Shown: in pieces, positions 1 to 64,000 of the stretch | Position numbering within the stretch: the first letter of the stretch is position 1 | Layout: each line of letters begins with the position of its first letter | NCBI GenBank assembly: GCA_023511915.1 | Contig: JAIMAN010000003.1 | Span: 1,049 to 65,048 of the forward strand | Source: Armatimonadota bacterium | GTDB taxonomy: Bacteria; Armatimonadota; Fimbriimonadia; Fimbriimonadales; GBS-DC | Reading direction: 5' to 3' | DNA length: 64,000 bases | Made by a program: the position numbers and the translations under genes | The notes under the pieces: generated by a model | Databases searched by the model: none | What the model saw: the letters and a program-made list of their open reading frames with translations, nothing else | Told to the model about the DNA's origin: nothing

Positions 1-993
1 AGCGTCAACTGGCAGCAAATCGGGCAAAGCATGCGCGAGCAGACCCAACGCGGGCTCGACGAACTGCGCCGAACGCTCGATGAACTGGAAAAAGGCGACT
101 GGTCCTTGGGACGGTGGGGCAAGTACGAGACCGGCTTGCAGCAGACGATGGACTTCGCGATTGATGGGGGGCAATCGCTGTCCATCGACCTCCCCGCAGG
201 CGACATCCATATCACAGGCGGTTTCGACGGGGGACGGGTCGAAGCCGACATCCGCCTGCGGGGAGCTTCCCAGCAGAGCGTGGAGGACGCCAAGCAGCGC
301 TACAGCCTGACCATCGAGCAGACCGACACAGGCGTGCGCATCACCGCGCCCGAACTGGACGGCGACTTGCGCCAGAAGGTGAACCTGCGCCTGCGCATCC
401 CGCGCCAAGTGAACCTGCGGGTGCGCATGGAACACAAGGGCGACCTCGAAGTCGAAAAGCTCGACGGCGCGGTTGACCTGCGCACCCCGCACGGCGACAT
501 CACCGTGCGTCACATTCGCGGCAGCGCGACGCTGGAGACGGTCAACGGCGACATCCACATCCACGACCTGCAAGGCGAGCGCGTCGCGATTACCGCCGTC
601 AACGGCGACGCGCGCCTGCACGACCTGCAGGCGGACACCGTGCGCGTGCAACTCACCAACGGCGATATTGAAACCGAGCGCGGCGTTGCCCGTAATTTTA
701 CTGTGGAGACCGTGCGCGGCGATATTCGCTTAGACCTGACGACGCCCGTGCAGGGCGAAGTGCGCCTGACCACCGTGAAAGGCGACATCTCGGTGGAAGT
801 GCCCGACGGCAACGACTGCCGCGTGCAGATGCACACGGTGTCGGGCGACATCGAGTGCGGGCTGGAGTGCCGCGCGGTCGACTCAGGACGCGGCTACTAC
901 ACAGGCGTTGCTGGCGACGGTACGGGAACCCTCGCGCTGGAGACCGTTCATGGGGATGTGCGCGTCGCGCTGCGAGCGCACGAGACGGCTTGA
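1..993 (+). CDS. DUF4097/adhesin-like beta-strand repeat protein (probably 5'-truncated by the window edge)
   Basis: Repeated T-x-x-G-D-I motifs (TPHGDI, TVNGDI, TVRGDI, TVKGDI, TVSGDI); frame is open back to position 1. Confidence 0.8.
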   Translation, partial: SVNWQQIGQSMREQTQRGLDELRRTLDELEKGDWSLGRWGKYETGLQQTMDFAIDGGQSLSIDLPAGDIHITGGFDGGRVEADIRLRGASQQSVEDAKQRYSLTIEQTDTGVRITAPELDGDLRQKVNLRLRIPRQVNLRVRMEHKGDLEVEKLDGAVDLRTPHGDITVRHIRGSATLETVNGDIHIHDLQGERVAITAVNGDARLHDLQADTVRVQLTNGDIETERGVARNFTVETVRGDIRLDLTTPVQGEVRLTTVKGDISVEVPDGNDCRVQMHTVSGDIECGLECRAVDSGRGYYTGVAGDGTGTLALETVHGDVRVALRAHETA

Positions 994-1019
994 GCCAGCA
1001 ACTCAAGGTGAGACCAATC

Positions 1020-1047
1020 GCCCCCGCGCCTGCGGGGGCTTTTTTTT
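1020..1047 (+). terminator. Rho-independent terminator
   Basis: GCCCCCGC-gcct-GCGGGGGC hairpin followed by T8. Confidence 0.85.
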
Positions 1048-1064
1048 CGGGTATCCTACACGGC

Positions 1065-1373
<309 letters not shown>

Positions 1374-1389
1374 TACGGGAGGCGCGACG

Positions 1390-1740
1390 ATGCGAATCGA
1401 ACTGCTGTATTACCCAGAGTGCCCGTCGCACGAGCGCGCGCTGGAGCTGCTGCGCGACGCGCTCGCGTTGGAGGGCATCGACGCGCCCATCGAGGTGATT
1501 CGCATCGACACGCAGCAGCAGGCGGAGCAGTATCGGTTCGTCGGGTCGCCCACAATCCGCATCGACGGACGCGAGGTGCAGCCGCAACCCCACTTGCCCT
1601 ACCGCCTCACCTGCCGCGCGTTCCTGCATGAGGACGGGCGACTCTCGCCCCTGCCCTCGCTGGCGACGCTGCGCGCCGCCCTGCGCAACACACACCCTGA
1701 AGGAGGTGACGAGGATGGAAATCGGTCAATCGGCATATGA
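1390..1740 (+). CDS. small thioredoxin-fold protein (DUF2703-like)
   Basis: N-terminal IELLYYPECPSH, FVGSPTIRIDG, and a CRAF motif. Confidence 0.7.
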   Translation: MRIELLYYPECPSHERALELLRDALALEGIDAPIEVIRIDTQQQAEQYRFVGSPTIRIDGREVQPQPHLPYRLTCRAFLHEDGRLSPLPSLATLRAALRNTHPEGGDEDGNRSIGI

Positions 1741-2239
1741 CTTCGAGTTGCCTGGCGTCGACGGCAAGACCTACTCGCTCAAGGACTTCGCCGACAAGCC
1801 TGTGCTGGTGCTCTTTTTCTGGTGCAACCACTGCCCGTATGTCAAGGCGTATGAAGACCGCGTGATTCAACTGGCGAACGAGTTCAAAGACCGTGTGGCG
1901 TTTGTGGCGATTAACTCGAACGACCCGACCCAGTACCCCGAAGACAGCTTCGAGAACATGAAACGCATCGCCCAGGAGAAGGCGTACCCGTTCCCGTACC
2001 TGTTTGACGAGACTCAGGCGGTTGCACGCGCCTACAAGGCTTCGCGTACACCTGAGTTCTTCGTGTTCGACGAAGAGCGCGACCTGAAGTATCACGGGCG
2101 GTTCGACGACAACTGGGAGCATCCAAACCAGGTGCGTCACGAGTATGTGCGGGACGCGATTCGCAGCCTGCTGGAGAACGACATCCCGCATGTCTCCCAT
2201 GTGCCGCCCATCGGCTGCACGATCAAGTGGAAGCACTAA
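1715..2239 (+). CDS. thioredoxin/AhpC-TSA family protein (PRX-like)
   Basis: FWCNHCPYV, RTPEFFVFD, YHGRFDD, IGCTIKW; AGGAGG RBS at 1701. Confidence 0.88.
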   Translation: MEIGQSAYDFELPGVDGKTYSLKDFADKPVLVLFFWCNHCPYVKAYEDRVIQLANEFKDRVAFVAINSNDPTQYPEDSFENMKRIAQEKAYPFPYLFDETQAVARAYKASRTPEFFVFDEERDLKYHGRFDDNWEHPNQVRHEYVRDAIRSLLENDIPHVSHVPPIGCTIKWKH

Positions 2240-2285
2240 GCAACAGGCTGCAGGTGGACATAACCTGCAGCCTATGTAAAAAAAG

Positions 2286-3109
2286 ATGAAAACCGATCAG
2301 GAGTATCTCGAAGAATTGCTGCTGAGTCCTATGCGAGTAGTGATGGATTATCGCCCACGACTTGGGCAGATGGCTAAAGGGGGCGTATCCGCGAGCGAGT
2401 TTCAAAAATCTACAGCGCAGACCCCTTTTATCACTGGCTGGGGTTGGACGCGCCTGAAATCTACACAGCGCATCGCGTCGCGGGTGGATTAACCAGTCTG
2501 TACCGCCAGATAGGGATTGGATGCGAACGACTGGTGCGAGTGATTATTCAAGATTATCTTGAGTTGTCTACGAAAGACACACAATGGAGCTATATCGTCA
2601 CTGAGAGCGACAAGACGCGAACCATCGAGCTGGACGCGCGGGTCGAGACGGCAACGATTCCAAACCGTGAAAACCGCGAGCGTTTCCAACAGTGGCTGAG
2701 CGAGGTTGCTAACAAGCTTCAAGTAGATACGCCGCTCAAAGGCGCTGTCTTTGAGATACGGCAAGGCTACAAAAGCAAGGACTCCAAACGACAGAATGCA
2801 GACATACAGAGCGCGGCGCGCGCTTACCAGAGCAGTTATCTCCCTTGCATGCTGGTGCTATCGCAACAAATTGATAGCGACTTAGAGCGACGCTATCGAA
2901 ACGCAGGATGGCTCGTGCTTAAGGGGACAACTGAAGGCGACGCCTATCGGTCGTCCTACGCTTTTATGCGCGATGTTGTTGGCTACAACTTGCAGGGACT
3001 ATTCGAGCGTAATCAGCAGATTTTGCGCGAGCGGGTTCGAGAAGCCCTGTTGACACTCCTGCAAGTGGAGGACAAAGCGGATGGAGGCGAAACTCACTCG
3101 TCGCGCTGA
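2286..3109 (+). pseudogene. putative type II restriction endonuclease, frameshifted at an A5 run (2404-2408)
   Basis: ORFs 2286-2492 and 2444-3109 join into one reading (EFQK-IYSADPFYHWLGLDAPEIY) if one A is added; PD-(D/E)xK-like ELDAR...FEIRQGYKSKD; lower GC; overlaps the adjacent MTase. Confidence 0.65.
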
Positions 3110-4295
3110 ATACACCTTTCTGGATAACTTGAAACGGGGGCGGCATCGCTGGCTACGCTTGACCCCCGCTTACTCGGCGCGTCTGGTCGCCGAGCGTTTA
3201 CAACACTACCCTTCCTCAACGCGCGTGTTAGACCCGTTCGGAGGCACGGGCACGACTGCGCTCCTTGCAGCGCAAATGGGCTATCCTGCAACGCTGGTGG
3301 AGATTAACCCGTTCCTCGTCTGGCTGAGCCGCGCGAAGACGCGCATCTACACGCCCGACGCCATCCAATCGGCGCTGGAGTGGGGGCAAATGCTCGTACA
3401 CAAGCGGCGCGACTATACGCATGGCGCTTGCGAGCCGCCTCCCATCCGCGATATTCAGCGATGGTGGGACGCAGAGTCGCTTGCGTGGCTGACTACAATG
3501 CGCACGGCTATACACGCAACTCAAGCGACGGTCGCGCAGGCGTCAGTCGATCTCGTTTGGGTTGCCTTTGCGCAGTGCGTCATCGAGTTCTCGAACGCAT
3601 CGTATCATCACCCGTCGCTCTCGTTTCGCCAAAATCGCCAACTTGCGCTGGACATGCACAGCCACGACCAGCGGTTTCTCGAATATTTGCACGAAACCGC
3701 TCGCGATGCACACTCGAATCCGTGTTTAGAACCATGCGTGATAGAAGCCGACGCCCGCACCCTAACACCTCTGGATGGAAACACCTACGACTTGGTGATT
3801 ACCTCGCCGCCTTATGCAAACCGAATCTCGTACATTCGCGAGTTGCGCCCCTACATGTATTGGCTGGGCTTCCTCACAGATGGCGCGGAAGCGGGAGAGT
3901 TGGACTGGAGGGCAATCGGCGGCACTTGGGGCGTTGCGACCAGTCGACTGAAACTTTGGCAGCCGCAGCTGCCTATACCTGCCAGCGTTGCCGATATAGC
4001 TTCGCGTATTCGCGCGGCGCACCCAACCAACGGCGTGCTGATGGCAAACTATGTCGTGAAATACTTCGAAGACATGCGCTTGCACATTCAGCGACTGACC
4101 AAGCTTCTGGCGTCAGACGCAACAATTCACTACATCGTGGGCAACTCATCGTTCTACGGCGTGCTTGTGCCTGTAGAACAGATACTTGCAGAGTTTTTCG
4201 CCGAGCAAGGCTTTGGCAGTGTCGAAGTCGTTCCCCTTCGCAAAAGAAACTGCAAAAAGGAGTTGCGCGAGTTTGAGATTATCGGGCGACTCTAA
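3081..4295 (+). CDS. DNA amino-methyltransferase, probably N4-cytosine, alpha-type motif order
   Basis: Motif I DPFGGTGTT near the N-terminus and motif IV TSPPY downstream. Confidence 0.85.
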   Translation: MEAKLTRRAEYTFLDNLKRGRHRWLRLTPAYSARLVAERLQHYPSSTRVLDPFGGTGTTALLAAQMGYPATLVEINPFLVWLSRAKTRIYTPDAIQSALEWGQMLVHKRRDYTHGACEPPPIRDIQRWWDAESLAWLTTMRTAIHATQATVAQASVDLVWVAFAQCVIEFSNASYHHPSLSFRQNRQLALDMHSHDQRFLEYLHETARDAHSNPCLEPCVIEADARTLTPLDGNTYDLVITSPPYANRISYIRELRPYMYWLGFLTDGAEAGELDWRAIGGTWGVATSRLKLWQPQLPIPASVADIASRIRAAHPTNGVLMANYVVKYFEDMRLHIQRLTKLLASDATIHYIVGNSSFYGVLVPVEQILAEFFAEQGFGSVEVVPLRKRNCKKELREFEIIGRL

Positions 4296-4324
4296 CCAGG
4301 TGTTCAGGGAGGTATACTCCATCT

Positions 4325-4822
4325 GTGCCAAGCGTACCGGAGTTGCGCTATTTCGAGGCGTCGCCTGAAACGCGCGCGGGAATCGTGGCGCAGTTGCGCG
4401 CGGCTCTTGCCGAGCGCCCCGAAATCCGACTGGCGTACCTGCTGGGGTCGTTCGCGCAGGCGCGCCCCTTCCGCGATATCGACATCGCCGTCTACCTGGA
4501 GCCGACCTTCCTGCAATCGGTAGACCCCCTGCGCTACTGTTTTCAGCTGGCGGACGCGCTGGAGCGGGCGGTCGGCTACCCAGTGGATGTGCATCGGCTC
4601 AACGACGCGCCCTGCGGGTTCCGATTCAGCGCAACCTGTGGGCAGGCGCTGCTCAGCCGCGATGAGGCGTTCCGACTGGAGTGGACGGAGCGCACCTGGC
4701 ACGAGTACGCCGATTTCGAGCCGTACCGCCGCATGTACCTGCGCGAGTGGCTGCGCCCGTTTCGGGAGCTGTATGAGCAACACGCAGAGGCTACTGACGC
4801 GAATCGGCGCGCTGCGCGATAA
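4325..4822 (+). CDS. MntA-like minimal nucleotidyltransferase (type VII TA antitoxin)
   Basis: AYLLGSFAQARPFRDIDIAVY (GS...DxD) and PVDVHRLN; TATACT 6 nt before GTG. Confidence 0.85.
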   Translation: MPSVPELRYFEASPETRAGIVAQLRAALAERPEIRLAYLLGSFAQARPFRDIDIAVYLEPTFLQSVDPLRYCFQLADALERAVGYPVDVHRLNDAPCGFRFSATCGQALLSRDEAFRLEWTERTWHEYADFEPYRRMYLREWLRPFRELYEQHAEATDANRRAAR

Positions 4823-4889
4823 CCTCCAGCGGGTGCGCGAGGGGCTGCAGGACGCCGACGACGCGATCCGCGCGGGTATAATACCCCCG

Positions 4890-5804
4890 ATGGCAAAGAT
4901 CGAGCTGGTCAACCGCAAGTTCCCCGACTGGTTGAAGGTGCGCCTGCCCAAGCCAGAGAAGGTGCAGCAAGTGGAGCAGATGATGCGCGAGGCGCGCCTG
5001 CACACGGTGTGCGAGAGCGCACGCTGCCCGAACCTGCCCGAATGCTGGTCGAAAGGCTCGGCGACCTTCATGATTTTGGGCGACATCTGCACGCGCCACT
5101 GCGGCTTCTGCGCCATCAAGACGGGCAAGCCGCTGGCGTTAGACCCCCAAGAGCCGCAACGCTTGGCAGACGCTGCCCAGCGCATGGGACTCAAACACAT
5201 CGTGGTGACCTCCGTTGCACGGGACGACCTGCCCGACGAAGGCGCAGGGCAGTTCGCCGCGACCATCCGCGCCCTGCACGCGACCATCCCCAACGCGATT
5301 GTCGAAGTGCTGACCCCCGACTTCAAGGCGAAAAGTTGGTGCATCCGCCGCGTGGTGGACGCCGAGCCAGAGATTTTCAACCACAACATCGAGACCGTCG
5401 CCCGCCTGCACGCCATCGTGCGCCCGCAAGCGCGCTATGACCGCTCGCTCAAAGTGCTGGAGATGGTCAAGCAGATGAACCCCGCGATTTACACCAAGTC
5501 GGGCATCATGCTGGGGCTGGGCGAGACGCGCGAGGAGGTGCTGCAGACCATGCGCGATCTGCGCAGCGTCGGCGTTGATGCGCTCACCATCGGGCAGTAC
5601 CTGCGCCCGACCCAACGCCATTTGCCCGTGCAGGAGTATATTCACCCTGACCAGTTCGAGGAGTATCGCGTTTTGGGGGAGGAGATGGGCTTCCTGTTCG
5701 TCGCATCGGGACCGTTCATTCGCAGTTCGTACAATGCGATAGCGTTCTCGCAGCGCGTGATGGCAGAGAGGCTCGCGAAAGTCGGTGCGGCAGAGAGCGC
5801 GTAG
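4890..5804 (+). CDS. lipA: lipoyl synthase
   Basis: CESARCPNLPEC, CTRHCGFC (radical SAM), TIGQYLRP, RSSY; TATAAT 7 nt before ATG. Confidence 0.97.
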   Translation: MAKIELVNRKFPDWLKVRLPKPEKVQQVEQMMREARLHTVCESARCPNLPECWSKGSATFMILGDICTRHCGFCAIKTGKPLALDPQEPQRLADAAQRMGLKHIVVTSVARDDLPDEGAGQFAATIRALHATIPNAIVEVLTPDFKAKSWCIRRVVDAEPEIFNHNIETVARLHAIVRPQARYDRSLKVLEMVKQMNPAIYTKSGIMLGLGETREEVLQTMRDLRSVGVDALTIGQYLRPTQRHLPVQEYIHPDQFEEYRVLGEEMGFLFVASGPFIRSSYNAIAFSQRVMAERLAKVGAAESA

Positions 5805-8800
5805 CCTGCTCTGGCGCGCGGGGCAGTTGCTGCTGATTGCGCTGCCCGTTGCGCTGCTGGGGCTGGCGGGGGCGATGTATCTGTGGCAGGTGAAGCTGGC
5901 GGTCGAGGAGAGCCTGCCGCCCGCGCTGCGCGATTACGCCCGCCGCCAAGCCCAGCTCGATGTGCAGGTCGAGCGCGTTAGCCTGGGCTGGAACCGCATC
6001 TTGCTGACCTATCCCGAGGTGCGCACGCTGTCGGGCGAGCGGTTGCTACGCGCCCGCTATCTGGAGGTGCGCCTACCCGCCGACGGCGCGCCACTGACCA
6101 TCGAGTTAGACCGCCCCGAAGTGTGGCTGCAGCGGGATCGGCAAGGCATGTGGAACATCGACCCGCTGCTGCGCCAGCCGCGCCCGCCTGAACCGACGCC
6201 GTTCACCTTCCGCGTGCGTGCGCAAGGGGGGACACTCTACTTCGACGACTTGCTGCCCGACGCGCCCGTGCGGGCAACCTTGTGGGCGCAGGAGTTCACC
6301 CTGAGCCAGCCGCGCATCGGGCAGGCGATTACCCTGCGGGGCGTCAGCGACGCGCTGGGCGAGGTGCAGGCGCGCGCGCTTTCCGACGGCAAGCGGTGGC
6401 TGATTGAAATCGACGCGGCGCAGGTGCAAGGGGCGCGCTTCAAGCCCTACCTGCCGCGCACCGAGTTCGACCTCGCGCAGGCGACGGGGCAAGTGTCGGC
6501 GCAAATCGTGTACGCGCCCGACCAGCCGCTGCAGGTACAGGGCACGGCGCAAGGCGTCGCGCAGGGGGCGACCTACCGCCGCAGACCGCTGCCGTGGCGC
6601 GAGGCGGCATTCGCGCTAGCGTTCACCGAGTCGCACATCGGCGGCGTCGTGAATACGCGCGACGGTAGCCTGCGCGTGCAGGGCGTTGCGGATTGGTCGG
6701 GGCGCGCGGTGCAGGTGGACGCGCAGGTACGAGCCGTCGGCGAGGACGCCGCCGTGCTGTGGCGACTGCTACGCGACGACCCGCCGAGGGTGCAGGGACG
6801 CTATCAGGCGCAACTGCGTGTGCAAGGCGCGCTGGACGACCTGCAAGCGCAGGGAACAGTCGCCCTTGCGCAGGTGCGCACCCCGCAGGGCGACTTGCGC
6901 AACCTCCGCAGCCCTGTCGCCTTCGCGGGGGGGCAACTGCTGCTGCCCGCGCTGTCTGCCGAGTACGCAAGGCGCACTGTGCAGGGCAAACTATGGCTGG
7001 ACACGCGCCCCGACACGCCCGAACTGCGCCTGTACGCGCGGGTGAACCGCCTGCCCCTGCAGCGCGTGCCCGCCCTACGCGAGGCGCAACTCGGCGGCGA
7101 GGCGGATGTCGCGCTGCTTGCCTACGGACGCCTCGACGCGCCGACAGTGGAGGCGAACCTGCGGATGGACGCGCTGCGCTACGCGAATCAGCGCGTCGGC
7201 GGGCTGCGCGCACGGGTGCAGTACGCCGACGGCGCGCTGACCGTCCCGCTGGCGACGCTGCAGGGCGCGCTCGGCGCAGTGTACCTGTCGGGCGAAGTGC
7301 GCGACCTTGCAAGCGACGACCCGCGCTTCGACCTCAGCATAGACGCCAGCGAGGTTGACCTGAACCTGCTGGCGCAACTGCTGGGCGACGCGAACGGGGC
7401 GGACAAATCGCTGCGACTGGACGGCGTCGGCTACCTCACAGCGCGGGTGCGCGGCAGCCTCCAATCGCCCGAAGCCGTCGCCGAAGCGGTCGTCTTCGAT
7501 GGGCGCGTGGGCGACCTCGGCGCGGAAATCGCCGTCGTAAACCTGAACCTCGTGGAGCGCGAACTGCGCATCACGCAAGCGCAGATCCTGCGCCGCGCGG
7601 CGCAACTAATTGCATCGGGCGCAGTGCAGCTGCCCGAAACACCCGACCAGCCCCCGCGCTTCCAACTCGCGGGCGACCTATACGAGTTCGACTTGGCGAG
7701 TGTGCCCGACTGGCTGCGCCGCGAACTGCCGTTGACGGGGCTGGCGTCGGGCAGGTTCGAGGCGCAGGGCGAGCCGCAGGCGTGGCAACTCCGCGCGAGC
7801 CTGTACGCCGAGAGCTTGCAATACGACCAGACCGTCGTGCGCGACAACACGGCGCAGGTCATCGTACAGGCGCGGGACGGCGCGGTGCAGGTCGATGTGG
7901 TCTCGGCGCAGGCGCGGGTAGGCGACGGCGCGTTGCTTGCCCGCGGGCAGTGGCGCAGCGACGGGCAGTTCGAGGCGCAGTGGCTTCTGGAGAACGCCGC
8001 GCTGGACGCGCTTGCGCCCTACCTGCCTGTGGAGTACCGCCTCACGGGACAGGCGACTGTGCAGGGCGAGGCGTCGGGTACGCCCGACGCGCCGAATGTG
8101 CGCGTGCAACTGCAAGGCAGCCAAATCGCCCTCAACGGCGCACTGTTGGGCGATGTGGAGGGGTGGGTTGCAGTGAGTCCCCGCAGGGAGAGTGATTCCC
8201 CCCTGATAAGGGTACATCGCTTGGGTTCACTGTGGGCGTGGGGTACGCGCTTTGTGTTGCCCTCACCCCCAGCCCCTCTCCCACAGGGTGGGAGAGGGGA
8301 GCCGCGCTTCCCCCCTCGCCCGCTTGCGGGAGAGGGGGGCAAGGGGGGTGAGGGGCAAAAAGGCGCGCCTGCCTCAGAGATTTCGTATCAGACGGCTGTA
8401 CCCTTATCAGGGGCTGGGGTGGGGGCTTTCCAAGCCGACTTCACCCTCCGCACTCCCGACGGCGAGGCGCGCCTTGCCCTGCACGAGTGCGACCTACAGC
8501 GTCAGCAGGTGCATCTGACCGCCGAGACGAGCGCGCTGCCCATCGAGTGGCTGCAGCGGGTGGTTCGTGCCGTGCCCGACGCGCTGCCGCCTGCCGTCGC
8601 CGAGCGCATCGAGACGCTGCAGGGCACGGTACAAGCCTCGCTGCGCCTCGAAGGCGCGCTGCGCGAACCGCTTGCCCAACTGCGCCTGAACGCCGAGCAA
8701 CTGGAGTGGCGCGCACAGTCGCTGGGGAGCCTCAGCCTGCAGGCGGAATGGGTTGGGCTGTCCAGCGGGGACGCCCCCGACGCTGACACCGACCTCGCCC

Positions 8801-10593
8801 GCGCAGTGGAGACCGTCCGCCGCCTGCGCACCCAACGCGCCGCGCTGCAGCAACTCCGCTGGCAAGCCGAGACCGCACGCCTCGAAGCGCAAGCCCGCTA
8901 CACGCCCGAACGCCTCACCGCCGACCTCGAAGCCGCGCAACTGCCCCTGCGCTGGGCGCGCCTGTGGAACCCCAGCCTGCCCGAAGTCGACGGCGCATTA
9001 GACCTGAGCCTCGTCGCTGACGGCGCGCCCGAATCGCCTGAACTGACCCTCAGCGCGACGCTAAGCCAACTCAACTACGCAGGCTACACCGTCGACCAAA
9101 TCCTGTTCAGCCAAATCGAAGTGCGCGAGGGCGCAATACAGACCGACGATGCGCTCATACGCATGGGCGACTACCAAGCGCGCCTGTCGGGACGCCTGCC
9201 GTTCCGCTGGTCGCCAATCGCTATCCCCGACGACGAGCCGATTCGGATACAGGCGCGCCTGCGCGAGCAGCCCCTCACGATTCTGAGCCTCGTCGCGCCG
9301 ATTGACCCCGCACGCACGCAGGGCGTCATCGACGCGCTGCTGGAGATTGAAGGCACGCTTGCCGAGCCGCAGCCGCGCGGACGCCTCACCATCACCGACG
9401 GCGCACTCGCGCTGCAGGATTTGCGCACTGCCCTACAGGACATCGGGCTGCAGGTGGCGTTCGACGGGCGCGAGGCGCGCATCGTGCAGGCGCAGGCGCG
9501 GTCGTCGGAAGGCGGCAGCCTGCGTATTGAGGGCGGCGTTGACCTGTCGGGCGAGCAGGCGCTTGCCAACCTCACCCTGCGCGCCGACGGGCTGACCCTC
9601 CGCGAGCCGAAGTTGCCCGTGCTGGAGGGCAGCGCGCAGGCGGTTGTTTCGGGCGCGGTGCTGGCGCAGGGCGCGCTGACCGAGCCGCAGGTGCAGGGCG
9701 CGCTGCGCGTGCAGCGGGGCTTCCTATACCTGCCGCCCGAACTGCCCGAACGCACGGCAAGCGAGCCGCTGCCCGTCAACCCGCGCTTCGACTTGCGCGT
9801 GGACATCGCCGACGAGTTCACCCTGCGCAACCCGAACCTCGACGCCCGCATGGAGGGCGCGCTGCAAATCGGCGGCGCGCTGCAGTCGCCCAGCCTGTCG
9901 GGCGAGTTCAGCCTGCGCAGCGGCGCGCTCAGCCTGCCTACCGCGCGCCTGCGCATCGAACCCGACAGCGTCGCCCGTCTGAACTACCCCTTCACCAACG
10001 CCGCAGGCGAGACCATCGCCCGCATCGAACTGGATGTGCGCGCCAGCACGAGCGTCGTCGCGCCCGACTTCACCGGCGACCCCATCCGCTACCGCGTGGA
10101 AGTCGATGTGCGCGGACCGCTGGACGACCCCGAACGCCTGCAACTGACCGCGCGTTCCGACCCGCCTGGCTTGTCGGAGCAGCGCATCTTGAGCCTGCTG
10201 GGACGCGGGCAGGCGCTGGCAGCAATCGCGCGCGGCGACGACCCCGCGCGGGTGTTCCGCGAGCAACTCGGCGACATCCTCACCGCCCAAGTGCTGCCTG
10301 GGCTGCTTGCGCCGTTGGAGACGGGCATCGCCGAAGCGTTCGACTTGGAACAGTTCACGCTGGACTACAGCGGGCTACGCCCTGCCAGCCTCTACCTCGT
10401 CAAGAACCTCTTCGACGGCGTCGGCATCGCCTACCGACGCGGGATTGGCGTGGCGGGCAACGAATATCAGGCGCGCCTCTTCTACCGCCTGCCGTTTCGC
10501 AACCGCCTGCTGCAACGCCTGCGCGTCGGCGTCGGCTTCGACCACACGGGCAACCGATTCGTGTTTATTGAGGGCAGCCTACTGTTTCGATGA
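5785..10593 (+). CDS. tamB: translocation/assembly module TamB-like protein (AsmA/DUF490) with an in-frame repeat insertion
   Basis: 1602 aa, N-terminal TM, beta-taco-like repeats, C-terminal DUF490-like SDPPGLSEQRILSLL. Confidence 0.8.
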   Translation: MRQRARSLLWRAGQLLLIALPVALLGLAGAMYLWQVKLAVEESLPPALRDYARRQAQLDVQVERVSLGWNRILLTYPEVRTLSGERLLRARYLEVRLPADGAPLTIELDRPEVWLQRDRQGMWNIDPLLRQPRPPEPTPFTFRVRAQGGTLYFDDLLPDAPVRATLWAQEFTLSQPRIGQAITLRGVSDALGEVQARALSDGKRWLIEIDAAQVQGARFKPYLPRTEFDLAQATGQVSAQIVYAPDQPLQVQGTAQGVAQGATYRRRPLPWREAAFALAFTESHIGGVVNTRDGSLRVQGVADWSGRAVQVDAQVRAVGEDAAVLWRLLRDDPPRVQGRYQAQLRVQGALDDLQAQGTVALAQVRTPQGDLRNLRSPVAFAGGQLLLPALSAEYARRTVQGKLWLDTRPDTPELRLYARVNRLPLQRVPALREAQLGGEADVALLAYGRLDAPTVEANLRMDALRYANQRVGGLRARVQYADGALTVPLATLQGALGAVYLSGEVRDLASDDPRFDLSIDASEVDLNLLAQLLGDANGADKSLRLDGVGYLTARVRGSLQSPEAVAEAVVFDGRVGDLGAEIAVVNLNLVERELRITQAQILRRAAQLIASGAVQLPETPDQPPRFQLAGDLYEFDLASVPDWLRRELPLTGLASGRFEAQGEPQAWQLRASLYAESLQYDQTVVRDNTAQVIVQARDGAVQVDVVSAQARVGDGALLARGQWRSDGQFEAQWLLENAALDALAPYLPVEYRLTGQATVQGEASGTPDAPNVRVQLQGSQIALNGALLGDVEGWVAVSPRRESDSPLIRVHRLGSLWAWGTRFVLPSPPAPLPQGGRGEPRFPPRPLAGEGGKGGEGQKGAPASEISYQTAVPLSGAGVGAFQADFTLRTPDGEARLALHECDLQRQQVHLTAETSALPIEWLQRVVRAVPDALPPAVAERIETLQGTVQASLRLEGALREPLAQLRLNAEQLEWRAQSLGSLSLQAEWVGLSSGDAPDADTDLARAVETVRRLRTQRAALQQLRWQAETARLEAQARYTPERLTADLEAAQLPLRWARLWNPSLPEVDGALDLSLVADGAPESPELTLSATLSQLNYAGYTVDQILFSQIEVREGAIQTDDALIRMGDYQARLSGRLPFRWSPIAIPDDEPIRIQARLREQPLTILSLVAPIDPARTQGVIDALLEIEGTLAEPQPRGRLTITDGALALQDLRTALQDIGLQVAFDGREARIVQAQARSSEGGSLRIEGGVDLSGEQALANLTLRADGLTLREPKLPVLEGSAQAVVSGAVLAQGALTEPQVQGALRVQRGFLYLPPELPERTASEPLPVNPRFDLRVDIADEFTLRNPNLDARMEGALQIGGALQSPSLSGEFSLRSGALSLPTARLRIEPDSVARLNYPFTNAAGETIARIELDVRASTSVVAPDFTGDPIRYRVEVDVRGPLDDPERLQLTARSDPPGLSEQRILSLLGRGQALAAIARGDDPARVFREQLGDILTAQVLPGLLAPLETGIAEAFDLEQFTLDYSGLRPASLYLVKNLFDGVGIAYRRGIGVAGNEYQARLFYRLPFRNRLLQRLRVGVGFDHTGNRFVFIEGSLLFR
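8200..8413. mobile_element. MITE-like element with 17-bp terminal inverted repeats, inside tamB
   Basis: CCCCTGATAAGGGTACA (8200-8216) and its exact reverse complement TGTACCCTTATCAGGGG (8397-8413), enclosing two GC-rich palindromes. Confidence 0.7.
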
Positions 10594-10620
10594 AACCTTT
10601 CGGGGCAGTCGCGCCTCTAA
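10592..10620 (+). promoter_or_regulatory. putative ECF-sigma promoter
   Basis: GAAACCTTTC-N13-CTCTAA, same architecture as 42922-42950. Confidence 0.55.
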
Positions 10621-10632
10621 CCAAGTGGAACC

Positions 10633-10773
10633 ATGCGCCGATATGCACTTTGGATACTCTGGCTGATGGCGATTGTCGCGCTGTTGGGGGCGACCCGCAC
10701 GCGCATGCAATCAACCGCCGACGCGGACGCCTGCACCTCGTACATCTACTGGGAGTCGCCCTTGCTGAAGTAG
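10633..10773 (+). CDS. small membrane/secreted peptide, 46 aa (not in the ORF track)
   Basis: MRRYALWILWLMAIVALLGATRTRMQSTADADACTSYIYWESPLLK*; fills the gap and its stop abuts the convergent stop at 10774. Confidence 0.5.
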   Translation: MRRYALWILWLMAIVALLGATRTRMQSTADADACTSYIYWESPLLK

Positions 10774-11487
10774 CTACTCCCATACGAGGAACGGGTTGAA
10801 CTTCGTGTCGGTGTCGTACACATCGACGCCTTCGCGCGCCTTCAGAAAGCCGACCACGAGGTAGGTCATCGGTGTCGCCAGCGCCTCATACAGCGTCTTC
10901 GCGCCCCACTCGATCAGGCTGACTTTGACCAACTCCGCCGTCGGGTAGACCCCCACAAACGCGACCGCTGTGAAAATCGCCGTGTCCAGCAGCTGGGCAA
11001 TCATCGTGGAGCTGACGGTGCGCGTCCAGAGCCAGCGCCCGCGCGTGGCGATTTTGAGCTTCGCCAGCACATACGAGTTGGTGAACTCGCCCACCAGATA
11101 CGCCACCAGCGAGGCGAGCATCAGGCGCGGCGCAACGCCCAGCACCGTCGCGAACGCCTCCTGATGCTCGTAGAACGGCGCGGGGGGCATCGCGATCGCC
11201 GCGCTGATAATCAGCACCACCAGCAGGTTGCACGCGAAGCCAATCCAAATCACCAGCCGCGCTCGACGATAGCCGTAGACCTCCGTCAGCACATCGCCGA
11301 TAATGTAGCTGACGGGGAAAATCACAATCGCCGACGACAGCACCAGCCCGCCGACGCTAATCAGCTTCGCCGCGATGATGTTCGACGCCAGCAGACTCGT
11401 CAAAAACAGCGCGACCACCATCACGAACCAGATGGAGTAGCCGCGCTCTACCGAACCTTCCAGTGAAACCTTCGGCAACGGTCGCAC
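10774..11487 (-). CDS. yhhQ: queuosine precursor transporter (YhhQ/VUT family)
   Basis: SNIIAAK, FPVSYIIGDVLTEVYG, LWTRTVSST..AQLLDT; GTG start at 11487 is 6 nt after TATAAT. Confidence 0.9.
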   Translation of the reverse strand: MRPLPKVSLEGSVERGYSIWFVMVVALFLTSLLASNIIAAKLISVGGLVLSSAIVIFPVSYIIGDVLTEVYGYRRARLVIWIGFACNLLVVLIISAAIAMPPAPFYEHQEAFATVLGVAPRLMLASLVAYLVGEFTNSYVLAKLKIATRGRWLWTRTVSSTMIAQLLDTAIFTAVAFVGVYPTAELVKVSLIEWGAKTLYEALATPMTYLVVGFLKAREGVDVYDTDTKFNPFLVWE

Positions 11488-11548
11488 GCGCGAATTATAC
11501 CGCCCGTAGCAGGAACTTTTCAGCGGCGCGGCGAATCTGTATTGCACG

Positions 11549-12331
11549 ATGACGCAAGCACAACTTGGGACGCAACCGACCGCAGGCGACGGAGCGGCGA
11601 CAGAGTTCGTGGTGCGCGTGCGCGATGTGGTCAAAGAGTACCAGATGGGCAAACTGACCGTGCGCGCGCTCGACGGCGTGAACCTCGACATCTATCGCGG
11701 CGAGTACCTGTCGATTATGGGACCCTCGGGGTCGGGCAAAAGCACGCTGTTCAACATGATTGGCGGGCTGGACAAGCCGACTTCAGGGTCGGTGTTCATC
11801 GACGATGTGGACATGGCGCAGCTCGATCCGCAGGAGCTGGCGTTTTTGCGCTGCCATCGGATTGGCTACATCTTCCAGACCTTCAACCTAATCCCCGTGA
11901 TGACCGCGCTGGAGAATGTGACGCTGCCGATGGTGTTCGCGGGCGTCAACGCCGACGAGGCGCGCGAGCGCGGGGTGGAGCTGCTGACGCTGGTCGGGCT
12001 GGGCGGACGCCTGCACCACAAGCCAACCGAGCTGTCAGGCGGGCAGCAGCAGCGCGTCGCCATCGCACGCTCCCTCGCGAATAACCCCTCCATTATCCTC
12101 GCCGACGAGCCAACAGGCAACCTCGACCTCAAAACAGGCAAGGAAATCATCGAGCTGCTCAAGCGACTCAACAAAGAGCGCGGCGTGACGATTATCTCCG
12201 CCACGCACGACCTCAAGATGCTCGACATCTCCGACCGCATCGTGTGGATTCGCGACGGCAAGATTGAGCGCATCGAGAAGCGCAGCGAGCTGCAACTCAA
12301 GGTCGGCGAGGTGGAAGGCGAAGCGGGCTAA
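11549..12331 (+). CDS. ABC transporter ATP-binding protein (LolD/MacB-like)
   Basis: GPSGSGKS, LSGGQQQRVAIAR, ILADEPTGNLD, ATHD. Confidence 0.93.
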   Translation: MTQAQLGTQPTAGDGAATEFVVRVRDVVKEYQMGKLTVRALDGVNLDIYRGEYLSIMGPSGSGKSTLFNMIGGLDKPTSGSVFIDDVDMAQLDPQELAFLRCHRIGYIFQTFNLIPVMTALENVTLPMVFAGVNADEARERGVELLTLVGLGGRLHHKPTELSGGQQQRVAIARSLANNPSIILADEPTGNLDLKTGKEIIELLKRLNKERGVTIISATHDLKMLDISDRIVWIRDGKIERIEKRSELQLKVGEVEGEAG

Positions 12332-13221
12332 TGGACGCCTACATCGACGGGTTTCTGGACTATCTGGCGCAGGAGCGGCAGGCGTCGGCGCACACGGTGA
12401 ACGCCTACGCTGTCGACCTGCGCCAGTTCTGCGACTACCTGCAGCGATCAGGGCGCGCCGACCCCGCCGACTGGGACGCCACGCTTTGGGAAGGATTTAT
12501 GCACTACCTGCGCCGACGGTCGATGAGCGAATCCAGCATCGCGCGTAAGCTCAGCGCGGCGCGGGCATTCCTCAAGCACCTCTATCGGCGCGGGGTACTG
12601 GAACACGAGCCGCCCGACGCGCTGGCGACCCCGCGCGTACATCGCGCCCTGCCCAGCACGCTCACCCCGCACGAACTGCGCCGCCTGCTGCTCCAGCCCC
12701 CGCTGGACACGCCGTATGGACTGCGCGACCGCACGATGCTGGAGACGATGTATACCACAGGCATGCGCGTCTCGGAACTGCTCGGCGTGACGCTGGAGCA
12801 GTTGAACCTCAGCGAGGCGTTGGTGCGCGTGGTGGGCAAGCGCGGGCGCGAACGGTGGCTGCCCCTGCCCGACGGCACGGTCTACTGGGTGCAACGGTAT
12901 CTCAGCGACGCGCGCCCCAAACTCGCCCGCCCCAAACGCCCCTGCAACGCGCTGTTTCTGAACGACCGCGGCGCGCCGCTGAGCCGAATCAGCTTCTGGA
13001 ACAAACTCAAAGAGTACGCCGCCAGCGCAGGCATCGAGAAAGCCATCTCGCCGCACACCCTGCGCCACTCGTTCGCCGTGCATCTGCTCAACGGCGGAGC
13101 AGACCTGCGCGCCGTGCAGGAACTGCTCGGACACGAAGACATCAGCACCACCCAAATCTACACCCAAGTCAGCCTCGATCGCCTCAAAGAGGTCTACAAA
13201 AAGGCGCATCCGCGGGGCTAA
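12331..13221 (+). CDS. xerD: tyrosine recombinase XerD/XerC
   Basis: TGMRVSEL, HTLRHSFA, VQELLGHEDISTTQIY, AHPR end. Confidence 0.88.
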   Translation: MDAYIDGFLDYLAQERQASAHTVNAYAVDLRQFCDYLQRSGRADPADWDATLWEGFMHYLRRRSMSESSIARKLSAARAFLKHLYRRGVLEHEPPDALATPRVHRALPSTLTPHELRRLLLQPPLDTPYGLRDRTMLETMYTTGMRVSELLGVTLEQLNLSEALVRVVGKRGRERWLPLPDGTVYWVQRYLSDARPKLARPKRPCNALFLNDRGAPLSRISFWNKLKEYAASAGIEKAISPHTLRHSFAVHLLNGGADLRAVQELLGHEDISTTQIYTQVSLDRLKEVYKKAHPRG

Positions 13222-13223
13222 GC

Positions 13224-15458
13224 CTACTCATACTGCCGCAGCATCTGCTCGGCTTCGGCGCGGGTGACCAGCACTTGGCGGGGTTTCGCGCCGTCCAGCG
13301 GTCCCACGATGCCCCGCCGCTCCATCAAGTCCAGCAACCGCGCGGCGCGCCCGTAGCCGATTTTGAACCGCCGCTGCAGCATCGAGGTGGACGCCTGCCC
13401 GTGCGCGACCACCAAGCGCACCGCCGCAGGGTACAGTTCGTCGTCGGCGTCGTCCTCCTCGAACTCGCCGCCGACGGGCGCGTCGAAGTCGGTCGGGTGC
13501 AGTAGGTAGGTCGGCGATTCCTGCGCACGCCAGAAGTCCGCCAACGCCTCAATCTCGGCTTCCGTCACGAAGCAGCCCTGGATGCGCGTCGGCTTGGAAG
13601 CGTCAATCGGCAAAAACAGCATATCACCGCGCCCCAGCAGCCGCTCCGCGCCGACCATGTCCAGGATCGTGCGGCTGTCCACCTGGCTGGAGACGGCGAA
13701 CGCGATTCGGCTGGCGATGTTCGCCTTGATTGTGCCCGTGATGACATCGACGGAGGGGCGCTGCGTGGCGATGACGAGGTGGATGCCCGTTGCGCGGGCA
13801 AGTTGCGCCAGCCGCGCGATGGAGGTCTCCACCTCCGACGCGGCTTGCATCATCAGGTCTGCCAACTCGTCGATGATGACCACCACATACGGCAGGCGTT
13901 CGTCGTCGGGGGCGCGCTCGTTGTAGCCCTGAATGTTGCGCACGCCCTTCTCGGCGAACAGGTCGTACCGCCTGTCCATCTCCTTAAGCAGGGCGCGCAG
14001 CGCGCCCGCCGCCAACTTCACATCGCGCACCACAGGGCACATCAGGTGCGGGATGCCGTCAAACAGCGTCAGCTCCACGCGCTTGGGGTCGATCATCACG
14101 AAGCGCAACTCGCGCGGGGTGGCGCGGAACAGCAGGCAGGCAATCATCGACAGCAGGCACATGCTCTTGCCTGAGTTGGTCGCACCGCCAATCAGCAGGT
14201 GCGGCATGCGCGACAGGTCGGCGTACTTGGGCGCGCCTGCGACATCCTTGCCCAGCGCGACGGTCAGCAGGCTCGGCGCGTTCCAGAACTCGGCGTTCTC
14301 CATCACCTCGCGCAAGGCGACCACATGCGGGTGGTCGTTGGGCACTTCCACGCCGATTGCGCTCTTGCCAGGGATGGGCGCCTCCACGCGCACGGCGATT
14401 GCCGCCAACGCCATCGCGAGGTTGTCCGCCAAGTTCACCACGCGATTAACCTTGATGCCTGGCGCGAGTTGAATCTCGTAGCGGGTGACGGTCGGTCCGT
14501 GCGCCACTTCCACCACATTCGCGTCGATGCCGAAGTCCTGCAGGGTCTCTTCCAGTTTGGCGATTTTCTCTTTGATTTCGGCTTGGTTGCGTTTGGGCGG
14601 CGCGGGCGGCTCGCGCAGCAGCGACAAGGGGGGCAAGGTGTAGTTGCCCGACGCGCTGGGGGTGGGCAGGTCGGGTTTGGGCGCGTCGCGCGTGTCGGCG
14701 GGGGCGGTATCGGCGACGGGTGTGTTGGCGTGTTCGGCGTGGGGTGTGTCGCCGCGGCGGGTCGCTGTGTCGGTTGTGCGCGGGGCGACGACGGCGCGCT
14801 CTGGGAGGCTCTGCCGTCGCTCGTCGCTCTTACGCTGCGCACGCTCGGAGACCTTGCCCGCGGCAGTGGCGACCGCTTTGGTGGCGGTGGACGCGCCGCG
14901 CCAGCCGTGCCACATCGCGCGCCCGACCCCGCGCAACACCTGCGCCAGCGGCAGGTTGAACAGCATCAGCAGCCCCAGCACGCCCAGCGCGCCCAACACC
15001 ACGCCCTTCGCCTGACCCAGCGCAAGGTGCAGCGTATAGCCCAATACCGCGCCGAGATACCCACCCGACGCCCGCAGCGCGTCCGCTGCGAACCAGTCGC
15101 CCGACGCGCCAGGCTGCGCCAGCCAGCCCAGCAGCGCAAGGTACACGATTAGACCGCCCGTCAGCACTTCGGGCAGCGCGAGTTTGCCGTAGCCGAACAC
15201 CAGCGCGCCCGCCGCGACCCACAGCACCACAGGCAGCAGGAACGCGCCGTTGCCAAACAGCAGTTTCAGCCCGTCGCGCAGCGCCGCGCCCATCACCCCG
15301 CTGTTGGGCACGGTCAGGCTCACTAACGCCACCAGCCCCAGCAGCGCGAGTCCAATCGCGATGCGGTCGTAAAACTGCTGCGGTCGCTCCTTCGGCGCGT
15401 CGGCGACCTTGCGCTTGCCCGCGCTGCGCGCCTTGCCGTTGCGTTTCTTGGACGCCAT
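13224..15458 (-). CDS. ftsK: DNA translocase FtsK/SpoIIIE
   Basis: N-terminal TMs, GATNSGKS, IIDELADLMM, ATQRPSVDVITG, gamma domain LQRRFKIGYGRAARL. Confidence 0.96.
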   Translation of the reverse strand: MASKKRNGKARSAGKRKVADAPKERPQQFYDRIAIGLALLGLVALVSLTVPNSGVMGAALRDGLKLLFGNGAFLLPVVLWVAAGALVFGYGKLALPEVLTGGLIVYLALLGWLAQPGASGDWFAADALRASGGYLGAVLGYTLHLALGQAKGVVLGALGVLGLLMLFNLPLAQVLRGVGRAMWHGWRGASTATKAVATAAGKVSERAQRKSDERRQSLPERAVVAPRTTDTATRRGDTPHAEHANTPVADTAPADTRDAPKPDLPTPSASGNYTLPPLSLLREPPAPPKRNQAEIKEKIAKLEETLQDFGIDANVVEVAHGPTVTRYEIQLAPGIKVNRVVNLADNLAMALAAIAVRVEAPIPGKSAIGVEVPNDHPHVVALREVMENAEFWNAPSLLTVALGKDVAGAPKYADLSRMPHLLIGGATNSGKSMCLLSMIACLLFRATPRELRFVMIDPKRVELTLFDGIPHLMCPVVRDVKLAAGALRALLKEMDRRYDLFAEKGVRNIQGYNERAPDDERLPYVVVIIDELADLMMQAASEVETSIARLAQLARATGIHLVIATQRPSVDVITGTIKANIASRIAFAVSSQVDSRTILDMVGAERLLGRGDMLFLPIDASKPTRIQGCFVTEAEIEALADFWRAQESPTYLLHPTDFDAPVGGEFEEDDADDELYPAAVRLVVAHGQASTSMLQRRFKIGYGRAARLLDLMERRGIVGPLDGAKPRQVLVTRAEAEQMLRQYE

Positions 15459-15554
15459 GCTCTCACCCAGCCTGTTGCGCACGGAATCGTGCGCCAGCCC
15501 TACCGATTGTACCCGATAGGGACAGGTTTCGCAACGGGGCGCGCGCGGTAGGCG

Positions 15555-16643
15555 TCAGCCGTTGCGCCGCGCGAAGTCCCGCATAAAGTCGCACAACGCC
15601 TGCACGCCCTCAATCGGCATCGCGTTGTAAATCGACGCGCGGCAGCCGCCGACCGAACGATGCCCCTTGAGTTCGTGCAAGCCATGCGCCTGCGCCTCCT
15701 GCAGGAACTGCTTCTCCAGCGCCTCGTTCGGCAAGCGGAAGGTGACATTCATCACCGAGCGGTGTTCGGGGTGCGCGTGCCCGCGATAGAAGCCGCCGCT
15801 CTCGTCAATCACCTGATACAGCAGGCTCGCCTTCTCGCGGTTGATTCGCGCCATCTGCTCCAGCCCGCCGATAGTGTGCAGCAGCCAGCGCGTGACCAGC
15901 ATCACGATGTAAATCGCGAACACGGGCGGGGTGTTATACAGCGACTTGTTCTCGGCTTGGATGCGGTAGTTGAGCATCGCGGGCAGGGTTTCGGGCGCGC
16001 GTTGCACCAAATCGTCGCGGATAATCACAATCGTCACGCCTGCGGGACCCGCGTTTTTCTGTGCGCCTGCGTAAATCAGCGCGTAGCGGGTGATGTCCAC
16101 AGGGCGCGACAGGAAGTCGGACGACATATCGCACACCAGCGGCACATCGCCGACGGGCGGCTCGGTCGGGAACGCTACGCCCTGAATCGTTTCGTTGGAG
16201 GTGAAATGCGCATAGCGGGCGTTGGGGTCAATTGTGTATTCGTCGGGGCGCGGCGTGCGGACGAAGTTCTCGGGCTTGCCGTTCCACACGGCGCGCGCTT
16301 TGCCGATAAGTTGCGCCTCTTTGAGGGCTTTCTCGCCCCACGAGCCTGTGATGAGGTAGTCCGCGCTTCCGTCGCCGAGCAGGTTCATCGGAACCATCGC
16401 GAACTGCAGGCTCGCACCGCCCTGCAGAAACAGCACATGGTAGCCATCGGGGATGTTCAGCAGTTGGCGCAGGTTCGCCTCCGCCTCTTGGATAATCGCG
16501 TCGAAGTGCTTGGAGCGGTGGCTGATCTCCAGCACCGACGCACCCACGCCAGGTAGGCAAAGCAAGTCGCGCTGCGCCTCTTCCAACACAGGCAGGGGCA
16601 ACACGCCTGGACCTGCCGAAAAGTTCCACACACGCTGGGTCAT
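15555..16643 (-). CDS. serC: phosphoserine aminotransferase
   Basis: WNFSAGP, GAQKNAGPAG, LKGHRSVGGCRASIYNA; RBS AGGAGG. Confidence 0.96.
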   Translation of the reverse strand: MTQRVWNFSAGPGVLPLPVLEEAQRDLLCLPGVGASVLEISHRSKHFDAIIQEAEANLRQLLNIPDGYHVLFLQGGASLQFAMVPMNLLGDGSADYLITGSWGEKALKEAQLIGKARAVWNGKPENFVRTPRPDEYTIDPNARYAHFTSNETIQGVAFPTEPPVGDVPLVCDMSSDFLSRPVDITRYALIYAGAQKNAGPAGVTIVIIRDDLVQRAPETLPAMLNYRIQAENKSLYNTPPVFAIYIVMLVTRWLLHTIGGLEQMARINREKASLLYQVIDESGGFYRGHAHPEHRSVMNVTFRLPNEALEKQFLQEAQAHGLHELKGHRSVGGCRASIYNAMPIEGVQALCDFMRDFARRNG

Positions 16644-16700
16644 CGTCGTCCTCCTGGAGAAAGGATACCCGACGGCAGCCTGCGCAGGTACAATTACCGC

Positions 16701-18341
16701 GTGGCGTACATCAGCCTCTACCGCAAGTATCGGGCGCAGGATTTCGAGGAGTTGCTGGGGCAGTCCCATGTGACGGTCACCCTGCGGAACGCGATTCAGC
16801 AGGGTCGGCTGGCGCATGCGTACCTGTTCTGCGGTCCGCGCGGCACGGGCAAGACCTCCACCGCGCGCCTGCTCGCCAAGTCGCTCAACTGCGAGCAGGG
16901 TCCCACGCCGAACCCGTGCAAGGTGTGCCGATTCTGCCGCGCCATCCAAGAGGGCAACTGCGTCGATGTCATCGAGATGGACGCCGCCTCCGAGACCAGC
17001 ATCGACGATGTGCGCACCTCGATCATCGAGAACGCGAAGTACCCGCCGATGGAGGCGCGCTACAAAATCTACATCATCGACGAGGTGCATGACCTCTCGG
17101 CGAAGGCGTTCGATGCGCTGCTGAAGACCATCGAGGAGCCGCCCCCGCATGTGGTGTTCATTCTGGCGACGACGGAATTCCATCGCGTGCCGCCCACAAT
17201 CCGCTCGCGCTGCCAGCGGTTCGATTTTCACAGGGGCACGATTGCCGACATCACACGGCGGCTGGAGCAGGTGCTTGCGGCGGAGGGGTTCACAGCGGAG
17301 CCTGCGGCGTTGCATCTGGTGGCGCGGGCAGCGGACGGCTCGTGGCGCGACGCGCTCACCGCGCTGGAGCAGGTCATCGCCTTCAGCGAGGGCGGCGCAA
17401 TCACGGCGCAGACGGTCTACAACGCGCTGGGACTGCTGGAAGACGAGACGCTGATGCAACTCACGGACGCCCTGCTGGAGCGCAATGCGGGCAAGGCGCT
17501 GCACCTGTTGGAGGGGCAGATGCTGTTGGGGCGCGAGCCGCGCGTGTTCGCCGAGTCGCTGATTCAGCACTGGCGCGCGCTAATTCAGGCAGTCCTGCAC
17601 GCGCACGACCGAGCGGGCGCGTATGACCCGACGGTGTGGAGCGCGATGATCGAGCAGGCGCGTCGGGCGGGCATCCCGCGCCTGCTGGCGTGGTGGGAGC
17701 AGATGGCGGGCGCACTGAGCGAGATGCGCACTTCGGGTTCGCCCCGCGCGATTTTGGAGCTGTACCTGTTGCGCTTGGCGTGCGAGCCGAGCGTTGCGCC
17801 CGCGCCGCAGTATGTCGCTTCCGTGCAGCCTGCCGCGTCGACGCCGCGCCCCATCCCGCCTGCGCCGACGCCCCGCGCCACGCCGCCCGCTGCGACGCCA
17901 GAGCCGACGCCCCGCGCGACCCAACCCGCCCCGCTGACCGACGCGCCGACCCAACTGCCCATCGACCCCGCGACGGCGAACCAACTCTGGCAGCAGCGCG
18001 TGGAGGAACTCGTGCAGCGCAGCCCTGCGGGAGGGATGCACCTGCGCGGCTCGCGGCTGGAGCTGGACGGCGACATCGTCCGCCTAATGATGCCGACGCG
18101 GTTCGGCTACGAGTATTTCAAGCAGCAGGCGCGCCGCGAGTCGAACTTGATCGATGAGGTGCGCAAGACGCTGGGCGCGCCGAACGCGCCCGTGCAGCTG
18201 GCGTACTCGGACGCGGCGCGTCCCGAAGAGCCGCTGCCCACACCGCCGCCCCCTGCCGAACGCGAACTGGAAGGCGAAGAGCTGGTCGACGAACTAATGC
18301 GCGCCCTCAACGGACACGAGGTGGACGCTGGGGAGGAGTAA
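16701..18341 (+). CDS. dnaX: DNA polymerase III subunit gamma/tau
   Basis: LYRKYR, GPRGTGKTS, IIDEVH, SRCQRF, Pro-rich linker. Confidence 0.96.
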   Translation: MAYISLYRKYRAQDFEELLGQSHVTVTLRNAIQQGRLAHAYLFCGPRGTGKTSTARLLAKSLNCEQGPTPNPCKVCRFCRAIQEGNCVDVIEMDAASETSIDDVRTSIIENAKYPPMEARYKIYIIDEVHDLSAKAFDALLKTIEEPPPHVVFILATTEFHRVPPTIRSRCQRFDFHRGTIADITRRLEQVLAAEGFTAEPAALHLVARAADGSWRDALTALEQVIAFSEGGAITAQTVYNALGLLEDETLMQLTDALLERNAGKALHLLEGQMLLGREPRVFAESLIQHWRALIQAVLHAHDRAGAYDPTVWSAMIEQARRAGIPRLLAWWEQMAGALSEMRTSGSPRAILELYLLRLACEPSVAPAPQYVASVQPAASTPRPIPPAPTPRATPPAATPEPTPRATQPAPLTDAPTQLPIDPATANQLWQQRVEELVQRSPAGGMHLRGSRLELDGDIVRLMMPTRFGYEYFKQQARRESNLIDEVRKTLGAPNAPVQLAYSDAARPEEPLPTPPPPAERELEGEELVDELMRALNGHEVDAGEE

Positions 18342-18389
18342 AGTCTACCGCCCCTCCCGCCCAAACAGGCTGCGCACGGGGAGTGTACC

Positions 18390-19544
18390 CTACGGGGTCA
18401 GGGCGGGCAGCGCGCCCTGCAGGTCGCAGATCAGGTCGTCGGGGTTCTCCAGCCCGATGTAGATGCGGAACAGCCACGGCGCAGGCTCCGTGTCGGCTTG
18501 CGCCCAGCCCAGCAGCAGGCTCTCGTAGCCGCCCCAGCTGCAGCCGAATCGGAACAGGCGCAGGCGGTCGGCGAAGGCGTAGGCTTGCTCCGCGCGGATG
18601 GGGTGCGTCTCGAAGCTGAACAGGCTGCCGTAGCCGCGCATCTGCTGGCGCGCCAGCGCGTGCTGCGGGTGCGAGGGCAAGCCAGGGTGGTTGACCCGCG
18701 CCACCTGCGGCTGCTGCTCCAGCCATTCGGCGACCTGCAGCCCGCTGGCGTGGGCGCGCGCCATCCGCACGGGCAGCGTGCGCAGCCCGCGCAGCAGCAG
18801 CCACGCCCCGAACGGCTCCAGCACCCCACCCAGCAGCGAACGGGTCTGGCGCACCTGCTCGATATGTTCCCTGCGCCCTGCGACCACGCCCGCCAGCAGG
18901 TCGCTGTGTCCGCCCAGATACTTGCTCGCGCTGTGCAGCACCAAGTCCACCCCCAGCGCGTGCGGGTTCTGGTAAATCGGCGTCGCCCAGCTGTTGTCGC
19001 ACAGCGTCAGGATCCCGCGCTCGCGCGCCAGCGCGCTTACCGCCGACAGGTCTTGCAGGTGGAACACCAAGCTGGCGGGGCTTTCCAGGTAAATCAGGCG
19101 CGTGTTCGGCTGCAGGGCGCGTTCGAACTCGTCGGGGCACTTACCCGCCACAAAGGTCGCCTGCACCCCGTAGCGCGTCAGCCACGATTCGAGCAGCGTG
19201 CGTGTGGGGGGATACGCGCTCTCGACGCACACCACATGGTCGCCCGTGCGCGTGAAGGTCAAGATCGCCGAGGCAATCGCCGCCATGCCTGAGGCGAAGC
19301 AGAGCGCGTCTTCGGTCTGCTCCAGCGCGGCGAGTTTCTGCTCGGCAAGGCGCACGGTGGGGTTCGACTCGCGCGTGTAGACATAGCCTGCGTCGTTCAG
19401 CCCGTCATGCTCGTTGCGCAAACGCAGCGAGGGCGCAGTAAACAGCGTCGTCTGCACCAGCGGGGGCGTCACGGAGCCGTAGGGGAACGGCGTCTCCTCG
19501 CCCAAGTGCTGCAACAGCGTCTCCAGACTCAGTTCATGCTCCAT
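18390..19544 (-). CDS. PLP-dependent transsulfuration enzyme (cystathionine gamma-synthase/beta-lyase family)
   Basis: YTRESNPT, FASGMAAI, HSASKYLGGHSD, SWGGYESL. Confidence 0.9.
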   Translation of the reverse strand: MEHELSLETLLQHLGEETPFPYGSVTPPLVQTTLFTAPSLRLRNEHDGLNDAGYVYTRESNPTVRLAEQKLAALEQTEDALCFASGMAAIASAILTFTRTGDHVVCVESAYPPTRTLLESWLTRYGVQATFVAGKCPDEFERALQPNTRLIYLESPASLVFHLQDLSAVSALARERGILTLCDNSWATPIYQNPHALGVDLVLHSASKYLGGHSDLLAGVVAGRREHIEQVRQTRSLLGGVLEPFGAWLLLRGLRTLPVRMARAHASGLQVAEWLEQQPQVARVNHPGLPSHPQHALARQQMRGYGSLFSFETHPIRAEQAYAFADRLRLFRFGCSWGGYESLLLGWAQADTEPAPWLFRIYIGLENPDDLICDLQGALPALTP

Positions 19545-19638
19545 CGCAGTGGGGGTATTGTACCCGTCCAGAGCCGCTGGCGCGTGGGGTTATACCAATC
19601 GCCAAGCCAAAATTCGCAAAAAAAAACAGCAGTTGGTA

Positions 19639-20649
19639 TCAGTAATCCCGCAACCCCAGTAAAACTTCCAACGGAACAAAATGATGTGCCGTGCCACTCC
19701 CATCACGCTTGATGAACCCGATGCCTACCTCCCACTTGTGAAAGGTGAATTGACTATTGGATAAGCGCGACATCAAATCTGAAGGCAGCATCAGACGCGC
19801 ATCCTCTCCCAACAGCGACTGCAGCTCACCAAAGGAGTAAGAACTCCCCACTTGAGGCTGTACCTTGTCAGCGTAGAGCATTTTCCACAACTGCGCCGAA
19901 GTCTGCGGAATCGCCGTATGCATCTGGCGCTGAAGCGCAGACAGCCATTCAATATAGGCTTTGATGTGTTCCATCTGCTGGTGAGCGGGCAGCGGGTGAG
20001 AGAAGATGAAACTCCAGCGTTTCTGGCTACCGCGCTCGTGGGAAGGCGCTTTAGGCGTAGCAGATTGCCCAGACGGTCGCGGCGGCGCGAAGAGGGAGAG
20101 CAACATCGTCTGATTGGGAAAGAGGCGCTTAGACTCGGCGAATACGGCAATCTCCTCGCCGTTTTCATCTGTTGTTTTGAACCACCAGAGATCGAGGACG
20201 CCTATCAAGATTTCACCGTTCAACAGCTTCGTGTGGAGACTTTCGACAGAGGGTTCCTGAGCCACAAACAGGGCGAGCTGTGGGCGTTGAGTAGCCGACA
20301 GAATCGCTTGCTGAAGTTCAGGGGAGAGATCCTGTAAGCGACACGCCATAGCGGGTTGCTTGAGCAGAAAGTCTATGATTGGAATGGCAACTCGGTCAGC
20401 AAAGCGGGGCGTGTAGTATGCGGGGATTAGATAAGCGACATTCGTATCGCCTACGACTTCAAACCCTGCCTGGTAGCACTGCTGTATCCATTTGGAACGC
20501 TGCCAATCCTTTTCGCGCGTTTTCTCGATGAGCTGCTCTGCAGTCTTGACCTGCGATTCACTCTCACAGCCTGCCACCACAAGCGTTTGGGCGGCAGCAT
20601 GCAGAGCTATTCCCCACAGGAACCACCCTGCCAAAATTCGTGTCATCAT
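19639..20649 (-). CDS. hypothetical secreted protein (low-GC island)
   Basis: Signal peptide MMTRILAGWFLWGIALHAAA; GGAGG RBS; atypical codon use. Confidence 0.65.
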   Translation of the reverse strand: MMTRILAGWFLWGIALHAAAQTLVVAGCESESQVKTAEQLIEKTREKDWQRSKWIQQCYQAGFEVVGDTNVAYLIPAYYTPRFADRVAIPIIDFLLKQPAMACRLQDLSPELQQAILSATQRPQLALFVAQEPSVESLHTKLLNGEILIGVLDLWWFKTTDENGEEIAVFAESKRLFPNQTMLLSLFAPPRPSGQSATPKAPSHERGSQKRWSFIFSHPLPAHQQMEHIKAYIEWLSALQRQMHTAIPQTSAQLWKMLYADKVQPQVGSSYSFGELQSLLGEDARLMLPSDLMSRLSNSQFTFHKWEVGIGFIKRDGSGTAHHFVPLEVLLGLRDY

Positions 20650-20757
20650 GGTTTTAGTACCTCCGTGCCGGGCAGAACAGGTACCCACTTGGGACAACAC
20701 CCCTCTTCGGGTTGATAAGCATAGCGAAATCTATGCGATGCAGGACATAGTGTTTCT

Positions 20758-21204
20758 CTATCGATGACCACTTTCTCCTGACCTGAACAATTCAATAGGT
20801 AAGTAATGGATGATTCTCTTCCAATCTGGTTTTAAGTCAATACACTCGCAAGAAGTTTTGCATTTACCCTCCGCAAACTTAGTAGCATTGAGTGTAATCC
20901 TTCTGCCTGTACAAGTTGAATCGTTTGCTGGAACGCACACGCCGATAATACCATCGCCTGGCGCTATAGCAGCGAAGCATCCACCACCTTCCAGACACGT
21001 TGATAGCAACCTTGGACAACCACCGTATACGACGCTCGTACCCTTAATGAGCGTTGTACTCTTTGCTAGCCACACTATCTCAACACGCTCAACATCTGGT
21101 AGTGCGGGAAGCTGGCGCGTGTCATCGTTCCTGCTGCGTGGATTGGCGAAACCCACTCCGCCGATTAGCAACGCAGCGCTCGCGAACATCATCAACCGTT
21201 TCAT
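20758..21204 (-). CDS. hypothetical secreted cysteine-rich protein (8 Cys)
   Basis: Signal peptide MKRLMMFASAALLIGGVGFA; GAGGAGG RBS; C-terminal Cys-rich region. Confidence 0.65.
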   Translation of the reverse strand: MKRLMMFASAALLIGGVGFANPRSRNDDTRQLPALPDVERVEIVWLAKSTTLIKGTSVVYGGCPRLLSTCLEGGGCFAAIAPGDGIIGVCVPANDSTCTGRRITLNATKFAEGKCKTSCECIDLKPDWKRIIHYLPIELFRSGESGHR

Positions 21205-21373
21205 CGAATCATCCCTCCTCAAAGTTTCGTATTCTGGATAGCGCAGGTGGTCTGAGCCGCGCCTATTTCCTTAATAGTCCACGCATCCCCACCTGGTCCG
21301 CCCATGCGCCCCTATTTTTCGTCATTTGCTCGCAACATCGCCTGCAAGTGGGGCGCGAGCGTATGCATTCTGT

Positions 21374-22447
21374 TCAGCGCGTCAGTGCGAGTTCGCCTTT
21401 GGCGACGGCGAGCAGCTCGTCCATCGTGGTCTCGGCGACGGCGACCGAGCGGTCAGCGACGCCGTAGTAGACCATCCACCGCCCATCGCCCATCGGCGTC
21501 AAGCCTGTGGGGAACACCACGCGCTCGAAAAAGCCACTGACTTCGTAGTCTTCGGTGGGGGCAATCAGCGGCTCGTGGGAACGACAGATGACCTTGTGCG
21601 GCGCATCCAAGTCCAGCAGCGCGACGCCCGCGCAGTAGCCGTCTTTGGCGTTCACGCCGTGATAGACAATCAGCCAGCCTTCGGGCGTCTCCACAGGCGG
21701 CGCGCCCGCCCCAATACGGCGCGAATCCCAGTGATGCACGCGCGGCGCCATCAGAAACTGGTGGTCGCCCCAGTGCAGCAGGTCGGGCGAGTACGCCACC
21801 CACATGTTCGGTCCGTTGAACGCCGACGACGCCGTGCGGTGCATCGCCACATACCGCCCGCCCACCCTGCGCGGGAACAGCGTCACATTTTTGTTCTCGT
21901 GGTGCAGAATCAGCCCCAGCCGCTGAAAACGCTTGAAATCCTCCGTGCAGGCAAGCCCAACGCAAATCCCGTAGCGTGAGACCGCCGTGTACGAGATGTA
22001 ATACACCCCGTCAATCGCGGTGATGCGACAATCTTCGATGCCGTACTCTTCGTACTTGGTTTCGGGGAACAGCGTCGGCTCGTCGTCGATGGTGAAGTGG
22101 ACGCCATCTTTGCTGCGCGCCAGGCGCAGGTGCGAGATGGAACTGAGGTACACGCGCCCTTCGTAGGTCACGGCGCGCGGGTCGCTAAGATCTGTGAGCG
22201 GCGAATGGCGCGGGAAGGTCAGAATCTCCAGTCGCCCCGAATCGGCATGGTTGAGATTCAGCACAGGCACGCCCACCAGGTCAGGGTCGTCCATAATCGG
22301 TCGCTCCGCCACGCGCAGCAGCAAGATAATCTCGTCGCCGAACCGCGTTGCGCCGGGGTTGAACGCGCCAATCACCTCCAGATTCGGCGCCGAAGGCTTG
22401 ACCATTTCGGGCGTAATAATCGGATTCTCCGCCACACGCTTCGCCAC
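21374..22447 (-). CDS. glycoside hydrolase family 130 protein (mannoside phosphorylase-like)
   Basis: GAFNPGA, YGIEDCRIT, ENKNVTLFP, RIGAGAPP, VVFPTG, YYGVAD; AAGGAGG RBS before GTG. Confidence 0.9.
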   Translation of the reverse strand: MAKRVAENPIITPEMVKPSAPNLEVIGAFNPGATRFGDEIILLLRVAERPIMDDPDLVGVPVLNLNHADSGRLEILTFPRHSPLTDLSDPRAVTYEGRVYLSSISHLRLARSKDGVHFTIDDEPTLFPETKYEEYGIEDCRITAIDGVYYISYTAVSRYGICVGLACTEDFKRFQRLGLILHHENKNVTLFPRRVGGRYVAMHRTASSAFNGPNMWVAYSPDLLHWGDHQFLMAPRVHHWDSRRIGAGAPPVETPEGWLIVYHGVNAKDGYCAGVALLDLDAPHKVICRSHEPLIAPTEDYEVSGFFERVVFPTGLTPMGDGRWMVYYGVADRSVAVAETTMDELLAVAKGELALTR

Positions 22448-22452
22448 AGATG

Positions 22453-23574
22453 CTAACCTCCTTGTCTTAGGTGCGCTGGTGCAGGCTCGCCGTCCACTGT
22501 GAGCCTGACGATGAGTCTTTCCATAATTTCGGCGGCGTTCACACTGGGGCGCAGCCCTTTGAGGGCGCGGTCTGCCTCGTCGAGCGCGTGGAACGCTGCG
22601 CACAGCTGCGCCCAGCTGAGCCGCTCCGCCTGGCGTTGCAGTTTGTCTTGCATGAATGCTTGTCGCGTCAGCACCTGCAACACATCGGGGTCTTTGGGCA
22701 GTCGCTGGGCGACCTCTGGGCTGACGCGGCTGGGCTGCTTGATGGGCTGCCCGTGCTGAATCAGCACCCGCACGCCCCAAATCAGGCGGTACTGGCGGGC
22801 AATCAGCGCGAGGGTCTTTAGGGCGGTCTCTTCGGCGCGTGCGCCCGACTGGAACATCAGGCGCAGTTGGCGCATCGCGGCGGGGGCGTCCCGCGCGACG
22901 ATGGCATCCACCAGCTTGAACACCTGCGCTTGCTGCGACGCGCTCACGACCATGTCCACATCGTGACGGCTGATTTCTGTGCGCGGTTCCACGAACAGCA
23001 GCACCTTCTCCAGTTCGGCGAGGGCGCGTTCGGCGACGCCGTCGACCAGCGTGTGCAGGTACTCGGCGTCTTCGGGGCGCAGCTGTTTGCCTGCGGCTTG
23101 CGCTTCGGCGACCAGTCGGCGGGTGAGCGACGCGCCTGTGAGCGCGGTGAGCTTGACCACCAGCCCGTGCTTCTCGACAGCTTTGGTGAGCGCGTTCCAC
23201 GCGGCTTTCGCGCCTTCGCTCTCGTCGGCGGGCGCGGGCAGCAGCACCAGGCACGCAAACGGCGGAACCTGCTCCACCAGCCGCGCCAACGCCTGCAACT
23301 CGTTGGGGCTGTAGCGGTTCGCGTGCGTGAGAATCGCCAACCGCCGCTCAGATTCCATCGGGATGGTCTGCACGGTCGCGCCTACTGTCGCGGTGGGCGT
23401 TTCGCGGGCGTCCAGCACTGCTTCGTCGATGCTGCCCGCTTCCATCTGCAGCGCGCGACGGAGCAGCGCGATGAACTCGCGCTGCAGCACAGGTTCCTCT
23501 CCTTCCAGCAGGTAGACTGTCGCTGGCGTGCGCCAGTCGCTGGCTTTCAGCTCGCTATACTTTTTGACCGCCAT
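22453..23574 (-). CDS. holA: DNA polymerase III subunit delta
   Basis: VYLLEGEE, ELEKVLLF, VFKLVDAI, ADRALK. Confidence 0.85.
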   Translation of the reverse strand: MAVKKYSELKASDWRTPATVYLLEGEEPVLQREFIALLRRALQMEAGSIDEAVLDARETPTATVGATVQTIPMESERRLAILTHANRYSPNELQALARLVEQVPPFACLVLLPAPADESEGAKAAWNALTKAVEKHGLVVKLTALTGASLTRRLVAEAQAAGKQLRPEDAEYLHTLVDGVAERALAELEKVLLFVEPRTEISRHDVDMVVSASQQAQVFKLVDAIVARDAPAAMRQLRLMFQSGARAEETALKTLALIARQYRLIWGVRVLIQHGQPIKQPSRVSPEVAQRLPKDPDVLQVLTRQAFMQDKLQRQAERLSWAQLCAAFHALDEADRALKGLRPSVNAAEIMERLIVRLTVDGEPAPAHLRQGG

Positions 23575-25651
23575 AGAGCCGCTGCCATCCCAAAGTGAGC
23601 AACTGCAGAGTAAGCCGTCGGACGCCGAGTTCCTGCAGAATTTGGCGTCGGATTCGGGCGATTTGCTGGGCGATTTGGGGTTCCTGCGCGGCGGTCTGTT
23701 CGGGCGGGGCGTAGAGGTAGGCGACGAGCGCAGGGGTGAGCGTGCGCAGGGCGTCCGACGCGCGGCTGCCTTGCTGGTTTAGGCGCACGGCGGCAGCTTC
23801 GAGGTAGGCGCGCGGCGTCTGACCCGTCGCGGGCGGCTCCAGCCCCATCAGGCGCAACGCGAACAGCAGTTGCCCGTAGAGCCGCTGCGCGCGGGGCGTC
23901 GCCGCGCTTGCCCGCCAGCCCACGCGCGGCGCGACCAGCAGGTAGAGCATCGCCAGCACAACCGCGCCAATCAGCACATCGAGCATGCGCTGCAGCCACT
24001 GTCGGCGCGCCTGCTGCGCCTCCTCGCTGGCGAGCGCGTCGTTCGCCCCGCCCTCAATCACGGGCGCGTTGCGCGTCGCATCGAACGCCACCCAGCCGAC
24101 GCCTTCAAAGTAGACCTCCGTCCACAGGTGGCGGTGCGCCTCGCGCACGATGTATTCGCCCGTCTCGGGGTCGCGCTCCTGCAAAATGAACCCCGACGCC
24201 ACCCGCGCGGGGATGTCGGCGTACAGGCACAGCACCGCCAGTGCGGTCGCGAACTCCACGCAATAGCCCTGCTTCGCCTCGAACAGGAAATACTCCGCCA
24301 CATCCACATCCGTCGGGTACGCTTCCACATTCAGGTTGTAGGCGGTGTTCTGTTCGATGTAGCGCACCAGCGCCATCACCTTGTCGTACTGGGTGGGCTG
24401 GTCGCGGGTGAGACGATCCGCCAGCTCTTGTATCGGGGCGCGTCGTTCGCGGGCGCGTCCGCGAAACTCTGGGCGCGCGGGCAACTGAAACGGGAACCGC
24501 AGCGCCGAGGGCGGCAACTGGCGCAGGATGCGCGGGTCGTCGGGCGGGAGGTAGGCGCGAATCGTGTAGCGTTCGCCCGCGCCCAGCGGACGGTAGCTGG
24601 CAACCGCCCCCACCCAGCGCACATACTGCAGCTGGCGCACGGGCGCCTCCACCTCCAGCGGGTAGCCTGGCGCGTACAGAATCCGATGCCAGCCTGTGCT
24701 GAGCGTCACGGTCGCCGTGACCTGATGCTGTTCGGGCGCGTCGGGGACGCGCTGCGGCGCGAACTTGCCCTGACCCAGCGGCAGCATCTCCTCATAAAAC
24801 ACGCGCCCGCGGTTCCACCCGCGCCCGGTGTAGATATTGTACGACTCCATGCGCAGGTAGTTGGGCTGCGCGTTGCCCTCGATGCGCACGCGCAGCACCT
24901 CCATCTCACTGAGGCTAACTGCGCCTGCGCCCGCCTGCAGTTCTGGGGGCGTCTCGGACGGCGTTGCACGGAAGTTCCCACGCAGCGGCATCCCGACCAC
25001 CACCGTCGAGATGGCGCGCCCGATGGTCAGCGCAAGAATCGGCGTCGCCAGAAACGCCAGCAGCCCCGCCAACGCCCCCGACGCGAACACCGTGCGCAGC
25101 GCGTAGCCCGTCTCCAGCGACACGCGCGCACGACCCCACTCCAGCCGATGGCTCGCCAACATCAGAAACAGCACGCCCAGCAGCATCAGCACAAACAGCC
25201 ACAGAATCTGCGCCGCCAGCATGTAGGTCGCAATCAGCCCGAACAGCGCCAGCGCGGGCACGCTCTGGAACACCAGCGCGTTCATCGTGACCATCAGCGC
25301 GCTGCGCAAGCACAGATACCATAGAAACGACAAACTGAGGTAGTTTTCGATGGAGGCGTCCAGCCCGATGCCGAAGAGGCTATTGAGGAACGACTGCCCT
25401 GTGAGGCAAATCAGCGCGAGCGCGCCATCCAGAAAGCCGTACACCAGCCGCGCGCCTTCCGAGAGAGGGAACCGGCTCACCCACGCGCTCGCGCCCACCC
25501 CCAGCGTCAGCAGGATCACAAACGACATCGCCGAGAACTCAGAGACCCGCGCCAGTTGCACCACCAGCACACATGCGAGTGTGAGCAACCATGCTGCGCC
25601 ATACGCCGCCAGCGGCGGCGCACCGCCCGAAGCCATCTGTTGCAGCGCCAT
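23555..25651 (-). CDS. transglutaminase-like membrane protein (TgpA/DUF3488-like)
   Basis: Multiple N-terminal TMs; GYCVEFA, HLWTEVYFEGVGWVAFDAT (Cys-His-Asp triad). Confidence 0.88.
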   Translation of the reverse strand: MALQQMASGGAPPLAAYGAAWLLTLACVLVVQLARVSEFSAMSFVILLTLGVGASAWVSRFPLSEGARLVYGFLDGALALICLTGQSFLNSLFGIGLDASIENYLSLSFLWYLCLRSALMVTMNALVFQSVPALALFGLIATYMLAAQILWLFVLMLLGVLFLMLASHRLEWGRARVSLETGYALRTVFASGALAGLLAFLATPILALTIGRAISTVVVGMPLRGNFRATPSETPPELQAGAGAVSLSEMEVLRVRIEGNAQPNYLRMESYNIYTGRGWNRGRVFYEEMLPLGQGKFAPQRVPDAPEQHQVTATVTLSTGWHRILYAPGYPLEVEAPVRQLQYVRWVGAVASYRPLGAGERYTIRAYLPPDDPRILRQLPPSALRFPFQLPARPEFRGRARERRAPIQELADRLTRDQPTQYDKVMALVRYIEQNTAYNLNVEAYPTDVDVAEYFLFEAKQGYCVEFATALAVLCLYADIPARVASGFILQERDPETGEYIVREAHRHLWTEVYFEGVGWVAFDATRNAPVIEGGANDALASEEAQQARRQWLQRMLDVLIGAVVLAMLYLLVAPRVGWRASAATPRAQRLYGQLLFALRLMGLEPPATGQTPRAYLEAAAVRLNQQGSRASDALRTLTPALVAYLYAPPEQTAAQEPQIAQQIARIRRQILQELGVRRLTLQLLTLGWQRLYGGQKV

Positions 25652-25770
25652 CAGTAGTTATACGATTCTACCCCACGCGAAGTTCGCAACACGCGCTCGC
25701 CGCCCACCTGTCCAAAAGTGTGGTATACTTAAGAGGGGACCAACAGCCCCGCCACAGGAGGAAGACCGTT

Positions 25771-26457
25771 ATGAGACAAATAGGCTTACTCATCACGACA
25801 CTCGCTTTGACGACGCTTGCGCCGCTATGGGCGCAAGAGACTCAAGATGAGAAAGGCGCGCCCGGTGTTGCCGTGCAAGCGCAGCCGCAACGCCAGCCCG
25901 CGCGCGGCGATGTGCTTGCGCCCGCGAATCTGGCGACACGCCTGAACCTCACCGAAGAGCAGCGCGCCCGCATCGATGGGCTGTGGAGGCAATACAACGA
26001 CCGCAGCGAGCAGGTGCGCCGCGACACCTCGCTGACCGCCGAGCAGCGCATCGCGCGCCTGCGTCAAGCGCGTGAAGAGTATGTGCGCCTCGTCCGCACC
26101 GTCCTCAACGAGGAGCAACTCAAAAAATTCGAAGCGCTGCTGGAGGAGCAGTCGCCCGCGCTGGGCAGCCTCGCCGATATGCGCCTTAGCCCCGAACAGA
26201 TGGAGAAAATCCGCGAAATCGTGCAGCGCTACAACAAAATCCGCCAGCAGATTACGCAGGACGCCTCCCTCACGCCCGACCAGCGCGCCCGCCGCCTGCA
26301 GGAAGTCAACGAGCAGATGATGCAGGAAATCCGCAATGCGCTGCCCAAGAACCTGCAGGAACGCTGGGACAAGGCGCGCCAGCGCGACCAGCAGCAGCAA
26401 CAGCAGCAGGGCGAGAAAAAAGAGGAAAAGAAGGACACTCCGCCCCAGAATCCGTGA
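25771..26457 (+). CDS. periplasmic helical protein (Spy/CpxP-like LTxxQ repeats)
   Basis: Signal peptide; LTEEQ, LTAEQ, LSPEQ, LTPDQ repeats; AGGAGG RBS. Confidence 0.7.
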   Translation: MRQIGLLITTLALTTLAPLWAQETQDEKGAPGVAVQAQPQRQPARGDVLAPANLATRLNLTEEQRARIDGLWRQYNDRSEQVRRDTSLTAEQRIARLRQAREEYVRLVRTVLNEEQLKKFEALLEEQSPALGSLADMRLSPEQMEKIREIVQRYNKIRQQITQDASLTPDQRARRLQEVNEQMMQEIRNALPKNLQERWDKARQRDQQQQQQQGEKKEEKKDTPPQNP

Positions 26458-26491
26458 ATCAGTCGCACGACCTGAATTCGTAATAATCGAT

Positions 26492-26705
26492 GCCCCTCTC
26501 CTTGAGGTTCCCTCTGCACACAGGGGGAGCCGAAGGAGTGCGCAGCTTGGTTCCCCTCGCCCGCAAGCAGGCGAGGGGGGTTATGGAGTGCGGAAGCGAA
26601 GCTTCCGCCCGAAGCTGAAGCTGACGCTTCAGCACTCCAAACAGGTCCGCGCTCCTACACCCCTCTCCCACAGGGTGGGAGAGGGGCTGGGGGTGAGGGT
26701 AGCCC
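26492..26705. repeat. composite cluster of REP-like palindromes between convergent genes
   Basis: GGTTCCCTCTG..CAGGGGGAGCC; CCCCTCGCC..GGCGAGGGG; TGGAGTGC..GCACTCCA; CCCCTCTCCCACAGGGTGGGAGAGGGG (identical to the copy in tamB). Confidence 0.8.
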
Positions 26706-26706
26706 C

Positions 26707-29049
26707 TCAGTTGCGCAGCGGCTTGCCCGTTTCGAGCATGTGGCGCATTCGATCCCAAGTCTTGGGCTGCTGCGCCAAGTAGCCGACGACCTGAATCTCC
26801 AGCTGGTAGAAGTACGACAGCGGCATCTCGGCAGGCTGGCTTAAATCGCCCCCTGCCAGCACATAGGCAATCTGCGAGGCGACGGTGAAGTCATGCTCGG
26901 TAATCAAGTTGCCCCGCTTGAGGTTGTGTAGTTCAATCAGCATGCGGGTCAGCACTTGGTTGCCATATGCCATCACCTTCGGCTCTTCGGGCGGGGTGTA
27001 GCCCTGCGCGGCGAGGTGTTGCACCTCCTGCTTCGCCAGCCACAGGATACGGTCGGGGTTGACCGAGATGGCGTCCACGCCCTGTCGCAGGAAGCCGTAC
27101 TGCATGCCTTCCAGCGCGCTGGTCGCCACCTTGCCGAAGCCGAGCGTCTCCATCACGCGCCGAATCGCGGGGTACGGGTCGGCGTTCGGGGGCAGACTAC
27201 TGAGGGCGCGATACAGCATCGTCGAAGTGCCGCCGCCTGCAGGAATGATGCCGACGCCCACTTCGGGCAGTCCGATGTAGGTCTCCGCGCTGGCGACCAC
27301 GCGGTCGCAGTGCATCGCCAGCTCACAGCCGCCGCCCAGCGTGTACCCAAAAGTCGCCGCCACGACGGGAACCTTCGCATGGCGCAGGCGCAGCAGCGAG
27401 TCTTGGAACGCCTTGCCGCCCATCAGCAGCTCATCGAAGTCGCCCGTGCCAATCATCATCAAAAACAGCTGCAGGTTGAACCCCACAGAGAAGTGTTCGC
27501 CGATGCCTGTGATGACCAGCCCGACGCCCTCGCGCTCGGCGCGCTCCGCGCCTTTGTAAAGCATCTCCATCACGCCTGGTCCCAGCACATTCATCTTGCT
27601 GTGAATCCCAACGCAGAACACGCCGTCGCCGAGGTCATAGACAGAGGCGTCGGCGTTGCGCTCCACTTCGGGGCAGTGGCGCGCCATGTTGGTCGGCGTG
27701 AGGAACTCAGGGTCGGGTCGGTACGGGGCGACTTGCCCTGCGCCCAGCCACACATACACCGTCGTGTCGCCCGTGTCGGCGGTCTCGTAGAAGCGCGTCC
27801 TGCCGAAGCGCAGCAGGTTGTGCGCCAGCTCAGGCACGGGCAGCCCCTCGCGCTCCATGCGTTCGGCGGTCTCGCGCACGCCCAGCGCGTCCCAAGTTTG
27901 GAATGGTCCCAGCTCGCGGTTGAAGCCCCACTTGACGGCGTGGTCAATCGCAATCGGGTCGTCGGCGAGGTCGGGGGCGTGCTGCGCGGCGTAGGCAAGG
28001 GTCTCCGCGTGCAATCGCCACAGGAAGCGTCCCTCGCGGCTGTCGTGGCTCACCAGCGCGCGCAGCCGCTCCTCCAACGGCAGCTTCTCCAGCGCGTCCA
28101 GGTGCGGGAACTTCGCCTTCTGGCGCGGGCGGTACTCGTAGGCGTTCAGGTCTAACGCCTCGATGGTACCGTCTTTCTGGCGGCGGTAGAAGCCTGCGCC
28201 TGTCTTCTCGCCCAGTCGCCCGTCGGCAAGCAGGCGTTGCGCCACTTCGGGCAGGGCGAAGACGCGCTTCTCCTCCTCGGTAGGCAGTCGCTCGTGCAGG
28301 TTGCCCGCCACGCTCGCCATCACATCGAGCCCCACGATGTCTGCCAAGCGGAAGGTCGCGCTGCGCGGGTTGCCAATCAGCGGACCCGTCAGCGCGTCCA
28401 CCTCCTCGATGGTCATCCCAAACTCCTGCATCAGCGGGAAGACGACCATCATCGAGTGGACGCCGAGTCGGTTGGCGATGAAGCCAGGTGTGTCGCGGGC
28501 AATCACCACGCGCTTGCCCAGCACGCGCTCAGCGAACCGCGCGACGCCCTCCAGAATGTCGGGGTCGGTCTCGCGACGGGGGATTAGCTCCAGCAGTTTC
28601 AGGTAGCGCGGTGGGTTGAAAAAGTGCGTGCCCAGAAAGCGGCGTTTGATGTCGTCGCGGCAGGCGTCGCTCATCTCGTGAATCGACAGCCCGCTCGTGT
28701 TGGTGGACAGCACGGCGTGCGGGGCGACATAGTCTTGCACGCGCGTCCACAACTCGCGCTTGATGTCGGGCTTCTCGACGACGGCTTCAATCACCCAGTC
28801 TGCTTCCTTGAGGCGGGGGAAATCGGTCTCGAAGCTTCCTAACTCGATACGGCTTGCCAGTTCGGGCAAGTAAAACGGCGCAGGCTTGAGTTTGCTCACG
28901 CGCTCCAGCCCCTGTTTTGCGTGGTCGTGCGTGAGGTCTAACAGCAGCACTTGCCAGCCGATGTTGGCTAAGTGCGCGGCGATTTGCGCGCCCATCGTGC
29001 CTGCGCCCAGCACGGCAGCCTTGCCTGTGGTCGAATGTTCGTTCAGCAT
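26707..29049 (-). CDS. 3-hydroxyacyl-CoA dehydrogenase/enoyl-CoA hydratase (FadN/FadB-type)
   Basis: GAGTMG, EAVVEK, HFFNPPRY, GFIANR, TLGGGCE, GKPLRN end. Confidence 0.93.
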   Translation of the reverse strand: MLNEHSTTGKAAVLGAGTMGAQIAAHLANIGWQVLLLDLTHDHAKQGLERVSKLKPAPFYLPELASRIELGSFETDFPRLKEADWVIEAVVEKPDIKRELWTRVQDYVAPHAVLSTNTSGLSIHEMSDACRDDIKRRFLGTHFFNPPRYLKLLELIPRRETDPDILEGVARFAERVLGKRVVIARDTPGFIANRLGVHSMMVVFPLMQEFGMTIEEVDALTGPLIGNPRSATFRLADIVGLDVMASVAGNLHERLPTEEEKRVFALPEVAQRLLADGRLGEKTGAGFYRRQKDGTIEALDLNAYEYRPRQKAKFPHLDALEKLPLEERLRALVSHDSREGRFLWRLHAETLAYAAQHAPDLADDPIAIDHAVKWGFNRELGPFQTWDALGVRETAERMEREGLPVPELAHNLLRFGRTRFYETADTGDTTVYVWLGAGQVAPYRPDPEFLTPTNMARHCPEVERNADASVYDLGDGVFCVGIHSKMNVLGPGVMEMLYKGAERAEREGVGLVITGIGEHFSVGFNLQLFLMMIGTGDFDELLMGGKAFQDSLLRLRHAKVPVVAATFGYTLGGGCELAMHCDRVVASAETYIGLPEVGVGIIPAGGGTSTMLYRALSSLPPNADPYPAIRRVMETLGFGKVATSALEGMQYGFLRQGVDAISVNPDRILWLAKQEVQHLAAQGYTPPEEPKVMAYGNQVLTRMLIELHNLKRGNLITEHDFTVASQIAYVLAGGDLSQPAEMPLSYFYQLEIQVVGYLAQQPKTWDRMRHMLETGKPLRN

Positions 29050-29122
29050 CGATAACGCCTCCTTCTAACGCAGCAAGTTTTCGACTCGGCGTTCGAAACT
29101 CCTGCAGGCGGGATTATACCCC

Positions 29123-29395
29123 CTACCCCGCCTTGAAGAAGTGGTACATCGTGATCATCAGGTAAATCCCACTCAGGGTTGCCGCGCCGAAGATGACCCC
29201 AATCCACCAGCCCGTATCGCGCGCCAGCATCGAGAACATCGCAACGAGGTACAGCGTCGCAGTAAGAAGCGCGACCCATGCGAATCGGCGGGCGTGCGGG
29301 TTCGGTGGGCGCACGATGTTGTGGCACACGGGGCACTCCTGCTCAGGCGCGTCGGAGGGCAACTCCGCGCGGCAGTAGGGGCACTTGCGCGGCAT
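29123..29395 (-). CDS. small zinc-ribbon membrane protein
   Basis: CPYC...CPVC followed by two TM helices. Confidence 0.65.
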   Translation of the reverse strand: MPRKCPYCRAELPSDAPEQECPVCHNIVRPPNPHARRFAWVALLTATLYLVAMFSMLARDTGWWIGVIFGAATLSGIYLMITMYHFFKAG

Positions 29396-29417
29396 AGCGC
29401 ATATATTGTACCGCGCG

Positions 29418-32400
29418 TCATTCCGTGCTGATGTGCTGCGCGGTCTGCTGGTTCACGGGGCGGATGGCAACGAAGTCGCGTTCGACGGTCGCCGCGATGT
29501 GCGCAATCTGCGTCGCCTCGTCCGCCTGCCCGCTTTTGTGCAGTTCGCAGCGGTATTCGTCCAGCAGTTCACGGATAGTCGCCGCGTCGTTGGCGTCGAT
29601 GGGCGTTATCGCGGCTTGCGCGGAGGGCGCCAAGCGTCGCTGCAGGGCAGCGCAATCAAAGCCGTACTCGCGCCACAGTTTCACATAGACGACGCCGCCG
29701 GTCATTCCCGCGCAGAGCCACGGTCCAGGGTCGCCCAGCACCACCGCGACGCCCGCAGTCATATACTCGAAGGCGAACCCCTTGAGATGCGCGTGTTCGG
29801 GGCGGACGCCTTCGGCGTCGTCAATGGGGCGCGTGAGGCGTGCGCCTGCCACGACCGACGCGCCCGACAGCCGTATCGCGAAGCGCGAGTCGGCGACGCC
29901 CTGCACCATCAGCAGCCCGCGCTGCGCGCCGTAGGCGAACCCTTTGCCCACCCCGCCGTCCAGCCACTTGCCGAAGCGGTTGCGCCCCTTCAGCACAACG
30001 ATTCGCCCGCCCAGTGCGCACTTGCCGACGCCGTCCTGTGCGCCGCCGTAGACCCGCAGGTGCAGCGGCTGGGCGTTGAACGCGCCCAAGCCGTTGCCCG
30101 CGATGGAATCCAGCAGGGTCAGCGCGTGCGGAGGCTGCGGCGACGGCTCTGTGGCGCAGGCAAGCGACTGGCGCACCAGCGCGCCTGCGGTCGCCGTGCC
30201 CAGCGCGCGCTCACGGCTGCCCCGCTCGCACCGCACGCACAGCGCGTCTGTGGGCGGCTCGTCGCCTGACGGCGCGAGTACCAACGCCTCTTGAAGTACG
30301 CCGCGCGGGCGCGTGACGGCGTAGTCCATCGGCGACATCGACACAGGCTCCAGCAGTTCGGTCAAGTCCACCCACTCGTGTCCGAAGGCTTGCTCCAGCA
30401 GGTCGCAGCGCCCCACAAGGTCTTGCGTGCGCCGAAAGCCCAGCGCGGCGGTCAACTGGCGCACCTCGTCGCCCAGCCCCTCGAAAAAGCGACACAGTTG
30501 GGCGACCGCCGAGTCGTGGTCGCGCGGCACAAACCGCTTCAAGCCCTTGCGCATCGCCTCCTCGGTGGTCTCGATCTGCGTGGCGATTCCCACATGGCAT
30601 GTGTCGGTCTGGCACGCGCGGCAGATAGTGCATCCTGCGGCGACCATCGCCAGCGTGCCGAACCCGCAGCGGTTCGCGCCCAGCAGCAGCATCTTGACGA
30701 CATCGCGCCCTGTCTTCAAGCCGCCGTCCGCCCAAAGTTCGATTTGATGGCGAAGTCCTGCACCGCACAGCGCGCGGTGCGCCTCCTTGACGCCGATTTC
30801 GATGGGCAGCCCCGCGAACTTGAGCGCGTGCGTGCGCGCCGCGCCCGTACCCCCCTCGAAGCCCGACAGGTTGATGATATCCGCGCCCGCTTTGGCGATG
30901 CCCACCGCTATCGTGCCGATGTTGGGCACAACGGGCACTTTCACGGAGATTTTCGCGTGCGGGTTGCAGGTCTTCAGTTCCTCGATCAGTTGCGCCAAAT
31001 CTTCTATCGAGTAGAGGTCGTGGTTATTGGAGGGCGAGATGAGGTCGCAGCCTGGCGTTGCGTTGCGCGCGGCGGCGATTTTGGGGGTGACCTTTTTGCC
31101 GGGCAGGTGTCCACCTTCGCCGGGCTTTGCGCCCTGCCCGATTTTGATTTCGATGACGCACGCCGCGTTGAGCATCTCAGGCGAGACGCCGAACCGCCCC
31201 GAGGCGACCTGTTGCCCGCGATAGGGGGTGTAGCGTCCGAGCATGTCGCGGATTTCGCCCCCTTCGCCGTTGATGCACAGGATTTCGAGCCGACGCGCGG
31301 CTTCGGCGTAGGCGCGGAAGGCAACCTCGCCTTGCGAGCCGAACGACATCGCGCTAATGTGGAACGGGTAGCGGTGATGCCCCACGCTGGTATCGACGGC
31401 TTCGGGCGGTAGGGGGGCGCGGTCGGGTAGGCGCAGGCGCAACAGGTTGCGCAGCGCAACGGGCAGTTCCTGCTCGGTCTGCGCCACTTTCTCGGAGTAC
31501 GCCGAGAAGGGAGCAAGCCCCTCCGCAACCTGCCCTGCAATCTTCCAGATTTTGGGGAAGAAGCGCGGGTCGCGGCGTTCGCGCATGGGTAAGTTGGCGC
31601 GTGCGCCCTCGTAGCGGCGGCGCGCCTCGCGCTCCAACTGCGCCAAGGTCAGCCCCACCGACTCGGAGGCGCAAAAGGTCGGGATCTCCAGCGCCTCCGC
31701 CACAGAAGGCGCGATGCCTATCCCCGCGAAGTTGCGCCCGTAGCCGCGCAACTCGTGCGTGCCCATCGTGGAGATGACCTTCTCCAGCCCCTTGCACAGC
31801 CCCGTGATCAGACGGCGCAGCCGCGCGACGCGCTCTTCAGGGGCAATCTCGGCGCGTTCGGCGTCGAACATCACGCCTGCTTCCAACAGCAGGTACGCGC
31901 AGAACGCATCTGCGCCCAGGCTGAACGCGAAGATGAGGTCGTGCAGGTTGCGCAAGCCGCCGCTGACCAACACCAGCGAGCAGTTGCGGCGCAGCGCGTG
32001 CCCGTTCGCGCCGTAGGTCTCGCGCAGGGCGCGATCAACGCACGCCAGCGCGAGGTGCGGGTCTACAGGCAGCCGTCCTGCCTCAAAGGCGAGCGTGTCG
32101 TCCAGCACGAGAACCTCCGCGCCCGCTTGAACCGCCTGCACCGCCGATTGCGCCAAGCGCTGCAGACACGCGGCGAGGCTCTCCTCAGTGGACTGCGCGA
32201 CTGAAAGCGTTTGGGTGCGGAACAGCGTCGGCAGCGATTCGAGCGTCCGCGCGCCCAGTGTTTCACATGCCTGCTCGATGGCTTCGGGGGACATGAAATG
32301 CGCGAGCAGGCGTCGGCTAAGGAGAAACGGGTGGGGCAGTTCACGGTAGCCCAGCGGCGCGTCTTGGGTCGGGTACGGCGTTGCGGGGCGCGCGCCCAGC

Positions 32401-33944
32401 AGCGTCTGCGTGTTGAAATGTTCCGTCTCACGGTCGCGGTCTAACGCGGGATTAGTCACCACCGCCACGCTCTCTTTGCAGTAGTCCGCCAACGACTGCC
32501 CTTCGGGGTGCAGCACCGCCAACGGCGCGTCGTAGCCCAGCGAGCCGATGGGCTCCGCGCCGTGCTGGGCGAGATGCTCCAAGTAGTCCAAGTCGTCCGT
32601 GCAGAAGTTGTGCCACGCAAGGCGTGTGCGCAGGTTGAATCCCCCCACTCCCGTACCCTCTCCCCCCTTGATAAGGGGGGAGAGGGCTAGGGTGAGGGGG
32701 GATTCAGGGTTCGCTGCATTTACGAACGCTGGTTGCGCGATTGGTAGTACTCGATCTCCCTGGCGTGCAGGGGAAACCTTATCGAGGCGATCTTCCGCTG
32801 CAGGCGACCACAGCACAGTTTGCCCGCGCACGACTTTGGCGATGACCTTCTCGCCTGGCGCAAGCGGCTTGGGGTCGTCGGTGAAAATCTCCAGCGGCAG
32901 GCTCGCCCGCTCGGAACAGACATACAGCCCCTCGTCCGTGGGCGCGAGCCACAGGGGGCGCAGCCCCAGCGCGTCGGTCGCAAACGCGCACACATCGCCC
33001 CAGCGCGCGATAATCGCCGCTGGTCCTTGCGCCACAGGTCCCAGAAACGCGCGGATATGGCGATAGACCGACCGCTTCGGCTCAGGCATCCGCTCGACCT
33101 GCGACCACACAGGCGGGAACAGCACCTCCAGCGCGTCTGCCAAACTCATCCCGTACTCCACCAAGAGGTGGTGCAGCAGGCGGTCGGTGTCTTGTGAATC
33201 GCTGCCGCCGACGCTCAGCGCGACGCCCAGCATGCGCGCCTCGCGACGCAGGCGGTCAATCGTGTTGATCTCGCCGTTGTGTGCCAAGACGCTGAAGGGC
33301 TGCACGCGGTTGAAGGCGGGCATGGTGTTCGTGCTGTAGCGGCTGTGCCCGATGGTAATCGCGGAGGTCAGGTTCGGGTGCTGCAGGTCGGGATAGTAGG
33401 CGTGCAGCGTGCGCGCGCCGCCTTGCACCTTGTAGACCACACTCCAGCGACTTAGCGAAACCACATGTGCTGCCGTTTCGCGCTCGATTTGCAGATGGCG
33501 GTGAAACAGGGCGCGCTCTGGGCACGGTTCGCCCTCTGGCATTAGCCCTGCGATTTGCACAAACAGCGGCTCCGCGCGTCGCGCGCCTGCTCCCAACGCT
33601 TCGGAACGCACCTCGTGCCGTCGCTGCGCCAGAACGCGCCAGCCGTCTGCTCCCAAAATCGCCGCGACGCGCTCCAGAGGGCGAGTCGCTTCAGACTTGG
33701 GCAGGAACAGGTGCGCAACCCAGAAGTTCGGCGCGTAGGCGGCGCTGCCGACCCACTGCGCCCACAAATCGCGCGGCACATCCACCGTCACGCCGACGCC
33801 GTCGCTCTCGCCCGTCACGATGCCCGTGCGGTGTTCCATGCATTCCAGCCCCTCCAGCACGCGCTCGATGCCCCGCCGTGTGGGGTGCGCGCTCAAGTGC
33901 GCCATAAGGGCGCACGAATCGTAGCCCTGATTGCTCGCTTGCAT
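29418..33944 (-). CDS. gltB: glutamate synthase large subunit-like protein (GATase, central, FMN and GXGXG domains)
   Basis: DSC catalytic Cys, HSRYSTNT, HNGEINT, SAMSFGS, IKIGQGAKPGEGGHLPG, CTICRACQTDTC, AFEYMTAG. Confidence 0.93.
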   Translation of the reverse strand: MQASNQGYDSCALMAHLSAHPTRRGIERVLEGLECMEHRTGIVTGESDGVGVTVDVPRDLWAQWVGSAAYAPNFWVAHLFLPKSEATRPLERVAAILGADGWRVLAQRRHEVRSEALGAGARRAEPLFVQIAGLMPEGEPCPERALFHRHLQIERETAAHVVSLSRWSVVYKVQGGARTLHAYYPDLQHPNLTSAITIGHSRYSTNTMPAFNRVQPFSVLAHNGEINTIDRLRREARMLGVALSVGGSDSQDTDRLLHHLLVEYGMSLADALEVLFPPVWSQVERMPEPKRSVYRHIRAFLGPVAQGPAAIIARWGDVCAFATDALGLRPLWLAPTDEGLYVCSERASLPLEIFTDDPKPLAPGEKVIAKVVRGQTVLWSPAAEDRLDKVSPARQGDRVLPIAQPAFVNAANPESPLTLALSPLIKGGEGTGVGGFNLRTRLAWHNFCTDDLDYLEHLAQHGAEPIGSLGYDAPLAVLHPEGQSLADYCKESVAVVTNPALDRDRETEHFNTQTLLGARPATPYPTQDAPLGYRELPHPFLLSRRLLAHFMSPEAIEQACETLGARTLESLPTLFRTQTLSVAQSTEESLAACLQRLAQSAVQAVQAGAEVLVLDDTLAFEAGRLPVDPHLALACVDRALRETYGANGHALRRNCSLVLVSGGLRNLHDLIFAFSLGADAFCAYLLLEAGVMFDAERAEIAPEERVARLRRLITGLCKGLEKVISTMGTHELRGYGRNFAGIGIAPSVAEALEIPTFCASESVGLTLAQLEREARRRYEGARANLPMRERRDPRFFPKIWKIAGQVAEGLAPFSAYSEKVAQTEQELPVALRNLLRLRLPDRAPLPPEAVDTSVGHHRYPFHISAMSFGSQGEVAFRAYAEAARRLEILCINGEGGEIRDMLGRYTPYRGQQVASGRFGVSPEMLNAACVIEIKIGQGAKPGEGGHLPGKKVTPKIAAARNATPGCDLISPSNNHDLYSIEDLAQLIEELKTCNPHAKISVKVPVVPNIGTIAVGIAKAGADIINLSGFEGGTGAARTHALKFAGLPIEIGVKEAHRALCGAGLRHQIELWADGGLKTGRDVVKMLLLGANRCGFGTLAMVAAGCTICRACQTDTCHVGIATQIETTEEAMRKGLKRFVPRDHDSAVAQLCRFFEGLGDEVRQLTAALGFRRTQDLVGRCDLLEQAFGHEWVDLTELLEPVSMSPMDYAVTRPRGVLQEALVLAPSGDEPPTDALCVRCERGSRERALGTATAGALVRQSLACATEPSPQPPHALTLLDSIAGNGLGAFNAQPLHLRVYGGAQDGVGKCALGGRIVVLKGRNRFGKWLDGGVGKGFAYGAQRGLLMVQGVADSRFAIRLSGASVVAGARLTRPIDDAEGVRPEHAHLKGFAFEYMTAGVAVVLGDPGPWLCAGMTGGVVYVKLWREYGFDCAALQRRLAPSAQAAITPIDANDAATIRELLDEYRCELHKSGQADEATQIAHIAATVERDFVAIRPVNQQTAQHISTE
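32636..32706. repeat. 71-nt palindromic element in-frame inside gltB
   Basis: TGAATCCCCCC...CCCTCTCCCCCCTTGATAAGGGGGGAGAGGG...GGGGGGATTCA. Confidence 0.8.
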
Positions 33945-34184
33945 GCCAGTGCCCCTTGTGAAAAGGTTATATCGTGAAAGACCGCGAGACAGCGAGTCGG
34001 CGGCTGTCTCCGAGATGCAAGGCGGCGTCGTTGCGAGACTACAGAACGGGCGCACCCCCCATCGGGAACGCCTGACGGTGGCGATGCGAATTATACGCCC
34101 GTCTGCACAGGATTCCTACCAGCGTAATCGGAAATTCAGTGTTGGCTGCCGTGCGCCGTCGCCCTGCGAGGTATAACATGAGGC

Positions 34185-35066
34185 ATGGCGCGCGACCCAC
34201 GACCACTCAAGGCGAAACTGGACGCGATTTGCGAACGCTTTCGCGGCGTGATGGGCTACAGCCTGTACCACACCCGCCACAACCATCGAATCGACCATCG
34301 CGGCGACGAGATTTTCCCGACCGCCAGCACCATCAAGGTCGCCGTGATGAGTAAGGCGATGGAAGACATTGACGCGGGACGCCTGAACTACGCCGAGAAA
34401 CTGCCGATTACCCCCGACGACATCCGCGACGGGTCGGGACTGCTCCAATTCTACAAGGAGAACCAGTCCGTCGAGGTCAAGATGCTGCTGCACCTGATGA
34501 TTACCGTGAGCGACAACACGGCGACGATTATGCTGGCGCGGCGGCTGGGCACGGTGGAGGTGAACCGCCACTTGGAACGACTGGGGCTACGCAACACGAA
34601 ACTGCTCGCGCTGCACCCGCCCGACGACGCCGAACTGAAAGCCCTGCGCGACCGCTGGGGCATGGGCATGTGTACCCCGAACGAGATGGTGCAACTGCTG
34701 GATGCCATCCGCACCAACAAAGCCGCCTCGCCCGCTGCGTGCGAGCGCATGCTGCGCATCATGAGCCACCAGTATTACGACGACCTAATCGGCGGCTCCG
34801 TGCCGCCGTGGGTGGTCGCCTGCCTCAAGTCGGGCGCAATCAACCGCTCGCGTTCCGATGTGGGGCTTGTGTACGCGCCGTCGGGGGCGTACATCCTGGC
34901 GGTCTTCACGAAGGAGGCGGAAGACACGCGCTGGACGCCCGACAACGAGGGCGAGGTCGCCATCCGCGAGGTTGCCCAGACCGTATGGCGGTTCTATCAC
35001 CCGCGCGATGCATGGCGTGCGCCCAAAAACGCCGACAAGTACGCCGCTGGCTACGGAGGTGGCTAA
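34185..35066 (+). CDS. class A beta-lactamase-like serine hydrolase
   Basis: ASTIK (SxxK), SDN, KSG. Confidence 0.88.
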   Translation: MARDPRPLKAKLDAICERFRGVMGYSLYHTRHNHRIDHRGDEIFPTASTIKVAVMSKAMEDIDAGRLNYAEKLPITPDDIRDGSGLLQFYKENQSVEVKMLLHLMITVSDNTATIMLARRLGTVEVNRHLERLGLRNTKLLALHPPDDAELKALRDRWGMGMCTPNEMVQLLDAIRTNKAASPAACERMLRIMSHQYYDDLIGGSVPPWVVACLKSGAINRSRSDVGLVYAPSGAYILAVFTKEAEDTRWTPDNEGEVAIREVAQTVWRFYHPRDAWRAPKNADKYAAGYGGG

Positions 35067-35069
35067 CCC

Positions 35070-35531
35070 ATGAGCGCAGCCGAGACTCTGGAGACGCGCA
35101 ACACTGTGCGCACGACCCGCTCGCTGATTCTGCTCACCATCTTCGGGCTGCTCGCGCTCGTTTTCGCGCTGAACTTCCGCGTGGTGGTGGTCAGCGGTCC
35201 GTCGATGGAGCCGACCTACCAAAACGGCGACCGCCTGCTGATGACCACCGCCTACTGGCTCTTCGGCGACATCCAGAAGGGCGATGTGGTGGTGATTGTG
35301 CGCCCCAACGGGGAGATGCTCATCAAGCGCGTGGTCGCGCTGGCAGGCGAGCGCGTGCCCGAAAAGTATTGGACGCCGCTGGTGTATATGATGGGCGGGC
35401 GCGTGCCTGAAGGACATATCTTCGTGGTGGGCGACAACATGGAGCGGTCGGAGGATAGCCGCCAGTTGGGGGCGATCCCGCTGAGTTATGTGCAGGGCAA
35501 AATCGTCGGCGGGCGGAGGGAGCTGGATTGA
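35070..35531 (+). CDS. signal peptidase I (short paralog)
   Basis: SGPSMEPT, IKRV, GDNMERSEDSR. Confidence 0.88.
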   Translation: MSAAETLETRNTVRTTRSLILLTIFGLLALVFALNFRVVVVSGPSMEPTYQNGDRLLMTTAYWLFGDIQKGDVVVIVRPNGEMLIKRVVALAGERVPEKYWTPLVYMMGGRVPEGHIFVVGDNMERSEDSRQLGAIPLSYVQGKIVGGRRELD

Positions 35532-36025
35532 CGGACTGGGCGACGCTGACCGCGATGTGGGCGGGCAGGCAGATGCGCTTTGTGCCCGACGAAACGCCCG
35601 TTGCGACGCCGCGCCCGTGCTATGTGGTCGTGCTGATTAGCGACGGCGCGGGACGCTACCTGCTGGCGCACATCCGCGAGCGGGGCTACTGCGCCCCCAG
35701 CGGACGCATCGAGCTAGGCGAATCGCCCGACGCCGCTGCCATCCGCGAGGCATACGAGGAATCGGGCGCGGTGCTGCGCGAGTTGCGCCTACTGGGATAC
35801 TACCTGCTGGAGCCGTGTTCCGTGACGGAGCCAGAGCCGTGCAGCGCGCCTGTGTTTCTGGCGCGGGCGGAACGCCTTGAGCCGCTCCAGCCCGATTCGG
35901 AGTCGCAGGGTGTGCTATGGGCGCGGCTGGACGAGATGCCCGCGCTTTATTACGACTGGTCGCCCCTGATTGAGACGGTCTTTCGCTATGCAGAGGAACG
36001 GCGCAAAGCACTCTGGGAACGGTAA
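35528..36025 (+). CDS. NUDIX hydrolase
   Basis: GRIELGESPDAAAIREAYEESG Nudix box. Confidence 0.88.
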   Translation: MTDWATLTAMWAGRQMRFVPDETPVATPRPCYVVVLISDGAGRYLLAHIRERGYCAPSGRIELGESPDAAAIREAYEESGAVLRELRLLGYYLLEPCSVTEPEPCSAPVFLARAERLEPLQPDSESQGVLWARLDEMPALYYDWSPLIETVFRYAEERRKALWER

Positions 36026-38183
36026 GACGCGGCTCAAGCGGCGTGCGCCGCAGTGGGCGTCGTGGTCGGCGGGGCTGACGGGCGCGGCGATTGCGCTGGC
36101 GCCGTGGCTGGCGGGCAGCGTCTATGTGGGCGCGCGTCCCGTGTCGCCCGATGCGACGCTCGGCGCGCTGCTCTGGAGCGCGGATATGCCGCTGATGGGC
36201 ATGCTGGTCGTCGGCGCGCTGCTGCTGGCGGGCTTTTTCACAGCGGGCTGGAACGCCGAGATGTGGCGGTTGCCCGTCGGACGCTTCGCGCTGCCGTTCG
36301 CGCTGCTGATTGTGTGGATGGGGCTGTCCGCCGCGCTGATGCAGTCGGGCTGGGCGGGCATGCATCGCTTGGTGCAGTGGCTGCTGGGGCTGCTGTGCAT
36401 CGTGAATCTGGCGGCGGTTGCACGGCGGGGCGCGACAGGGTGGCTTGTGGTCGCGCCGATGATTGCCAGCGCGAGCCTGTTGGGACTGCGCGGCTGCGCG
36501 GAGTACCTCGCCAACGCGCTGGGTGGGGTTCCGAACTGGCGCATCTTCGCGAGCTTTTTCAACCCGAACCTGCTGGCGGGCTACTTGGCGATGAGCGCGC
36601 CGCTGACGCTGGGCGCGCTGCTGATGTTGGGGCGCGAGTTGCCCGAACCGCGTCGGCGCGCCTACACCGCGCTGCTGACCGTCGGGCTGTGGCTGCAACT
36701 CAGTGCGCTTGCCCTCACTGCCTCGCGGCTGGGGATGCTGGCGTTTGTGGGCGCGGCGGCGGTCTTTCTGGGGCTTGCGGGCGCGTGGCGACTGCTGGGG
36801 CGCGATTTCGTCATGCGCCTTGCGGTGGTCGGCGTGCTATTGGTAGGCGTGTTCTGGCTGAGTACCCCCGCCACGCAGCGGCTGACCCCGCAGGCGGCGA
36901 CGCAGGATGTGCATTCGGGCGCGTTCCGCATCGAGACTTGGAAGGGCGCGCTGCGCACCGCGCTGGCGAACCCGATACTGGGCGTGGGCACAGGCGCGTT
37001 CGAGTGGCAGTACCCGCGCTATGCGAGCGTCGGCTACACCCGCGCAGCGCATAATACCTATCTGGAACTCGCCGCCGAGTCGGGACTGCCCGCGCTGGCG
37101 TTGCTGATTGCGCTGGCGGTTGGCTGGCTGGGGCGCGCGTTGCAGGGCGAGCAGCCCCCTGACCCTGCCCGACCCGCGCCCCGCGTGATGGACTGGCGTC
37201 CGATACGGGCGGGCGTCATCGCGGCTGTGGTGGGCGCGGCGCTACACAACGCCGTCGATTCTGACCTGCAGGCGTTCGCGAACCTGCTGACGCTGTGCGC
37301 GCTGCTGGGGCTGGGGCTGGCGTTCGCGGTGGATGGCGTGTACGCGCTGCCTGTGCGCGCGATTGAACGGCGCGGCACCGCGCTGACGATTACGCTGGTC
37401 GCACTGACTGCTTTGACGGGCTTCGGGCTGGGCGAGTGGTACGCCAATCAGGGCAAGTACGAGACGCTGGTCTCGCATGTGCCCCAAGCGGCAGAGTATT
37501 ACAGCGCGGCGCGTCGGTTCGACCCCACCAACGCCGACTACCTGATGGACGCGGGCGAGCTGTATTACGCGCTGGGCAGACGCGAGACCGCGCTGGAGCT
37601 GATGACCCGCGCCGTGCGCCTCAAGCCCTCGCCGCGCAACCTCTATCGGCTGGGGCTGTATTACGAGCGCGAGAACGACCGCGAACGCGCCCGCGCCCAG
37701 TTCGTAGCTGCGCTGGAACGCGACCCGCATAGCCTGCCCGCCCTGCTCAAACTCGCCCAGTACGCCCAGCCCGACCCCAACGACCCACGCTTGAGCGACG
37801 AAGCACGGAGGTACTACGAGCGCGTCGTCGAGATACAAAACAGCCCCTACGGGCATATCCGCGCGGTTCCTGAGATCGTGGAGACGGCGTATGGCTTTGC
37901 GCACCTCGCGCTGGCGCGCCACTACCGCGCGCTGGGTGAGACGGTCAAGGCGCAGGGGCACTACGAGCAAGCGTTGCAGGTGTTCCGCAACTACCGCGAG
38001 GTCACCTATCCGTTCAACTTGGCGGGGCGAGGGCTGGGGCTGTATAACCCCGAACGCGAGCGGCAGATTCTCAGCGCGCACCTGCAGGCGTTGCAAGACT
38101 TGGCGACGCTCTACGAGTCGCAGGGGCGCACCCAAGACGCCAACGCGCTTCGACAGGAGTATGCGCGGTTGAGTGCGGAGTAG
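35988..38183 (+). CDS. O-antigen ligase (Wzy_C) family protein with C-terminal TPRs
   Basis: FFNPNLLAGY, TASRLG, PILGVGTGAF, AHNTYLELAAESG, TPR-like helices. Confidence 0.85.
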   Translation: MQRNGAKHSGNGKTRLKRRAPQWASWSAGLTGAAIALAPWLAGSVYVGARPVSPDATLGALLWSADMPLMGMLVVGALLLAGFFTAGWNAEMWRLPVGRFALPFALLIVWMGLSAALMQSGWAGMHRLVQWLLGLLCIVNLAAVARRGATGWLVVAPMIASASLLGLRGCAEYLANALGGVPNWRIFASFFNPNLLAGYLAMSAPLTLGALLMLGRELPEPRRRAYTALLTVGLWLQLSALALTASRLGMLAFVGAAAVFLGLAGAWRLLGRDFVMRLAVVGVLLVGVFWLSTPATQRLTPQAATQDVHSGAFRIETWKGALRTALANPILGVGTGAFEWQYPRYASVGYTRAAHNTYLELAAESGLPALALLIALAVGWLGRALQGEQPPDPARPAPRVMDWRPIRAGVIAAVVGAALHNAVDSDLQAFANLLTLCALLGLGLAFAVDGVYALPVRAIERRGTALTITLVALTALTGFGLGEWYANQGKYETLVSHVPQAAEYYSAARRFDPTNADYLMDAGELYYALGRRETALELMTRAVRLKPSPRNLYRLGLYYERENDRERARAQFVAALERDPHSLPALLKLAQYAQPDPNDPRLSDEARRYYERVVEIQNSPYGHIRAVPEIVETAYGFAHLALARHYRALGETVKAQGHYEQALQVFRNYREVTYPFNLAGRGLGLYNPERERQILSAHLQALQDLATLYESQGRTQDANALRQEYARLSAE

Positions 38184-39021
38184 TCTGCTGAAGTTTCTCA
38201 GTTAGTCTCGGACGATACCGTACAGGACGGTTCTTGACCAGGGTCTTCGGCGCGATGGGCTTATGAAACACCAAGATGTACGAATGCACATTCATCGCCT
38301 GATAGGGCTTTGCGCCGAACGGGCGAAACCCGCCCGAACGGTAGTACCGCCACACATACAGGTCGAACAAGTCGAACCCACGCGCCTGCATCAAGCCAAT
38401 CACATCGGCGTGCAACGGCAAAATCACGCGGCTGCGGGCAATCCGATAGTCCGCCACGAAGATGGCGCAGTACCGATTGGGCTTCAGCACCCGCGCCATC
38501 TCGTCGAACGCAATCGCCAGCGCGTCGAGGAAGGCGTCGTAGTCCTCAATCGTGCTGAGGTCGGCGGGCAGGTCGGAGTAGCGAATCATGTCGGCGTAGG
38601 GAATGTCTGTCACGATAGCGTCGACGCTGTCGGCGCGTATCGGCAGTGCGCGTGCGTCGGCGCGTAGACACAGTTGCGCATCCACCCGCGGCGATTCGAA
38701 CAGCGACCCCGTGCGCAGCGCGGCGAGTTTCTTCTGGGCGACCTCCAGCGCGTAGGGGCTGATGTCGACGCTAATAGAGCGTCGCTGGCGCAAGGCGCAC
38801 TCCACGGCGACCGTGCCCCCGCCTGCGAACGGATCCAGCACCACCTCGCCTGGCGCACTTAGCCGCTCCACGAACTCGCCCATCACCTGCGGCAGAATCT
38901 TCGTCGGGTAGTCGCACAGGTTGTGCGGGAAGGGCACGCTCGCCTCCCGACCCATGTCGATGACCGACTTGTAGCCGACTTTCTCGCGCGACGGCTCTAA
39001 TTCGCGGGGCATAGACATCAA
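38071..39021 (-). CDS. orphan amino-methyltransferase (DNA/RNA N4/N6 family)
   Basis: DPFAGGGT motif I and TDIPY motif IV variant; start could be 39018 or 39012. Confidence 0.75.
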   Translation of the reverse strand: MMSMPRELEPSREKVGYKSVIDMGREASVPFPHNLCDYPTKILPQVMGEFVERLSAPGEVVLDPFAGGGTVAVECALRQRRSISVDISPYALEVAQKKLAALRTGSLFESPRVDAQLCLRADARALPIRADSVDAIVTDIPYADMIRYSDLPADLSTIEDYDAFLDALAIAFDEMARVLKPNRYCAIFVADYRIARSRVILPLHADVIGLMQARGFDLFDLYVWRYYRSGGFRPFGAKPYQAMNVHSYILVFHKPIAPKTLVKNRPVRYRPRLTEKLQQTTPHSTAHTPVEARWRLGCAPATRRASPSLATPAGAR

Positions 39022-39077
39022 TTTCGCAGCGCACGGCGCGTTTCCTGCCGATGGTGTATAATATGCTGGGTGGCGCG

Positions 39078-39566
39078 ATGAAAACGATTGGGCGATTTTC
39101 GCCGTATCTGGTGATTCTGCTGGCTGTCATAGGACTGCTGGGGTGGGCGCGTACCGAGCAGCAGCGCGCCGAAGACGCAATGCACGAGACCTTCGACTTC
39201 CGCGAGCCAGTGTGGAACGACCGCTTGCCCACCGTGCGCAAGGAGACCCAACAGCAGCCGACCGACGAAGCCAAACTGCGCACGCTGGCAGACCGACTGA
39301 CCCACCACTACCGCGAACTGGACACCCCGCTGCGCTTCAAGGTGATTCAGACCGACAACGGCGCGCTGGCGTTGCGGTTGAACGCGGCGGCGGCGCTGCC
39401 CCGTTGGTACACTGCACGCGCCGCGCGACTGGGCTACGACGAAGCCAGCCGCGCGCTCGGACGCGAAGTGCCCGTGCATATCTACGAGACCTACATCGTC
39501 GGCAGCGCGCGACTCATCGGCGTCTGCCGCGCCCGCAACGGCACAGTGGAGGTCGCCCTGCGATAG
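39078..39566 (+). CDS. hypothetical membrane-anchored protein
   Basis: N-terminal TM, host-like codon use. Confidence 0.65.
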   Translation: MKTIGRFSPYLVILLAVIGLLGWARTEQQRAEDAMHETFDFREPVWNDRLPTVRKETQQQPTDEAKLRTLADRLTHHYRELDTPLRFKVIQTDNGALALRLNAAAALPRWYTARAARLGYDEASRALGREVPVHIYETYIVGSARLIGVCRARNGTVEVALR

Positions 39567-39576
39567 GAGACGCCCC

Positions 39577-40593
39577 ATGCGTGTGGCTTTCTTCGACTTA
39601 GAGCCGTGGCAGCCCGACTACCTGCTCGCGGGCTTGCAACGACTGGGCATCGCCGAGCGCGTGCAGGCGGACTTTTTCGAGGATCACCTCACGCCCGACA
39701 CCGCCGCCCAATACGCCGACTACGACGCGATTGTCGTCTTCATCTGGACAAAGGTCAGCAGCGCCGTCATCGATGCGCTGCCCAACCTACGCCTGATCCT
39801 CACGATGTCCACAGGCTACGACCATATTGACCTGCAGGCGTGCCGCGCGCGCGGGATTACGGTGTGCAATGTGCCCCACTACGGCGAGAACACGGTGGCG
39901 GAACACACCTTCGCGCTGATCCTTTCGCTTTCGCGCAAGTTGCACGCGGCGTACTTTCAGGGCTTGCGCGGCGAGTACCGCATCCGCGAGTTACGCGGGT
40001 TCGACCTGTACGGCAAGACGCTGGGCGTCATCGGCGCGGGCAATATCGGGCTGCATGTGATTCGCATCGCGCGCGGGTTCGGCATGCGCGTGCTGGCGTA
40101 CGACATGCGCCCGCACCCGCTGCTGGCGGAGGTGCTGGGATTCACCTACACCGACTTGGACACGCTGCTCGCCGAATCGGACATTGTGTCGTTGCATGTG
40201 CCCGCGCTGCCCCAGACGCATCACCTGATTAACCGCGAGACGCTGCGCAAGATGAAGCGCGGCGCGCTGCTCATCAACACCGCGCGCGGCAGCGTGGTGG
40301 ACACCGAAGCGCTGCTGTGGGCGCTGGAGGAAGGGATTCTGGCGGGCGCGGGGCTGGATGTGATTGAGGGCGAAGAGTATATCACGGAGGAGAGCGCGCT
40401 GCTGAAGATGCCCCTCGCCGAACAGACGCTCAAGCAGGTCGTGCAGGCGCACTTATTGCTGCGGCGCGACGATGTGGTGTTCACCCCGCACATCGCCTTC
40501 AACAGCCACGAGGCGGTGCAACGCATTCTGGACACCACGCTGGCGAACCTGAAGGCGTTTCTGGAGGGGCAGCCGCAGAATACGGTCGGCTAA
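39577..40593 (+). CDS. D-lactate/D-2-hydroxyacid dehydrogenase
   Basis: TGYDHID, GAGNIG, INTARG, TPHIAF. Confidence 0.92.
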   Translation: MRVAFFDLEPWQPDYLLAGLQRLGIAERVQADFFEDHLTPDTAAQYADYDAIVVFIWTKVSSAVIDALPNLRLILTMSTGYDHIDLQACRARGITVCNVPHYGENTVAEHTFALILSLSRKLHAAYFQGLRGEYRIRELRGFDLYGKTLGVIGAGNIGLHVIRIARGFGMRVLAYDMRPHPLLAEVLGFTYTDLDTLLAESDIVSLHVPALPQTHHLINRETLRKMKRGALLINTARGSVVDTEALLWALEEGILAGAGLDVIEGEEYITEESALLKMPLAEQTLKQVVQAHLLLRRDDVVFTPHIAFNSHEAVQRILDTTLANLKAFLEGQPQNTVG

Positions 40594-41405
40594 TCCACCT
40601 TCGGCAACTCGCTGCGGTTTGCAGGACCGATGCGGTTCAGCGGCCAGAACACGAACAGCGCCTTGCCTACCACACGCTTGGCGTCCAGCAAGCCCCAGTG
40701 GTGTCCGTCGCTGCTGTTGTTGCGGTTGTCGCCCAGCATGAGGTACTTACCCTTCGGAATGGGCTGCGAGGGGGTGCGCAGCACCTTCTGGCGCTCCGCT
40801 TCGTTGAACACGGGCTTGCGCATGGTGTTCTCGCCGCCCTTCCAGATGTCGCCGAAGTCGTTGTATTCGTAGACCCAGCCGTCGATGATTTTCATCGAGT
40901 ATTGCGGGACGCCGTTCAGGTACGGCTCGTTCAGCAACTTGCCGTTGAGGTACAACCCTTCGCCTGCCCGCACCTCGATGATGTCGCCTGGCATGCCAAT
41001 CAGCCGCTTCACGAAGTCGGTTTTGCCAGGCGTCTGCCACGGGTTCAGCGCCCAGTCGGGCGCGCGGAACACCACGATATCGAACCGCTTCGGCTCGCTG
41101 AAGCGATAACTATATTTGCCCACCATCACCACATCGCCGACCTTCAGGGTGGGCACCATCGATTCGGAGGGGATATAGAATGGCTGCGCGACATACGGGC
41201 GGATGATGAGATAGACCAAGATGCCCGCGTAGATAATCGCGTCCAGCAGGTTGTTGACGAACCGCGCGGGGCGGTTCTGAATCGGCGCGACGAGGAGTCG
41301 GATCGCTGTGCAGACCGCCATCGCCAGCACAACGGTCACGATAGGCAGCCGCGCCAGCGTCTCGATCCAGGTCAGCGGTCCCGACGGGGGCGCGAACGGC
41401 TCCAT
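40590..41405 (-). CDS. lepB: signal peptidase I
   Basis: IPSESMVPTL, FVKRLIG, GDNRNNSSDG; directly downstream of rplS. Confidence 0.92.
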   Translation of the reverse strand: MEPFAPPSGPLTWIETLARLPIVTVVLAMAVCTAIRLLVAPIQNRPARFVNNLLDAIIYAGILVYLIIRPYVAQPFYIPSESMVPTLKVGDVVMVGKYSYRFSEPKRFDIVVFRAPDWALNPWQTPGKTDFVKRLIGMPGDIIEVRAGEGLYLNGKLLNEPYLNGVPQYSMKIIDGWVYEYNDFGDIWKGGENTMRKPVFNEAERQKVLRTPSQPIPKGKYLMLGDNRNNSSDGHHWGLLDAKRVVGKALFVFWPLNRIGPANRSELPKVD

Positions 41406-41761
41406 CAGCGGCTCATGTCCTCTTTCAGGCGCGCCGCCTTGCCCGACAGGTTGCGCAGGTAATACAACTTCGCGCGGCGCACCTTACCCTTGCGCACGAC
41501 CTCGATCTTTGAGACCATCGGCGAGTGAATCGGGAAGGTGCGCTCCACGCCGATGCCATACGAGACCTTGCGCACGGTAATCGTGTCAGCGATGCCGCGA
41601 TGCTTGCGGGCAATCACGACGCCCTCGAAAATCTGGATACGCTCCTTGCCGCCCTCCACCACGCGCACATGCACGCGCACCGTGTCGCCGGGGCGAAACT
41701 CCGGCACATCCTGCTTCAGGTAGGGCTGCTCCACTTCCTGCAATACGGTGTGGTTCATCAT
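41405..41761 (-). CDS. rplS: 50S ribosomal protein L19
   Basis: [26 protein letters not shown]. Confidence 0.98.
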
Positions 41762-41874
41762 AGCACCTCGCTTTTTGCGTCTCTACGCGCGCGATAGGAT
41801 ACCCCATGCGCGAATGCAAAGTATACCCCAACCAACGCCCGTGCAGGTATACTCCTGCTATGCGAGGTGGACGC

Positions 41875-42633
41875 ATGCGACAGGACATCTGCTGGTGGTG
41901 CTTTCAAGGGCGCGTGGAACCGAAACGACTGATTGCCGAAGCGAAACGCATCGGCTACGAGGGCTTCGAACTTGTGCCTGAACCGCTGTGGGACGCCATC
42001 AAGGAAGCCGATATGCACATCGTCACGCACGGGGGGCACGGTACGATTGAGAACGGCATGAACGACCCGCGCAACCACAGCCGTATCGAGGACGAACTGA
42101 AGGCGAACATCGACAAGGCGGTCAAGTACGAAATCCCCATCCTCATCTGCTTTTCGGGCAATCGGCGCGGTCGCCCCGACGAGGAGGGCATCGAAAACAC
42201 CGTCGCCTGCCTCAAGCGCGTCGCGCCCTACGCTGAACAGAAGGGGATTACGCTCGCGCTGGAGATTCTCAACAGCAAGGTGGATCACCGCGACTACCAG
42301 TTTGACCGCATGCAGTGGGGCGTGCGCGTGGTGGAGTTGGTCAACTCGCCGCGCGTGAAGATTCTGTACGACATCTACCATGCGCAAATCATGGAGGGCG
42401 ACATCATCCGCACGATTCGGGCGCACCACGACAAAATCGCCCACTACCACACCGCGGGCAACCCCGGACGCAACGAGATCGACGACACGCAGGAACTGAA
42501 CTACCCCGCGATTATGCGCGCCATCAAGGAGACGGGCTACACGGGCTGGATTGGGCAGGAGTTCGTGCCCAAAGGCGACCCGCTGGCAGCCCTACGCGAT
42601 GCCTTCGAGCGGTGCCAGCCGCGCGGGGGCTGA
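41875..42633 (+). CDS. hydroxypyruvate isomerase family TIM-barrel protein
   Basis: LEILNSKVDH, YDIYHAQIMEGD, HTAGNPGRNE; alternative start at 41860. Confidence 0.88.
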   Translation: MRQDICWWCFQGRVEPKRLIAEAKRIGYEGFELVPEPLWDAIKEADMHIVTHGGHGTIENGMNDPRNHSRIEDELKANIDKAVKYEIPILICFSGNRRGRPDEEGIENTVACLKRVAPYAEQKGITLALEILNSKVDHRDYQFDRMQWGVRVVELVNSPRVKILYDIYHAQIMEGDIIRTIRAHHDKIAHYHTAGNPGRNEIDDTQELNYPAIMRAIKETGYTGWIGQEFVPKGDPLAALRDAFERCQPRGG

Positions 42634-42658
42634 TTGGAGTGCGTATAATTAGGCAGAG

Positions 42659-42892
42659 GTGAATCGCGTGAGCCTGCGTGGCGTGATCCGAGGGCGTACC
42701 ATCGAGTTGGACGAGCCGCCGCCGCTGCCCGACGGCACACGAGTGGAGGTAGACATTAAGTCGCCCCCATGCCCTGACAACCCCTTTTGGGGACGCTGGC
42801 GCGCCAGTGAAGACCTGATTGCTGAGATCGAGCAAGCAATCATGATGGCGCGGGAAAACACCCCGTGGAGGCGCCCCGATGAGGAGGGTTAG
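42659..42892 (+). CDS. small antitoxin-like protein (AbrB/DUF104-like), orphan
   Basis: GVIRGRTIELDEPPPLPDGTRVEVDI followed by an acidic helix. Confidence 0.55.
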   Translation: MNRVSLRGVIRGRTIELDEPPPLPDGTRVEVDIKSPPCPDNPFWGRWRASEDLIAEIEQAIMMARENTPWRRPDEEG

Positions 42893-42921
42893 AGCGATGC
42901 TGATAGCAATGCGCCAACTAT

Positions 42922-42950
42922 GCAACCTTTCACGCCGTTGCCGTCTCTAA
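42922..42950 (+). promoter_or_regulatory. putative ECF-sigma promoter
   Basis: GCAACCTTTC-N13-CTCTAA, same spacing as 10592-10620. Confidence 0.55.
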
Positions 42951-42981
42951 CCAGTGTGGAACACCACCTACGGAGGCGACG

Positions 42982-43653
42982 ATGACGATAATCCAAGAGA
43001 AGGACCGACAGGTATTAGCGCAGCGGCTTTCGGCGCTGCCCAACACGGTGAAGCTGGTCGTGTTCACCACCAACCAGCAGCCCGAAACCAGCGAGCTGGT
43101 CTCGCACCTGATGCAGGAGCTGGTGAGCGTCAGCGGGGGCAAGCTGACGCTGGAGCAGCACGCGCTGGAGGCGGAGCCAACCGTCGCACAGGAGTACGGC
43201 ATCACGCACGCGCCCGCAATCGTGGTGCGCACAGAAGACAAAGACTACGGCGTCCGCTATCTGGGCGCGCCTGCAGGCTTCGAGTTCGCCTCGCTGATCG
43301 GGGCGATCGAGGATGTCGGCAAGGGCGACCCTGCGCTGTCCCCTGATAGCCGCCTGATGCTGGCGAACCTGCGCAACCCCGTGCATATTCGGGTGTTTGT
43401 GACCTACGGGTGCCCCTACTGCCCTGCCGCAGTGCGCATGGCGCACAAGCTGGCGATGGCAAGCGACCTGATTACCGCCGAAGGCGTCAGCAGCGAGGAG
43501 TTCCCTGAGCTGGCGAATCATTACGGCGTGATGGCGGTGCCGAAGACGGTGGTCAACGACCGCCACAGTTTCGAAGGCGCGCTGCCAGAGCCTGCGTTTG
43601 TGCAGCAGGTGCTGCGCGGGGCGTCCAGCAGCGGGCTAATTATCGTCCCGTAG
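42982..43653 (+). CDS. protein disulfide oxidoreductase (PDO/AhpF N-terminal-like, tandem thioredoxin folds)
   Basis: GAPAGFEFASL, TYGCPYCP, VMAVPK, FEGALPE. Confidence 0.85.
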   Translation: MTIIQEKDRQVLAQRLSALPNTVKLVVFTTNQQPETSELVSHLMQELVSVSGGKLTLEQHALEAEPTVAQEYGITHAPAIVVRTEDKDYGVRYLGAPAGFEFASLIGAIEDVGKGDPALSPDSRLMLANLRNPVHIRVFVTYGCPYCPAAVRMAHKLAMASDLITAEGVSSEEFPELANHYGVMAVPKTVVNDRHSFEGALPEPAFVQQVLRGASSSGLIIVP

Positions 43654-44229
43654 CGAGTCGTCGGTCGGCACGAGGCGTGCGCCGTGCGCCTGCATCTCCT
43701 GCAGGGCGCGTGCGCTGTCGTCGGGCTGCAGGTTCACCCCGCGAATTGCGTCGGTCAGCACGACGACCTCGTAGCCGTGCTTGAGCGCGTCCAGCACGGA
43801 CGCCCGCACGCAGTAGTCGGTCGCCAGCCCGCCCACCAGCAGGCGGCGTATGCCGTGCGCCTGCAACACCTCGTGCAGCGTCCTGCCGTCGTCGGTGTGT
43901 CCCTCGAACGCCGAGTAGCCGTCGTCTTCCGTGCCCGTGCCTTTGGAGACGACAATCGCGCTGTCGGGCAGGCGCAGGTCGGGGTGGAACGCCGCGCCCG
44001 ATGTGCCCTGCACGCAGTGAACCTGCCACAACCCGCCGAACTCTTTGAAGTGGCGCGTGTTGCGCGGGTGCCAATCGCGCGAGGCGACCACCAGCCCGCC
44101 ACGCTGCGCAACCCATGCCGCCGCGCGGTTCAGCGGGGGGATCACCTGGTCGCCTTCGGGCACTGCCAGCGCGCCCCCAGGACAAAAGTCGTTCTGCACA
44201 TCCACAATCAGCAGCGCCGTCGGATGCAT
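43636..44229 (-). CDS. pncA: nicotinamidase
   Basis: VDVQNDFCPGGAL, DWHP, HCVQGT, GLATDYCV. Confidence 0.93.
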   Translation of the reverse strand: MHPTALLIVDVQNDFCPGGALAVPEGDQVIPPLNRAAAWVAQRGGLVVASRDWHPRNTRHFKEFGGLWQVHCVQGTSGAAFHPDLRLPDSAIVVSKGTGTEDDGYSAFEGHTDDGRTLHEVLQAHGIRRLLVGGLATDYCVRASVLDALKHGYEVVVLTDAIRGVNLQPDDSARALQEMQAHGARLVPTDDSLRDDN

Positions 44230-44265
44230 AACTGGAGTGTACCCTGTGTGTGGTACAATCCTGCC

Positions 44266-45279
44266 ATGCCTGACTACGCCCAAGTCGCCCAGCAGGTGTA
44301 CGCGCTGTACCAAGCCGTGCTGCGCGACGAGTCGCGCCCCGAACACGCCGCCGAACTGCTGAACTACTACCCGCGCCTGAACACGCTGGAAGGCTGCCGC
44401 GAATACACCCGCTTCGTGTACGACCTGTGTGCGCTGGCGCGGTTCGACCCGACGGGCAAGCGCGTGCTGGATGTCGGCTGTGGACTGGGACTGCAGTTGG
44501 TGATTCTGCACTTTATGGGCGTCGCCGAGGGGCACGGCTTTGACCCCTACGCCGACCGCCTGCAGGTGTTGCAGCGGATGATTGCCGAGCATGGGCTGAC
44601 GAGCCTGCACGCGACACAGACAGGATTGGACGAAGCGGACTACCCGCAGGGCGCGTTCGACATGGTTCTCTCCAACGAGGCGATTTCGCACTACCCCAGC
44701 GTGGAGCGGTTCCTGGAGCGGGCGGCGCAGTGGCTGCGCACGGGCGGCGTGCTGCTCATCGCCGACGGCAACAACGGCGCGAACCCCGCCTTAGCGCACA
44801 AGACGCGCCTAATCTGGCAGCGGTTCGAAAACGGACCCGCGGGCAAGTTTGAGGGGCACACGGTGCGGCAACCGTACCGTGAGATGCGCGAGGCGATTAT
44901 TCGCGAGTGCGCCCCCGACTTAGACGCCGAAACCGTCGCGGAGTTGGCGCGGCGCACCAGCGGGATGACCCAGCCCGCGATTCTGGATGCCGTGCGCCGC
45001 TACCGCGCCACAGGCGAGACGCCCAACTCCCGATTCACAGGCGAGGCATGTCCTGTGAATCCCTATTCAGGCGCGGTCATCGAGCGGCTGTTCGACCCGT
45101 TCCAGTTGGCGCGTCAGATTGAGTCCTACGGCTTCCGCGCCCGCGCCTATGCCTACTTTGGGGGCGCGAAGGGCAACCCGCTGGTGCGCACGGCGAACGC
45201 GATCCTCATGGCGCTGACCCCGCTGAGCATCCGCTGGGCGAACGCGTTTCGGATCGTTGCGGTACGGGTGTCGTCGTGA
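44266..45279 (+). CDS. class I SAM-dependent methyltransferase
   Basis: VLDVGCGLG, FDMVLSNEAISH, LRTGG. Confidence 0.85.
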   Translation: MPDYAQVAQQVYALYQAVLRDESRPEHAAELLNYYPRLNTLEGCREYTRFVYDLCALARFDPTGKRVLDVGCGLGLQLVILHFMGVAEGHGFDPYADRLQVLQRMIAEHGLTSLHATQTGLDEADYPQGAFDMVLSNEAISHYPSVERFLERAAQWLRTGGVLLIADGNNGANPALAHKTRLIWQRFENGPAGKFEGHTVRQPYREMREAIIRECAPDLDAETVAELARRTSGMTQPAILDAVRRYRATGETPNSRFTGEACPVNPYSGAVIERLFDPFQLARQIESYGFRARAYAYFGGAKGNPLVRTANAILMALTPLSIRWANAFRIVAVRVSS

Positions 45280-46364
45280 AACTCGCGCTGTTTACGGTGA
45301 GTCTGGAGGTCGGCGGGGCGGAGCGGGTGCTGGTCACGCTGGCGAACCGCTTCGCCGCGCTGGGGCACACCGTGCAGGTCGTGCTGATGAAACCGCAGGG
45401 CGAACTGCGCAAGGAACTGTGCCCCGAAGTGCGCATCGTTGACCTCAACACCTACCGCGCCGTGCGCACCGTGCTGCCGTTGGCGCGCTACCTGCGACGG
45501 GAACGCCCCGACGCGCTGCTGAGCACGCTGAGCCAGCCGAACCTTGTGGCGATTCTGGCGCGACGGCTGGCAAGGGTTCCGACGCGCGTGGTCGTGCGCG
45601 AGGCGAACACGCCGACCCACGAGTTCGGCGCAGCCGTTAAGCCGAAAGACCGCATCGTGCCCGCGCTGATTGCTCCCATGTACCGTCAGGCGGACGCGAT
45701 TGTCGCTGTGTCGCGCGGCGTGCAGCACGACCTGCTGCGCCTGACAGGGCTGCCCGAAAGCCGCATCCCGTGCATTTACAACCCCGTGATTACCGAGCGA
45801 CTGCTGCGTCTGCGCGAGGAGCCAATCCAGCACCCGTGGTTCGAGGCGGGCGCACCGCCTGTGGTGCTAGCAGTCGGCAGGCTAACCCCGCAGAAGGACT
45901 ACCCGACCCTGCTGCGGGCGTTCGCGAAGGCGCGCCAGCGCTGCCCCGCGCGCCTGCTGATTCTGGGCGAGGGCGAACTGCACGCCGACCTGTGGCGGCT
46001 GGTGCAGGCGTTGGGGCTGACCGACGCCGTTGCCATGCCCGGCTACGAGCCGAACCCGTTTGCCTACATGAGCCGCGCGCGGGTGTTCGTGTTGTCGTCG
46101 CGCTACGAGGGGCTGCCGAACGCGCTGATTCAGGCGATGGCGTGCGGCTGCCCCGTCATCAGCACCGACTGCCCCAGCGGACCGCGCGAGATTCTGGACG
46201 GCGGTCGCTACGGCGCGCTGGCGCCTGTGGGCGATGTGGACGCGCTGGCGGACGCCATCGTGCGCGGGCTGGACGGGCAACTGCCAACTGCGCCCGACGA
46301 GTGGTTGCAGCAGTTCGAGGAGGGGCACATCGTCGGGCAGTACCTGCGCGTGCTGGAGGGCTGA
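45276..46364 (+). CDS. glycosyltransferase family 4
   Basis: GGAERV, VGRLTPQKDY, SRYEGLPNALIQAMACG. Confidence 0.92.
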   Translation: MKLALFTVSLEVGGAERVLVTLANRFAALGHTVQVVLMKPQGELRKELCPEVRIVDLNTYRAVRTVLPLARYLRRERPDALLSTLSQPNLVAILARRLARVPTRVVVREANTPTHEFGAAVKPKDRIVPALIAPMYRQADAIVAVSRGVQHDLLRLTGLPESRIPCIYNPVITERLLRLREEPIQHPWFEAGAPPVVLAVGRLTPQKDYPTLLRAFAKARQRCPARLLILGEGELHADLWRLVQALGLTDAVAMPGYEPNPFAYMSRARVFVLSSRYEGLPNALIQAMACGCPVISTDCPSGPREILDGGRYGALAPVGDVDALADAIVRGLDGQLPTAPDEWLQQFEEGHIVGQYLRVLEG

Positions 46365-47216
46365 ATGCAGGTGCGCATCGCGATTGGAGGCGACATCATC
46401 TTCGGCAAGGGCGTGTCGCAAATCGCGCGGGCGCGCGGGCTGGGCTACTTGTTTGAGCCGATTGCCCCCCTGCTGCGCGAAGCCGACTGGACGGCGCTTA
46501 ACATGGAGGGCTGTATCAGCACGCGCGGCGCGCCGCTGCCCAAAGAGTACACCTTCCGCGCGCCGCCCGAACTGGCAGCGCACATGCGTCTGGCGGGCGT
46601 CTCGATGGTCTCGCTGGGCAACAACCACTCGATGGACTACGGCGCGACCGCGCTGCTGGACACGATGGACTATCTGTGGGGGGCGGGCGTCTGGTGGGCG
46701 GGCGCAGGCGCGAACCGCACAGCGGCGGCGCAGGCGGTGTATGTGGACTTCGGCGAGTTGCGGATCGCCTTCGTGTGCTTCACGGCGGTTGTGCCGCGCG
46801 GCTTCCCTGCAGGCGAGCGCGCGCCCGGCGTGGCGACGCTGGACGCCGTGCTGCCCGTCTTGCGCGAGGCGCGCGCGAACGCCGACGCGCTGGTCGTCAT
46901 CCCCCACTGGGGCGACGAGGGCACAACGCGCCCCAACGCCAAGCAGCGGCGCATCGCCCGCCAACTTGCCGACGCAGGCGCGACGCTGATTGTCGGGCAT
47001 CACCCGCATGTGGTGCAGGGCTACGCGCGGGTCGGTAAGGCGCATGTGTTCTACAGCGTCGGTAACTTCATCCACACGCCCCGCTCGAAACGGGCGCGTC
47101 AGGCGGTGCTGCTGCAGGCGACGCTGGACAAGTCGGGCGTGCGCGAACTGAAGCCTGTCCCGCTGTGGCTGGAGGGCGGGCGTCCAATCCCGCAGGGTGG
47201 TCGCCTATCGCTGTAG
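46365..47216 (+). CDS. CapA family metallophosphoesterase
   Basis: GDII, NMEG, GNNHSMDYG, HWGDE, GHHPHVVQ, YSVGNF. Confidence 0.9.
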   Translation: MQVRIAIGGDIIFGKGVSQIARARGLGYLFEPIAPLLREADWTALNMEGCISTRGAPLPKEYTFRAPPELAAHMRLAGVSMVSLGNNHSMDYGATALLDTMDYLWGAGVWWAGAGANRTAAAQAVYVDFGELRIAFVCFTAVVPRGFPAGERAPGVATLDAVLPVLREARANADALVVIPHWGDEGTTRPNAKQRRIARQLADAGATLIVGHHPHVVQGYARVGKAHVFYSVGNFIHTPRSKRARQAVLLQATLDKSGVRELKPVPLWLEGGRPIPQGGRLSL

Positions 47217-48044
47217 GCGCAGGGTCTCGTCGTCGTCTTCCTGCTGCGGGGCGCGGTAGATTTCGTCGATGGCTTGCTCGTAGGCGCGAATCTGCTCGCG
47301 CAGCGGCTCCAGCAGCAGGTCGGCGCGCGGAGCCGCGCTGCGCGGGGCGGCGCTGAGCCGAATCGTCTCCATCAGCAGGTTCTCCACGCTGGCGGTGATC
47401 ATCGTGCTTTCGTTCTCCAGCGTCTGCAGCGTGCGCTCCAGATTGCGAAAACTGGCGAGTTCGCGTGCCTTTTGGCGGTAGGCGCGTTGGAGGGTGTTCT
47501 CCATCGACGGATCGTGGTTCTGCTCCAGTTTGCGTCCGAGCGCGTTCAGTTCGCGTTCCAGTTTCGCGCGGTAGGCGCGCCAAGTCCACTCGGAGCGGTT
47601 GAGGCTGCCGAGCGCGCCTTCGCGCAGGGCGTCGAACGCCGCGCTCAGGTGGTCTTGCCACGACAGCCCGCGTCGCGCCTGCTGCTCGATTTGTCGGCGT
47701 AGGCGGGTCGCCTTGTGGCGCAGGTCGGCGTCTTTGGCGACGATTTCGTCCAGTTCGGGGTACGCGCTCTTGAGACCCGTCATCTGCTGCAGGTTCGCGC
47801 GGATTTGCTGTGCTATCTGGCGCAGGCGCAGGTGCTGCTCGCGGTAGTGGGGCAACATTGGCGGCGTGCGCTTCGCCCAGAGCCACCCGCCGACCGCGCC
47901 GCCCACCATCCCGACGCCCACCAGCGCAACGATGGTCAGCAGCGTCGCGCCCAAGCCTGCGCCGCCTGCAATCAGCAACCAGCCCGCCGCCGCAAACACG
48001 CCCGCCGCCGCGCCGAATAACGCCCCCAGTCCGACCCGAAGCAT
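47205..48044 (-). CDS. hypothetical protein with two N-terminal TMs and a coiled coil
   Basis: MLRVGLGALFG start 7 nt after TATAAT; the upstream extension in the ORF track is an antisense shadow of pntA. Confidence 0.7.
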   Translation of the reverse strand: MLRVGLGALFGAAAGVFAAAGWLLIAGGAGLGATLLTIVALVGVGMVGGAVGGWLWAKRTPPMLPHYREQHLRLRQIAQQIRANLQQMTGLKSAYPELDEIVAKDADLRHKATRLRRQIEQQARRGLSWQDHLSAAFDALREGALGSLNRSEWTWRAYRAKLERELNALGRKLEQNHDPSMENTLQRAYRQKARELASFRNLERTLQTLENESTMITASVENLLMETIRLSAAPRSAAPRADLLLEPLREQIRAYEQAIDEIYRAPQQEDDDETLRLQR

Positions 48045-48086
48045 CACCAAGATTATACCGAAACCCGCGCAGGTACAATTGGCGCG

Positions 48087-49241
48087 ATGCGACTGGGCGT
48101 TTTGCGAGAGACCTACCCGAACGAGCGGCGTGTCGCGCTCATCCCTGCGCTTGCGCCGATGTACGCGAAACTCGGCTTTGAGGTGCTGGTGCAATCGGGC
48201 GCGGGCGAGGGCGCGCGCCACACCGACGACGCCTATCGTCAGGCGGGCGCGACCGTGCTGCCCACGCGCGAGGAAGTGCTGGCGCAGGCGGATGTTGTGC
48301 TGACTGTGCGCACCGCAGGCGCGAACCCGAACATCGAGGCGGACTTGCCGCACATCCGCGCGGGGCAAATCTGGGTCGGTTTTATGGAGCCGCTGTACCG
48401 TCCGCAGGGCGTGCAGCAACTCGCCGAGCGCGGGGCGACTGCCTTCGCGATGGAACTCATCCCGCGCATCACCCGCGCGCAGAGCATGGACGCGCTCTCG
48501 TCGATGGCGACGGTGGCGGGCTACAAGGCGGTGCTGTTGGCGGCGCACCTGTCGCCGCGCATGTTCCCGCTGCTGATGAGCGCGGCGGGCACGGTCTCGC
48601 CTGCGCGGGTGTTCGTGATTGGCGCGGGCGTGGCGGGCTTGCAGGCGATGGCGACCGCCAAGCGGCTCGGCGCAGCCGTGTCGGGCTACGATGTGCGCCC
48701 CGCCACGCGCGACCAAGTCGAAAGCGTCGGCGCGAAGTTCGTCGAAATCCCGCTGCAGGTCGAGCAGGCGGAGGCGTCGGGCGGCTACGCGCGCGCCCTT
48801 GAGGAAGAGACCCTGCGCCGTCAGCAAGACCTGCTCGGCGAACACCTCGTGCAGCACGAGGTGGTGATCACCACCGCCGCCGTGCCGGGCAAGCGCGCGC
48901 CGCTGCTCATCCCGCGCCGCGTGGTGGAAGCGATGCCCGCAGGCAGCATAATTATCGACCTCGCTGCCGAGTGGGGCGGCAACTGCGAACTGACCCAGCC
49001 TGGCGAGACCGTCCAGCACGCGGGCGTGACAATTGTCGGCGCAGTGAACCTGCCCGCGACTGCGCCCGTAGACGCCAGCATGCTCTACAGCCGCAACCTC
49101 TACAACCTGCTCGCGCACCTGCACAAAGTCGGCATGCTGCCCACCCCCGCGCCCGATCACGAGGACGAAATCGCCCGCGAGACTCTGGTCGCGCACGGCG
49201 GCAGAATCACCCACCCGCGCGTGATGCAGCGCGTTGAATAA
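48087..49241 (+). CDS. pntA: NAD(P) transhydrogenase subunit alpha, soluble part (alpha1)
   Basis: ERRVAL, RITRAQSMDALSS, GAGVAGLQA, GGNCE. Confidence 0.95.
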   Translation: MRLGVLRETYPNERRVALIPALAPMYAKLGFEVLVQSGAGEGARHTDDAYRQAGATVLPTREEVLAQADVVLTVRTAGANPNIEADLPHIRAGQIWVGFMEPLYRPQGVQQLAERGATAFAMELIPRITRAQSMDALSSMATVAGYKAVLLAAHLSPRMFPLLMSAAGTVSPARVFVIGAGVAGLQAMATAKRLGAAVSGYDVRPATRDQVESVGAKFVEIPLQVEQAEASGGYARALEEETLRRQQDLLGEHLVQHEVVITTAAVPGKRAPLLIPRRVVEAMPAGSIIIDLAAEWGGNCELTQPGETVQHAGVTIVGAVNLPATAPVDASMLYSRNLYNLLAHLHKVGMLPTPAPDHEDEIARETLVAHGGRITHPRVMQRVE

Positions 49242-49267
49242 AGAGGTATCCTACATGGGGTGATGTT

Positions 49268-49909
49268 ATGCCAGCAAGCACTGTCGCCAAGACACGCAAG
49301 CGTCCCCGACGCACGCAGCCTGCCCTTCAAGCAGGCGTGCAACGCTACCGCTTCACGCCCGACCAGTTCGAGCAACTCGCGCGGCTGGGGCTGTTCGACC
49401 AACAGCGCGTGGAACTGATTGCAGGAGAGATTGTCCAGATGCCGCCCATCGGACCCGAACACGGCAGCACGGTTGACCAGACGATGCAGAGCCTTGGGCG
49501 ACGCTTGCCTGCCAAGCCCTACTACCTTCGCGTGCAGAACCCCCTGCGCTTGGGCGACAGCGAGCCTGTGCCCGATGTGGCAATCGTGCCTGGCAAACCC
49601 AGCGACTACCGCACCCACCACCCCACCACCGCCCTGCTGGTGATTGAAATCGCCGACACCTCCCTTGAGTACGACCGCACCGAGAAGATGAGCCTGTATG
49701 CCGCGGCGGGCATCCCCGAATACTGGATCGTGAACTTGGTGGAGCGGTGCGTGGAGGTTTATCGGGAGCCTGTGTCGCCTGCGGTAGGGACGGCGTTCAA
49801 CGCGCGGTATCGTTCGTTGCGGTACTACGGGTTGGACGAGGTGGTGTCGCCGTTGTTTGAGCCGACGCTGGAGGTTCCTGTGCGTGCGCTGCTGGAAGGC
49901 GAGGAGTAG
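49268..49909 (+). CDS. Uma2 family endonuclease (DUF820)
   Basis: VELIAGEI, PVPDVAI, LVIEIADTS, YAAAGIPEYWIVN. Confidence 0.92.
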   Translation: MPASTVAKTRKRPRRTQPALQAGVQRYRFTPDQFEQLARLGLFDQQRVELIAGEIVQMPPIGPEHGSTVDQTMQSLGRRLPAKPYYLRVQNPLRLGDSEPVPDVAIVPGKPSDYRTHHPTTALLVIEIADTSLEYDRTEKMSLYAAAGIPEYWIVNLVERCVEVYREPVSPAVGTAFNARYRSLRYYGLDEVVSPLFEPTLEVPVRALLEGEE

Positions 49910-49912
49910 GCG

Positions 49913-51466
49913 ATGGGACGAGGCAGCGAGGCGTTCCTGAACGTCCTTTTGATTTTCAACGGGGCTCTTGCAGTTTACTCTATCCGCATCAAGGGGCACT
50001 TTGTGGCGGATGACCATTCTATCTTCTACCGTCTCCAGCAGGGGGGCGCGTTCGGGTTCGCGACCTATCCGCCGACCAGTTTTTTCCGCCCGCTTATCTC
50101 GCTGCACTACTATCTGGACTACACGCTGTGGGGGATGAGTCCGCTGGCGTCGCATGCGGTGAATCTGGTCTGGCATATCGTGTGCGGGCTGTTGGTGTGG
50201 CTGCTGGCGCAGCGCGTGCTGGCGCGTTGGGGCTGGCTTCGCGCGCCTGCACAGGGGGCAGCCATACGCGCCGCCCTACTTTTCGTAGTGCTGCCTGCGA
50301 ATGTGGAGGCGGTGGCGTGGTTCGCGGCGCGGGCGGATATGGTCGCGACGGCGGGCGCGCTGGGCGCGCTGCTGTTGCTAATGCGCTTCCAAGAGCAGGG
50401 GTGTCGGCGTTCGTATGCAGGCGCGCTGGCGTGCTTTGCGGTGGGGCTGTTTTGCAAGGAGTCGCTGCTGACCTTCCCGCTAATCGCGTGGCTGTGGCTG
50501 CGGCATTTGGGCGCGGCGCAGGCGGGGCGTCTGACGCTGCCCTTCTGGGGGGTGCTGGTGGTCTACTGGGCGATGCGCACGGCAGTGGTGCAGGGGCTGG
50601 GCGCGTATCCCGACGCTTGGGCGACGCTGCAACGCCCGTGGCTGCTTGGGGTGAACCTGCTGGCGTATCTGTTCCAGATGGGGATGCCCGCGATTCTGTA
50701 CGGGCTGGGGCGCGACTTGTGGGACACGCTGCTGTGGGGTGGGTGGCTGGTGGGCGTGAGCTTGGCGGGATGGCATGTGCAGCGCACGCCCCGCCTTCGT
50801 ACCCGACCTGTGGATTGGTCGTTGCTGGTGGGCTTGATGTTGCTTGCGCTGCTGCCTGTGCTGATTTTCAAGCCGTCGCCGCTCTATTTTCTCAACAGTC
50901 GCTACAGTTATCTAGCGTCGGCGTTCGGTGTGATTGGCGTCGTGGCGATGCTAATGCAGTTCGCACGCCCGCGGAGGTCGCCCGTTCTCGACACTGCTGC
51001 CGCGCTCTTGCTGCTGGCGTATATATTCGGCGGCATGCGCCAGGCAGAGGCGTGGGGCGAGGCAGGCGCGATTGCCCGCAGCAGCGTGCTGTCGCTTCGA
51101 GACGCGCCTGCCGACAAGCCACTAATGATTCTCAGCCTGCCCGACCACTTTCACGGCGCGTACATTTGGCGGGCGGGCTTCCATGAGGGGGTCGCGCTGC
51201 TGCTCCCTGAGCGTGCCAGCCAGCCGATGTACGCGCTCAGTCGCTTCACGATGCGCCTGCACACGGACGGGCGCGTGCAGTACGCCGACGGCGTGGCGAC
51301 ACTCTCCAGCCCCGACGACATCTTCCTGCCACCCGAAGGCGTGCGCACCCCGCCAACCAGCGAGCCGATGGTGCTGCCCGACAAGGTGGTCGTTCCGCTG
51401 TCCGTGCTGCAGCAGGGGGTGGTGTTGGGGTATGAAAAGGGGAAATTCGTAGCGCTAACCCCGTAG
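49913..51466 (+). CDS. multi-pass membrane protein, GT-C/TMTC-like glycosyltransferase
   Basis: ADD, FFRPL, HAVNLVWH, EAVAW, CKE, RYSY. Confidence 0.7.
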   Translation: MGRGSEAFLNVLLIFNGALAVYSIRIKGHFVADDHSIFYRLQQGGAFGFATYPPTSFFRPLISLHYYLDYTLWGMSPLASHAVNLVWHIVCGLLVWLLAQRVLARWGWLRAPAQGAAIRAALLFVVLPANVEAVAWFAARADMVATAGALGALLLLMRFQEQGCRRSYAGALACFAVGLFCKESLLTFPLIAWLWLRHLGAAQAGRLTLPFWGVLVVYWAMRTAVVQGLGAYPDAWATLQRPWLLGVNLLAYLFQMGMPAILYGLGRDLWDTLLWGGWLVGVSLAGWHVQRTPRLRTRPVDWSLLVGLMLLALLPVLIFKPSPLYFLNSRYSYLASAFGVIGVVAMLMQFARPRRSPVLDTAAALLLLAYIFGGMRQAEAWGEAGAIARSSVLSLRDAPADKPLMILSLPDHFHGAYIWRAGFHEGVALLLPERASQPMYALSRFTMRLHTDGRVQYADGVATLSSPDDIFLPPEGVRTPPTSEPMVLPDKVVVPLSVLQQGVVLGYEKGKFVALTP

Positions 51467-51501
51467 GTATAATCGACAGTGAGTGGCAGTAGGAGGTCAG
51501 C

Positions 51502-51858
51502 ATGAGGACGCTACGGGTTAGCATCTACGCTCGCGATGAATTCGTGGCAGCATTCATGAGAGAACAGGTGTCCAAGCTTGATGGGGTAAGAATCGTCTCG
51601 GGAAGTAATCACGACTCGCCCCCACCAGACGCCTCTCTTGTTGACACCGACCTACTAACACCTGGAGAGCTAAGAGTTTTATCTGTGTTTATGAAAGTAG
51701 ACTCCGTAAAACAGGCATCTAAGCGGCTCAACTTGTCTCAAAATACTGTCAGAACGCATCTCAGAAATGTCTACATCAAGCTTGGTGTGCATAGCTTGCA
51801 TCGCGCACTGTTGGTTGCACTGCGGCTCGGACTGTTGAAGGATACCACAGATGAGTGA
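51502..51858 (+). CDS. LuxR-family HTH transcriptional regulator
   Basis: LTPGELRVL...LNLSQNTVRTHLRNVYIKLGV; AGGAGG RBS. Confidence 0.88.
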   Translation: MRTLRVSIYARDEFVAAFMREQVSKLDGVRIVSGSNHDSPPPDASLVDTDLLTPGELRVLSVFMKVDSVKQASKRLNLSQNTVRTHLRNVYIKLGVHSLHRALLVALRLGLLKDTTDE

Positions 51859-51883
51859 AAAAAAAAATTCACTTATTTGGGTG

Positions 51884-51913
51884 TTGACTTGTCAGTTCGC
51901 GCTTTGGTAAACT
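51884..51913 (+). promoter_or_regulatory. sigma70-type promoter of the island operon
   Basis: TTGACT-N18-TAAACT with a TG extension. Confidence 0.55.
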
Positions 51914-51922
51914 TGGAGTGCC

Positions 51923-52471
51923 ATGCAAACATCCGCTAACACGCGCATAAGATTGCTGGGTGTGGCAGAAATCTGCTTGTGTGGCTTGCTTCTGTGGGTT
52001 GTAGCGGCAACTCCAGAATCAAGGCGCGTTTTTTCGGACGCCAAGTATCGTGCGCAATTTGTCTTCTCAGACTGGGCACACAGGGTTCGTAGCTACGCTT
52101 ACCAGCGTCGTGAGCTGCCCATAGGCTCGCGTGTGGAGGAGTTTCAGACAAGCGATACTAAGCTGGTTCGCGTCACTGCTCTTGGCATGTGTGGCAAAAG
52201 ATGTATTGATTTTATACGGAACGACACTGGAAGCGAAGCAGTGAAGCGCATCTACTTGGTAATGACCAGTGAAGACGAGGCGAAGCGGATAGAGCGACAA
52301 CTAAGCTTACCTGATGTCTCCGTCTACGCAGATTCAGAAGGTAAACTGCACAAGCGCTTGAACGCTTACTTTGTCCCGCGCTGGTTCCTGTTTGGTCCGA
52401 ATGGCGCGCTGCTGAGCAAGCAGTCTGAAGGCTCCGCGCTTGGCAACTGTGGATGTGGGGGTGTGAGATGA
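51923..52471 (+). CDS. membrane-anchored thioredoxin/redoxin-fold protein
   Basis: TM, LPIGSRV, CGKRC, YADSEGKLHKRLNAYFVPRWFLFGPNG (cis-Pro loop), C-terminal CGC. Confidence 0.6.
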   Translation: MQTSANTRIRLLGVAEICLCGLLLWVVAATPESRRVFSDAKYRAQFVFSDWAHRVRSYAYQRRELPIGSRVEEFQTSDTKLVRVTALGMCGKRCIDFIRNDTGSEAVKRIYLVMTSEDEAKRIERQLSLPDVSVYADSEGKLHKRLNAYFVPRWFLFGPNGALLSKQSEGSALGNCGCGGVR

Positions 52472-53166
52472 GGGCGCAAGGCAGGCGCAACGGCTGGACT
52501 CTTGTTGAAGTGCTGATAGTGATAGCGATCCTTATTACACTGGCGGGGATAGTATACGCTGCCTATCAGCCCATTCGTGAGCGCAGCTTGCGTGCGGTAT
52601 GCGCGTCGCGAATGCGCCAAATCTGGATTCACTTGGAGAACTATCGCCAGGACTACGGGGGAATCGACCCGCCAGCCGTCGATAAGCCCTCTCTAATCGG
52701 GCTTCCCGCTGACTATAATCAGCGACGACTTTTCGAAGCAAGTTATGACCGTATCTTCCCCGATGGCTGGACCTGCCCCACAGGAAGACCCATGCAGCCA
52801 CACACATATACTTCCGAGTTTTGCAACTCACACCCATGTTGGCGAAACGGTGGGGTAGCTCACTGTGTCTACCCGCACTGCGCCTTCTACAGGTTATGGT
52901 ACTTTCACGAGGGATTTTACAGACCAGATGAGCATCCAGGAGTTGTGGCGGCTGTCAATTGTGAGCGGCTACTGTATCGAAGTCTGGGAATGCAGTACCC
53001 AATCATTATGGACACCTGCCATCGCGAAGTTTTGGATGCGTGGTTCAACAATTTCACGATGATGGTGCATCTCGATGGTAGCTTCTCCGCAAGGGTCATT
53101 CCGGACACAGCAGCCTACAGAACCAACTTATGCGAACTCTTTCGCAGTGGAGGTGAACAGCGATGA
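52468..53166 (+). CDS. prepilin-type N-terminal cleavage/methylation domain protein
   Basis: G/WTLVEVLIVIAILITLAGI, CASRMRQI, C-terminal H...LDG; ATGA coupling. Confidence 0.85.
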   Translation: MRAQGRRNGWTLVEVLIVIAILITLAGIVYAAYQPIRERSLRAVCASRMRQIWIHLENYRQDYGGIDPPAVDKPSLIGLPADYNQRRLFEASYDRIFPDGWTCPTGRPMQPHTYTSEFCNSHPCWRNGGVAHCVYPHCAFYRLWYFHEGFYRPDEHPGVVAAVNCERLLYRSLGMQYPIIMDTCHREVLDAWFNNFTMMVHLDGSFSARVIPDTAAYRTNLCELFRSGGEQR

Positions 53167-53578
53167 GAACAACACTGAGGCGTTTGAAGATGCTTATGGC
53201 GATTACGTTTGGACTTTCGGCTGCCTACTTCGTGTTTGCCGAGATAAGCCCTGCTGGAGGTCCCACTTGTGGTCTGTTCTGCAACGGTCAGCGAGCTTGC
53301 AACGCAACCTGTCCGCCGGGGTGCAGTCCAAGGCAGGATGGTGACGCCTTCGATTGCTGCTGCACATTACAGCTTTCTGGCGATCCCATAGATACTGTTG
53401 CAGCGGACAGTGCTGGCGCGCCGAATGTAAGGACGCGCGTGGTAATCTCTGTTCTCGGCCTGTTGAGCGGTTCGTTTGCGGGCAGGGCGCCCTTGTTTCT
53501 AACTACCACAGGTGCGAGAATAATTATTGCGTCGGACCTGCTCCTTGGCCGCCCGAAAACCCAGTTCCTCAGCCATGA
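53163..53578 (+). CDS. secreted cysteine-rich protein, apparently frameshifted near 53385-53390 (138 aa, 16 Cys when repaired)
   Basis: Signal peptide plus 8 Cys in the first frame; 8 more Cys in the -1 frame, which ends in a TGA overlapping the next ATG. Confidence 0.65.
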
Positions 53579-54279
53579 GAATCGCGAAAGATCGTAAAAT
53601 ATTGCTATCACTTGTGATGTTTACCTTAGGGGCGCTGCTCTATTGGTGGTTCACGCGCCCTCCTTCTCCAGAAACGGTAGCGCGCTGGACGATGGAGGCT
53701 ATCGTCCAGCGCGATGCACGCCGCCTATGCCAGCTGATGTGTGATATGGAGCGCCAGTATGTCTCGGAAGAGAACCTCAAGCGCGTGTTAGAACAGATGC
53801 ATAAGGAACTACCTTACCTTACCTCTATAAGCCTGCATGATTACCCATATGATGTAACGAGAGACGATGTGCGCAGGCTAAGGCGAGCAGGATTTAGATT
53901 TACCCCAGCAGTTCACGATGTCCGCTTTTGCTATCGTTTCGTTCACGGTCAGCTGGTACCCATACCTCCGAACGAGCACCCCGCCTTTGCAGAACGGTAT
54001 CTACTCGATTCTTCTACGATAGAGCAGGGGCGTTGTTTCTGCGTACATGTCAACCTCCACAGCGGCTACGAAAAGCGTTGCCCGCTTGTGGTAAAAACTC
54101 TTGTGCGAATAGTCATAGAATCACGCGCTGCCAAGGGCAACATGGAGCAGCTGCTGGAAAGAATTTTTTGGAACAACGGTGTCCGAGTCGCTTTCTATGA
54201 TCCGAACACGGGTCGCATCCAGCGAATTCAACTGATGAAGGCGACCAGTGCAGACGGCAAAGTCAGGTATTACTGGTAG
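53575..54279 (+). CDS. hypothetical membrane-anchored protein
   Basis: N-terminal TM then PSPETVARWTMEAI (NTF2/DUF4878-like start). Confidence 0.65.
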   Translation: MRIAKDRKILLSLVMFTLGALLYWWFTRPPSPETVARWTMEAIVQRDARRLCQLMCDMERQYVSEENLKRVLEQMHKELPYLTSISLHDYPYDVTRDDVRRLRRAGFRFTPAVHDVRFCYRFVHGQLVPIPPNEHPAFAERYLLDSSTIEQGRCFCVHVNLHSGYEKRCPLVVKTLVRIVIESRAAKGNMEQLLERIFWNNGVRVAFYDPNTGRIQRIQLMKATSADGKVRYYW

Positions 54280-54283
54280 TGCC

Positions 54284-55819
54284 TCATGACTTCCCCCGTC
54301 GGCGTGCGTTTTTGGCGGGGGCGCGGCTGCTGGCGGGGCGGGTGCGCAACTGCGCCCAAGTGCGCAGTTCCTCAATCTCCTCGCGCATCATCACGGCGAG
54401 CGGCACCGTGTGGCGCACCTCCTCCAGCATGTCGTCTGTCGTGAGTTCGCGTCCTGCGTCGAACGCCGTGAACAGCCCCGCCACGACGACCTGCTCGATT
54501 TCCGCGCCCGAAAAGCCCTCCGTCGCCGCCGCCAGTCGCTTGAGGTCGTAGTGCTGCGGGTTGCGCCCGCGCTTGCGCAGGTGAATCGCGAAAATCTGCT
54601 CGCGCTCCTCGGCAGTCGGCAGGTCAATGAAAAAGATTTCGTCGAAGCGTCCCTTGCGCAGCAGTTCGGGAGGCAGTTGCGACACATCGTTGGCGGTAGC
54701 GACCACAAACACGGGCGCACGCTTGTCCTGCATCCAGGTCAGGAAAGTCGCGAAAACGCGGGCGGTGGTGCCTGAGTCGGAGACGCCCGACCCCTGCACG
54801 CCCGCGAAGCCCTTCTCCAGCTCGTCGATCCACAGGATGCATGGCGCGACGGCTTCGGCGGTGCGGATGGCAGCGCGCATGTTGGCTTCCGACGCGCCGA
54901 CGAGACTGCCGAACACGCGCCCGACATCGAGGCGCAGCATCGGCAGGTTCCAGAGATTCGCGATGGCTTTCGCGCTGAGGCTCTTGCCTGTGCCCTGCAC
55001 GCCGAGCAGCAGCACGCCTTTGGGCGCGGGCAGCCCGAACGCACGCGCCTCTTGGCTCAGCGCGGCGCGCCGCTTGCGCAGCCACTCCTTCAGCAAGTCC
55101 AATCCGCCGACATCCTGCATCGTCTCGCGGGCATCGTAATACTCCAGCACACCCGACTTGCGCACAATCTGCTTCTTTTCGCTCAGAATCGCGTCCACGC
55201 GCAACGCCTTATGCTCCACAATCGAGCGGGCGCACACATTCTCGATTTCGTCCATCGTCAGCCCCTGCGCCGCGCTGACCAGTTCGTCGAGTTCCTGCGG
55301 GGTGAGATCTGTGCGCACCTCGGGCTGGCTTGCTTTCAGCACCAGCAGGATTTCCTGAATCTTGTGGGCGATTTCGTCGCGGCTGGGCAGGGACATCTCC
55401 AGCACGGTGATTTGCTTTTCCAGTTCGGGGGGCAGTTTGAGGACGGGTGCGAGGAAGATGACCGTGCGTCGGGCGCGTTGCAGGCGCGGGTAGAGGTCGC
55501 GCAGCAGGCGGATGACCCGTGTGTCCGAGAGGTAGGGGTGGAAGTCTTTGAGTACGACCAGCGCGTCGTCCTGCAGGCGCAGCAGTTGGGCAATCGCTTC
55601 CAGTTCGGGCGCGAGGGGTCGGCTGGCGGCGGCTTCGGTGGGCGCAGGAATCGGCGGCTCGTACCCGCGCGTGAGCGTCCATACATAGAGCCGCTTGCCC
55701 CGCGCCTGCGCCAGCCGCTTGAGAGTCTCCTCCGCACGCGACTCCTCCGCCGTCTGCAGGTAGATTAGGGGGTAGCACGCGCGGATCAGCACGCCCAACT
55801 CTCGCTCGAAGTCGCTCAT
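54284..55819 (-). CDS. AAA+ ATPase (Ycf46-like)
   Basis: [39 protein letters not shown]. Confidence 0.92.
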
Positions 55820-55849
55820 CGCCTTTACTATACCTCACTCGAAGAGATA

Positions 55850-55890
55850 CCCCCCTCTCAGGGGCGAGAGGGGGGCGGCGGAGAGGGGAG
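55850..55890. repeat. GC-rich palindrome related to the CCCTCTC/GAGAGGG repeat family
   Basis: CCCCCCTCTC-aggggc-GAGAGGGGGG hairpin. Confidence 0.5.
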
Positions 55891-55908
55891 CAGGCAGAAG
55901 GGAGATGT

Positions 55909-56406
55909 TTATCTGCGGTTGGGAGGGAGGATGACCTTGTCGATGACATGAATCACGCCGTTCGAGCAGACGATGTCTGCCTTCACGACCTTCGCGTCGT
56001 TGATTCGAACAGTGTTGTTTCGAACACGGATATTGATATTTTGACCCTGCAAGGTCTTTGCAGAGCGCATCTTGGTAACATCGCTTGCCATAACCTTGCC
56101 CTGAACCACATGGTAGAGCAGCACGCGGCGCAAGGCTTCTTTATCCTTGAGCAGGGCGTCTACTTGGCTCTTGGGCAACTTCGCGAAGGCTTCGTCGGTC
56201 GGCGCGAACACGGTGAACGGACCCTCACCGCGCAGTGCATCGACAAGGCCCGCCTCCTGAACGAGTTTCACCAAGGTCTTGAACTGACCAGCGCCTACAG
56301 CGGTATCAACGATATCTTTCTCGGCTCGCTGGCTCATCGCCGAGTAGCCGACGAACGCACTTGCCAACAGCGCTACGGGCAACGCCCACAACAGTCGTTT
56401 CTTCAT
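55909..56406 (-). CDS. fasciclin (FAS1) domain protein
   Basis: Signal peptide, [30 protein letters not shown]. Confidence 0.95.
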
Positions 56407-56463
56407 AGTCGCCTCCTAATGTTTAGCGTGGCAAAAGATTACCCCCTGCGCGAGCGGGGAGTC

Positions 56464-56479
56464 TGTGATTTGAATCACA
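56464..56479. promoter_or_regulatory. CRP/FNR-family binding site
   Basis: TGTGA-tttgaa-TCACA, centred about 42 nt upstream of the inferred start site (-10 TAATCT at 56436-56441, minus strand). Confidence 0.7.
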
Positions 56480-56490
56480 TTTTGCGCCAA

Positions 56491-57717
56491 TCAGGGTTTT
56501 CGCGCCGCGCCGCTGGTGCGGATTGTGCCTGCGGGCGCGACGGGGAGCGTCCATGCCGCCAGCGCGAGCGCAATCACCAGGTCGTCGTGGACGCCCGACG
56601 CGCCCTCCAGTCGCACGCCGCGCGCGGTCGGCGTCGCCTCAAAGTGGTACAACTCGCGCAGCAGGTCATGGTCGGGCAGCAGTTGCAGGCGTTCCTGTTC
56701 CAGCATCAGCGCGAGGTTCTCGATAAGGCTCTGCTTGAGCGTCTGGGTGAAGGCGACGCCTTCGGCATAGGGGAACTCGCGCTGCAGGCTCTCCAGCAGG
56801 GGGTCGCCGACGCCTGTGCGGTCGCAGAGGATTCGCGCGGGGGCGTGCTGGCGCAACTGCGCTGCGACCGCGCTGACCTGCTCCGCCCACGACAGCCCCT
56901 GCCAGCGGCGGACGGCGAGCAGTTTCGCGCCGTCCCGCGCGCCCTGCAGCACTGCCAGCGCCGTGTAGTCGCGATAGCGCGCCCAGTCCACCCCCGCCAC
57001 AACCAGCCCCGCGTCGGGCAGCCGCAACAGCAGCGCGCGATCCACCCACTCTGTGCGGAACACCTGCCCCTCCGCGTCCAGGAACGCCGCGCCGTACTCG
57101 ATCTGATACTGGCGCTGGGTCATCATGCTGGCTTGCATCTGCAGCACGGTGGGCGAGAGCAGCGGGTTGTGCCACGAGGGGCTGCGCAGGCTCCAGACGC
57201 GGATGCCGTCCTCTTGCCCCTGCAGGTAGTAGCGGTAGAAGTAGTTTTTGCCGCGCGGGGTGGAAATCAGCGCGAGTCGTCCGCCCGTGTCGGCGAGCAT
57301 CGGGGTCAGCACTTCGGCGACGACCGCTTCGGGCACATAAGCCGCCTCGTCGACGACAATCAGGTGCGCCTTGCGCCCGCGTAGGAACATCCCGCCCCGC
57401 GCGGCGGCGCGCGCCCACAGCCGCGCGTCGCCCAGCGCGAGCGTCGGCGCAGGCGTGCGCCGTACCGTCGGACGCGCCCCCGCACGGTGCAGAAACTCCA
57501 GCGCACGCTCGAACCCCAGCATCGCCTGCTCCTGCGACGGCGCGACCAGCAGCACTTGGCGCGGCGCGCCCGTAAGCAGCGCGCGGGCAATCTCCGCCGC
57601 GATGACCTCCGTCTTGCCCCACCGCCTGCCGCACGCCAGCACGCGCACAGGCGCACGACTGCTCAAAAACGCCTGCTGCCCCAGATGCGGACGCCACCCA
57701 GAAAACACGGCAATCAC
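56491..57717 (-). CDS. phage terminase large subunit-like protein (orphan)
   Basis: Walker A GRRWGKT, Walker B LIVVDEAAY, coupling motif ISTPRG, RNase H-like GVDWA..D, DRTGVG, HDDLVIALALA. Confidence 0.9.
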   Translation of the reverse strand: MIAVFSGWRPHLGQQAFLSSRAPVRVLACGRRWGKTEVIAAEIARALLTGAPRQVLLVAPSQEQAMLGFERALEFLHRAGARPTVRRTPAPTLALGDARLWARAAARGGMFLRGRKAHLIVVDEAAYVPEAVVAEVLTPMLADTGGRLALISTPRGKNYFYRYYLQGQEDGIRVWSLRSPSWHNPLLSPTVLQMQASMMTQRQYQIEYGAAFLDAEGQVFRTEWVDRALLLRLPDAGLVVAGVDWARYRDYTALAVLQGARDGAKLLAVRRWQGLSWAEQVSAVAAQLRQHAPARILCDRTGVGDPLLESLQREFPYAEGVAFTQTLKQSLIENLALMLEQERLQLLPDHDLLRELYHFEATPTARGVRLEGASGVHDDLVIALALAAWTLPVAPAGTIRTSGAARKP

Positions 57718-57776
57718 TCCCCCTGCCGATTCCGTCAGCAGGAACCGCTGCAGGCAACCGTGAAATTGGGGGCACG

Positions 57777-58364
57777 ATGTGGATTGCGGGCGTGGACGAG
57801 GCGGGACGCGGACCGATTGCGGGACCTGTGGTCGCGGCGTGCGTGGTGCTGCCCCCGCGCCACACGCTGGCGGGCATCGCCGACAGCAAGCAACTGACCC
57901 CTGCGCAGCGTGAGGCGTTGTACGCGGCGATTACCCAGCGCGCGCTCGCGTGGGCGATTGGGCTTGCCAGCCCGCGCGAAATTGAACGCTACAACATCCT
58001 GCAGGCGAGCCTGCAGGCGATGCGCCGCGCTATACTCGCGCTGCCCATACCCCCCCAGCGCGTGCTGGTGGACGGCAAGCACGCGATACCGAACCTACCG
58101 TTGCCCCAGCAGGCGGTGGTGGGCGGCGACGCGCTTGAGGAGAGCATCGCCGCCGCGTCGATTCTGGCGAAGGTCGCCCGCGACCGCATCATGCGCGAGT
58201 TAGACCGCCTGTATCCGCAGTACGGCTTCGCGCAGCACAAGGGCTACCCGACCCCGCTGCACCTGACGCGGCTGCAGATGTACGGGGCGTGCCCTGCGCA
58301 TCGGCGCACCTACGCGCCCGTCGCGCAACTGCGCCTACTCGCAGCCGCTGCCGAAGTTGAATAG
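57777..58364 (+). CDS. rnhB: ribonuclease HII
   Basis: GVDEAGRGPIAGPV, DSK, IAAASILAKV, HKGYPT. Confidence 0.96.
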   Translation: MWIAGVDEAGRGPIAGPVVAACVVLPPRHTLAGIADSKQLTPAQREALYAAITQRALAWAIGLASPREIERYNILQASLQAMRRAILALPIPPQRVLVDGKHAIPNLPLPQQAVVGGDALEESIAAASILAKVARDRIMRELDRLYPQYGFAQHKGYPTPLHLTRLQMYGACPAHRRTYAPVAQLRLLAAAAEVE

Positions 58365-59357
58365 CACAATCAGCAAGTCGGCGTCGTCCACTGCATTATC
58401 GCCGTTCAGGTCTTCGGGCAAGCCCGAACCTGACTGCCCAAAGACGAACAACACACGCAGCAAGTCGGCGTCGTCCACACAGCGGTCGCGGTTCACATCA
58501 CCAGGCTGGATCTCGTAGAGTTCGATGTATTGAAAGTTCCCTGGGCTAAAGATGGTTTGCACCGTGTTGGCGGGGTTGGGCGCGTTCGGGTCGAATACCT
58601 TCACCCCTGCGCCGTCCGTGAACAGAATCAGCCCGTTCTCCAGTTCGTACGCGCCGCGCGGACCCGTGCTGACCGCATAATACGCCACTTGGTTGCCTGC
58701 GGCGTCGAACTCGTAGATGCCTGCAGGGGGGCTAAAGCACGCCACGAGCAGGTTGCCGTTCGAGCGGCGCGTGATTTGCTGCGGGAAGCGGATGGTCGTA
58801 CCGCCCCACTGCCCAAAAAACGCGCCGTTCAGGTCAAACCGCCGTATCAGTCCTGGATTGTTGGAGTTGCTGACGAGCATGTCGTTCTCGCGGAAATAGA
58901 TGGCGAATGGGCTGCTGAGGTTCGCACCGATGAAGGTCTCCTGACCCGTGCCGTCCAGATTGAACCGCTGGATGGTGTTTTGTAAGGAGCCAGAACCGAC
59001 CGTCACATAGAGTTTGCCCGCGCGGATCGCCATTCCGCGGATGTTGTCGATGGCGTTGTTGGTGATGTTCGCGATGGTGCGGATGTAGTTGCCGAAGCCG
59101 TCGAACTCGTGGATGGCGTCAGTTACCTGGTCAGACACGAGGATTGTGCCTGATGGGGTCGGCAGTGCGTGCTTAGGCGATGCGAACAGGGTCGTGTTGG
59201 TCGGGATAAAGTTCGCGTTGATGAGGCTGCCGTCGACGGGGCTGAATGCACACACGCGGTCGTTCGTCCAATCGGGAATCAGCAGGAACGACTGCTGCGC
59301 CTGCCCGAGTACGCCAATCGCCAAACCAAAAGCCAAAAGAGTCGCTAGGCGTATCAT
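58335..59357 (-). CDS. secreted beta-propeller protein with a C-terminal dockerin-like duplicated Ca-binding motif
   Basis: Signal peptide, NHL/SMP30-like repeats, GDVNRDRCVDDADLL...EDLNGDNAVDDADLL. Confidence 0.8.
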   Translation of the reverse strand: MIRLATLLAFGLAIGVLGQAQQSFLLIPDWTNDRVCAFSPVDGSLINANFIPTNTTLFASPKHALPTPSGTILVSDQVTDAIHEFDGFGNYIRTIANITNNAIDNIRGMAIRAGKLYVTVGSGSLQNTIQRFNLDGTGQETFIGANLSSPFAIYFRENDMLVSNSNNPGLIRRFDLNGAFFGQWGGTTIRFPQQITRRSNGNLLVACFSPPAGIYEFDAAGNQVAYYAVSTGPRGAYELENGLILFTDGAGVKVFDPNAPNPANTVQTIFSPGNFQYIELYEIQPGDVNRDRCVDDADLLRVLFVFGQSGSGLPEDLNGDNAVDDADLLIVLFNFGSGCE

Positions 59358-59414
59358 CCTTTCAGACCTCCAGCGTATTATAGCACATTTGGCACAATAG
59401 GGGGTGCAGCAGGA

Positions 59415-60671
59415 TTAGTCCCACGGGATGGTCAGAAGTTCCTTCCAGAAGGGGTTGCGTCGGTAAGTGTAGTCGCACAGGATGCAGCTCAGAATGTTGC
59501 GCTGTTCGGAGAGCGGGATCGTGTCTGCCACCCCCAACGCCAGCGCAGGCTCGCCGCAGAAGGCAGCAGCGCATCCAATCTCGATGGTTGTACCGACGGG
59601 CGTTAGGTGTTTGAGCGCGATTCTGCGGGCGACCCCTTGCCCTTCTGTGCGGGCGCGCTCCAAGTGTTGGCGCGCCTGTGCCTGCTGCCCGATTGTGTAG
59701 TGCGCATACGCCAAGTTCAGTCGCTGGCGCAGACTGTTCTCGGGCGTCATTGCGGCAATCAACCTCTCCGCCCTCTCTGGAAGCCCCCACTCCGTATACG
59801 CCCGCGTCAACAGGAATATCGTGTTGTACGACGACTTGAACACCACTTCTACCTCCCCGTAGGGAGTGGAGACGCGGATGGAATCGGAGATTCGAACAGG
59901 GAGGTGTCCTTTGGCGGCGGCATGCTGGAGCAGGCGGGCGCGGAGCGCGTCGGTGAAGGTTCGGGCATCCTGCGTGCGTCCCTGACGATGCAGCGCACGG
60001 GCGATTCGAACGATTCGATAGTCTTCCCACTTGCCCACACGCGCCAACTCCTTCAGCCCTGCTTCCACTTGTCCCTGCTCAATCAGCGTGCGCACGAGTT
60101 GCTCTTGCATAGCGCGTCGCTCGCTCAGCGGAGCGATGCGTATCAACTCGCGTATTGGCTCGGCGTCGCCGCGCCGACGATAGGCGTTGCTTATCTCCCA
60201 GAACGCGACCCTGCGCAACAAGTCTTCAGGCAGGTTCCCAACAAACTGTGCGACGGCTTCGGGGCGATCTGGGAGCGACGAGTAGCGTGCCATCAGAGCC
60301 AGTGCGGTCGCTTGATAGAAGCGGTAAACAGGCTCAGAAGGGCGCGTAAGTAGAGCCGTCGCTTGGTCAAAGCTTTGTTGGGCGGCGTCCGACTGCCCTG
60401 CTTCCGCGTAAAGCCGCCCTAAATGCGCCCGCGCGAACGCTTTGATGGTATCCGTGCGCTTGGAACGCGCCAGCACTTGCTCAATCAGCCACTCCACCTG
60501 CTCGGTCTCGCTCATTTGGGCGAAGCGTTGCGCGTCCAGCGGTTCAAGGCGCACCGCGTTGCGCGAACCCCACCACCAACAGCCCCAGCAGCCCAATCCA
60601 GCGGCGCATGTCGCTCCTCCGTCAATCTGGGTGTGTGTTTCGCCATGCGTCAGGGCGTTCCTGCCGCTCAC
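59415..60671 (-). CDS. hypothetical TPR-like helical protein
   Basis: Repeated helical A...A..G motifs; start uncertain. Confidence 0.6.
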   Translation of the reverse strand: MSGRNALTHGETHTQIDGGATCAAGLGCWGCWWWGSRNAVRLEPLDAQRFAQMSETEQVEWLIEQVLARSKRTDTIKAFARAHLGRLYAEAGQSDAAQQSFDQATALLTRPSEPVYRFYQATALALMARYSSLPDRPEAVAQFVGNLPEDLLRRVAFWEISNAYRRRGDAEPIRELIRIAPLSERRAMQEQLVRTLIEQGQVEAGLKELARVGKWEDYRIVRIARALHRQGRTQDARTFTDALRARLLQHAAAKGHLPVRISDSIRVSTPYGEVEVVFKSSYNTIFLLTRAYTEWGLPERAERLIAAMTPENSLRQRLNLAYAHYTIGQQAQARQHLERARTEGQGVARRIALKHLTPVGTTIEIGCAAAFCGEPALALGVADTIPLSEQRNILSCILCDYTYRRNPFWKELLTIPWD

Positions 60672-63085
60672 AACAGGTGCATCGGGTCGATGTCAATGCG
60701 CAGGCGGGCGCGTGCGTCGGGTGTGAGCGTCGCCAGCGCGGGGGCGAGCAGGTCGGCAGGCTCGGCGTCGGGCGCGCACTTGAGCAGCAAGTGGTATCGA
60801 TACTGCCCCTGCAGGCGTTCCAGCGGCGCGGGCGCGGGTCCCAGCATTTGGAGCAGTTGCCCCCCGATATGGGGCGCGAGCGCGTCGGCGAGTTGCTGCA
60901 GCGGCTGCTCGGCGAGCGGTGGGGTCGCATGCTGGCTCTGTATGCTTGCCAAGCGCACGAACGGCGGGTAGCCGACCTCACGGCGCAACGCGAGTTCCTG
61001 CCTGTAGAACGCCTCGTAGTCTTGGCGCAGGGCGCACTGAATCGCGGGGTGGTCGGGGTTGTAGGTCTGAATCAGGGCGCGCCCGCGCTGCTCGCGCCTG
61101 CCCGCGCGCCCAATCACCTGCGTCAGCAGTTGGAACACGCGCTCGCTGGCGCGAAAGTCGGGCAGGTACAGCCCCGTGTCCGCGCTAATCACCCCGACCA
61201 GCGTCACGCGCGGGAAGTCCAGCCCGCGCGCCGCCATCTGCGTGCCAATCAACACCTGCAGATTGCCCGCGCGGAAGTCCGACAGAATCTGCAGGTACTG
61301 CCCCCGCCGCTGGAAGGCGTCGCGATCGAGCCGCGCCACCCGCACATCGGGCAGCAGTTCGCGCAGGGTCGCCTCCACGCGCTGCGCGCCCACACCGAAG
61401 GGACGAATCTCCAAGCCGCCGCACTGCGGACACACCGTCGGCGGATGCTCGCGATGCCCGCAATGGTGGCACAGCAAAAACGGCGTCGCCCCGCGATGGT
61501 ACACCAGCGACACGGAGCAGTTCGGGCACATCGGCGTGTAGCCGCACTCGCGACACAGGAGCATCGGCGCGAAGCCCCGTCGGTTCAGGAACAGAATCGC
61601 CTGATTGCCCGCTGCGAGCGTCTCGTGCAGCGCGTCCAGCAGTTCGGGGCTAATCGGCTGGAACGGTCTGCCGCGCAGGTCAATCAAGTGCGTTTCGGGC
61701 AGCGTCGCGCCGCCGACCCGTTCGGGCAAGTCCAGTCGGCGCAGGCGTCCCATCTCGGCGCGGTGGAAGGTCTCCAGCGCAGGTGTGGCGGAGCCGAGCA
61801 GCAATATGGCGTTCGCGTCGCGGGCGCGCGCCTCCGCCAGCGTGCGAGCGTGGTAGGTCGGCGCGGTGGACTGCTTGTAGGCGGTCTCGTGTTCCTCGTC
61901 GATGATGATTAGCCCGATGTTCGGCAGCGGGGCGAAGCCGGCGGAGCGTGCGCCAATCACAATCGGCGCGTCGCCCTGCTTGATGCGCAGCCACTGGGCG
62001 TACCGTTCAGCGGGGCTAAGTTGGCTGTGTAGGATGGCGATGCTCGCGCCGAAGCGTTCGCGGAACGCCTGCGTCAGTTGCGCGGTGAGCGCGATTTCGG
62101 GCGCGAGGAACAGCACGCCCCGCCCTGTGCGCAGGCACTCGGCGGCGGCGCGCAGGTAGACCTCCGTCTTGCCGCTGCCCGTGACGCCGTAGAGCAGGAA
62201 CGCCTGAAACGCGCCGTGCTGGATGGCGTCGCGCAGTGCGTCTACGGCGCGCTGCTGCGCGGGTGTAAGCGTCGGCGGGGGCGCACTGGGCGGGATTGGC
62301 TCTGCATCGGGGGCGACTTGGCGTGTCAGCCCGCGCGATTCCAGCGCGCGCAGCGTTGTAAGGCTCGCGCCTGTCGCCTCCAGCAGGGCGCGGCGGGGCA
62401 GCCTGCCGTCGGGATGCTCCAGTAGGTGCAGCAGCAGGCGCGCTTGGGCGGGGGCGCGGGCGGCTTCCGTCGCGAAAAACGCCTCCAGCGCGTCGGGCGA
62501 CGCGCACAGTTTCACCCACGGCTCGGCGCGGGGTGGTGGGGTCGGCGGGGCAAGCTCGTACACCGTGCGCACGCAGCCCTTCTCGCGCAGCCCGCGCAGC
62601 CCAGGCTGCCAAATCGCCGCTGCGAGTTCGCGCTTGAGCGTGGCGAGGCTCACGCGCCCCCCATGTCGCTGGATGGCTTCGGCGGTCATCCGCTGTGCCT
62701 GTGAGCGCAACGGCGGCGCGGGCGCAACGAGTTCAATCACGGCGCGCAGCCGATAGCGCGTCGCTGTGGGCAGCACGGTCTGCGCCGCCTGTGCAGGCGA
62801 ACACAGCAGCGTGCGCTCCATCAGGCGCATCAGCCGCAGCAACGGCTCATCCAGCAGCGGCTGCGCCAACACCGACTCGATGGGCTGCAGGGGATAGCCC
62901 AGCGTACTGGGGTCGTCCAGCGTGTAGACGCGCAGCACCAGCCCCAACACGAGGCGATTCCGCAGGGGAACCAGCACGCCTGCGCCAGGCTGGGGCGTGC
63001 TCGGAAACGAGTTAGGCACAGCGTAGGTCAGCGTCTGGTATGCCAGACCGCCGCCCGTGAGAAGCAAAACCTCTGCAACGGTCAT
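60668..63085 (-). CDS. priA: primosomal protein N'
   Basis: GVTGSGKTEVY, IIDEEHE, SATP, four CxxC pairs, GRAGR. Confidence 0.97.
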   Translation of the reverse strand: MTVAEVLLLTGGGLAYQTLTYAVPNSFPSTPQPGAGVLVPLRNRLVLGLVLRVYTLDDPSTLGYPLQPIESVLAQPLLDEPLLRLMRLMERTLLCSPAQAAQTVLPTATRYRLRAVIELVAPAPPLRSQAQRMTAEAIQRHGGRVSLATLKRELAAAIWQPGLRGLREKGCVRTVYELAPPTPPPRAEPWVKLCASPDALEAFFATEAARAPAQARLLLHLLEHPDGRLPRRALLEATGASLTTLRALESRGLTRQVAPDAEPIPPSAPPPTLTPAQQRAVDALRDAIQHGAFQAFLLYGVTGSGKTEVYLRAAAECLRTGRGVLFLAPEIALTAQLTQAFRERFGASIAILHSQLSPAERYAQWLRIKQGDAPIVIGARSAGFAPLPNIGLIIIDEEHETAYKQSTAPTYHARTLAEARARDANAILLLGSATPALETFHRAEMGRLRRLDLPERVGGATLPETHLIDLRGRPFQPISPELLDALHETLAAGNQAILFLNRRGFAPMLLCRECGYTPMCPNCSVSLVYHRGATPFLLCHHCGHREHPPTVCPQCGGLEIRPFGVGAQRVEATLRELLPDVRVARLDRDAFQRRGQYLQILSDFRAGNLQVLIGTQMAARGLDFPRVTLVGVISADTGLYLPDFRASERVFQLLTQVIGRAGRREQRGRALIQTYNPDHPAIQCALRQDYEAFYRQELALRREVGYPPFVRLASIQSQHATPPLAEQPLQQLADALAPHIGGQLLQMLGPAPAPLERLQGQYRYHLLLKCAPDAEPADLLAPALATLTPDARARLRIDIDPMHLL

Positions 63086-63094
63086 TCGGAAGGG

Positions 63095-64000
63095 CTAACT
63101 CGCCGACGAAGCATCGCGCGGCAGTGCCTCTGCAAACGCCTGCAGGGTCGGGGCATCCAACGCAACATCCACCAGCGACTCCAGCACCTCCAGCGAGTCG
63201 ATAGCATCGATAGCAGGGCGCACCTGCTCCGCCGCCTCGCCGAACCGACGGCGTAGCACACGCATAACAGCGTCGCGCATCGCGGCAACACCCTGCTGGA
63301 TGCCCTGCTGGATGCCCTGCTGGATGCCCTCCATCAACCCCTCGCGGATCGCGCGTTTCTCGAAGCGAGAGACAAAGGTCGTGCCCCGCTCGCGCTTATA
63401 CTCCTCAATCAGCTCGTCAAGCCGCTTCTCCAGAACCTCTGGCAGTATCATCACCCACTCCAGTAGACGCACGATATGCGCCTGATGCTCTGGATTATAC
63501 CTCCTGTCAATCATCAGCCGAATCAACTGCCAGCGCGCCTCAAGGCGGGCGTGCATATCGTTCTCGGTCTCGTGCGCCCGACGAAACGCCAGCAGCATCA
63601 GCGCTGCAGGAGTGCGCTGACGCGCCTCTTGAAGCAACCACTCTTCATCGAGGTCGAGCAGTTTGACAAGGTGGTACTCGAAATCCAACCGTGTGCCTGG
63701 CATCTCCCGCTGGTAGCGATTTGGGGGTCGCCAGTTCGGGTTCTTGTCGCCCAGAATCACGATGCTGACGACATCAAGGCGCGTCTCGATCCAGATGCGG
63801 GCGTTGTAGATGTAGGTGTGTTCGGGCAGGTCGCCACGAGGCTGGTTTTGCGCCTCCAGATGCGTCAGAAACGGCTTCGGCGGACTACCTTTCTCCCACA
63901 CCTTGACCAGTTTATCCGTGTAGAGGCGTCCTGTTTCGCTGCGGGGCGATAGTCGTCGCAACTCGTTATCCAGAAACACAGGGCGTCGCCGCCAGTCGAT
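63095..64000 (-). CDS. Rpn family recombination-promoting nuclease/putative transposase (5'-truncated by the window edge)
   Basis: IDWRRRPVFLDNEL, DKLVKV, HLEAQ, GIQQGIQQGIQQG, RRFG tail. Confidence 0.85.
   Translation of the reverse strand: MDWRRRPVFLDNELRRLSPRSETGRLYTDKLVKVWEKGSPPKPFLTHLEAQNQPRGDLPEHTYIYNARIWIETRLDVVSIVILGDKNPNWRPPNRYQREMPGTRLDFEYHLVKLLDLDEEWLLQEARQRTPAALMLLAFRRAHETENDMHARLEARWQLIRLMIDRRYNPEHQAHIVRLLEWVMILPEVLEKRLDELIEEYKRERGTTFVSRFEKRAIREGLMEGIQQGIQQGIQQGVAAMRDAVMRVLRRRFGEAAEQVRPAIDAIDSLEVLESLVDVALDAPTLQAFAEALPRDASSAS
63291..63330. repeat. 12-bp tandem repeat (about 3.3 copies) encoding GIQQ
   Basis: (CCCTGCTGGATG)x3 + CCCT. Confidence 0.85.

Follow-up and report, generated by a model that had tools for sequence, protein, structure and literature searches.

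An accessory insert spans positions 51467..54283 of the window, by which we mean the whole 64,000-nucleotide stretch of Armatimonadota DNA analysed here, and lies between the genes of a 517-aa polytopic membrane protein and an AAA ATPase. These flanking genes adjoin each other in G010, G012, and one contig of run X15. The genes and promoter sites of the insert are all on the forward strand. The first gene (51502..51858) encodes a 118-aa LuxR/GerE-type HTH regulator with a short N-terminal remnant (PF00196, E 5e-12), and is preceded at 51468..51496 by a TATAAT-like -10 box and an AGGAGG ribosome-binding site that are nearly invariant in four strains. Four further genes encode a thioredoxin-like protein (51923..52471), a type IV prepilin-like protein (52468..53166), a secreted Cys-rich protein (53163..53578), and a single-pass membrane protein (53575..54279). 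They are translationally coupled through ATGA start/stop junctions at 52468, 53163, and 53575, each product has a single N-terminal hydrophobic segment, and the G+C content per cassette gene is 0.49-0.56, compared with 0.64 for the genome. The adjacent LuxR gene, the low G+C content, the chained genes, and the products predicted to be exported or membrane-anchored had all been recognized in a preliminary description of the locus, which is confirmed on these points.

Transcription from one promoter, proposed in the same description, is partly borne out. An A-tract and a sigma-70-like promoter of the four-gene operon occupy 51858..51913, with the site itself at 51884-51913. One such site was found where 1.7 are expected per shuffle, which is no more than chance, but the -10 box with its preceding A-tract is kept in six relatives (five strains and G008), another species included. 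The A-tract has 10 A in the window and 9-12 in relatives, and its length differs in runs X1 and X15. Contigs of X15, an RNA run, span the cassette and may derive from DNA.

The cassette is genuine and is found repeatedly in the phylum. Among 40 redoxin-anchored regions, a prepilin gene comes next in 31, a Cys-rich exported ORF follows it in 28, and the membrane gene completes the set in 17. No membrane gene was seen in 11 of the 28 three-gene regions, seven of which extend downstream by roughly 3 kb or further. When membrane-gene matches were collected genome-wide and irrespective of neighbours, half of them (11/22) had the pilin and Cys genes upstream. The fourth gene is a regular cassette member, an observation new to this analysis, and the Cys gene also occurs without it in many cassettes, for example in the second cassette of the same genome. 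Regulatory genes are less constant: the same LuxR type lies directly 5' of the redoxin gene in G008 and in 6/40 other regions, an ECF-like sigma factor does so in 5/40, and neither is directly upstream in 29/40 (5/40 have <700 bases upstream). A literature search found no paper describing the cassette.

The 182-aa redoxin carries CGKRC at the active-site position and a terminal CGC, as previously noted, and a hydrophobic segment from residue 8 would form its membrane anchor. The window copy alone matches no Pfam family, and a search with this single sequence retrieved close relatives only (two proteins), so that profiles were required for a wider set. Among family members, 5/17 match AhpC-TSA and 4/17 match Redoxin; the family profile detects ResA at E 0.025, and the alignment has a conserved Pro before the last strands. 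By its family profile, it is a thioredoxin-fold protein with an N-terminal anchor, of the type of TlpA, ResA, and StoA. It differs from these in its CxxxC active site, where they have CxxC, and in its C-terminal tail. Across the family alignment, 28/44 rows have CxxC and 16/44 do not, and a C-terminal Cys tail is often present in the latter. Proteins of the TlpA/ResA class reduce or isomerize disulfides and do not oxidize them. Hence, the oxidative-folding role initially assigned to this redoxin needs revision. Broken redoxin genes occur in G008, G231, and G260. Selenocysteine was considered for the last two and rejected: their in-frame stops fall off the active site and are therefore read as nonsense changes. 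An apparent frameshift in the G007 redoxin was also dismissed, since the only match, at the N-terminus and in a different frame, was not significant.

The 232-aa prepilin-like protein has nine Cys, in agreement with the first description, and a class III signal (RRNG/WTLVE) with a basic leader, a G before the hydrophobic helix, and Glu at +5. The cleavage motif and Glu5 are conserved. N_methyl (PF07963) is matched by 31/33 family members, and the window copy scores 20.8 bits against a cut-off of 21.2. PF07596 (DUF1559) is matched at E 0.01 or better by 16/33 members, the window copy not being one of them. Neither the window pilin nor any of 33 relatives matches TIGR04294 (NCBIfam), which we take to be the C-terminal H-X9-DG domain of DUF1559 / H-X9-DG prepilins. 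A longer H...DG spacing is visible by eye. The model of the L016 allele (pLDDT 85) predicts a type IV pilin fold, in which a long N-terminal helix (12-62) packs on an antiparallel beta-sheet head (strands 178-210) whose sheet is short, with only three short core strands. The 11 best structure matches of this model are all pilins, including ComP (Z 6.2), PilA4 (5.2), PilV (5.0), PilX (4.7), and, in seventh place, EpsG (4.1). All fold Z-scores of the pilin and membrane-protein models are <8, and Foldseek returned nothing for the pilin model at E 0.001 or better.

The own genome contains 37 prepilin-motif ORFs, and a Cys-rich ORF lies behind only two of them, both with a redoxin gene in front. 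The 32 solitary paralogues form a separate clade (support 97, FastTree) and have no Cys-rich neighbours. A prepilin peptidase, four PilB/GspE-sized ATPases, and two secretins are encoded by the host, whose pilus assembly genes sit on other contigs than the cassette. The idea that extra Cys in this pilin clade substitute for the partner is not supported: partners also accompany Cys-rich pilins, and in two pilins directly followed by the membrane gene the Cys are few, numbering 3 and 4 over the entire stop-to-stop frame.

The secreted protein has 138 aa and 16 Cys when its gene is intact. The 16-Cys ORF reported earlier is, however, absent from the window. Comparison with relatives places a frameshift near 53389 that splits the Cys 8+8: the ORF that starts at 53163 encodes 144 aa, of which 8 are Cys, and continues out of frame as far as 53597, and a second frame that ends at 53578 contains the remaining 8 Cys. 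At 53389-53390 the window is one base shorter than L016 and contigs of runs X6 and X7. Intact ORFs of 136-138 aa and 16 Cys are found in L016, L017, L018, and L022. X7 bridges the site with one extra base (depth 3), and X6 has the same form with a loose end. An X8 contig has the window's form, but with only 7 bases ahead of the site it was not counted as bridging, and an X5 contig begins 4 bases before it. An assembly error may be the sole cause of the frameshift in the window. Among cassette partners, the Cys count is even in 23/28 (p 5e-4, with kin not independent). A profile of the four intact alleles barely detects 35 other cassette Cys proteins (best 10.7 bits, against 8.1 in 700 shuffles), and a common origin is therefore not established. 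The ESM Atlas gave no usable match for the Cys protein.

The 234-aa product of the fourth gene has one helix (residues 3-27), a cytoplasmic tail of a few residues, and a predicted periplasmic NTF2-like domain. The model of the L016 protein (pLDDT 87, pTM 0.82) has its best match in an NTF2-like structure (Z 6.5, rmsd 3.4, 99 aligned), and nearly all 50 matches listed are NTF2-like. The protein profile also matches a designed (de novo) NTF2 at E 1e-4, as well as a PBP5 N-domain. Foldseek gave no significant match for the model (E 0.001 or better), no Pfam family was matched by sequence, ESM Atlas hits were all under 0.9, and a single-sequence search reached only close relatives (four proteins), which made profiles necessary. 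One profile match in the own genome (C89, E 1e-5) was left out of the counts: it follows a solitary pilin and seems to be a housekeeping gene of another kind.

Comparison of close strains reveals repeated loss and exchange at this locus. On the same background, near-identical strains carry a Cys gene that is intact, frameshifted, half-deleted, or fully deleted. Close strains lost it by three distinct routes, and two further species lack it. The pilin and membrane genes are kept without it in L019-L021, G007, and G024, and thus form the stable pair in this lineage, an observation that is new here. This shows that the pilin can persist without the Cys gene, and makes it less likely that carrying the Cys protein is the purpose of the pilin in this lineage. 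Alleles also reassort: L017 and L018 have a common Cys allele and different membrane alleles, L016 and L017 a common membrane type and different Cys alleles, and pilins 93% identical are paired with Cys alleles 72% identical. In L023, an interrupted membrane gene adjoins the 3' portion of a Cys allele that looks undamaged. Given this interruption and the broken redoxin genes, part of the Cys-gene loss may be plain drift. The ratio pN/pS is <1 for all genes, except in one near-identical pair, and does not indicate positive selection. Between the two Cys alleles, pS is 0.52-0.57, compared with up to 0.19 for the redoxin.

Several described systems share features with the cassette. In Vibrio cholerae and ETEC, a type IVb minor pilin acts with a cognate exoprotein (TcpB-TcpF and CofB-CofJ), and the working model is that the pilus exports the latter (PMC10120004). 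The likeness lies in a pilin-like gene beside that of a Sec-exported protein. The cassette partner, however, is a disulfide-rich miniprotein of 100-160 aa rather than a large colonization factor. Its pilin is small and DUF1559-related, with type IVa non-core minor pilins as the closest folds, and the cassette has no assembly genes, a redoxin of its own, and several variable copies per genome. The exoproteins, which bind their minor pilin by way of an N-terminal export signal, are encoded inside type IVb pilus operons; the cassette is flanked by an unrelated membrane-protein gene and an AAA ATPase gene. TfpY, TfpZ, and FimB of Pseudomonas aeruginosa and other species are pilin accessory proteins (PMC11841053). 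Like the fourth product, they are inner-membrane proteins of ~235 aa whose genes lie 3' of a pilin gene and follow the lineage of that pilin. TfpY spans the membrane with three helices; the cassette protein has one, and its predicted NTF2-like domain differs from the periplasmic fold given for TfpY in that source. The Neisseria proteins ComP, PilV, and PilX, which are non-core minor pilins, provide the best structure matches of the pilin model, although the cassette pilin, known here from sequence and model, has a larger head with a Cys-rich insertion and is encoded with partner, accessory, and redoxin genes. The DUF1559 / H-X9-DG paralogues share its N-terminal methylation motif and, in part, PF07596, but differ in TIGR04294 and in their separate clade.

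We read the insert as a variable type IV pilin-like protein, a disulfide-rich miniprotein, a membrane protein of predicted NTF2-like fold, and a private thioredoxin-fold enzyme. Together, they would equip the host's own pilus or secretion filament with a swappable minor pilin of the non-core type that is predicted to carry the miniprotein. This reading stands about an even chance of being correct. In this scheme, LuxR would control the promoter at 51884-51913, the host prepilin peptidase would cleave the cassette pilin, and the miniprotein would cross the inner membrane via Sec. The redoxin would correct disulfides of miniprotein and pilin, here probably helped by its C-terminal CGC arm. The membrane protein may hold or prime its pilin in the inner membrane, as TfpY does, and the miniprotein, like TcpF with TcpB, would reach the surface on the pilin and there be exposed to phage or other selection. 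Such exposure would explain both the old divergent alleles and the repeated loss. The preliminary description is partly supported, and the dedicated module that it envisaged holds: co-occurrence across the phylum, a pilin model nearest to type IV pilins, and the host peptidase, ATPases, and secretins favour it, whereas oxidative folding, the immunity or receptor role, and an intact Cys gene in the window need revision.

Other readings account for parts of the same evidence. The pilin could stay in a periplasmic pseudopilus as a type II secretion adaptor that selects the miniprotein for release, with nothing displayed. The weak GspG matches (32/33 family members reach E 0.01 or better, none passing the cut-off), the short sheet of the modelled head, and the host ATPases and secretins are compatible with this, but pilus minor pilins are closer in fold than the pseudopilin EpsG, and the pilin is kept where any Cys substrate is missing, which makes the adaptor unlikely. 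Alternatively, the miniprotein could be a structural half completing a small pilin head, as PilA-C does for Geobacter PilA-N. A pilin gene followed by a candidate second chain is indeed common to both, the exported partner lies directly 3' in 28/40 regions, and the model has few core strands. Yet the Geobacter PilA-N described in PMC11046646 has 61 aa, while the cassette pilin has 232 aa, is predicted to fold confidently alone, remains intact where its partner is deleted, and forms no fixed pairs with Cys alleles. A two-chain pilin is accordingly distinctly unlikely.

The preliminary description proposed an effector with the last gene as its immunity factor or receptor. In this reading the miniprotein would be antibacterial, and strains that lost it would be cheaters. 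Consistent with this are the gene order, the retention of the membrane gene after loss of the Cys gene, the most variable part of the membrane protein being its middle (pN 0.16, against 0.03 at the N-terminus), and the NTF2-like fold of Tai3 (Z 4.6, rank 36), one immunity protein of solved structure. The free reassortment of alleles among L016, L017, and L018 argues against cognate inheritance, as do the L023 arrangement and the many Cys genes without a membrane gene; where the Cys gene is gone, moreover, the membrane gene still accompanies the pilin. We regard an effector-immunity pair as improbable. A fourth possibility is that the pilin-like protein, membrane protein, and miniprotein make up an inner-membrane complex that, without ever forming a filament, would signal to the LuxR or ECF-like regulator encoded next to it. 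Such regulators do occur directly upstream in some regions, and the anti-sigma factor RsgI9 has an NTF2-like domain (Z 6.2). Most regions nevertheless have neither regulator there, the cytoplasmic tail of the membrane protein is very short, and the cleavage motif and Glu5 are conserved in the pilin, so that an envelope sensor appears highly improbable.

Extending the swappable minor pilin reading, the cassette could be a phylum-wide plug-in for type IV filaments, with a matched pilin, an NTF2-like primer, a miniprotein tip swapped by recombination or discarded under phage pressure, and a redoxin chemistry that moved more than once from CxxC to a flexible C-terminal Cys arm. We consider this doubtful as a whole; if true, it would define a new route to surface variation and a first mechanism for a branch of DUF1559-like pilins. 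Why genomes of these phyla carry dozens of pilin-like paralogues is a puzzle, and for one branch of these proteins the cassette supplies specific partners and naturally occurring knock-outs. The cassettes also offer many so far unexploited disulfide-rich miniproteins from thermophiles, together with a family of redoxins whose active site and tail show an unusual exchange. The near-identical strains that differ in the state of the Cys gene make the function of the partner directly testable.

The cassette at 51502-54279 is a real, recurring accessory module of type IV filaments that appears to have gone undescribed; no description of it was found in the main articles of the open-access literature searched. 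Its five genes all lie on the forward strand: luxR (51502-51858), a redoxin-like gene with a 182-aa product (51923-52471), a prepilin gene (232 aa; 52468-53166), a Cys-rich gene (53163-53578), and a membrane-protein gene (234 aa; 53575-54279). The low G+C content and the ATGA chaining of four genes noted in the preliminary description were both borne out, with a per-gene G+C of 0.49-0.56 versus 0.64 for the genome and overlaps at 52468, 53163, and 53575. A 517-aa membrane-protein gene flanks the cassette on one side and an AAA ATPase gene on the other. These two genes directly adjoin each other in genomes G010 and G012 and in one contig of sequencing run X15, which marks the five genes between them as an accessory insert. 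The lone promoter-like site before the operon does not exceed chance expectation, but its -10 box and the preceding A-tract are kept in five strains and in G008. This A-tract (51858-51867), upstream of the operon promoter, measures 9 to 12 bases in aligned relatives and is off by one or two bases in runs X1 and X15. Such length variation could tune expression.

The gene grouping proposed in the preliminary description does recur across the phylum. Two profile searches over 301 genomes, own genome included, returned matches in 49 genomes for the redoxin and in 20 for the membrane gene. Forty redoxin regions were examined, representing 41 of the 78 non-own matches and picked for better E-values and longer contigs. 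A prepilin lies next to the redoxin in 31 of them, a prepilin plus a signal-peptide ORF with 8-18 Cys in 28, and both of these plus the membrane gene in 17. Since the membrane profile behind the last count had been enlarged with matches from the same regions, the genome-wide membrane-gene search serves as the independent test. There, 13 of the 22 non-own matches have a pilin, and 11 have both pilin and Cys gene at most 900 bases upstream. An order-level search yielded 25 loci, or 23 once the own locus and an unpublished genome are set aside; six order-level loci overlap the earlier sets. The order pilin-Cys-membrane is found in 12/23, and in 4/23 the membrane gene comes immediately after the pilin (read from coordinates). 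Because one genus is over-represented, these counts are not independent. Within the own genome, a Cys-rich ORF follows two of 37 prepilin-motif ORFs, namely the pair preceded by a redoxin, in the window cassette and on contig C7.

Upstream lies a LuxR of the window type in 6/40 regions and an ECF-like sigma gene in 5/40. The C7 cassette (L030:959-3235; G000:C7:25958-28234) comprises an ECF-like sigma, a redoxin with one active-site Cys, a prepilin, and a 14-Cys exported-type protein, with no membrane gene; its relatives occur in G002, G005, G007, and G022. Six loci (L092, L097, L106, L115, L121, L176) show tandem arrays, comprising repeats of pilin-Cys or pilin-Cys-membrane units and membrane genes two or three in a row. 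Rearranged cassettes (L100, L110, L116) display the orders redoxin-Cys-membrane-pilin and Cys-pilin-redoxin.

Among 33 aligned pilin family members, 31 match N_methyl and 16 match DUF1559, and none matches the H-X9-DG model. The structure model of the pilin allele from L016, a closely related cassette locus, reached a pLDDT of 85. Its top 11 structural matches are pilins, led by ComP (Z 6.2, rmsd 3.9, 101 aligned) and followed by PilA4, PilV, and PilX; Foldseek returned no significant match for this model. A Pfam scan of 34 membrane-protein family members gave no match. The membrane protein is modeled as one helix plus an alpha/beta domain (pLDDT 87), which resembles NTF2-like domains at a modest Z of 6.5, with a profile match at E 1e-4. 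Elsewhere in the genome, a 215-aa membrane protein (L187:1784-2431; G000:C89) weakly matches the membrane-gene profile, and its gene immediately follows that of a solitary DUF1559-type pilin.

Relatives of the redoxin match AhpC-TSA and Redoxin, and its profile matches ResA weakly. In the TlpA/ResA class, reduction or isomerisation of disulfides is likelier than oxidation, which argues against the oxidative-folding role first proposed. CxxC is present in 28/44 family rows (27 scored plus L096, where it is visible). A C-terminal tail with at least two Cys occurs in 0/28 CxxC rows and in 6/16 rows without CxxC, including the window copy (Fisher p 0.001, overstated as the rows are kin). In the redoxin tree, which is poorly resolved, Cys-tail members occupy two or three positions.

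The reported 16-Cys protein is found intact in relatives (136-138 aa; L016, L017, L018, L022), whereas in the window the ORF from 53163 encodes 144 aa with 8 Cys, the remaining 8 lying in another frame. The window is one base shorter than the intact form at 53389-53390. Among runs nearly identical to it, an X7 contig spans the site and includes the additional base, X6 carries that base as a loose end, and X8 has the window's form, but extends no more than 7 bases to that side. Because these runs differ, the frameshift is either a within-population variant or a source-assembly error. A second loss form, in X1 and X2 (one study), lacks 53363-53539. In a third, L019-L021 and X10 retain only the 36-aa leader; both ATGA junctions persist in L019-L021, and L019 and L021 have undamaged genes for the pilin and the membrane protein. 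Genome G007 has redoxin-pilin-membrane with the Cys gene absent, and G024 pilin-membrane alone. G008, G231, and G260 carry a broken redoxin, and the membrane gene of L023 holds a 168-base insert (L023:696-863), which is MITE-like in having short inverted ends and in its TA duplication. That redoxin and membrane genes decay too speaks against treating the Cys gene as a special case. Cys counts are even in 23/28 cassette Cys proteins; profile comparison did not establish sequence kinship among these proteins.

No cassette gene reaches a mean pN/pS of 1. Two Cys allele types, with leaders identical in protein, differ at pS 0.52-0.57 and pN 0.18-0.19, versus a redoxin pS of up to 0.19. L017 and L018 have identical luxR and redoxin and a common Cys allele, and their membrane genes differ (pS 0.23); L016 and L017 share a membrane type and carry different Cys alleles. 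These mismatches indicate that Cys and membrane alleles have been exchanged separately. An effector-immunity pair, with the last gene as immunity factor as originally suggested, is therefore disfavored, and we consider it improbable.

The host genome encodes a single prepilin peptidase, together with four PilB/GspE-sized ATPases and a pair of secretins. Our leading reading, which we judge about evenly poised between right and wrong, is a plug-in, non-core minor pilin that would be primed by the membrane accessory and would carry an exported disulfide-rich miniprotein, whose bonds a private redoxin may correct. Surface exposure of the miniprotein would explain the allele exchange and loss. We infer every step beyond gene content and predicted folds. 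A type II secretion adaptor is unlikely, and a two-chain pilin still less probable, ranking just ahead of the effector-immunity pair; an envelope sensor is the least credible of all. Systems for comparison are TcpF export through TcpB (PMC10120004), TfpY (PMC11841053), and Geobacter PilA-N/PilA-C (PMC11046646). What the window locus adds is a fourth member predicted to be NTF2-like, naturally occurring alleles in which the Cys gene is lost, an argument against the immunity reading, and the pattern of Cys tails among the redoxins.

Other features of the window include a second low-G+C pair on the reverse strand, in which a protein of 148 aa with a signal peptide and roughly 8 Cys (20758-21204) is followed by a 353-aa exported-looking protein (19639-20700); neither a prepilin nor a redoxin was seen next to this pair. 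A low-G+C gene pair at 2534-4295 (+) resembles, by eye, a restriction endonuclease paired with a DNA methyltransferase. At 56491-57717 (-), a 408-aa ORF that by eye resembles a phage terminase large subunit adjoins an RNase HII-like gene, and no further phage genes were noticed in the vicinity.

Follow-up and report, generated by a model that had tools for sequence, protein, structure and literature searches.

In the window, by which we mean the whole analysed stretch of 64,000 nucleotides, we identified a gene that almost certainly encodes a real protein of 138 amino acids with 16 cysteines and that is broken in this assembly. The frameshift by itself is ordinary, whether it reflects a broken allele or a slip of the assembly. 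The gene belongs to a module with the predicted order thioredoxin-like protein, pilin-like protein, cysteine-rich miniprotein (Cys gene) and membrane-anchored NTF2-like protein, numbered here as genes 1 to 4. This module is uncatalogued and widespread, and is present also elsewhere in the phylum. From its gene context we propose, with roughly even confidence for and against, that it could serve to display a variable disulfide-bonded miniprotein on pili. The features are as follows.

51502..51858, + strand: LuxR/GerE-type HTH regulator (Pfam GerE, E=5e-12), a lineage-specific neighbour upstream of the module
51860..54283, no strand: low-GC stretch that includes the module (GC 0.527; genome 0.642)
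51884..51913, + strand: match to a sigma70-like consensus before gene 1 (1 found against 2.0 expected in shuffles)
51923..52471, + strand: gene 1, membrane-anchored protein of predicted thioredoxin fold (redoxin-like), 182 aa (alignment A4; Redoxin in relatives)
52468..53166, + strand: gene 2, pilin-like, with the class III signal motif GWTLVE (N_methyl, E=3e-4; GspG/pilin models)
53149..53154, + strand: Shine-Dalgarno-like GGAGGT upstream of the Cys gene
53163..53389, + strand: gene 3, 5' part, with signal-peptide-like residues 1-26 and 8 cysteines
53389..53390, + strand: break, one base fewer than in relatives
53390..53578, + strand: gene 3, 3' part in the -1 frame, with 8 cysteines, a Pro-rich tail and a TGA overlapping the next ATG
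53390..53597, + strand: out-of-frame tail, the product of the broken allele if translated; not the conserved frame
53575..54279, + strand: gene 4, N-terminally membrane-anchored protein of predicted NTF2-like fold, 234 aa (structure model, alignment A7)

The one-base break and the intact relatives

Frame 0 from the ATG at 53163 contains 8 cysteines, the last of them with its codon at 53361, and continues as a cysteine-free tail to the TAA at 53595. The -1 frame runs without a stop from 53345 to the TGA at 53576-53578, with its 8 cysteines at 53396-53528. This TGA overlaps the ATG of gene 4 at 53575 (ATGA), and ATGA overlaps are found likewise between genes 1 and 2 (52468/52469) and between genes 2 and 3 (53163/53164). 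The coordinates thus bear out what the original prediction had read from the letters, namely an annotated frame with 8 cysteines and a cysteine-free tail, and a cysteine-rich -1 frame coupled to the next gene in the manner of the other island genes. In keeping with the signal peptide it had proposed, the basic-hydrophobic-VFA pattern of the N-terminus also looks signal-peptide-like by eye. Stop-free blocks of 62 codons with at least 8 cysteines account for 345 of the 88,050 six-frame blocks of the genome; they are uncommon by chance but this is not proof, so relatives were needed to decide.

A search with the downstream gene 4 yielded eight metagenome loci (L030-L037). Four of these (L030, L031, L032 and L036) have an uninterrupted ORF of 136-138 aa with 16 cysteines, all 16 of which are invariant among the intact alleles of the metagenome loci, and in L037 the 3' part of the gene is present in the same frame. 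In L033-L035, which are identical over the cassette, the mature part is gone and only the signal peptide with a few residues remains. The interval 53163-53578 comprises 416 nt in the window and 417 in the intact relatives, and aligning the DNA with L030, the nearest of these, puts the gap of one base between 53389 and 53390. Hence the suspected division of a 138-residue, 16-cysteine protein by a one-base error near 53385-53390 is confirmed: the two halves form one continuous ORF in four of the eight metagenome loci, and in none of the relatives is the un-shifted tail the conserved frame. The deletion of the mature domain in L033 left a 36-codon signal-peptide ORF (L033:3894-4004) that still ends in a stop overlapping the gene 4 ATG, implying that translational coupling was kept.

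Beyond these loci, both halves were searched singly in 17 genomes of the genus, and apart from the source genome of the window the matches were at noise level (E above 0.008). The blastn comparison of the island with 31 genomes returned little besides the flanking ATPase: G008 and G012 each matched a short part of the pilin gene and G009 matched another short segment. A search of viral contigs produced no relative. We rejected L038 (Erysipelotrichaceae) as a spurious match running across stops, as well as P0010 and P0011 from the representative search, which are unrelated repeat proteins.

Near-identical strains were followed in 8 of the 20 listed sequencing runs (X1, X4, X5, X6, X7, X9, X10 and X15), which according to their labels originate from hot springs and which were compared as contigs. 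The contig of X4 bridges the break with one extra base, at depth 3 and with 6 other differences. In X7 the extra base lies in a 10-letter loose end of a contig that is otherwise 99% identical (2 differences in 311 nt). X5, X9 and X15, the latter an RNA run whose contigs possibly contain DNA, have 257 letters across the break against 256 in the window, and X9 has additionally 99 letters where the window has 98. No piece of X10 bridges the break, and X1 carries another lesion (177 letters skipped, with 9 letters between, at depth 31). The contig of X6 starts 4 nt before the break and matches the window with one mismatch and no gap, which is below the 31-letter rule for bridging.

Lesions of the Cys gene recur among close strains. 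In the 24 of 25 Cys-gene members listed from four protein clusters, all 16 cysteines are kept in 19 and the gene is broken in 5. A frameshift near codon 39 is common to P0007 and P0017, and P0008, P0032 and P0033 have in common an internal deletion that is found on three different 5' halves and is also the lesion of run X1. Close strains therefore show four types of lesion: that of the window, the codon-39 frameshift, the internal deletion and the loss of the mature part in L033-L035.

The two causes originally put forward, inactivation and assembly error, were both kept as explanations, and we lean towards the break being biological, that is a fresh null allele. It is the sole window-specific frame-shifting indel in coding DNA over about 9 kb compared with six relatives, its context is not a homopolymer (longest run 3), and close strains carry three further kinds of lesion in this gene; the X6 contig without the extra base is a weak hint, too short to count. 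There is nonetheless a considerable chance that the living cells have an intact gene and that the base is missing through a low-coverage consensus error. Coverage is low (depth 3-5) in the runs nearest to the window, and two of these runs, X4 and X7, carry the extra base, which fits such an error. Furthermore, the allele shows no other decay, with all 16 cysteines kept and no stop in either half, and the 144-aa frameshifted product is absent from a collection of 15 billion proteins. An assembly error would leave the functional reading of the module unaffected. By far the least probable cause is a programmed -1 ribosomal frameshift or transcriptional slippage giving two products. The frames do overlap stop-free between 53345 and 53395, but there is no X XXY YYZ slippery heptamer at the break, the longest nearby homopolymer is 3 and the split frame is found in no relative. 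The continuous ORF in near-identical strains, together with the lack of a slippery site, excludes programmed shifting for practical purposes, in line with the original prediction, and a fresh null allele is the cause that we favour.

Genes and distribution of the module

Gene 1 has a weak likeness to redoxins. In comparison with the Pfam models Redoxin and AhpC-TSA, Redoxin was matched by 3 of 13 members (best E=1.2e-5), L043 scored below the cut-off, and the window's own gene 1 protein had no Pfam match. According to a simple pattern search CxxC occurs in 73 of 90 loci, and the window has CxxxC and in addition a C-terminal CxC. As CxxC is absent in 17 of the 90 loci, including the window and the second copy of the module in this genome (one Cys), redox activity of the gene 1 products is not assured.

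Gene 2 has its likely start at 52468, with an in-frame ATG upstream at 52453. Its class III signal motif shows Gly at -1, a hydrophobic residue at +1 and Glu at +5, followed by a hydrophobic helix, and the family profile matches solved type IV pilins over the first 60-90 residues with E down to 7e-15. DUF1559 (PF07596) was matched by one of three pilins tested, with E=0.019 and 15.5 bits against a cut-off of 23.3, and not by the window's gene. The genome encodes PilB/PilT-type ATPases (8 PF00437 matches over the cut-off), one prepilin peptidase and two secretins. Five loci (L087, L112, L117, L128 and L133) have atypical pilin-like genes without the class III motif, no fourth gene was seen there, and several of them have CxC instead of CxxC in gene 1.

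The gene 4 product was modelled with a pLDDT of 76 as a short N-terminus, one helix and an NTF2-like domain. Residues 30-185 aligned over about 100 residues with mainly NTF2/SnoaL/cystatin-like chains (Z 5-6.9, rmsd 3.2-6.1). We consequently assign gene 4 a predicted NTF2-like fold, the match being moderate since Z is under 8. The gene 4 profile matched 4r1k with E=0.24.

The LuxR/GerE-type regulator is found at the same place in L031, L032, L033, L035 and L036, and a promoter scan upstream of gene 1 performed no better than chance. Of 151 genomes of the host's order, 14 gave weak homologues in a search with gene 1, and the gene order recurred in their neighbourhoods. The gene 1 profile found 97 places in 64 of 228 genomes of the order, a tally that includes the unpublished G049, and had matches in 60 of 401 genomes of the phylum. 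We analysed 90 of the 97 places, the exceptions being two in G049, the four weakest and the one in G008, which was read on its own as L054. Among the 84 loci scorable order-wide, meaning those with at least 1.2 kb downstream of gene 1, the pilin gene comes next in 82, is joined by the Cys gene in 69 and by gene 4 as well in 55, a tally in which a few Cys genes were missed. At 20 picked places outside the order the pilin gene is adjacent in 19, the Cys gene is present in 16 and gene 4 in 11. These module tallies are partly circular, because the profile HMMs derive from the loci that they score, and related loci are not independent observations.

The Cys gene always adjoins the pilin gene, even with reversed order (L148), and the two are repeated as a pair behind one thioredoxin-like gene in L087 and L153. 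A Cys ORF follows just two of the 44 pilin-like genes in this genome, and both of these pilin-like genes come after a thioredoxin-like gene. The second copy (G000:C7:26588-28234, + strand) lies in low-GC DNA (0.48-0.52) behind two ORFs identified by eye as rimM and as sigma-factor-like. It has a thioredoxin-like gene with a single active-site Cys, an intact secreted ORF with 13 cysteines and no fourth gene. At six loci (L072, L109, L114, L118, L125 and L132) an extra ORF or a gap of about 600 nt separates gene 1 from the pilin gene; the extra ORF of L125 and L132 encodes a membrane protein of 206-224 aa.

Among other species, L063, L065, L105 and L154 have no Cys gene, and that of L073, L089, L097 and L106 is interrupted. 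The pilin, thioredoxin-like or fourth gene is broken in L070, L086, L092, L054 and L037; decay thus extends beyond the Cys gene and may represent ordinary turnover of a mobile island. Within the same genus, L065 (G007) has no Cys gene and a gene 1 without the second active-site Cys, and L054 (G008) has a split gene 1. In L037, gene 4 is interrupted by a MITE-like insertion of about 167 nt (L037:698-864) with 28-nt terminal inverted repeats (82%), and a truncated product matching this insertion, P0045, is found on 7 contigs.

Three other features of the window, all on the - strand, were recorded. A lone large-terminase-like gene (56491-57717) with Terminase_6N and 6C over the cut-off lies between a fasciclin gene and rnhB; it is conserved in L032, L033 and L035, and no phage genes are evident among the neighbouring ORFs. 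A secreted protein of 340 aa (58335-59357) has a weak beta-propeller-type match (Mala_s_1-like, E=0.002) and ends, as judged by eye, in two Asp-rich dockerin-like repeats. The ORF at 63095-63979 has a QQGI repeat tail and no Pfam match at 1e-5, and presumably resembles Rpn/YhgA-like proteins.

The miniprotein family and its alleles

The miniproteins are alike in little besides their cysteines. In an alignment of 64 members, seven cysteine columns reach 90% conservation or more, the consensus contains an eighth cysteine, and the spacing CC-x8-C is found in 46 of the 64. For parity and charge, 9 of the 64 were dropped (the broken window copy, uncertain starts and near-duplicates). The mature cysteine count is even in 47 of the remaining 55 members (p=8e-8 against 50:50, an overstated value since kin are not independent), which implies disulfides and lends support to the disulfide pairing originally suggested. 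Net mature charge is zero or below in 54 of the 55 and in none +4 or above, and it is -1 to -3 in the intact relatives of the window's Cys gene. The proposed likeness to toxin and defensin scaffolds is thus not supported, as the mature members are neutral or acidic in all but one case and gave no convincing Pfam, NCBIfam, PDB-sequence or fold match, and the lack of a net positive charge in 54 of 55 speaks against a defensin or other cationic antimicrobial peptide.

Comparison of the 64 members with Pfam gave only single weak matches (AtDEF-like, E=0.011, one member; PSI, E=0.005, one member). There was no NCBIfam match for 6 miniproteins and no match for miniproteins among PDB sequences. AlphaFold on four sequences gave a pLDDT of 52 with a central hairpin. 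Fold comparison of this low-confidence model had a best Z of 3.1 and Foldseek E above 0.7, and structure atlas look-ups for L030 and L075 returned no usable match. The profile comparison of A1 with A10 gave a probability of 98%, which is partly circular because A10 contains L030.

Divergence was estimated by the Nei-Gojobori method on short segments of 42 and about 61 codons, near saturation. Between allele types the mature region has dS of 1.2-2.5 (three pairs saturated) with dN/dS of about 0.1-0.25 on both sides of the break, and for the same pairs dS is 0.1-0.4 in the other three genes of the module and 0.15-0.24 in the neighbouring ATPase. For the window and L031, the Cys frame has dN/dS of 0.21 and 0.14 on either side of the break with dS of 1.3 and 2.0, against dS of 0.21-0.25 in the three flanking genes. 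The low dN/dS on both sides of the break indicates that the cysteine-rich frame is the constrained one. Within a type the alleles are close, and dS between the window and L030 is 0.15 in the 3' half, which points to recombination. On these estimates, the mature region consists of old, deeply diverged alleles persisting among close strains.

In the five loci with a Cys allele, the window included, the Cys type does not predict the variable segment of gene 4: L031 and L032 have the same Cys type and different gene 4 segments, and L030 and L031 have the same gene 4 segment and different Cys types. The last 40 residues of the pilin differ between two Cys allele types, which may be linkage only.

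Possible roles of the module

We infer every step of the display model from gene context and sequence statistics. The miniprotein would be exported by Sec, and the membrane-anchored thioredoxin-like protein would form or shuffle its disulfides. It could then dock on the head of its cognate pilin-like protein, which the host prepilin peptidase would process and the type IV pilus/T2SS machinery would carry outward; the NTF2-like protein might be an optional periplasmic dock or chaperone. Once exposed, the miniprotein could be subject to phages, predators or neighbours that select for rare alleles and for loss in a frequency-dependent manner, and the window's broken allele could be one such loss. 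Exposure would explain both the old alleles and the repeated loss. Adjacency of the pilin and Cys genes does not show physical partnership, and complex prediction of the L107 pilin head, gene-4 domain and miniprotein, with the miniprotein as partner, scored 0.75, 0.24 and 0.00 in separate runs against a mark of 0.32. A broader version is conceivable though doubtful, namely a phylum-wide display system of Armatimonadota in which each module folds its own hypervariable miniprotein and mounts it on a dedicated pilin, the tag being kept as ancient alleles and repeatedly switched off.

Several features of the module recall bacteriocin clusters. Those of sublancin (sunI-sunA-bdbA/B) and laterosporulin have their own thiol-disulfide oxidoreductase and a membrane-anchored immunity protein, and the module shares with disulfide-bonded bacteriocin clusters a small Cys-rich secreted product, a dedicated thioredoxin-fold gene and a membrane-anchored neighbour. 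The miniprotein might accordingly be a secreted, bacteriocin-like antibacterial toxin exported with pilin-like help, with gene 4 as its immunity gene and with broken alleles as cheaters that keep immunity. A hypervariable secreted gene translationally coupled to a membrane-anchored one would suit this, as would the retention of gene 4 without the Cys gene in L033-L035, L063, L065, L105 and L154 and the presence of the T6SS immunity protein Tai3 among the NTF2-like matches of gene 4 (4hz9_B, Z 5.4, rank 23). We consider a toxin-immunity pair unlikely, however. No gene 4 match was found in 14 of the 69 Cys-gene loci, some for lack of sequence, but several of the loci without gene 4, including the genome's second copy, have ample downstream sequence, and outside the order just the 11 of 20 loci have a match. 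Moreover, the gene 4 type is not locked to the Cys allele in the five loci compared, and the charge values given above (zero or below in 54 of 55, none at +4 or above) also count against a toxin. Unlike the bacteriocin clusters, the module has no ABC exporter or modifying enzyme, its product is acidic with a Sec-type signal, its pilin-like gene is obligatory and its fourth gene is optional and not allele-matched.

A diffusible or contact signal for kin or strain recognition, read by the NTF2-like or pilin-like protein, appears slightly less probable again. Old allele families are maintained side by side, NTF2-like domains often bind ligands, and a regulator lies upstream of both copies in the genome (LuxR-type here, the sigma-factor-like ORF named by eye on C7). 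Against this, gene 4 begins with a short N-terminus and a single helix, leaving no signalling domain on the cytoplasmic side. Whole lineages lack the gene, and its alleles are not matched. We regard as highly improbable a periplasmic metallothionein-like metal binder kept reduced by its thioredoxin-like partner. The high cysteine content and acidic charge, the hot-spring source of the runs and the CxxxC and C-terminal CxC of gene 1 agree with metal binding, but the even cysteine parity and the fixed CC-x8-C fit a disulfide scaffold, and metal binding leaves both the hypervariability and the constant pilin-like coupling unexplained. The methylamine dehydrogenase light chain MauA (PF02975), which is paired with the thioredoxin-like MauD, is likewise a disulfide-rich periplasmic beta protein of about 110-130 aa beside a thioredoxin-like gene, and a MauA-type chain (3c75_M, Z 2.4) was among the fold matches of the miniprotein. 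In contrast to MauA, the module has no large subunit and the miniprotein consensus lacks the conserved tryptophans; this identity was rejected, as the Cys genes had no PF02975 match, nor did the cassette loci of 5 genomes with E up to 5. Display on pili remains the reading to which we give most weight.

For display on pili, the nearest parallel comes from the accessible text of PMC13190605, where myxobacterial minor pilins are paired with cysteine-rich PilY1 partners. As in the PilY1 clusters described there, the module combines a pilin-like gene with a secreted, cysteine-rich, variable partner and occurs as several paralogous loci per genome. In contrast to PilY1, a large beta-propeller, the partner has 90-160 aa, and unlike the PilY1 clusters in that text the module has a single pilin-like gene together with thioredoxin-like and NTF2-like genes. 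In Fimbriimonas ginsengisoli, 79 PulG-like genes were reported and attachment was suggested as their role (accessible part of PMC4072686); the cassette is not mentioned in that part. Gene 2 resembles the PulG/N-methyl paralogues and DUF1559 proteins in its class III signal motif followed by a helix with an NLRQ-type segment, but differs from them as a short subfamily (about 180-240 aa) with fixed partner genes. The accessible text of PMC11071339 contained nothing on the module, and a literature search, largely without subscription papers, found no description of it.

The Cys gene has been missed or mis-framed by annotation. The module offers a testable handle on the unexplained expansion of pilin-like genes in the phylum (44 in this genome), and it supplies a large natural collection of disulfide-rich bacterial miniproteins of no catalogued family, hot-spring members included. 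If the phylum-wide display system were real, the miniprotein would constitute a new scaffold family with an 8-Cys core containing CC-x8-C and extended to 16-17 cysteines, and the ancient alleles and repeated switch-off would be as expected of a phage or predator receptor or of a self/non-self marker. The ancient alleles and repeated loss point to strong ecological selection on a small predicted surface protein.

Follow-up and report, generated by a model that had tools for sequence, protein, structure and literature searches.

A phage-type terminase gene in the chromosome of this Armatimonadota bacterium almost certainly belongs to a domesticated, co-regulated module of Mu-type phage-head genes that is inherited with the chromosome in a large part of the phylum. 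The best reading of this module, to which we give a probability of roughly 0.55, is that of an SOS-induced, tail-less viriform resembling gene transfer agents (GTAs). The genomes document the parts of the module, their co-inheritance and co-loss, purifying selection on them and common motifs upstream. An earlier note, made from the letters of the DNA, had proposed that the terminase was part of a dispersed GTA or co-opted for a cellular role; the idea of a dispersed, domesticated packaging system held in every proposed check that was runnable (conservation, tree, selection and the other genes). Genomes (G), contigs (C), loci (L) and families (f) are cited below by our own labels.

The terminase gene

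The window is the whole 64,000-nucleotide stretch of DNA that was analysed. Positions of the features related to the terminase are as follows.

56491..57717, minus strand: terminase large subunit (TerL), ATPase and RNase H-like nuclease, 408 aa, GTG start, single open frame; the sole part of the module within the window
57733..57760, minus strand: promoter-like motif GTTG(A/C)C-N15-TRNC, 13-15 nt before the TerL start
57610..57630, minus strand: Walker A GRRWGKT, aa 30-36; GRRWGK kept in 58/59 orthologues, with one gap
57343..57360, minus strand: Walker B IVVDEA, aa 120-125; D123 and E124 in 59/59 orthologues
57256..57264, minus strand: ATPase coupling motif STP, aa 152-154, from motif inspection and the orthologue alignment
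56581..56988, minus strand: acidic residues of the nuclease, D244 (56986-56988), D299 (56821-56823) and D378/D379 (56581-56586)

The protein matched Terminase_6N (E 1.7e-9) and Terminase_6C (E 1.6e-14) in Pfam and the phrog_2 terminase large subunit in PHROGs (E 1.7e-39), and the best matches in a PDB sequence search were phage terminase large subunit domains (5m1q, E 1.7e-16; 4zni, E 6.8e-16). We take GRRWGKT to be the Walker A motif and STP the coupling motif. All the hallmarks of a terminase large subunit were found in this protein: Walker A, Walker B, the coupling motif and the RNase H-like acidic triad. The acidic residues aligned with the solved nuclease domain 5m1q, D244 and D299 being present in 59/59 orthologues and D378/D379 in 58/59. 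The intact ATPase and nuclease motifs reported in the earlier note were therefore all recovered, with key residues kept in 58-59 of the 59 orthologues. Its description of GC and codon use as host-like also agrees with our measurements (among 1751 genes, CAI ranks at the 64th percentile and GC3 at the 85th; GC of TerL 0.703 vs 0.642), as does the placement of the gene between rnhB and a fasciclin gene. Viral TerL matches that were found had an identity of at most 32%.

Two further observations of the note stood only in part. GGCC and CCGG are indeed lacking in the gene, but this is uninformative: given the genome's own depletion only 0.24 and 0.72 sites, respectively, are expected, so that their absence is expected by chance. 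Genome-wide, observed/expected ratios are 0.027 for ACGT, 0.031 for GGCC, 0.049 for CTAG, 0.12 for CCGG and 0.32 for GATC. The claim that the window lacks an integrase and att-like repeats overlooked a tyrosine recombinase at 12331-13221; this gene was rejected as an integrase, being the housekeeping XerD (over the NCBIfam cut-off) and located 43 kb from TerL, and the repeats within 54-60 kb of the window are short ones of the chance type only. No tRNA gene was found in the 64-kb window. Elsewhere in the window, an ftsK-like gene, recognized by eye, directly follows xerD (12331-15482), and an N-terminal part of pntA (48087-49241, 384 aa) has no other transhydrogenase gene adjoining it.

Other parts of the module in the genome

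The source genome (G000) is assembled in 122 contigs, and the module is scattered over at least six of them, the TerL contig included. The other parts are the following.

C4:3275-4342: Mu-type portal (PF06074, E 3.7e-67)
C86:54049-56186: operon of protease/scaffold (phrog_976, E 1.2e-8), cement (phrog_1731, E 2.6e-31) and major capsid (PF10124, E 2.5e-61)
C101:27385-28758: neck operon of a 57-aa gene, two small membrane-type genes, adaptor and stopper (BLAST/profile homology and predicted folds)
C40:19539-21710: amidase (PF01510, E 2.5e-11) and small beta-rich genes
C120:12852-13265: 137-aa regulator with a sigma-70 region-4-like C-terminal domain (found via a weak copy of the promoter motif)

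The portal and capsid genes suspected to lie elsewhere in the genome were thus located, with the protease, on other contigs. The search that the note had suggested, for orphan portal, HK97 capsid, protease and tail genes, succeeded for portal, protease and capsid; the head is of Mu type (Portal_Mu, Mu-like gpT) and is not identified by profile as a member of the HK97 family, and no tail genes were detected. The parts lie between host genes, and no replication or integration genes of its own accompany the module. In the single-contig genome G012 the positions are 2.27 Mb for TerL, 1.23 for the portal, 1.41 for the capsid, 2.56 for the adaptor, 1.07 for the amidase and 2.85 for the regulator.

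The adaptor and stopper were missed by Pfam and PHROGs sequence searches. The predicted fold of the stopper (pLDDT 91) aligned with the Pam3 neck (VIA-align Z 9.9, rmsd 3.5, 81 aligned) and the best 23 matches listed in the fold search were almost all phage neck/closure proteins; Foldseek returned nothing under E 0.001 for this protein. The predicted adaptor fold aligned with HK97 gp6 at a middling Z of 7.4 (rmsd 3.9, 91 aligned). The 57-aa gene of the same operon is homologous to the gene located 3' of the capsid gene in related phages. The phage-type amidase of C40 was present in 26/28 members of family f1, and holin-like matches were weak (E 0.02).

The small beta-rich genes of C40 have homologues that come after the capsid gene in relatives. 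In some of these relatives, small beta-rich paralogues (118, 171 and 144 aa) and a protein of ~680 aa follow the capsid gene (L294:5361-7750, L295, L192:11449-13491). Neither the 680-aa nor the small beta-rich genes near the capsid gene matched a Pfam or PHROG family; look-alikes of the 680-aa protein in the ESM Atlas are DUF2334/DUF2194, which is a lead only, and our guess is that these proteins could decorate the capsid. Metatranscriptomes were considered as evidence for expression and discarded as uninformative, the four runs being contigs with coverage in each of the 30 bins of the capsid region and the flanking sequence.

Distribution, inheritance and loss

Among the 61 genomes of the order, TerL was present in 52, the portal in 52, the capsid in 50, the adaptor in 51 and the regulator in 52; all five parts were found in 47 genomes, none in 8 and some in 6. 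Single-copy conservation, which the earlier note had made a check, is thus borne out in the order, where 52/61 genomes have a TerL at the level of orthologues. Raw TerL matches numbered 54/61 before a prophage hit in G049 and a 34-aa fragment in G044 were removed. The presence table left out the TerL and portal hits of G049 (prophage-type, 25-35%) and weak fragments in G044 and G051, and the three f2 genomes were scored as module-less because their element has a different TerL type and tail-like genes; G054, an unpublished genome, was counted in the tallies and no conclusion depends on it alone. Across the phylum 92/201 genomes match TerL, prophage terminases included, and the adaptor profile matches 55/201, in families f1, f3, f5, f9, f15, f16, f18, f22, f25, f29 and f32.

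The layout of the module varies between families. TerL neighbours differ even inside the genus, which indicates that the dispersal is partly a general shuffling of genes in the family. In f3 and f5 the gene after TerL is in most cases an orthologue of the Mu-type portal of C4. In f9, f25 and f29 an intact cluster was found with the order terS, terL, portal, protease/scaffold, cement, capsid (Mu gpT-like), adaptor, stopper, holin-like gene and peptidoglycan hydrolase; neither a tail block nor an integrase was seen in these clusters, the stopper being directly followed by the lysis genes, and the hydrolase is of the Amidase_3, M23 or M15 type. The amidase of the source genome was unmatched in f5 (0/14), and its sole counterpart in f3 is linked to a prophage.

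TerL identity declines with kinship (71-88% within the genus, 49-70% within the family and 39-49% within the order), as does that of PriA. TerL and PriA distances were correlated (Mantel rho 0.94 for 23 genomes, 0.61 for the 15 genomes of the genus), and those of the module genes in general also tracked PriA, except for cement within the genus (rho 0.18). In a quick IQ-TREE analysis of 79 TerL rows (six near-duplicate viral rows and viral fragments below 330 aa omitted, viral rows cut to 520 aa), genera g1, g2 and g5, families f5, f16, f18, f25, f29 and f32 and the order each fell on one side of a branch with SH-aLRT of 98-100; f3 requires two changes, and one prophage TerL (G093) branches basally to the clade. 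The phylogeny test proposed in the note therefore came out in favour of inheritance with the host, genera, most families and the order being recovered. The median dN/dS within the genus was 0.150 for TerL (136 pairs), 0.064 for the capsid, 0.090 for the portal, 0.123 for the adaptor, 0.251 for the stopper and 0.097 for the amidase, compared to 0.153 for the PriA control, and seven module genes ranged from 0.06 to 0.25; selection on TerL, another of the suggested checks, is thus purifying and similar to that on PriA. The capsid tree (FastTree, with a long-branch warning) is not a clean host clade: two tailed viral contigs, L166 and L168, are nested within it, as is the f2 element, which is also tailed. 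This implies either an exchange of head genes with phages or repeated domestication. Combined, these results indicate that TerL and the module are inherited with the host chromosome under purifying selection, the capsid tree being less clean.

The head module is dispensable, since it is absent or broken in several genomes. All its parts are missing from G034, G043, G049, G051 and G044, which are 96-99% complete. In G001 five parts (TerL, portal, capsid, adaptor and amidase) contain a stop or are split, with PriA and the regulator whole; G020 has lost most parts, and TerL is split in G047 and G048. Two TerL copies located 155 kb apart were seen in G039 (L034, L035), one by the portal gene and one by an IS200-like transposase, both within the host clade.

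A common promoter motif, a regulator and a candidate SOS box

In family f1 the motif GTTG(A/C)C-N15-TRNC stands at fixed spacing 5' of the operons for TerL, portal, protease-capsid, neck and amidase, and it precedes TerL in 21/21 family members examined despite differing upstream neighbours. When each gene was left out in turn, the held-out sites scored above the 95th background percentile in 15/21 cases for TerL, 16/19 for the portal, 18/18 for the protease, 14/14 for the neck and 5/12 for the amidase. A genome-wide scan with the promoter matrix gave 104 hits, mostly intragenic, and no new member, the motif being too degenerate; outside family f1 only its first half is found. The motif is a putative promoter of the scattered operons.

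The 137-aa regulator was found in 52/61 genomes of the order; those without it are precisely the five genomes that lack the whole module, the three of f2, and G003, which is 68% complete. In the phylum it has matches in 42 genomes at E <2e-13, 40 of which also carry the adaptor, and the module-less G242 retains a copy interrupted by a stop. Families f32 (0/12) and f16 (0/8) gave no match to the regulator, though both carry head genes. In G195 and G179 a homologue of the regulator directly adjoins terS-terL. A SigH-like sigma factor (C76) was rejected as regulator for want of co-occurrence, being present in the module-less G044 and not found in G045. The gene of the regulator and dprA adjoin in tail-to-tail orientation in the source genome (L436:3774-5266), and an ESM Atlas look-alike cluster of the regulator (L436:4853-5266) is commonest in Hydrogenedentota.

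The promoter of the regulator holds the palindrome GTA(G/T)AC-N4-GT(A/C)TAC, the only perfect copy in the genome. It precedes the regulator in 50/58 loci compared to 59/2345 in the background, a count that is circular as the motif was derived from those regions. The palindrome was also found before recA in 3/5 genomes (absent in 2/5), and before lexA in 2/6 loci at up to 2 mismatches (absent in 3/6). Several genomes of f3 and f18 have it directly 5' of the protease operon, and in f2 it precedes the terminase operon. It further precedes a 182-aa gene, presumably resembling a single-strand annealing protein, and a 156-aa family-specific gene. The latter (C108:13471, with an SOS-like box) was considered as a member of the module and set aside, since it is confined to f1 (26/28). 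Loci with the palindrome include L521 (recA), L478/L480 (lexA), L522, G000:C70:10366 and C108:13964. Other LexA boxes have an AC-N4-GT core, and the palindrome is a candidate LexA box of Armatimonadota.

Searches for tail and small terminase genes

BLAST of 1211 proteins from related viral loci detected no tail gene in the source genome. When 95 profiles from related phages were used on the same genome, no tail cluster was matched; the seven hits were five head/packaging genes, the small post-capsid gene and one WD40 repeat. Tape measure, Dit, neck-1, the phrog_290 tail protein and the f2 tape-measure-like protein had no match in five genomes, four of them single-contig. Among these five, baseplate J and sheath were found in G053 only, far from the module; there they form a separate contractile-tail element (G053:C1:2410892-2428315). 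Most terminases require a small terminase. With a 7-sequence profile no convincing candidate for it appeared in the 61 genomes of the order (10 of them had weak HTH-like hits, none beside the module), and with a 17-sequence profile the best match in the source genome, at E 0.0038, was a long unrelated frame; terS beside TerL was seen only in the f9/f22/f25/f29 clade. The module is quite probably truly tail-less, although divergent tail genes could escape the searches used.

Related phages and elements

The tailed phage contigs L165, L166 and L168 have portal, protease, cement and capsid genes (capsid 47-52% identical) and the small post-capsid gene as in the module, and, unlike in the host module, these are followed in the closest phages by genes for neck, tube, tape measure and Dit. 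Among the 20 GenBank phage matches listed, identity did not exceed ~37%. One tailed phage, in five IMG/VR contigs (L167-L171), has a capsid 47% identical to that of the host module and a QueF-like gene; no terminase was found beside its portal within the fetched stretch.

All three genomes of family f2 carry a separate, apparently domesticated element (L356 in G036, L358-L359 in G029, L360-L361 in G033), split in two of the three. It includes a phrog_38-type TerL, a Mu portal, a capsid, a gp36-like adaptor and tube-, chaperone- and tape-measure-like genes, the tail-like ones of which PHROGs fails to name, and an SOS-like box precedes an 80-aa zinc-finger gene at its head. In family f32, extra tail-less head modules were found in G158 (L362-L363) and G174 (L365-L366, L368-L369), sister to the host copy in the capsid tree. 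They lie in islands with Prim-Pol, a serine recombinase (G174) or an AlpA-like gene (G158) and many restriction-modification/AbiE genes, and also on a 50-kb contig; a 471-aa gene of the G158 island matched no family, and an integrase is therefore not demonstrated for that island. These copies are candidate Mu-type capsid-forming satellites, their layout being like that of capsid-forming PICIs (cf-PICIs), whose heads leave the cell tail-less and acquire the tails of phages via adaptor and connector.

Proposed mechanism and alternative explanations

That the module works as a GTA, packing and delivering host DNA, appears slightly more probable than not. DNA damage would lift LexA repression of the regulator, which, through its sigma-70 region-4-like domain, would switch on the scattered operons via the GTTG(A/C)C-N15-TRNC promoter. 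Procapsids would assemble on the portal and be filled by TerL in headful packaging of host DNA, with no choice of sequence, no small terminase having been detected in the order; adaptor and stopper would then seal the head. Holin-like proteins and the amidase would lyse the cell, and the tail-less, DNA-filled heads released could serve neighbours as recombination template. Delivery is the weakest step and might use a phage-borrowed tail, as in cf-PICIs, or DNA uptake at the cell surface. A more elaborate version seems doubtful to us: a host-encoded, SOS-triggered GTA conserved in about ten families of the phylum, with neither tail nor small terminase of its own, whose closed heads would be completed with the tails of Armatimonadota phages (tail piracy by a chromosome), and whose head module would have been re-captured by the PICI-like islands of f32.

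The heads could instead serve against phages, by interfering with Mu-like phages through wrong-size capsids, tail sinks or mispackaging, or the module could kill damaged or infected cells, with transfer being incidental. We consider such a satellite-like role unlikely, though several observations speak for it: the gene set equals the packaging module of cf-PICIs minus HNH and TerS; the extra f32 copies sit in islands with a primase, a recombinase or AlpA-like gene and restriction-modification genes; the capsid lineage is common to the closest tailed phages; and the stopper, the would-be contact with a tail, evolves fastest. Defence genes are usually patchy and mobile, whereas the module follows the host tree, and it keeps intact ATPase and nuclease motifs, portal and stopper, as DNA-filled particles would require. 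It also seems rather improbable that the module is an ordinary tailed GTA, with tail genes at a further locus that are too divergent for the searches. GTA genes do occupy several loci in the systems covered by the cited sections of PMC9953437 and PMC11841831, the adaptor and stopper themselves escaped Pfam and PHROGs, the related f2 element has tail-like genes that PHROGs cannot name, and the source assembly is fragmented. Yet the tail queries stayed blank in five genomes save for the remote baseplate J and sheath of G053, the phage profiles recovered head clusters of the source genome and no tail cluster, and the intact clusters pass straight from stopper to lysis genes.

A device without transfer, such as DNA release into a biofilm, a decoy or a protein cage, would fit the lack of a delivery apparatus and the lineage-specific extra genes by the capsid gene, including the 680-aa protein whose only look-alikes are DUF2334-like; a protein cage, however, needs no conserved packaging motor, portal or stopper, and we regard this as very unlikely. 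That TerL is left over from a decaying prophage, or was co-opted on its own, is hardly probable at all. TerL stands alone in the window and is lost or broken in some lineages, but against this it is retained in single copy throughout the order with a housekeeping-level dN/dS and a host-congruent tree, is co-lost with four unlinked genes, shares their promoter motif and has only distant viral matches. A prophage would show phage genes in one stretch, an integrase, att sites, a patchy distribution and relaxed selection, none of which we found for TerL and the module, and the note's suggestion of a lone terminase with a cellular role is unsupported in view of the presence, co-loss and shared promoter motif of the other parts. 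The SOS-induced, tail-less GTA-like viriform is the reading that we compare below with known systems.

Comparison with known systems

GTAs are hard to distinguish from prophage remains and few lineages are recognized. The present module offers a full parts list, candidates for its regulator, promoter and SOS box, lineages that have lost it naturally and a sister element with a tail, and is thus directly testable. If its particles are tail-less and yet transfer DNA, this would be a new delivery route; if LexA drives the module, this would support the retention of GTAs for DNA repair. The open-access literature on Armatimonadota or Fimbriimonas GTAs, terminases, capsids or domestication yielded no description of the system; the cited part of the Fimbriimonas ginsengisoli genome report gives one 45.5-kb prophage (PMC4072686).

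In the sections of the sources cited here, known GTAs are multi-locus, vertically inherited and cell-lysing, with three families recognized (PMC9953437); a capsid with a tail is the norm, and the DNA-binding domain of TerS is lacking in known GTAs (PMC11841831); GTAs can provide repair templates, and the CcGTA repressor is RogA, a LexA-like protein without the cleavage residues (PMC9632790). As far as these sections describe RcGTA, CcGTA, BaGTA and BhGTA, the module is like them in its phage-derived head and packaging genes at several loci, vertical inheritance and purifying selection (PMC9953437, PMC11841831, PMC9632790), and also in its apparent lysis genes, a putative dedicated regulator, the lack of genes for replication or integration and a possible link to DNA repair. 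It differs from them in phylum and ancestor (Mu-type portal and capsid), and in that no tail genes or order-level small terminase were found. Unlike the RogA-repressed CcGTA, its regulator is apparently under direct LexA control. With an Armatimonadota host and a Mu-type portal and capsid, it falls outside the Rhodogtaviriformidae (RcGTA-type), whose head-tail cluster is homologous to that of RcGTA and found in Alphaproteobacteria. Its head genes are those of a Mu-like phage head module (Portal_Mu, Mu-like_Pro and Mu-like_gpT in Pfam).

The cf-PICIs are described, in the part of the preprint used here, as mobile islands of 10-18 kb with integrase, replication module, HNH and TerS, HK97-type, without lysis genes and packaging their own DNA (bioRxiv 10.1101/2025.02.11.637232). 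In common with them, the module has genes for capsid, protease, portal, adaptor, connector and terminase but none for a tail, and would likewise release closed tail-less heads. In contrast to them, it is chromosomal, split among host genes, Mu-type and equipped with lysis genes, with neither integrase nor primase, and TerS and HNH were not found; island features appear only in the extra f32 copies (G158, G174). FpGTA of Faecalibacterium is likewise a GTA-like operon from outside Proteobacteria and, in the account cited, seen as particles without identifiable tails (PMC12946183), but it encodes proteins of the short-tail, podovirus-like kind, whereas the neck of the module ends in a stopper of siphovirus/myovirus type. 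In conclusion, the genomes point to a module that is real, functionally constrained and not a prophage remnant, a putative member of the GTA/viriform kind and a variant of it, set apart by its tail-less build, missing TerS, regulator cascade and satellite-like copies.
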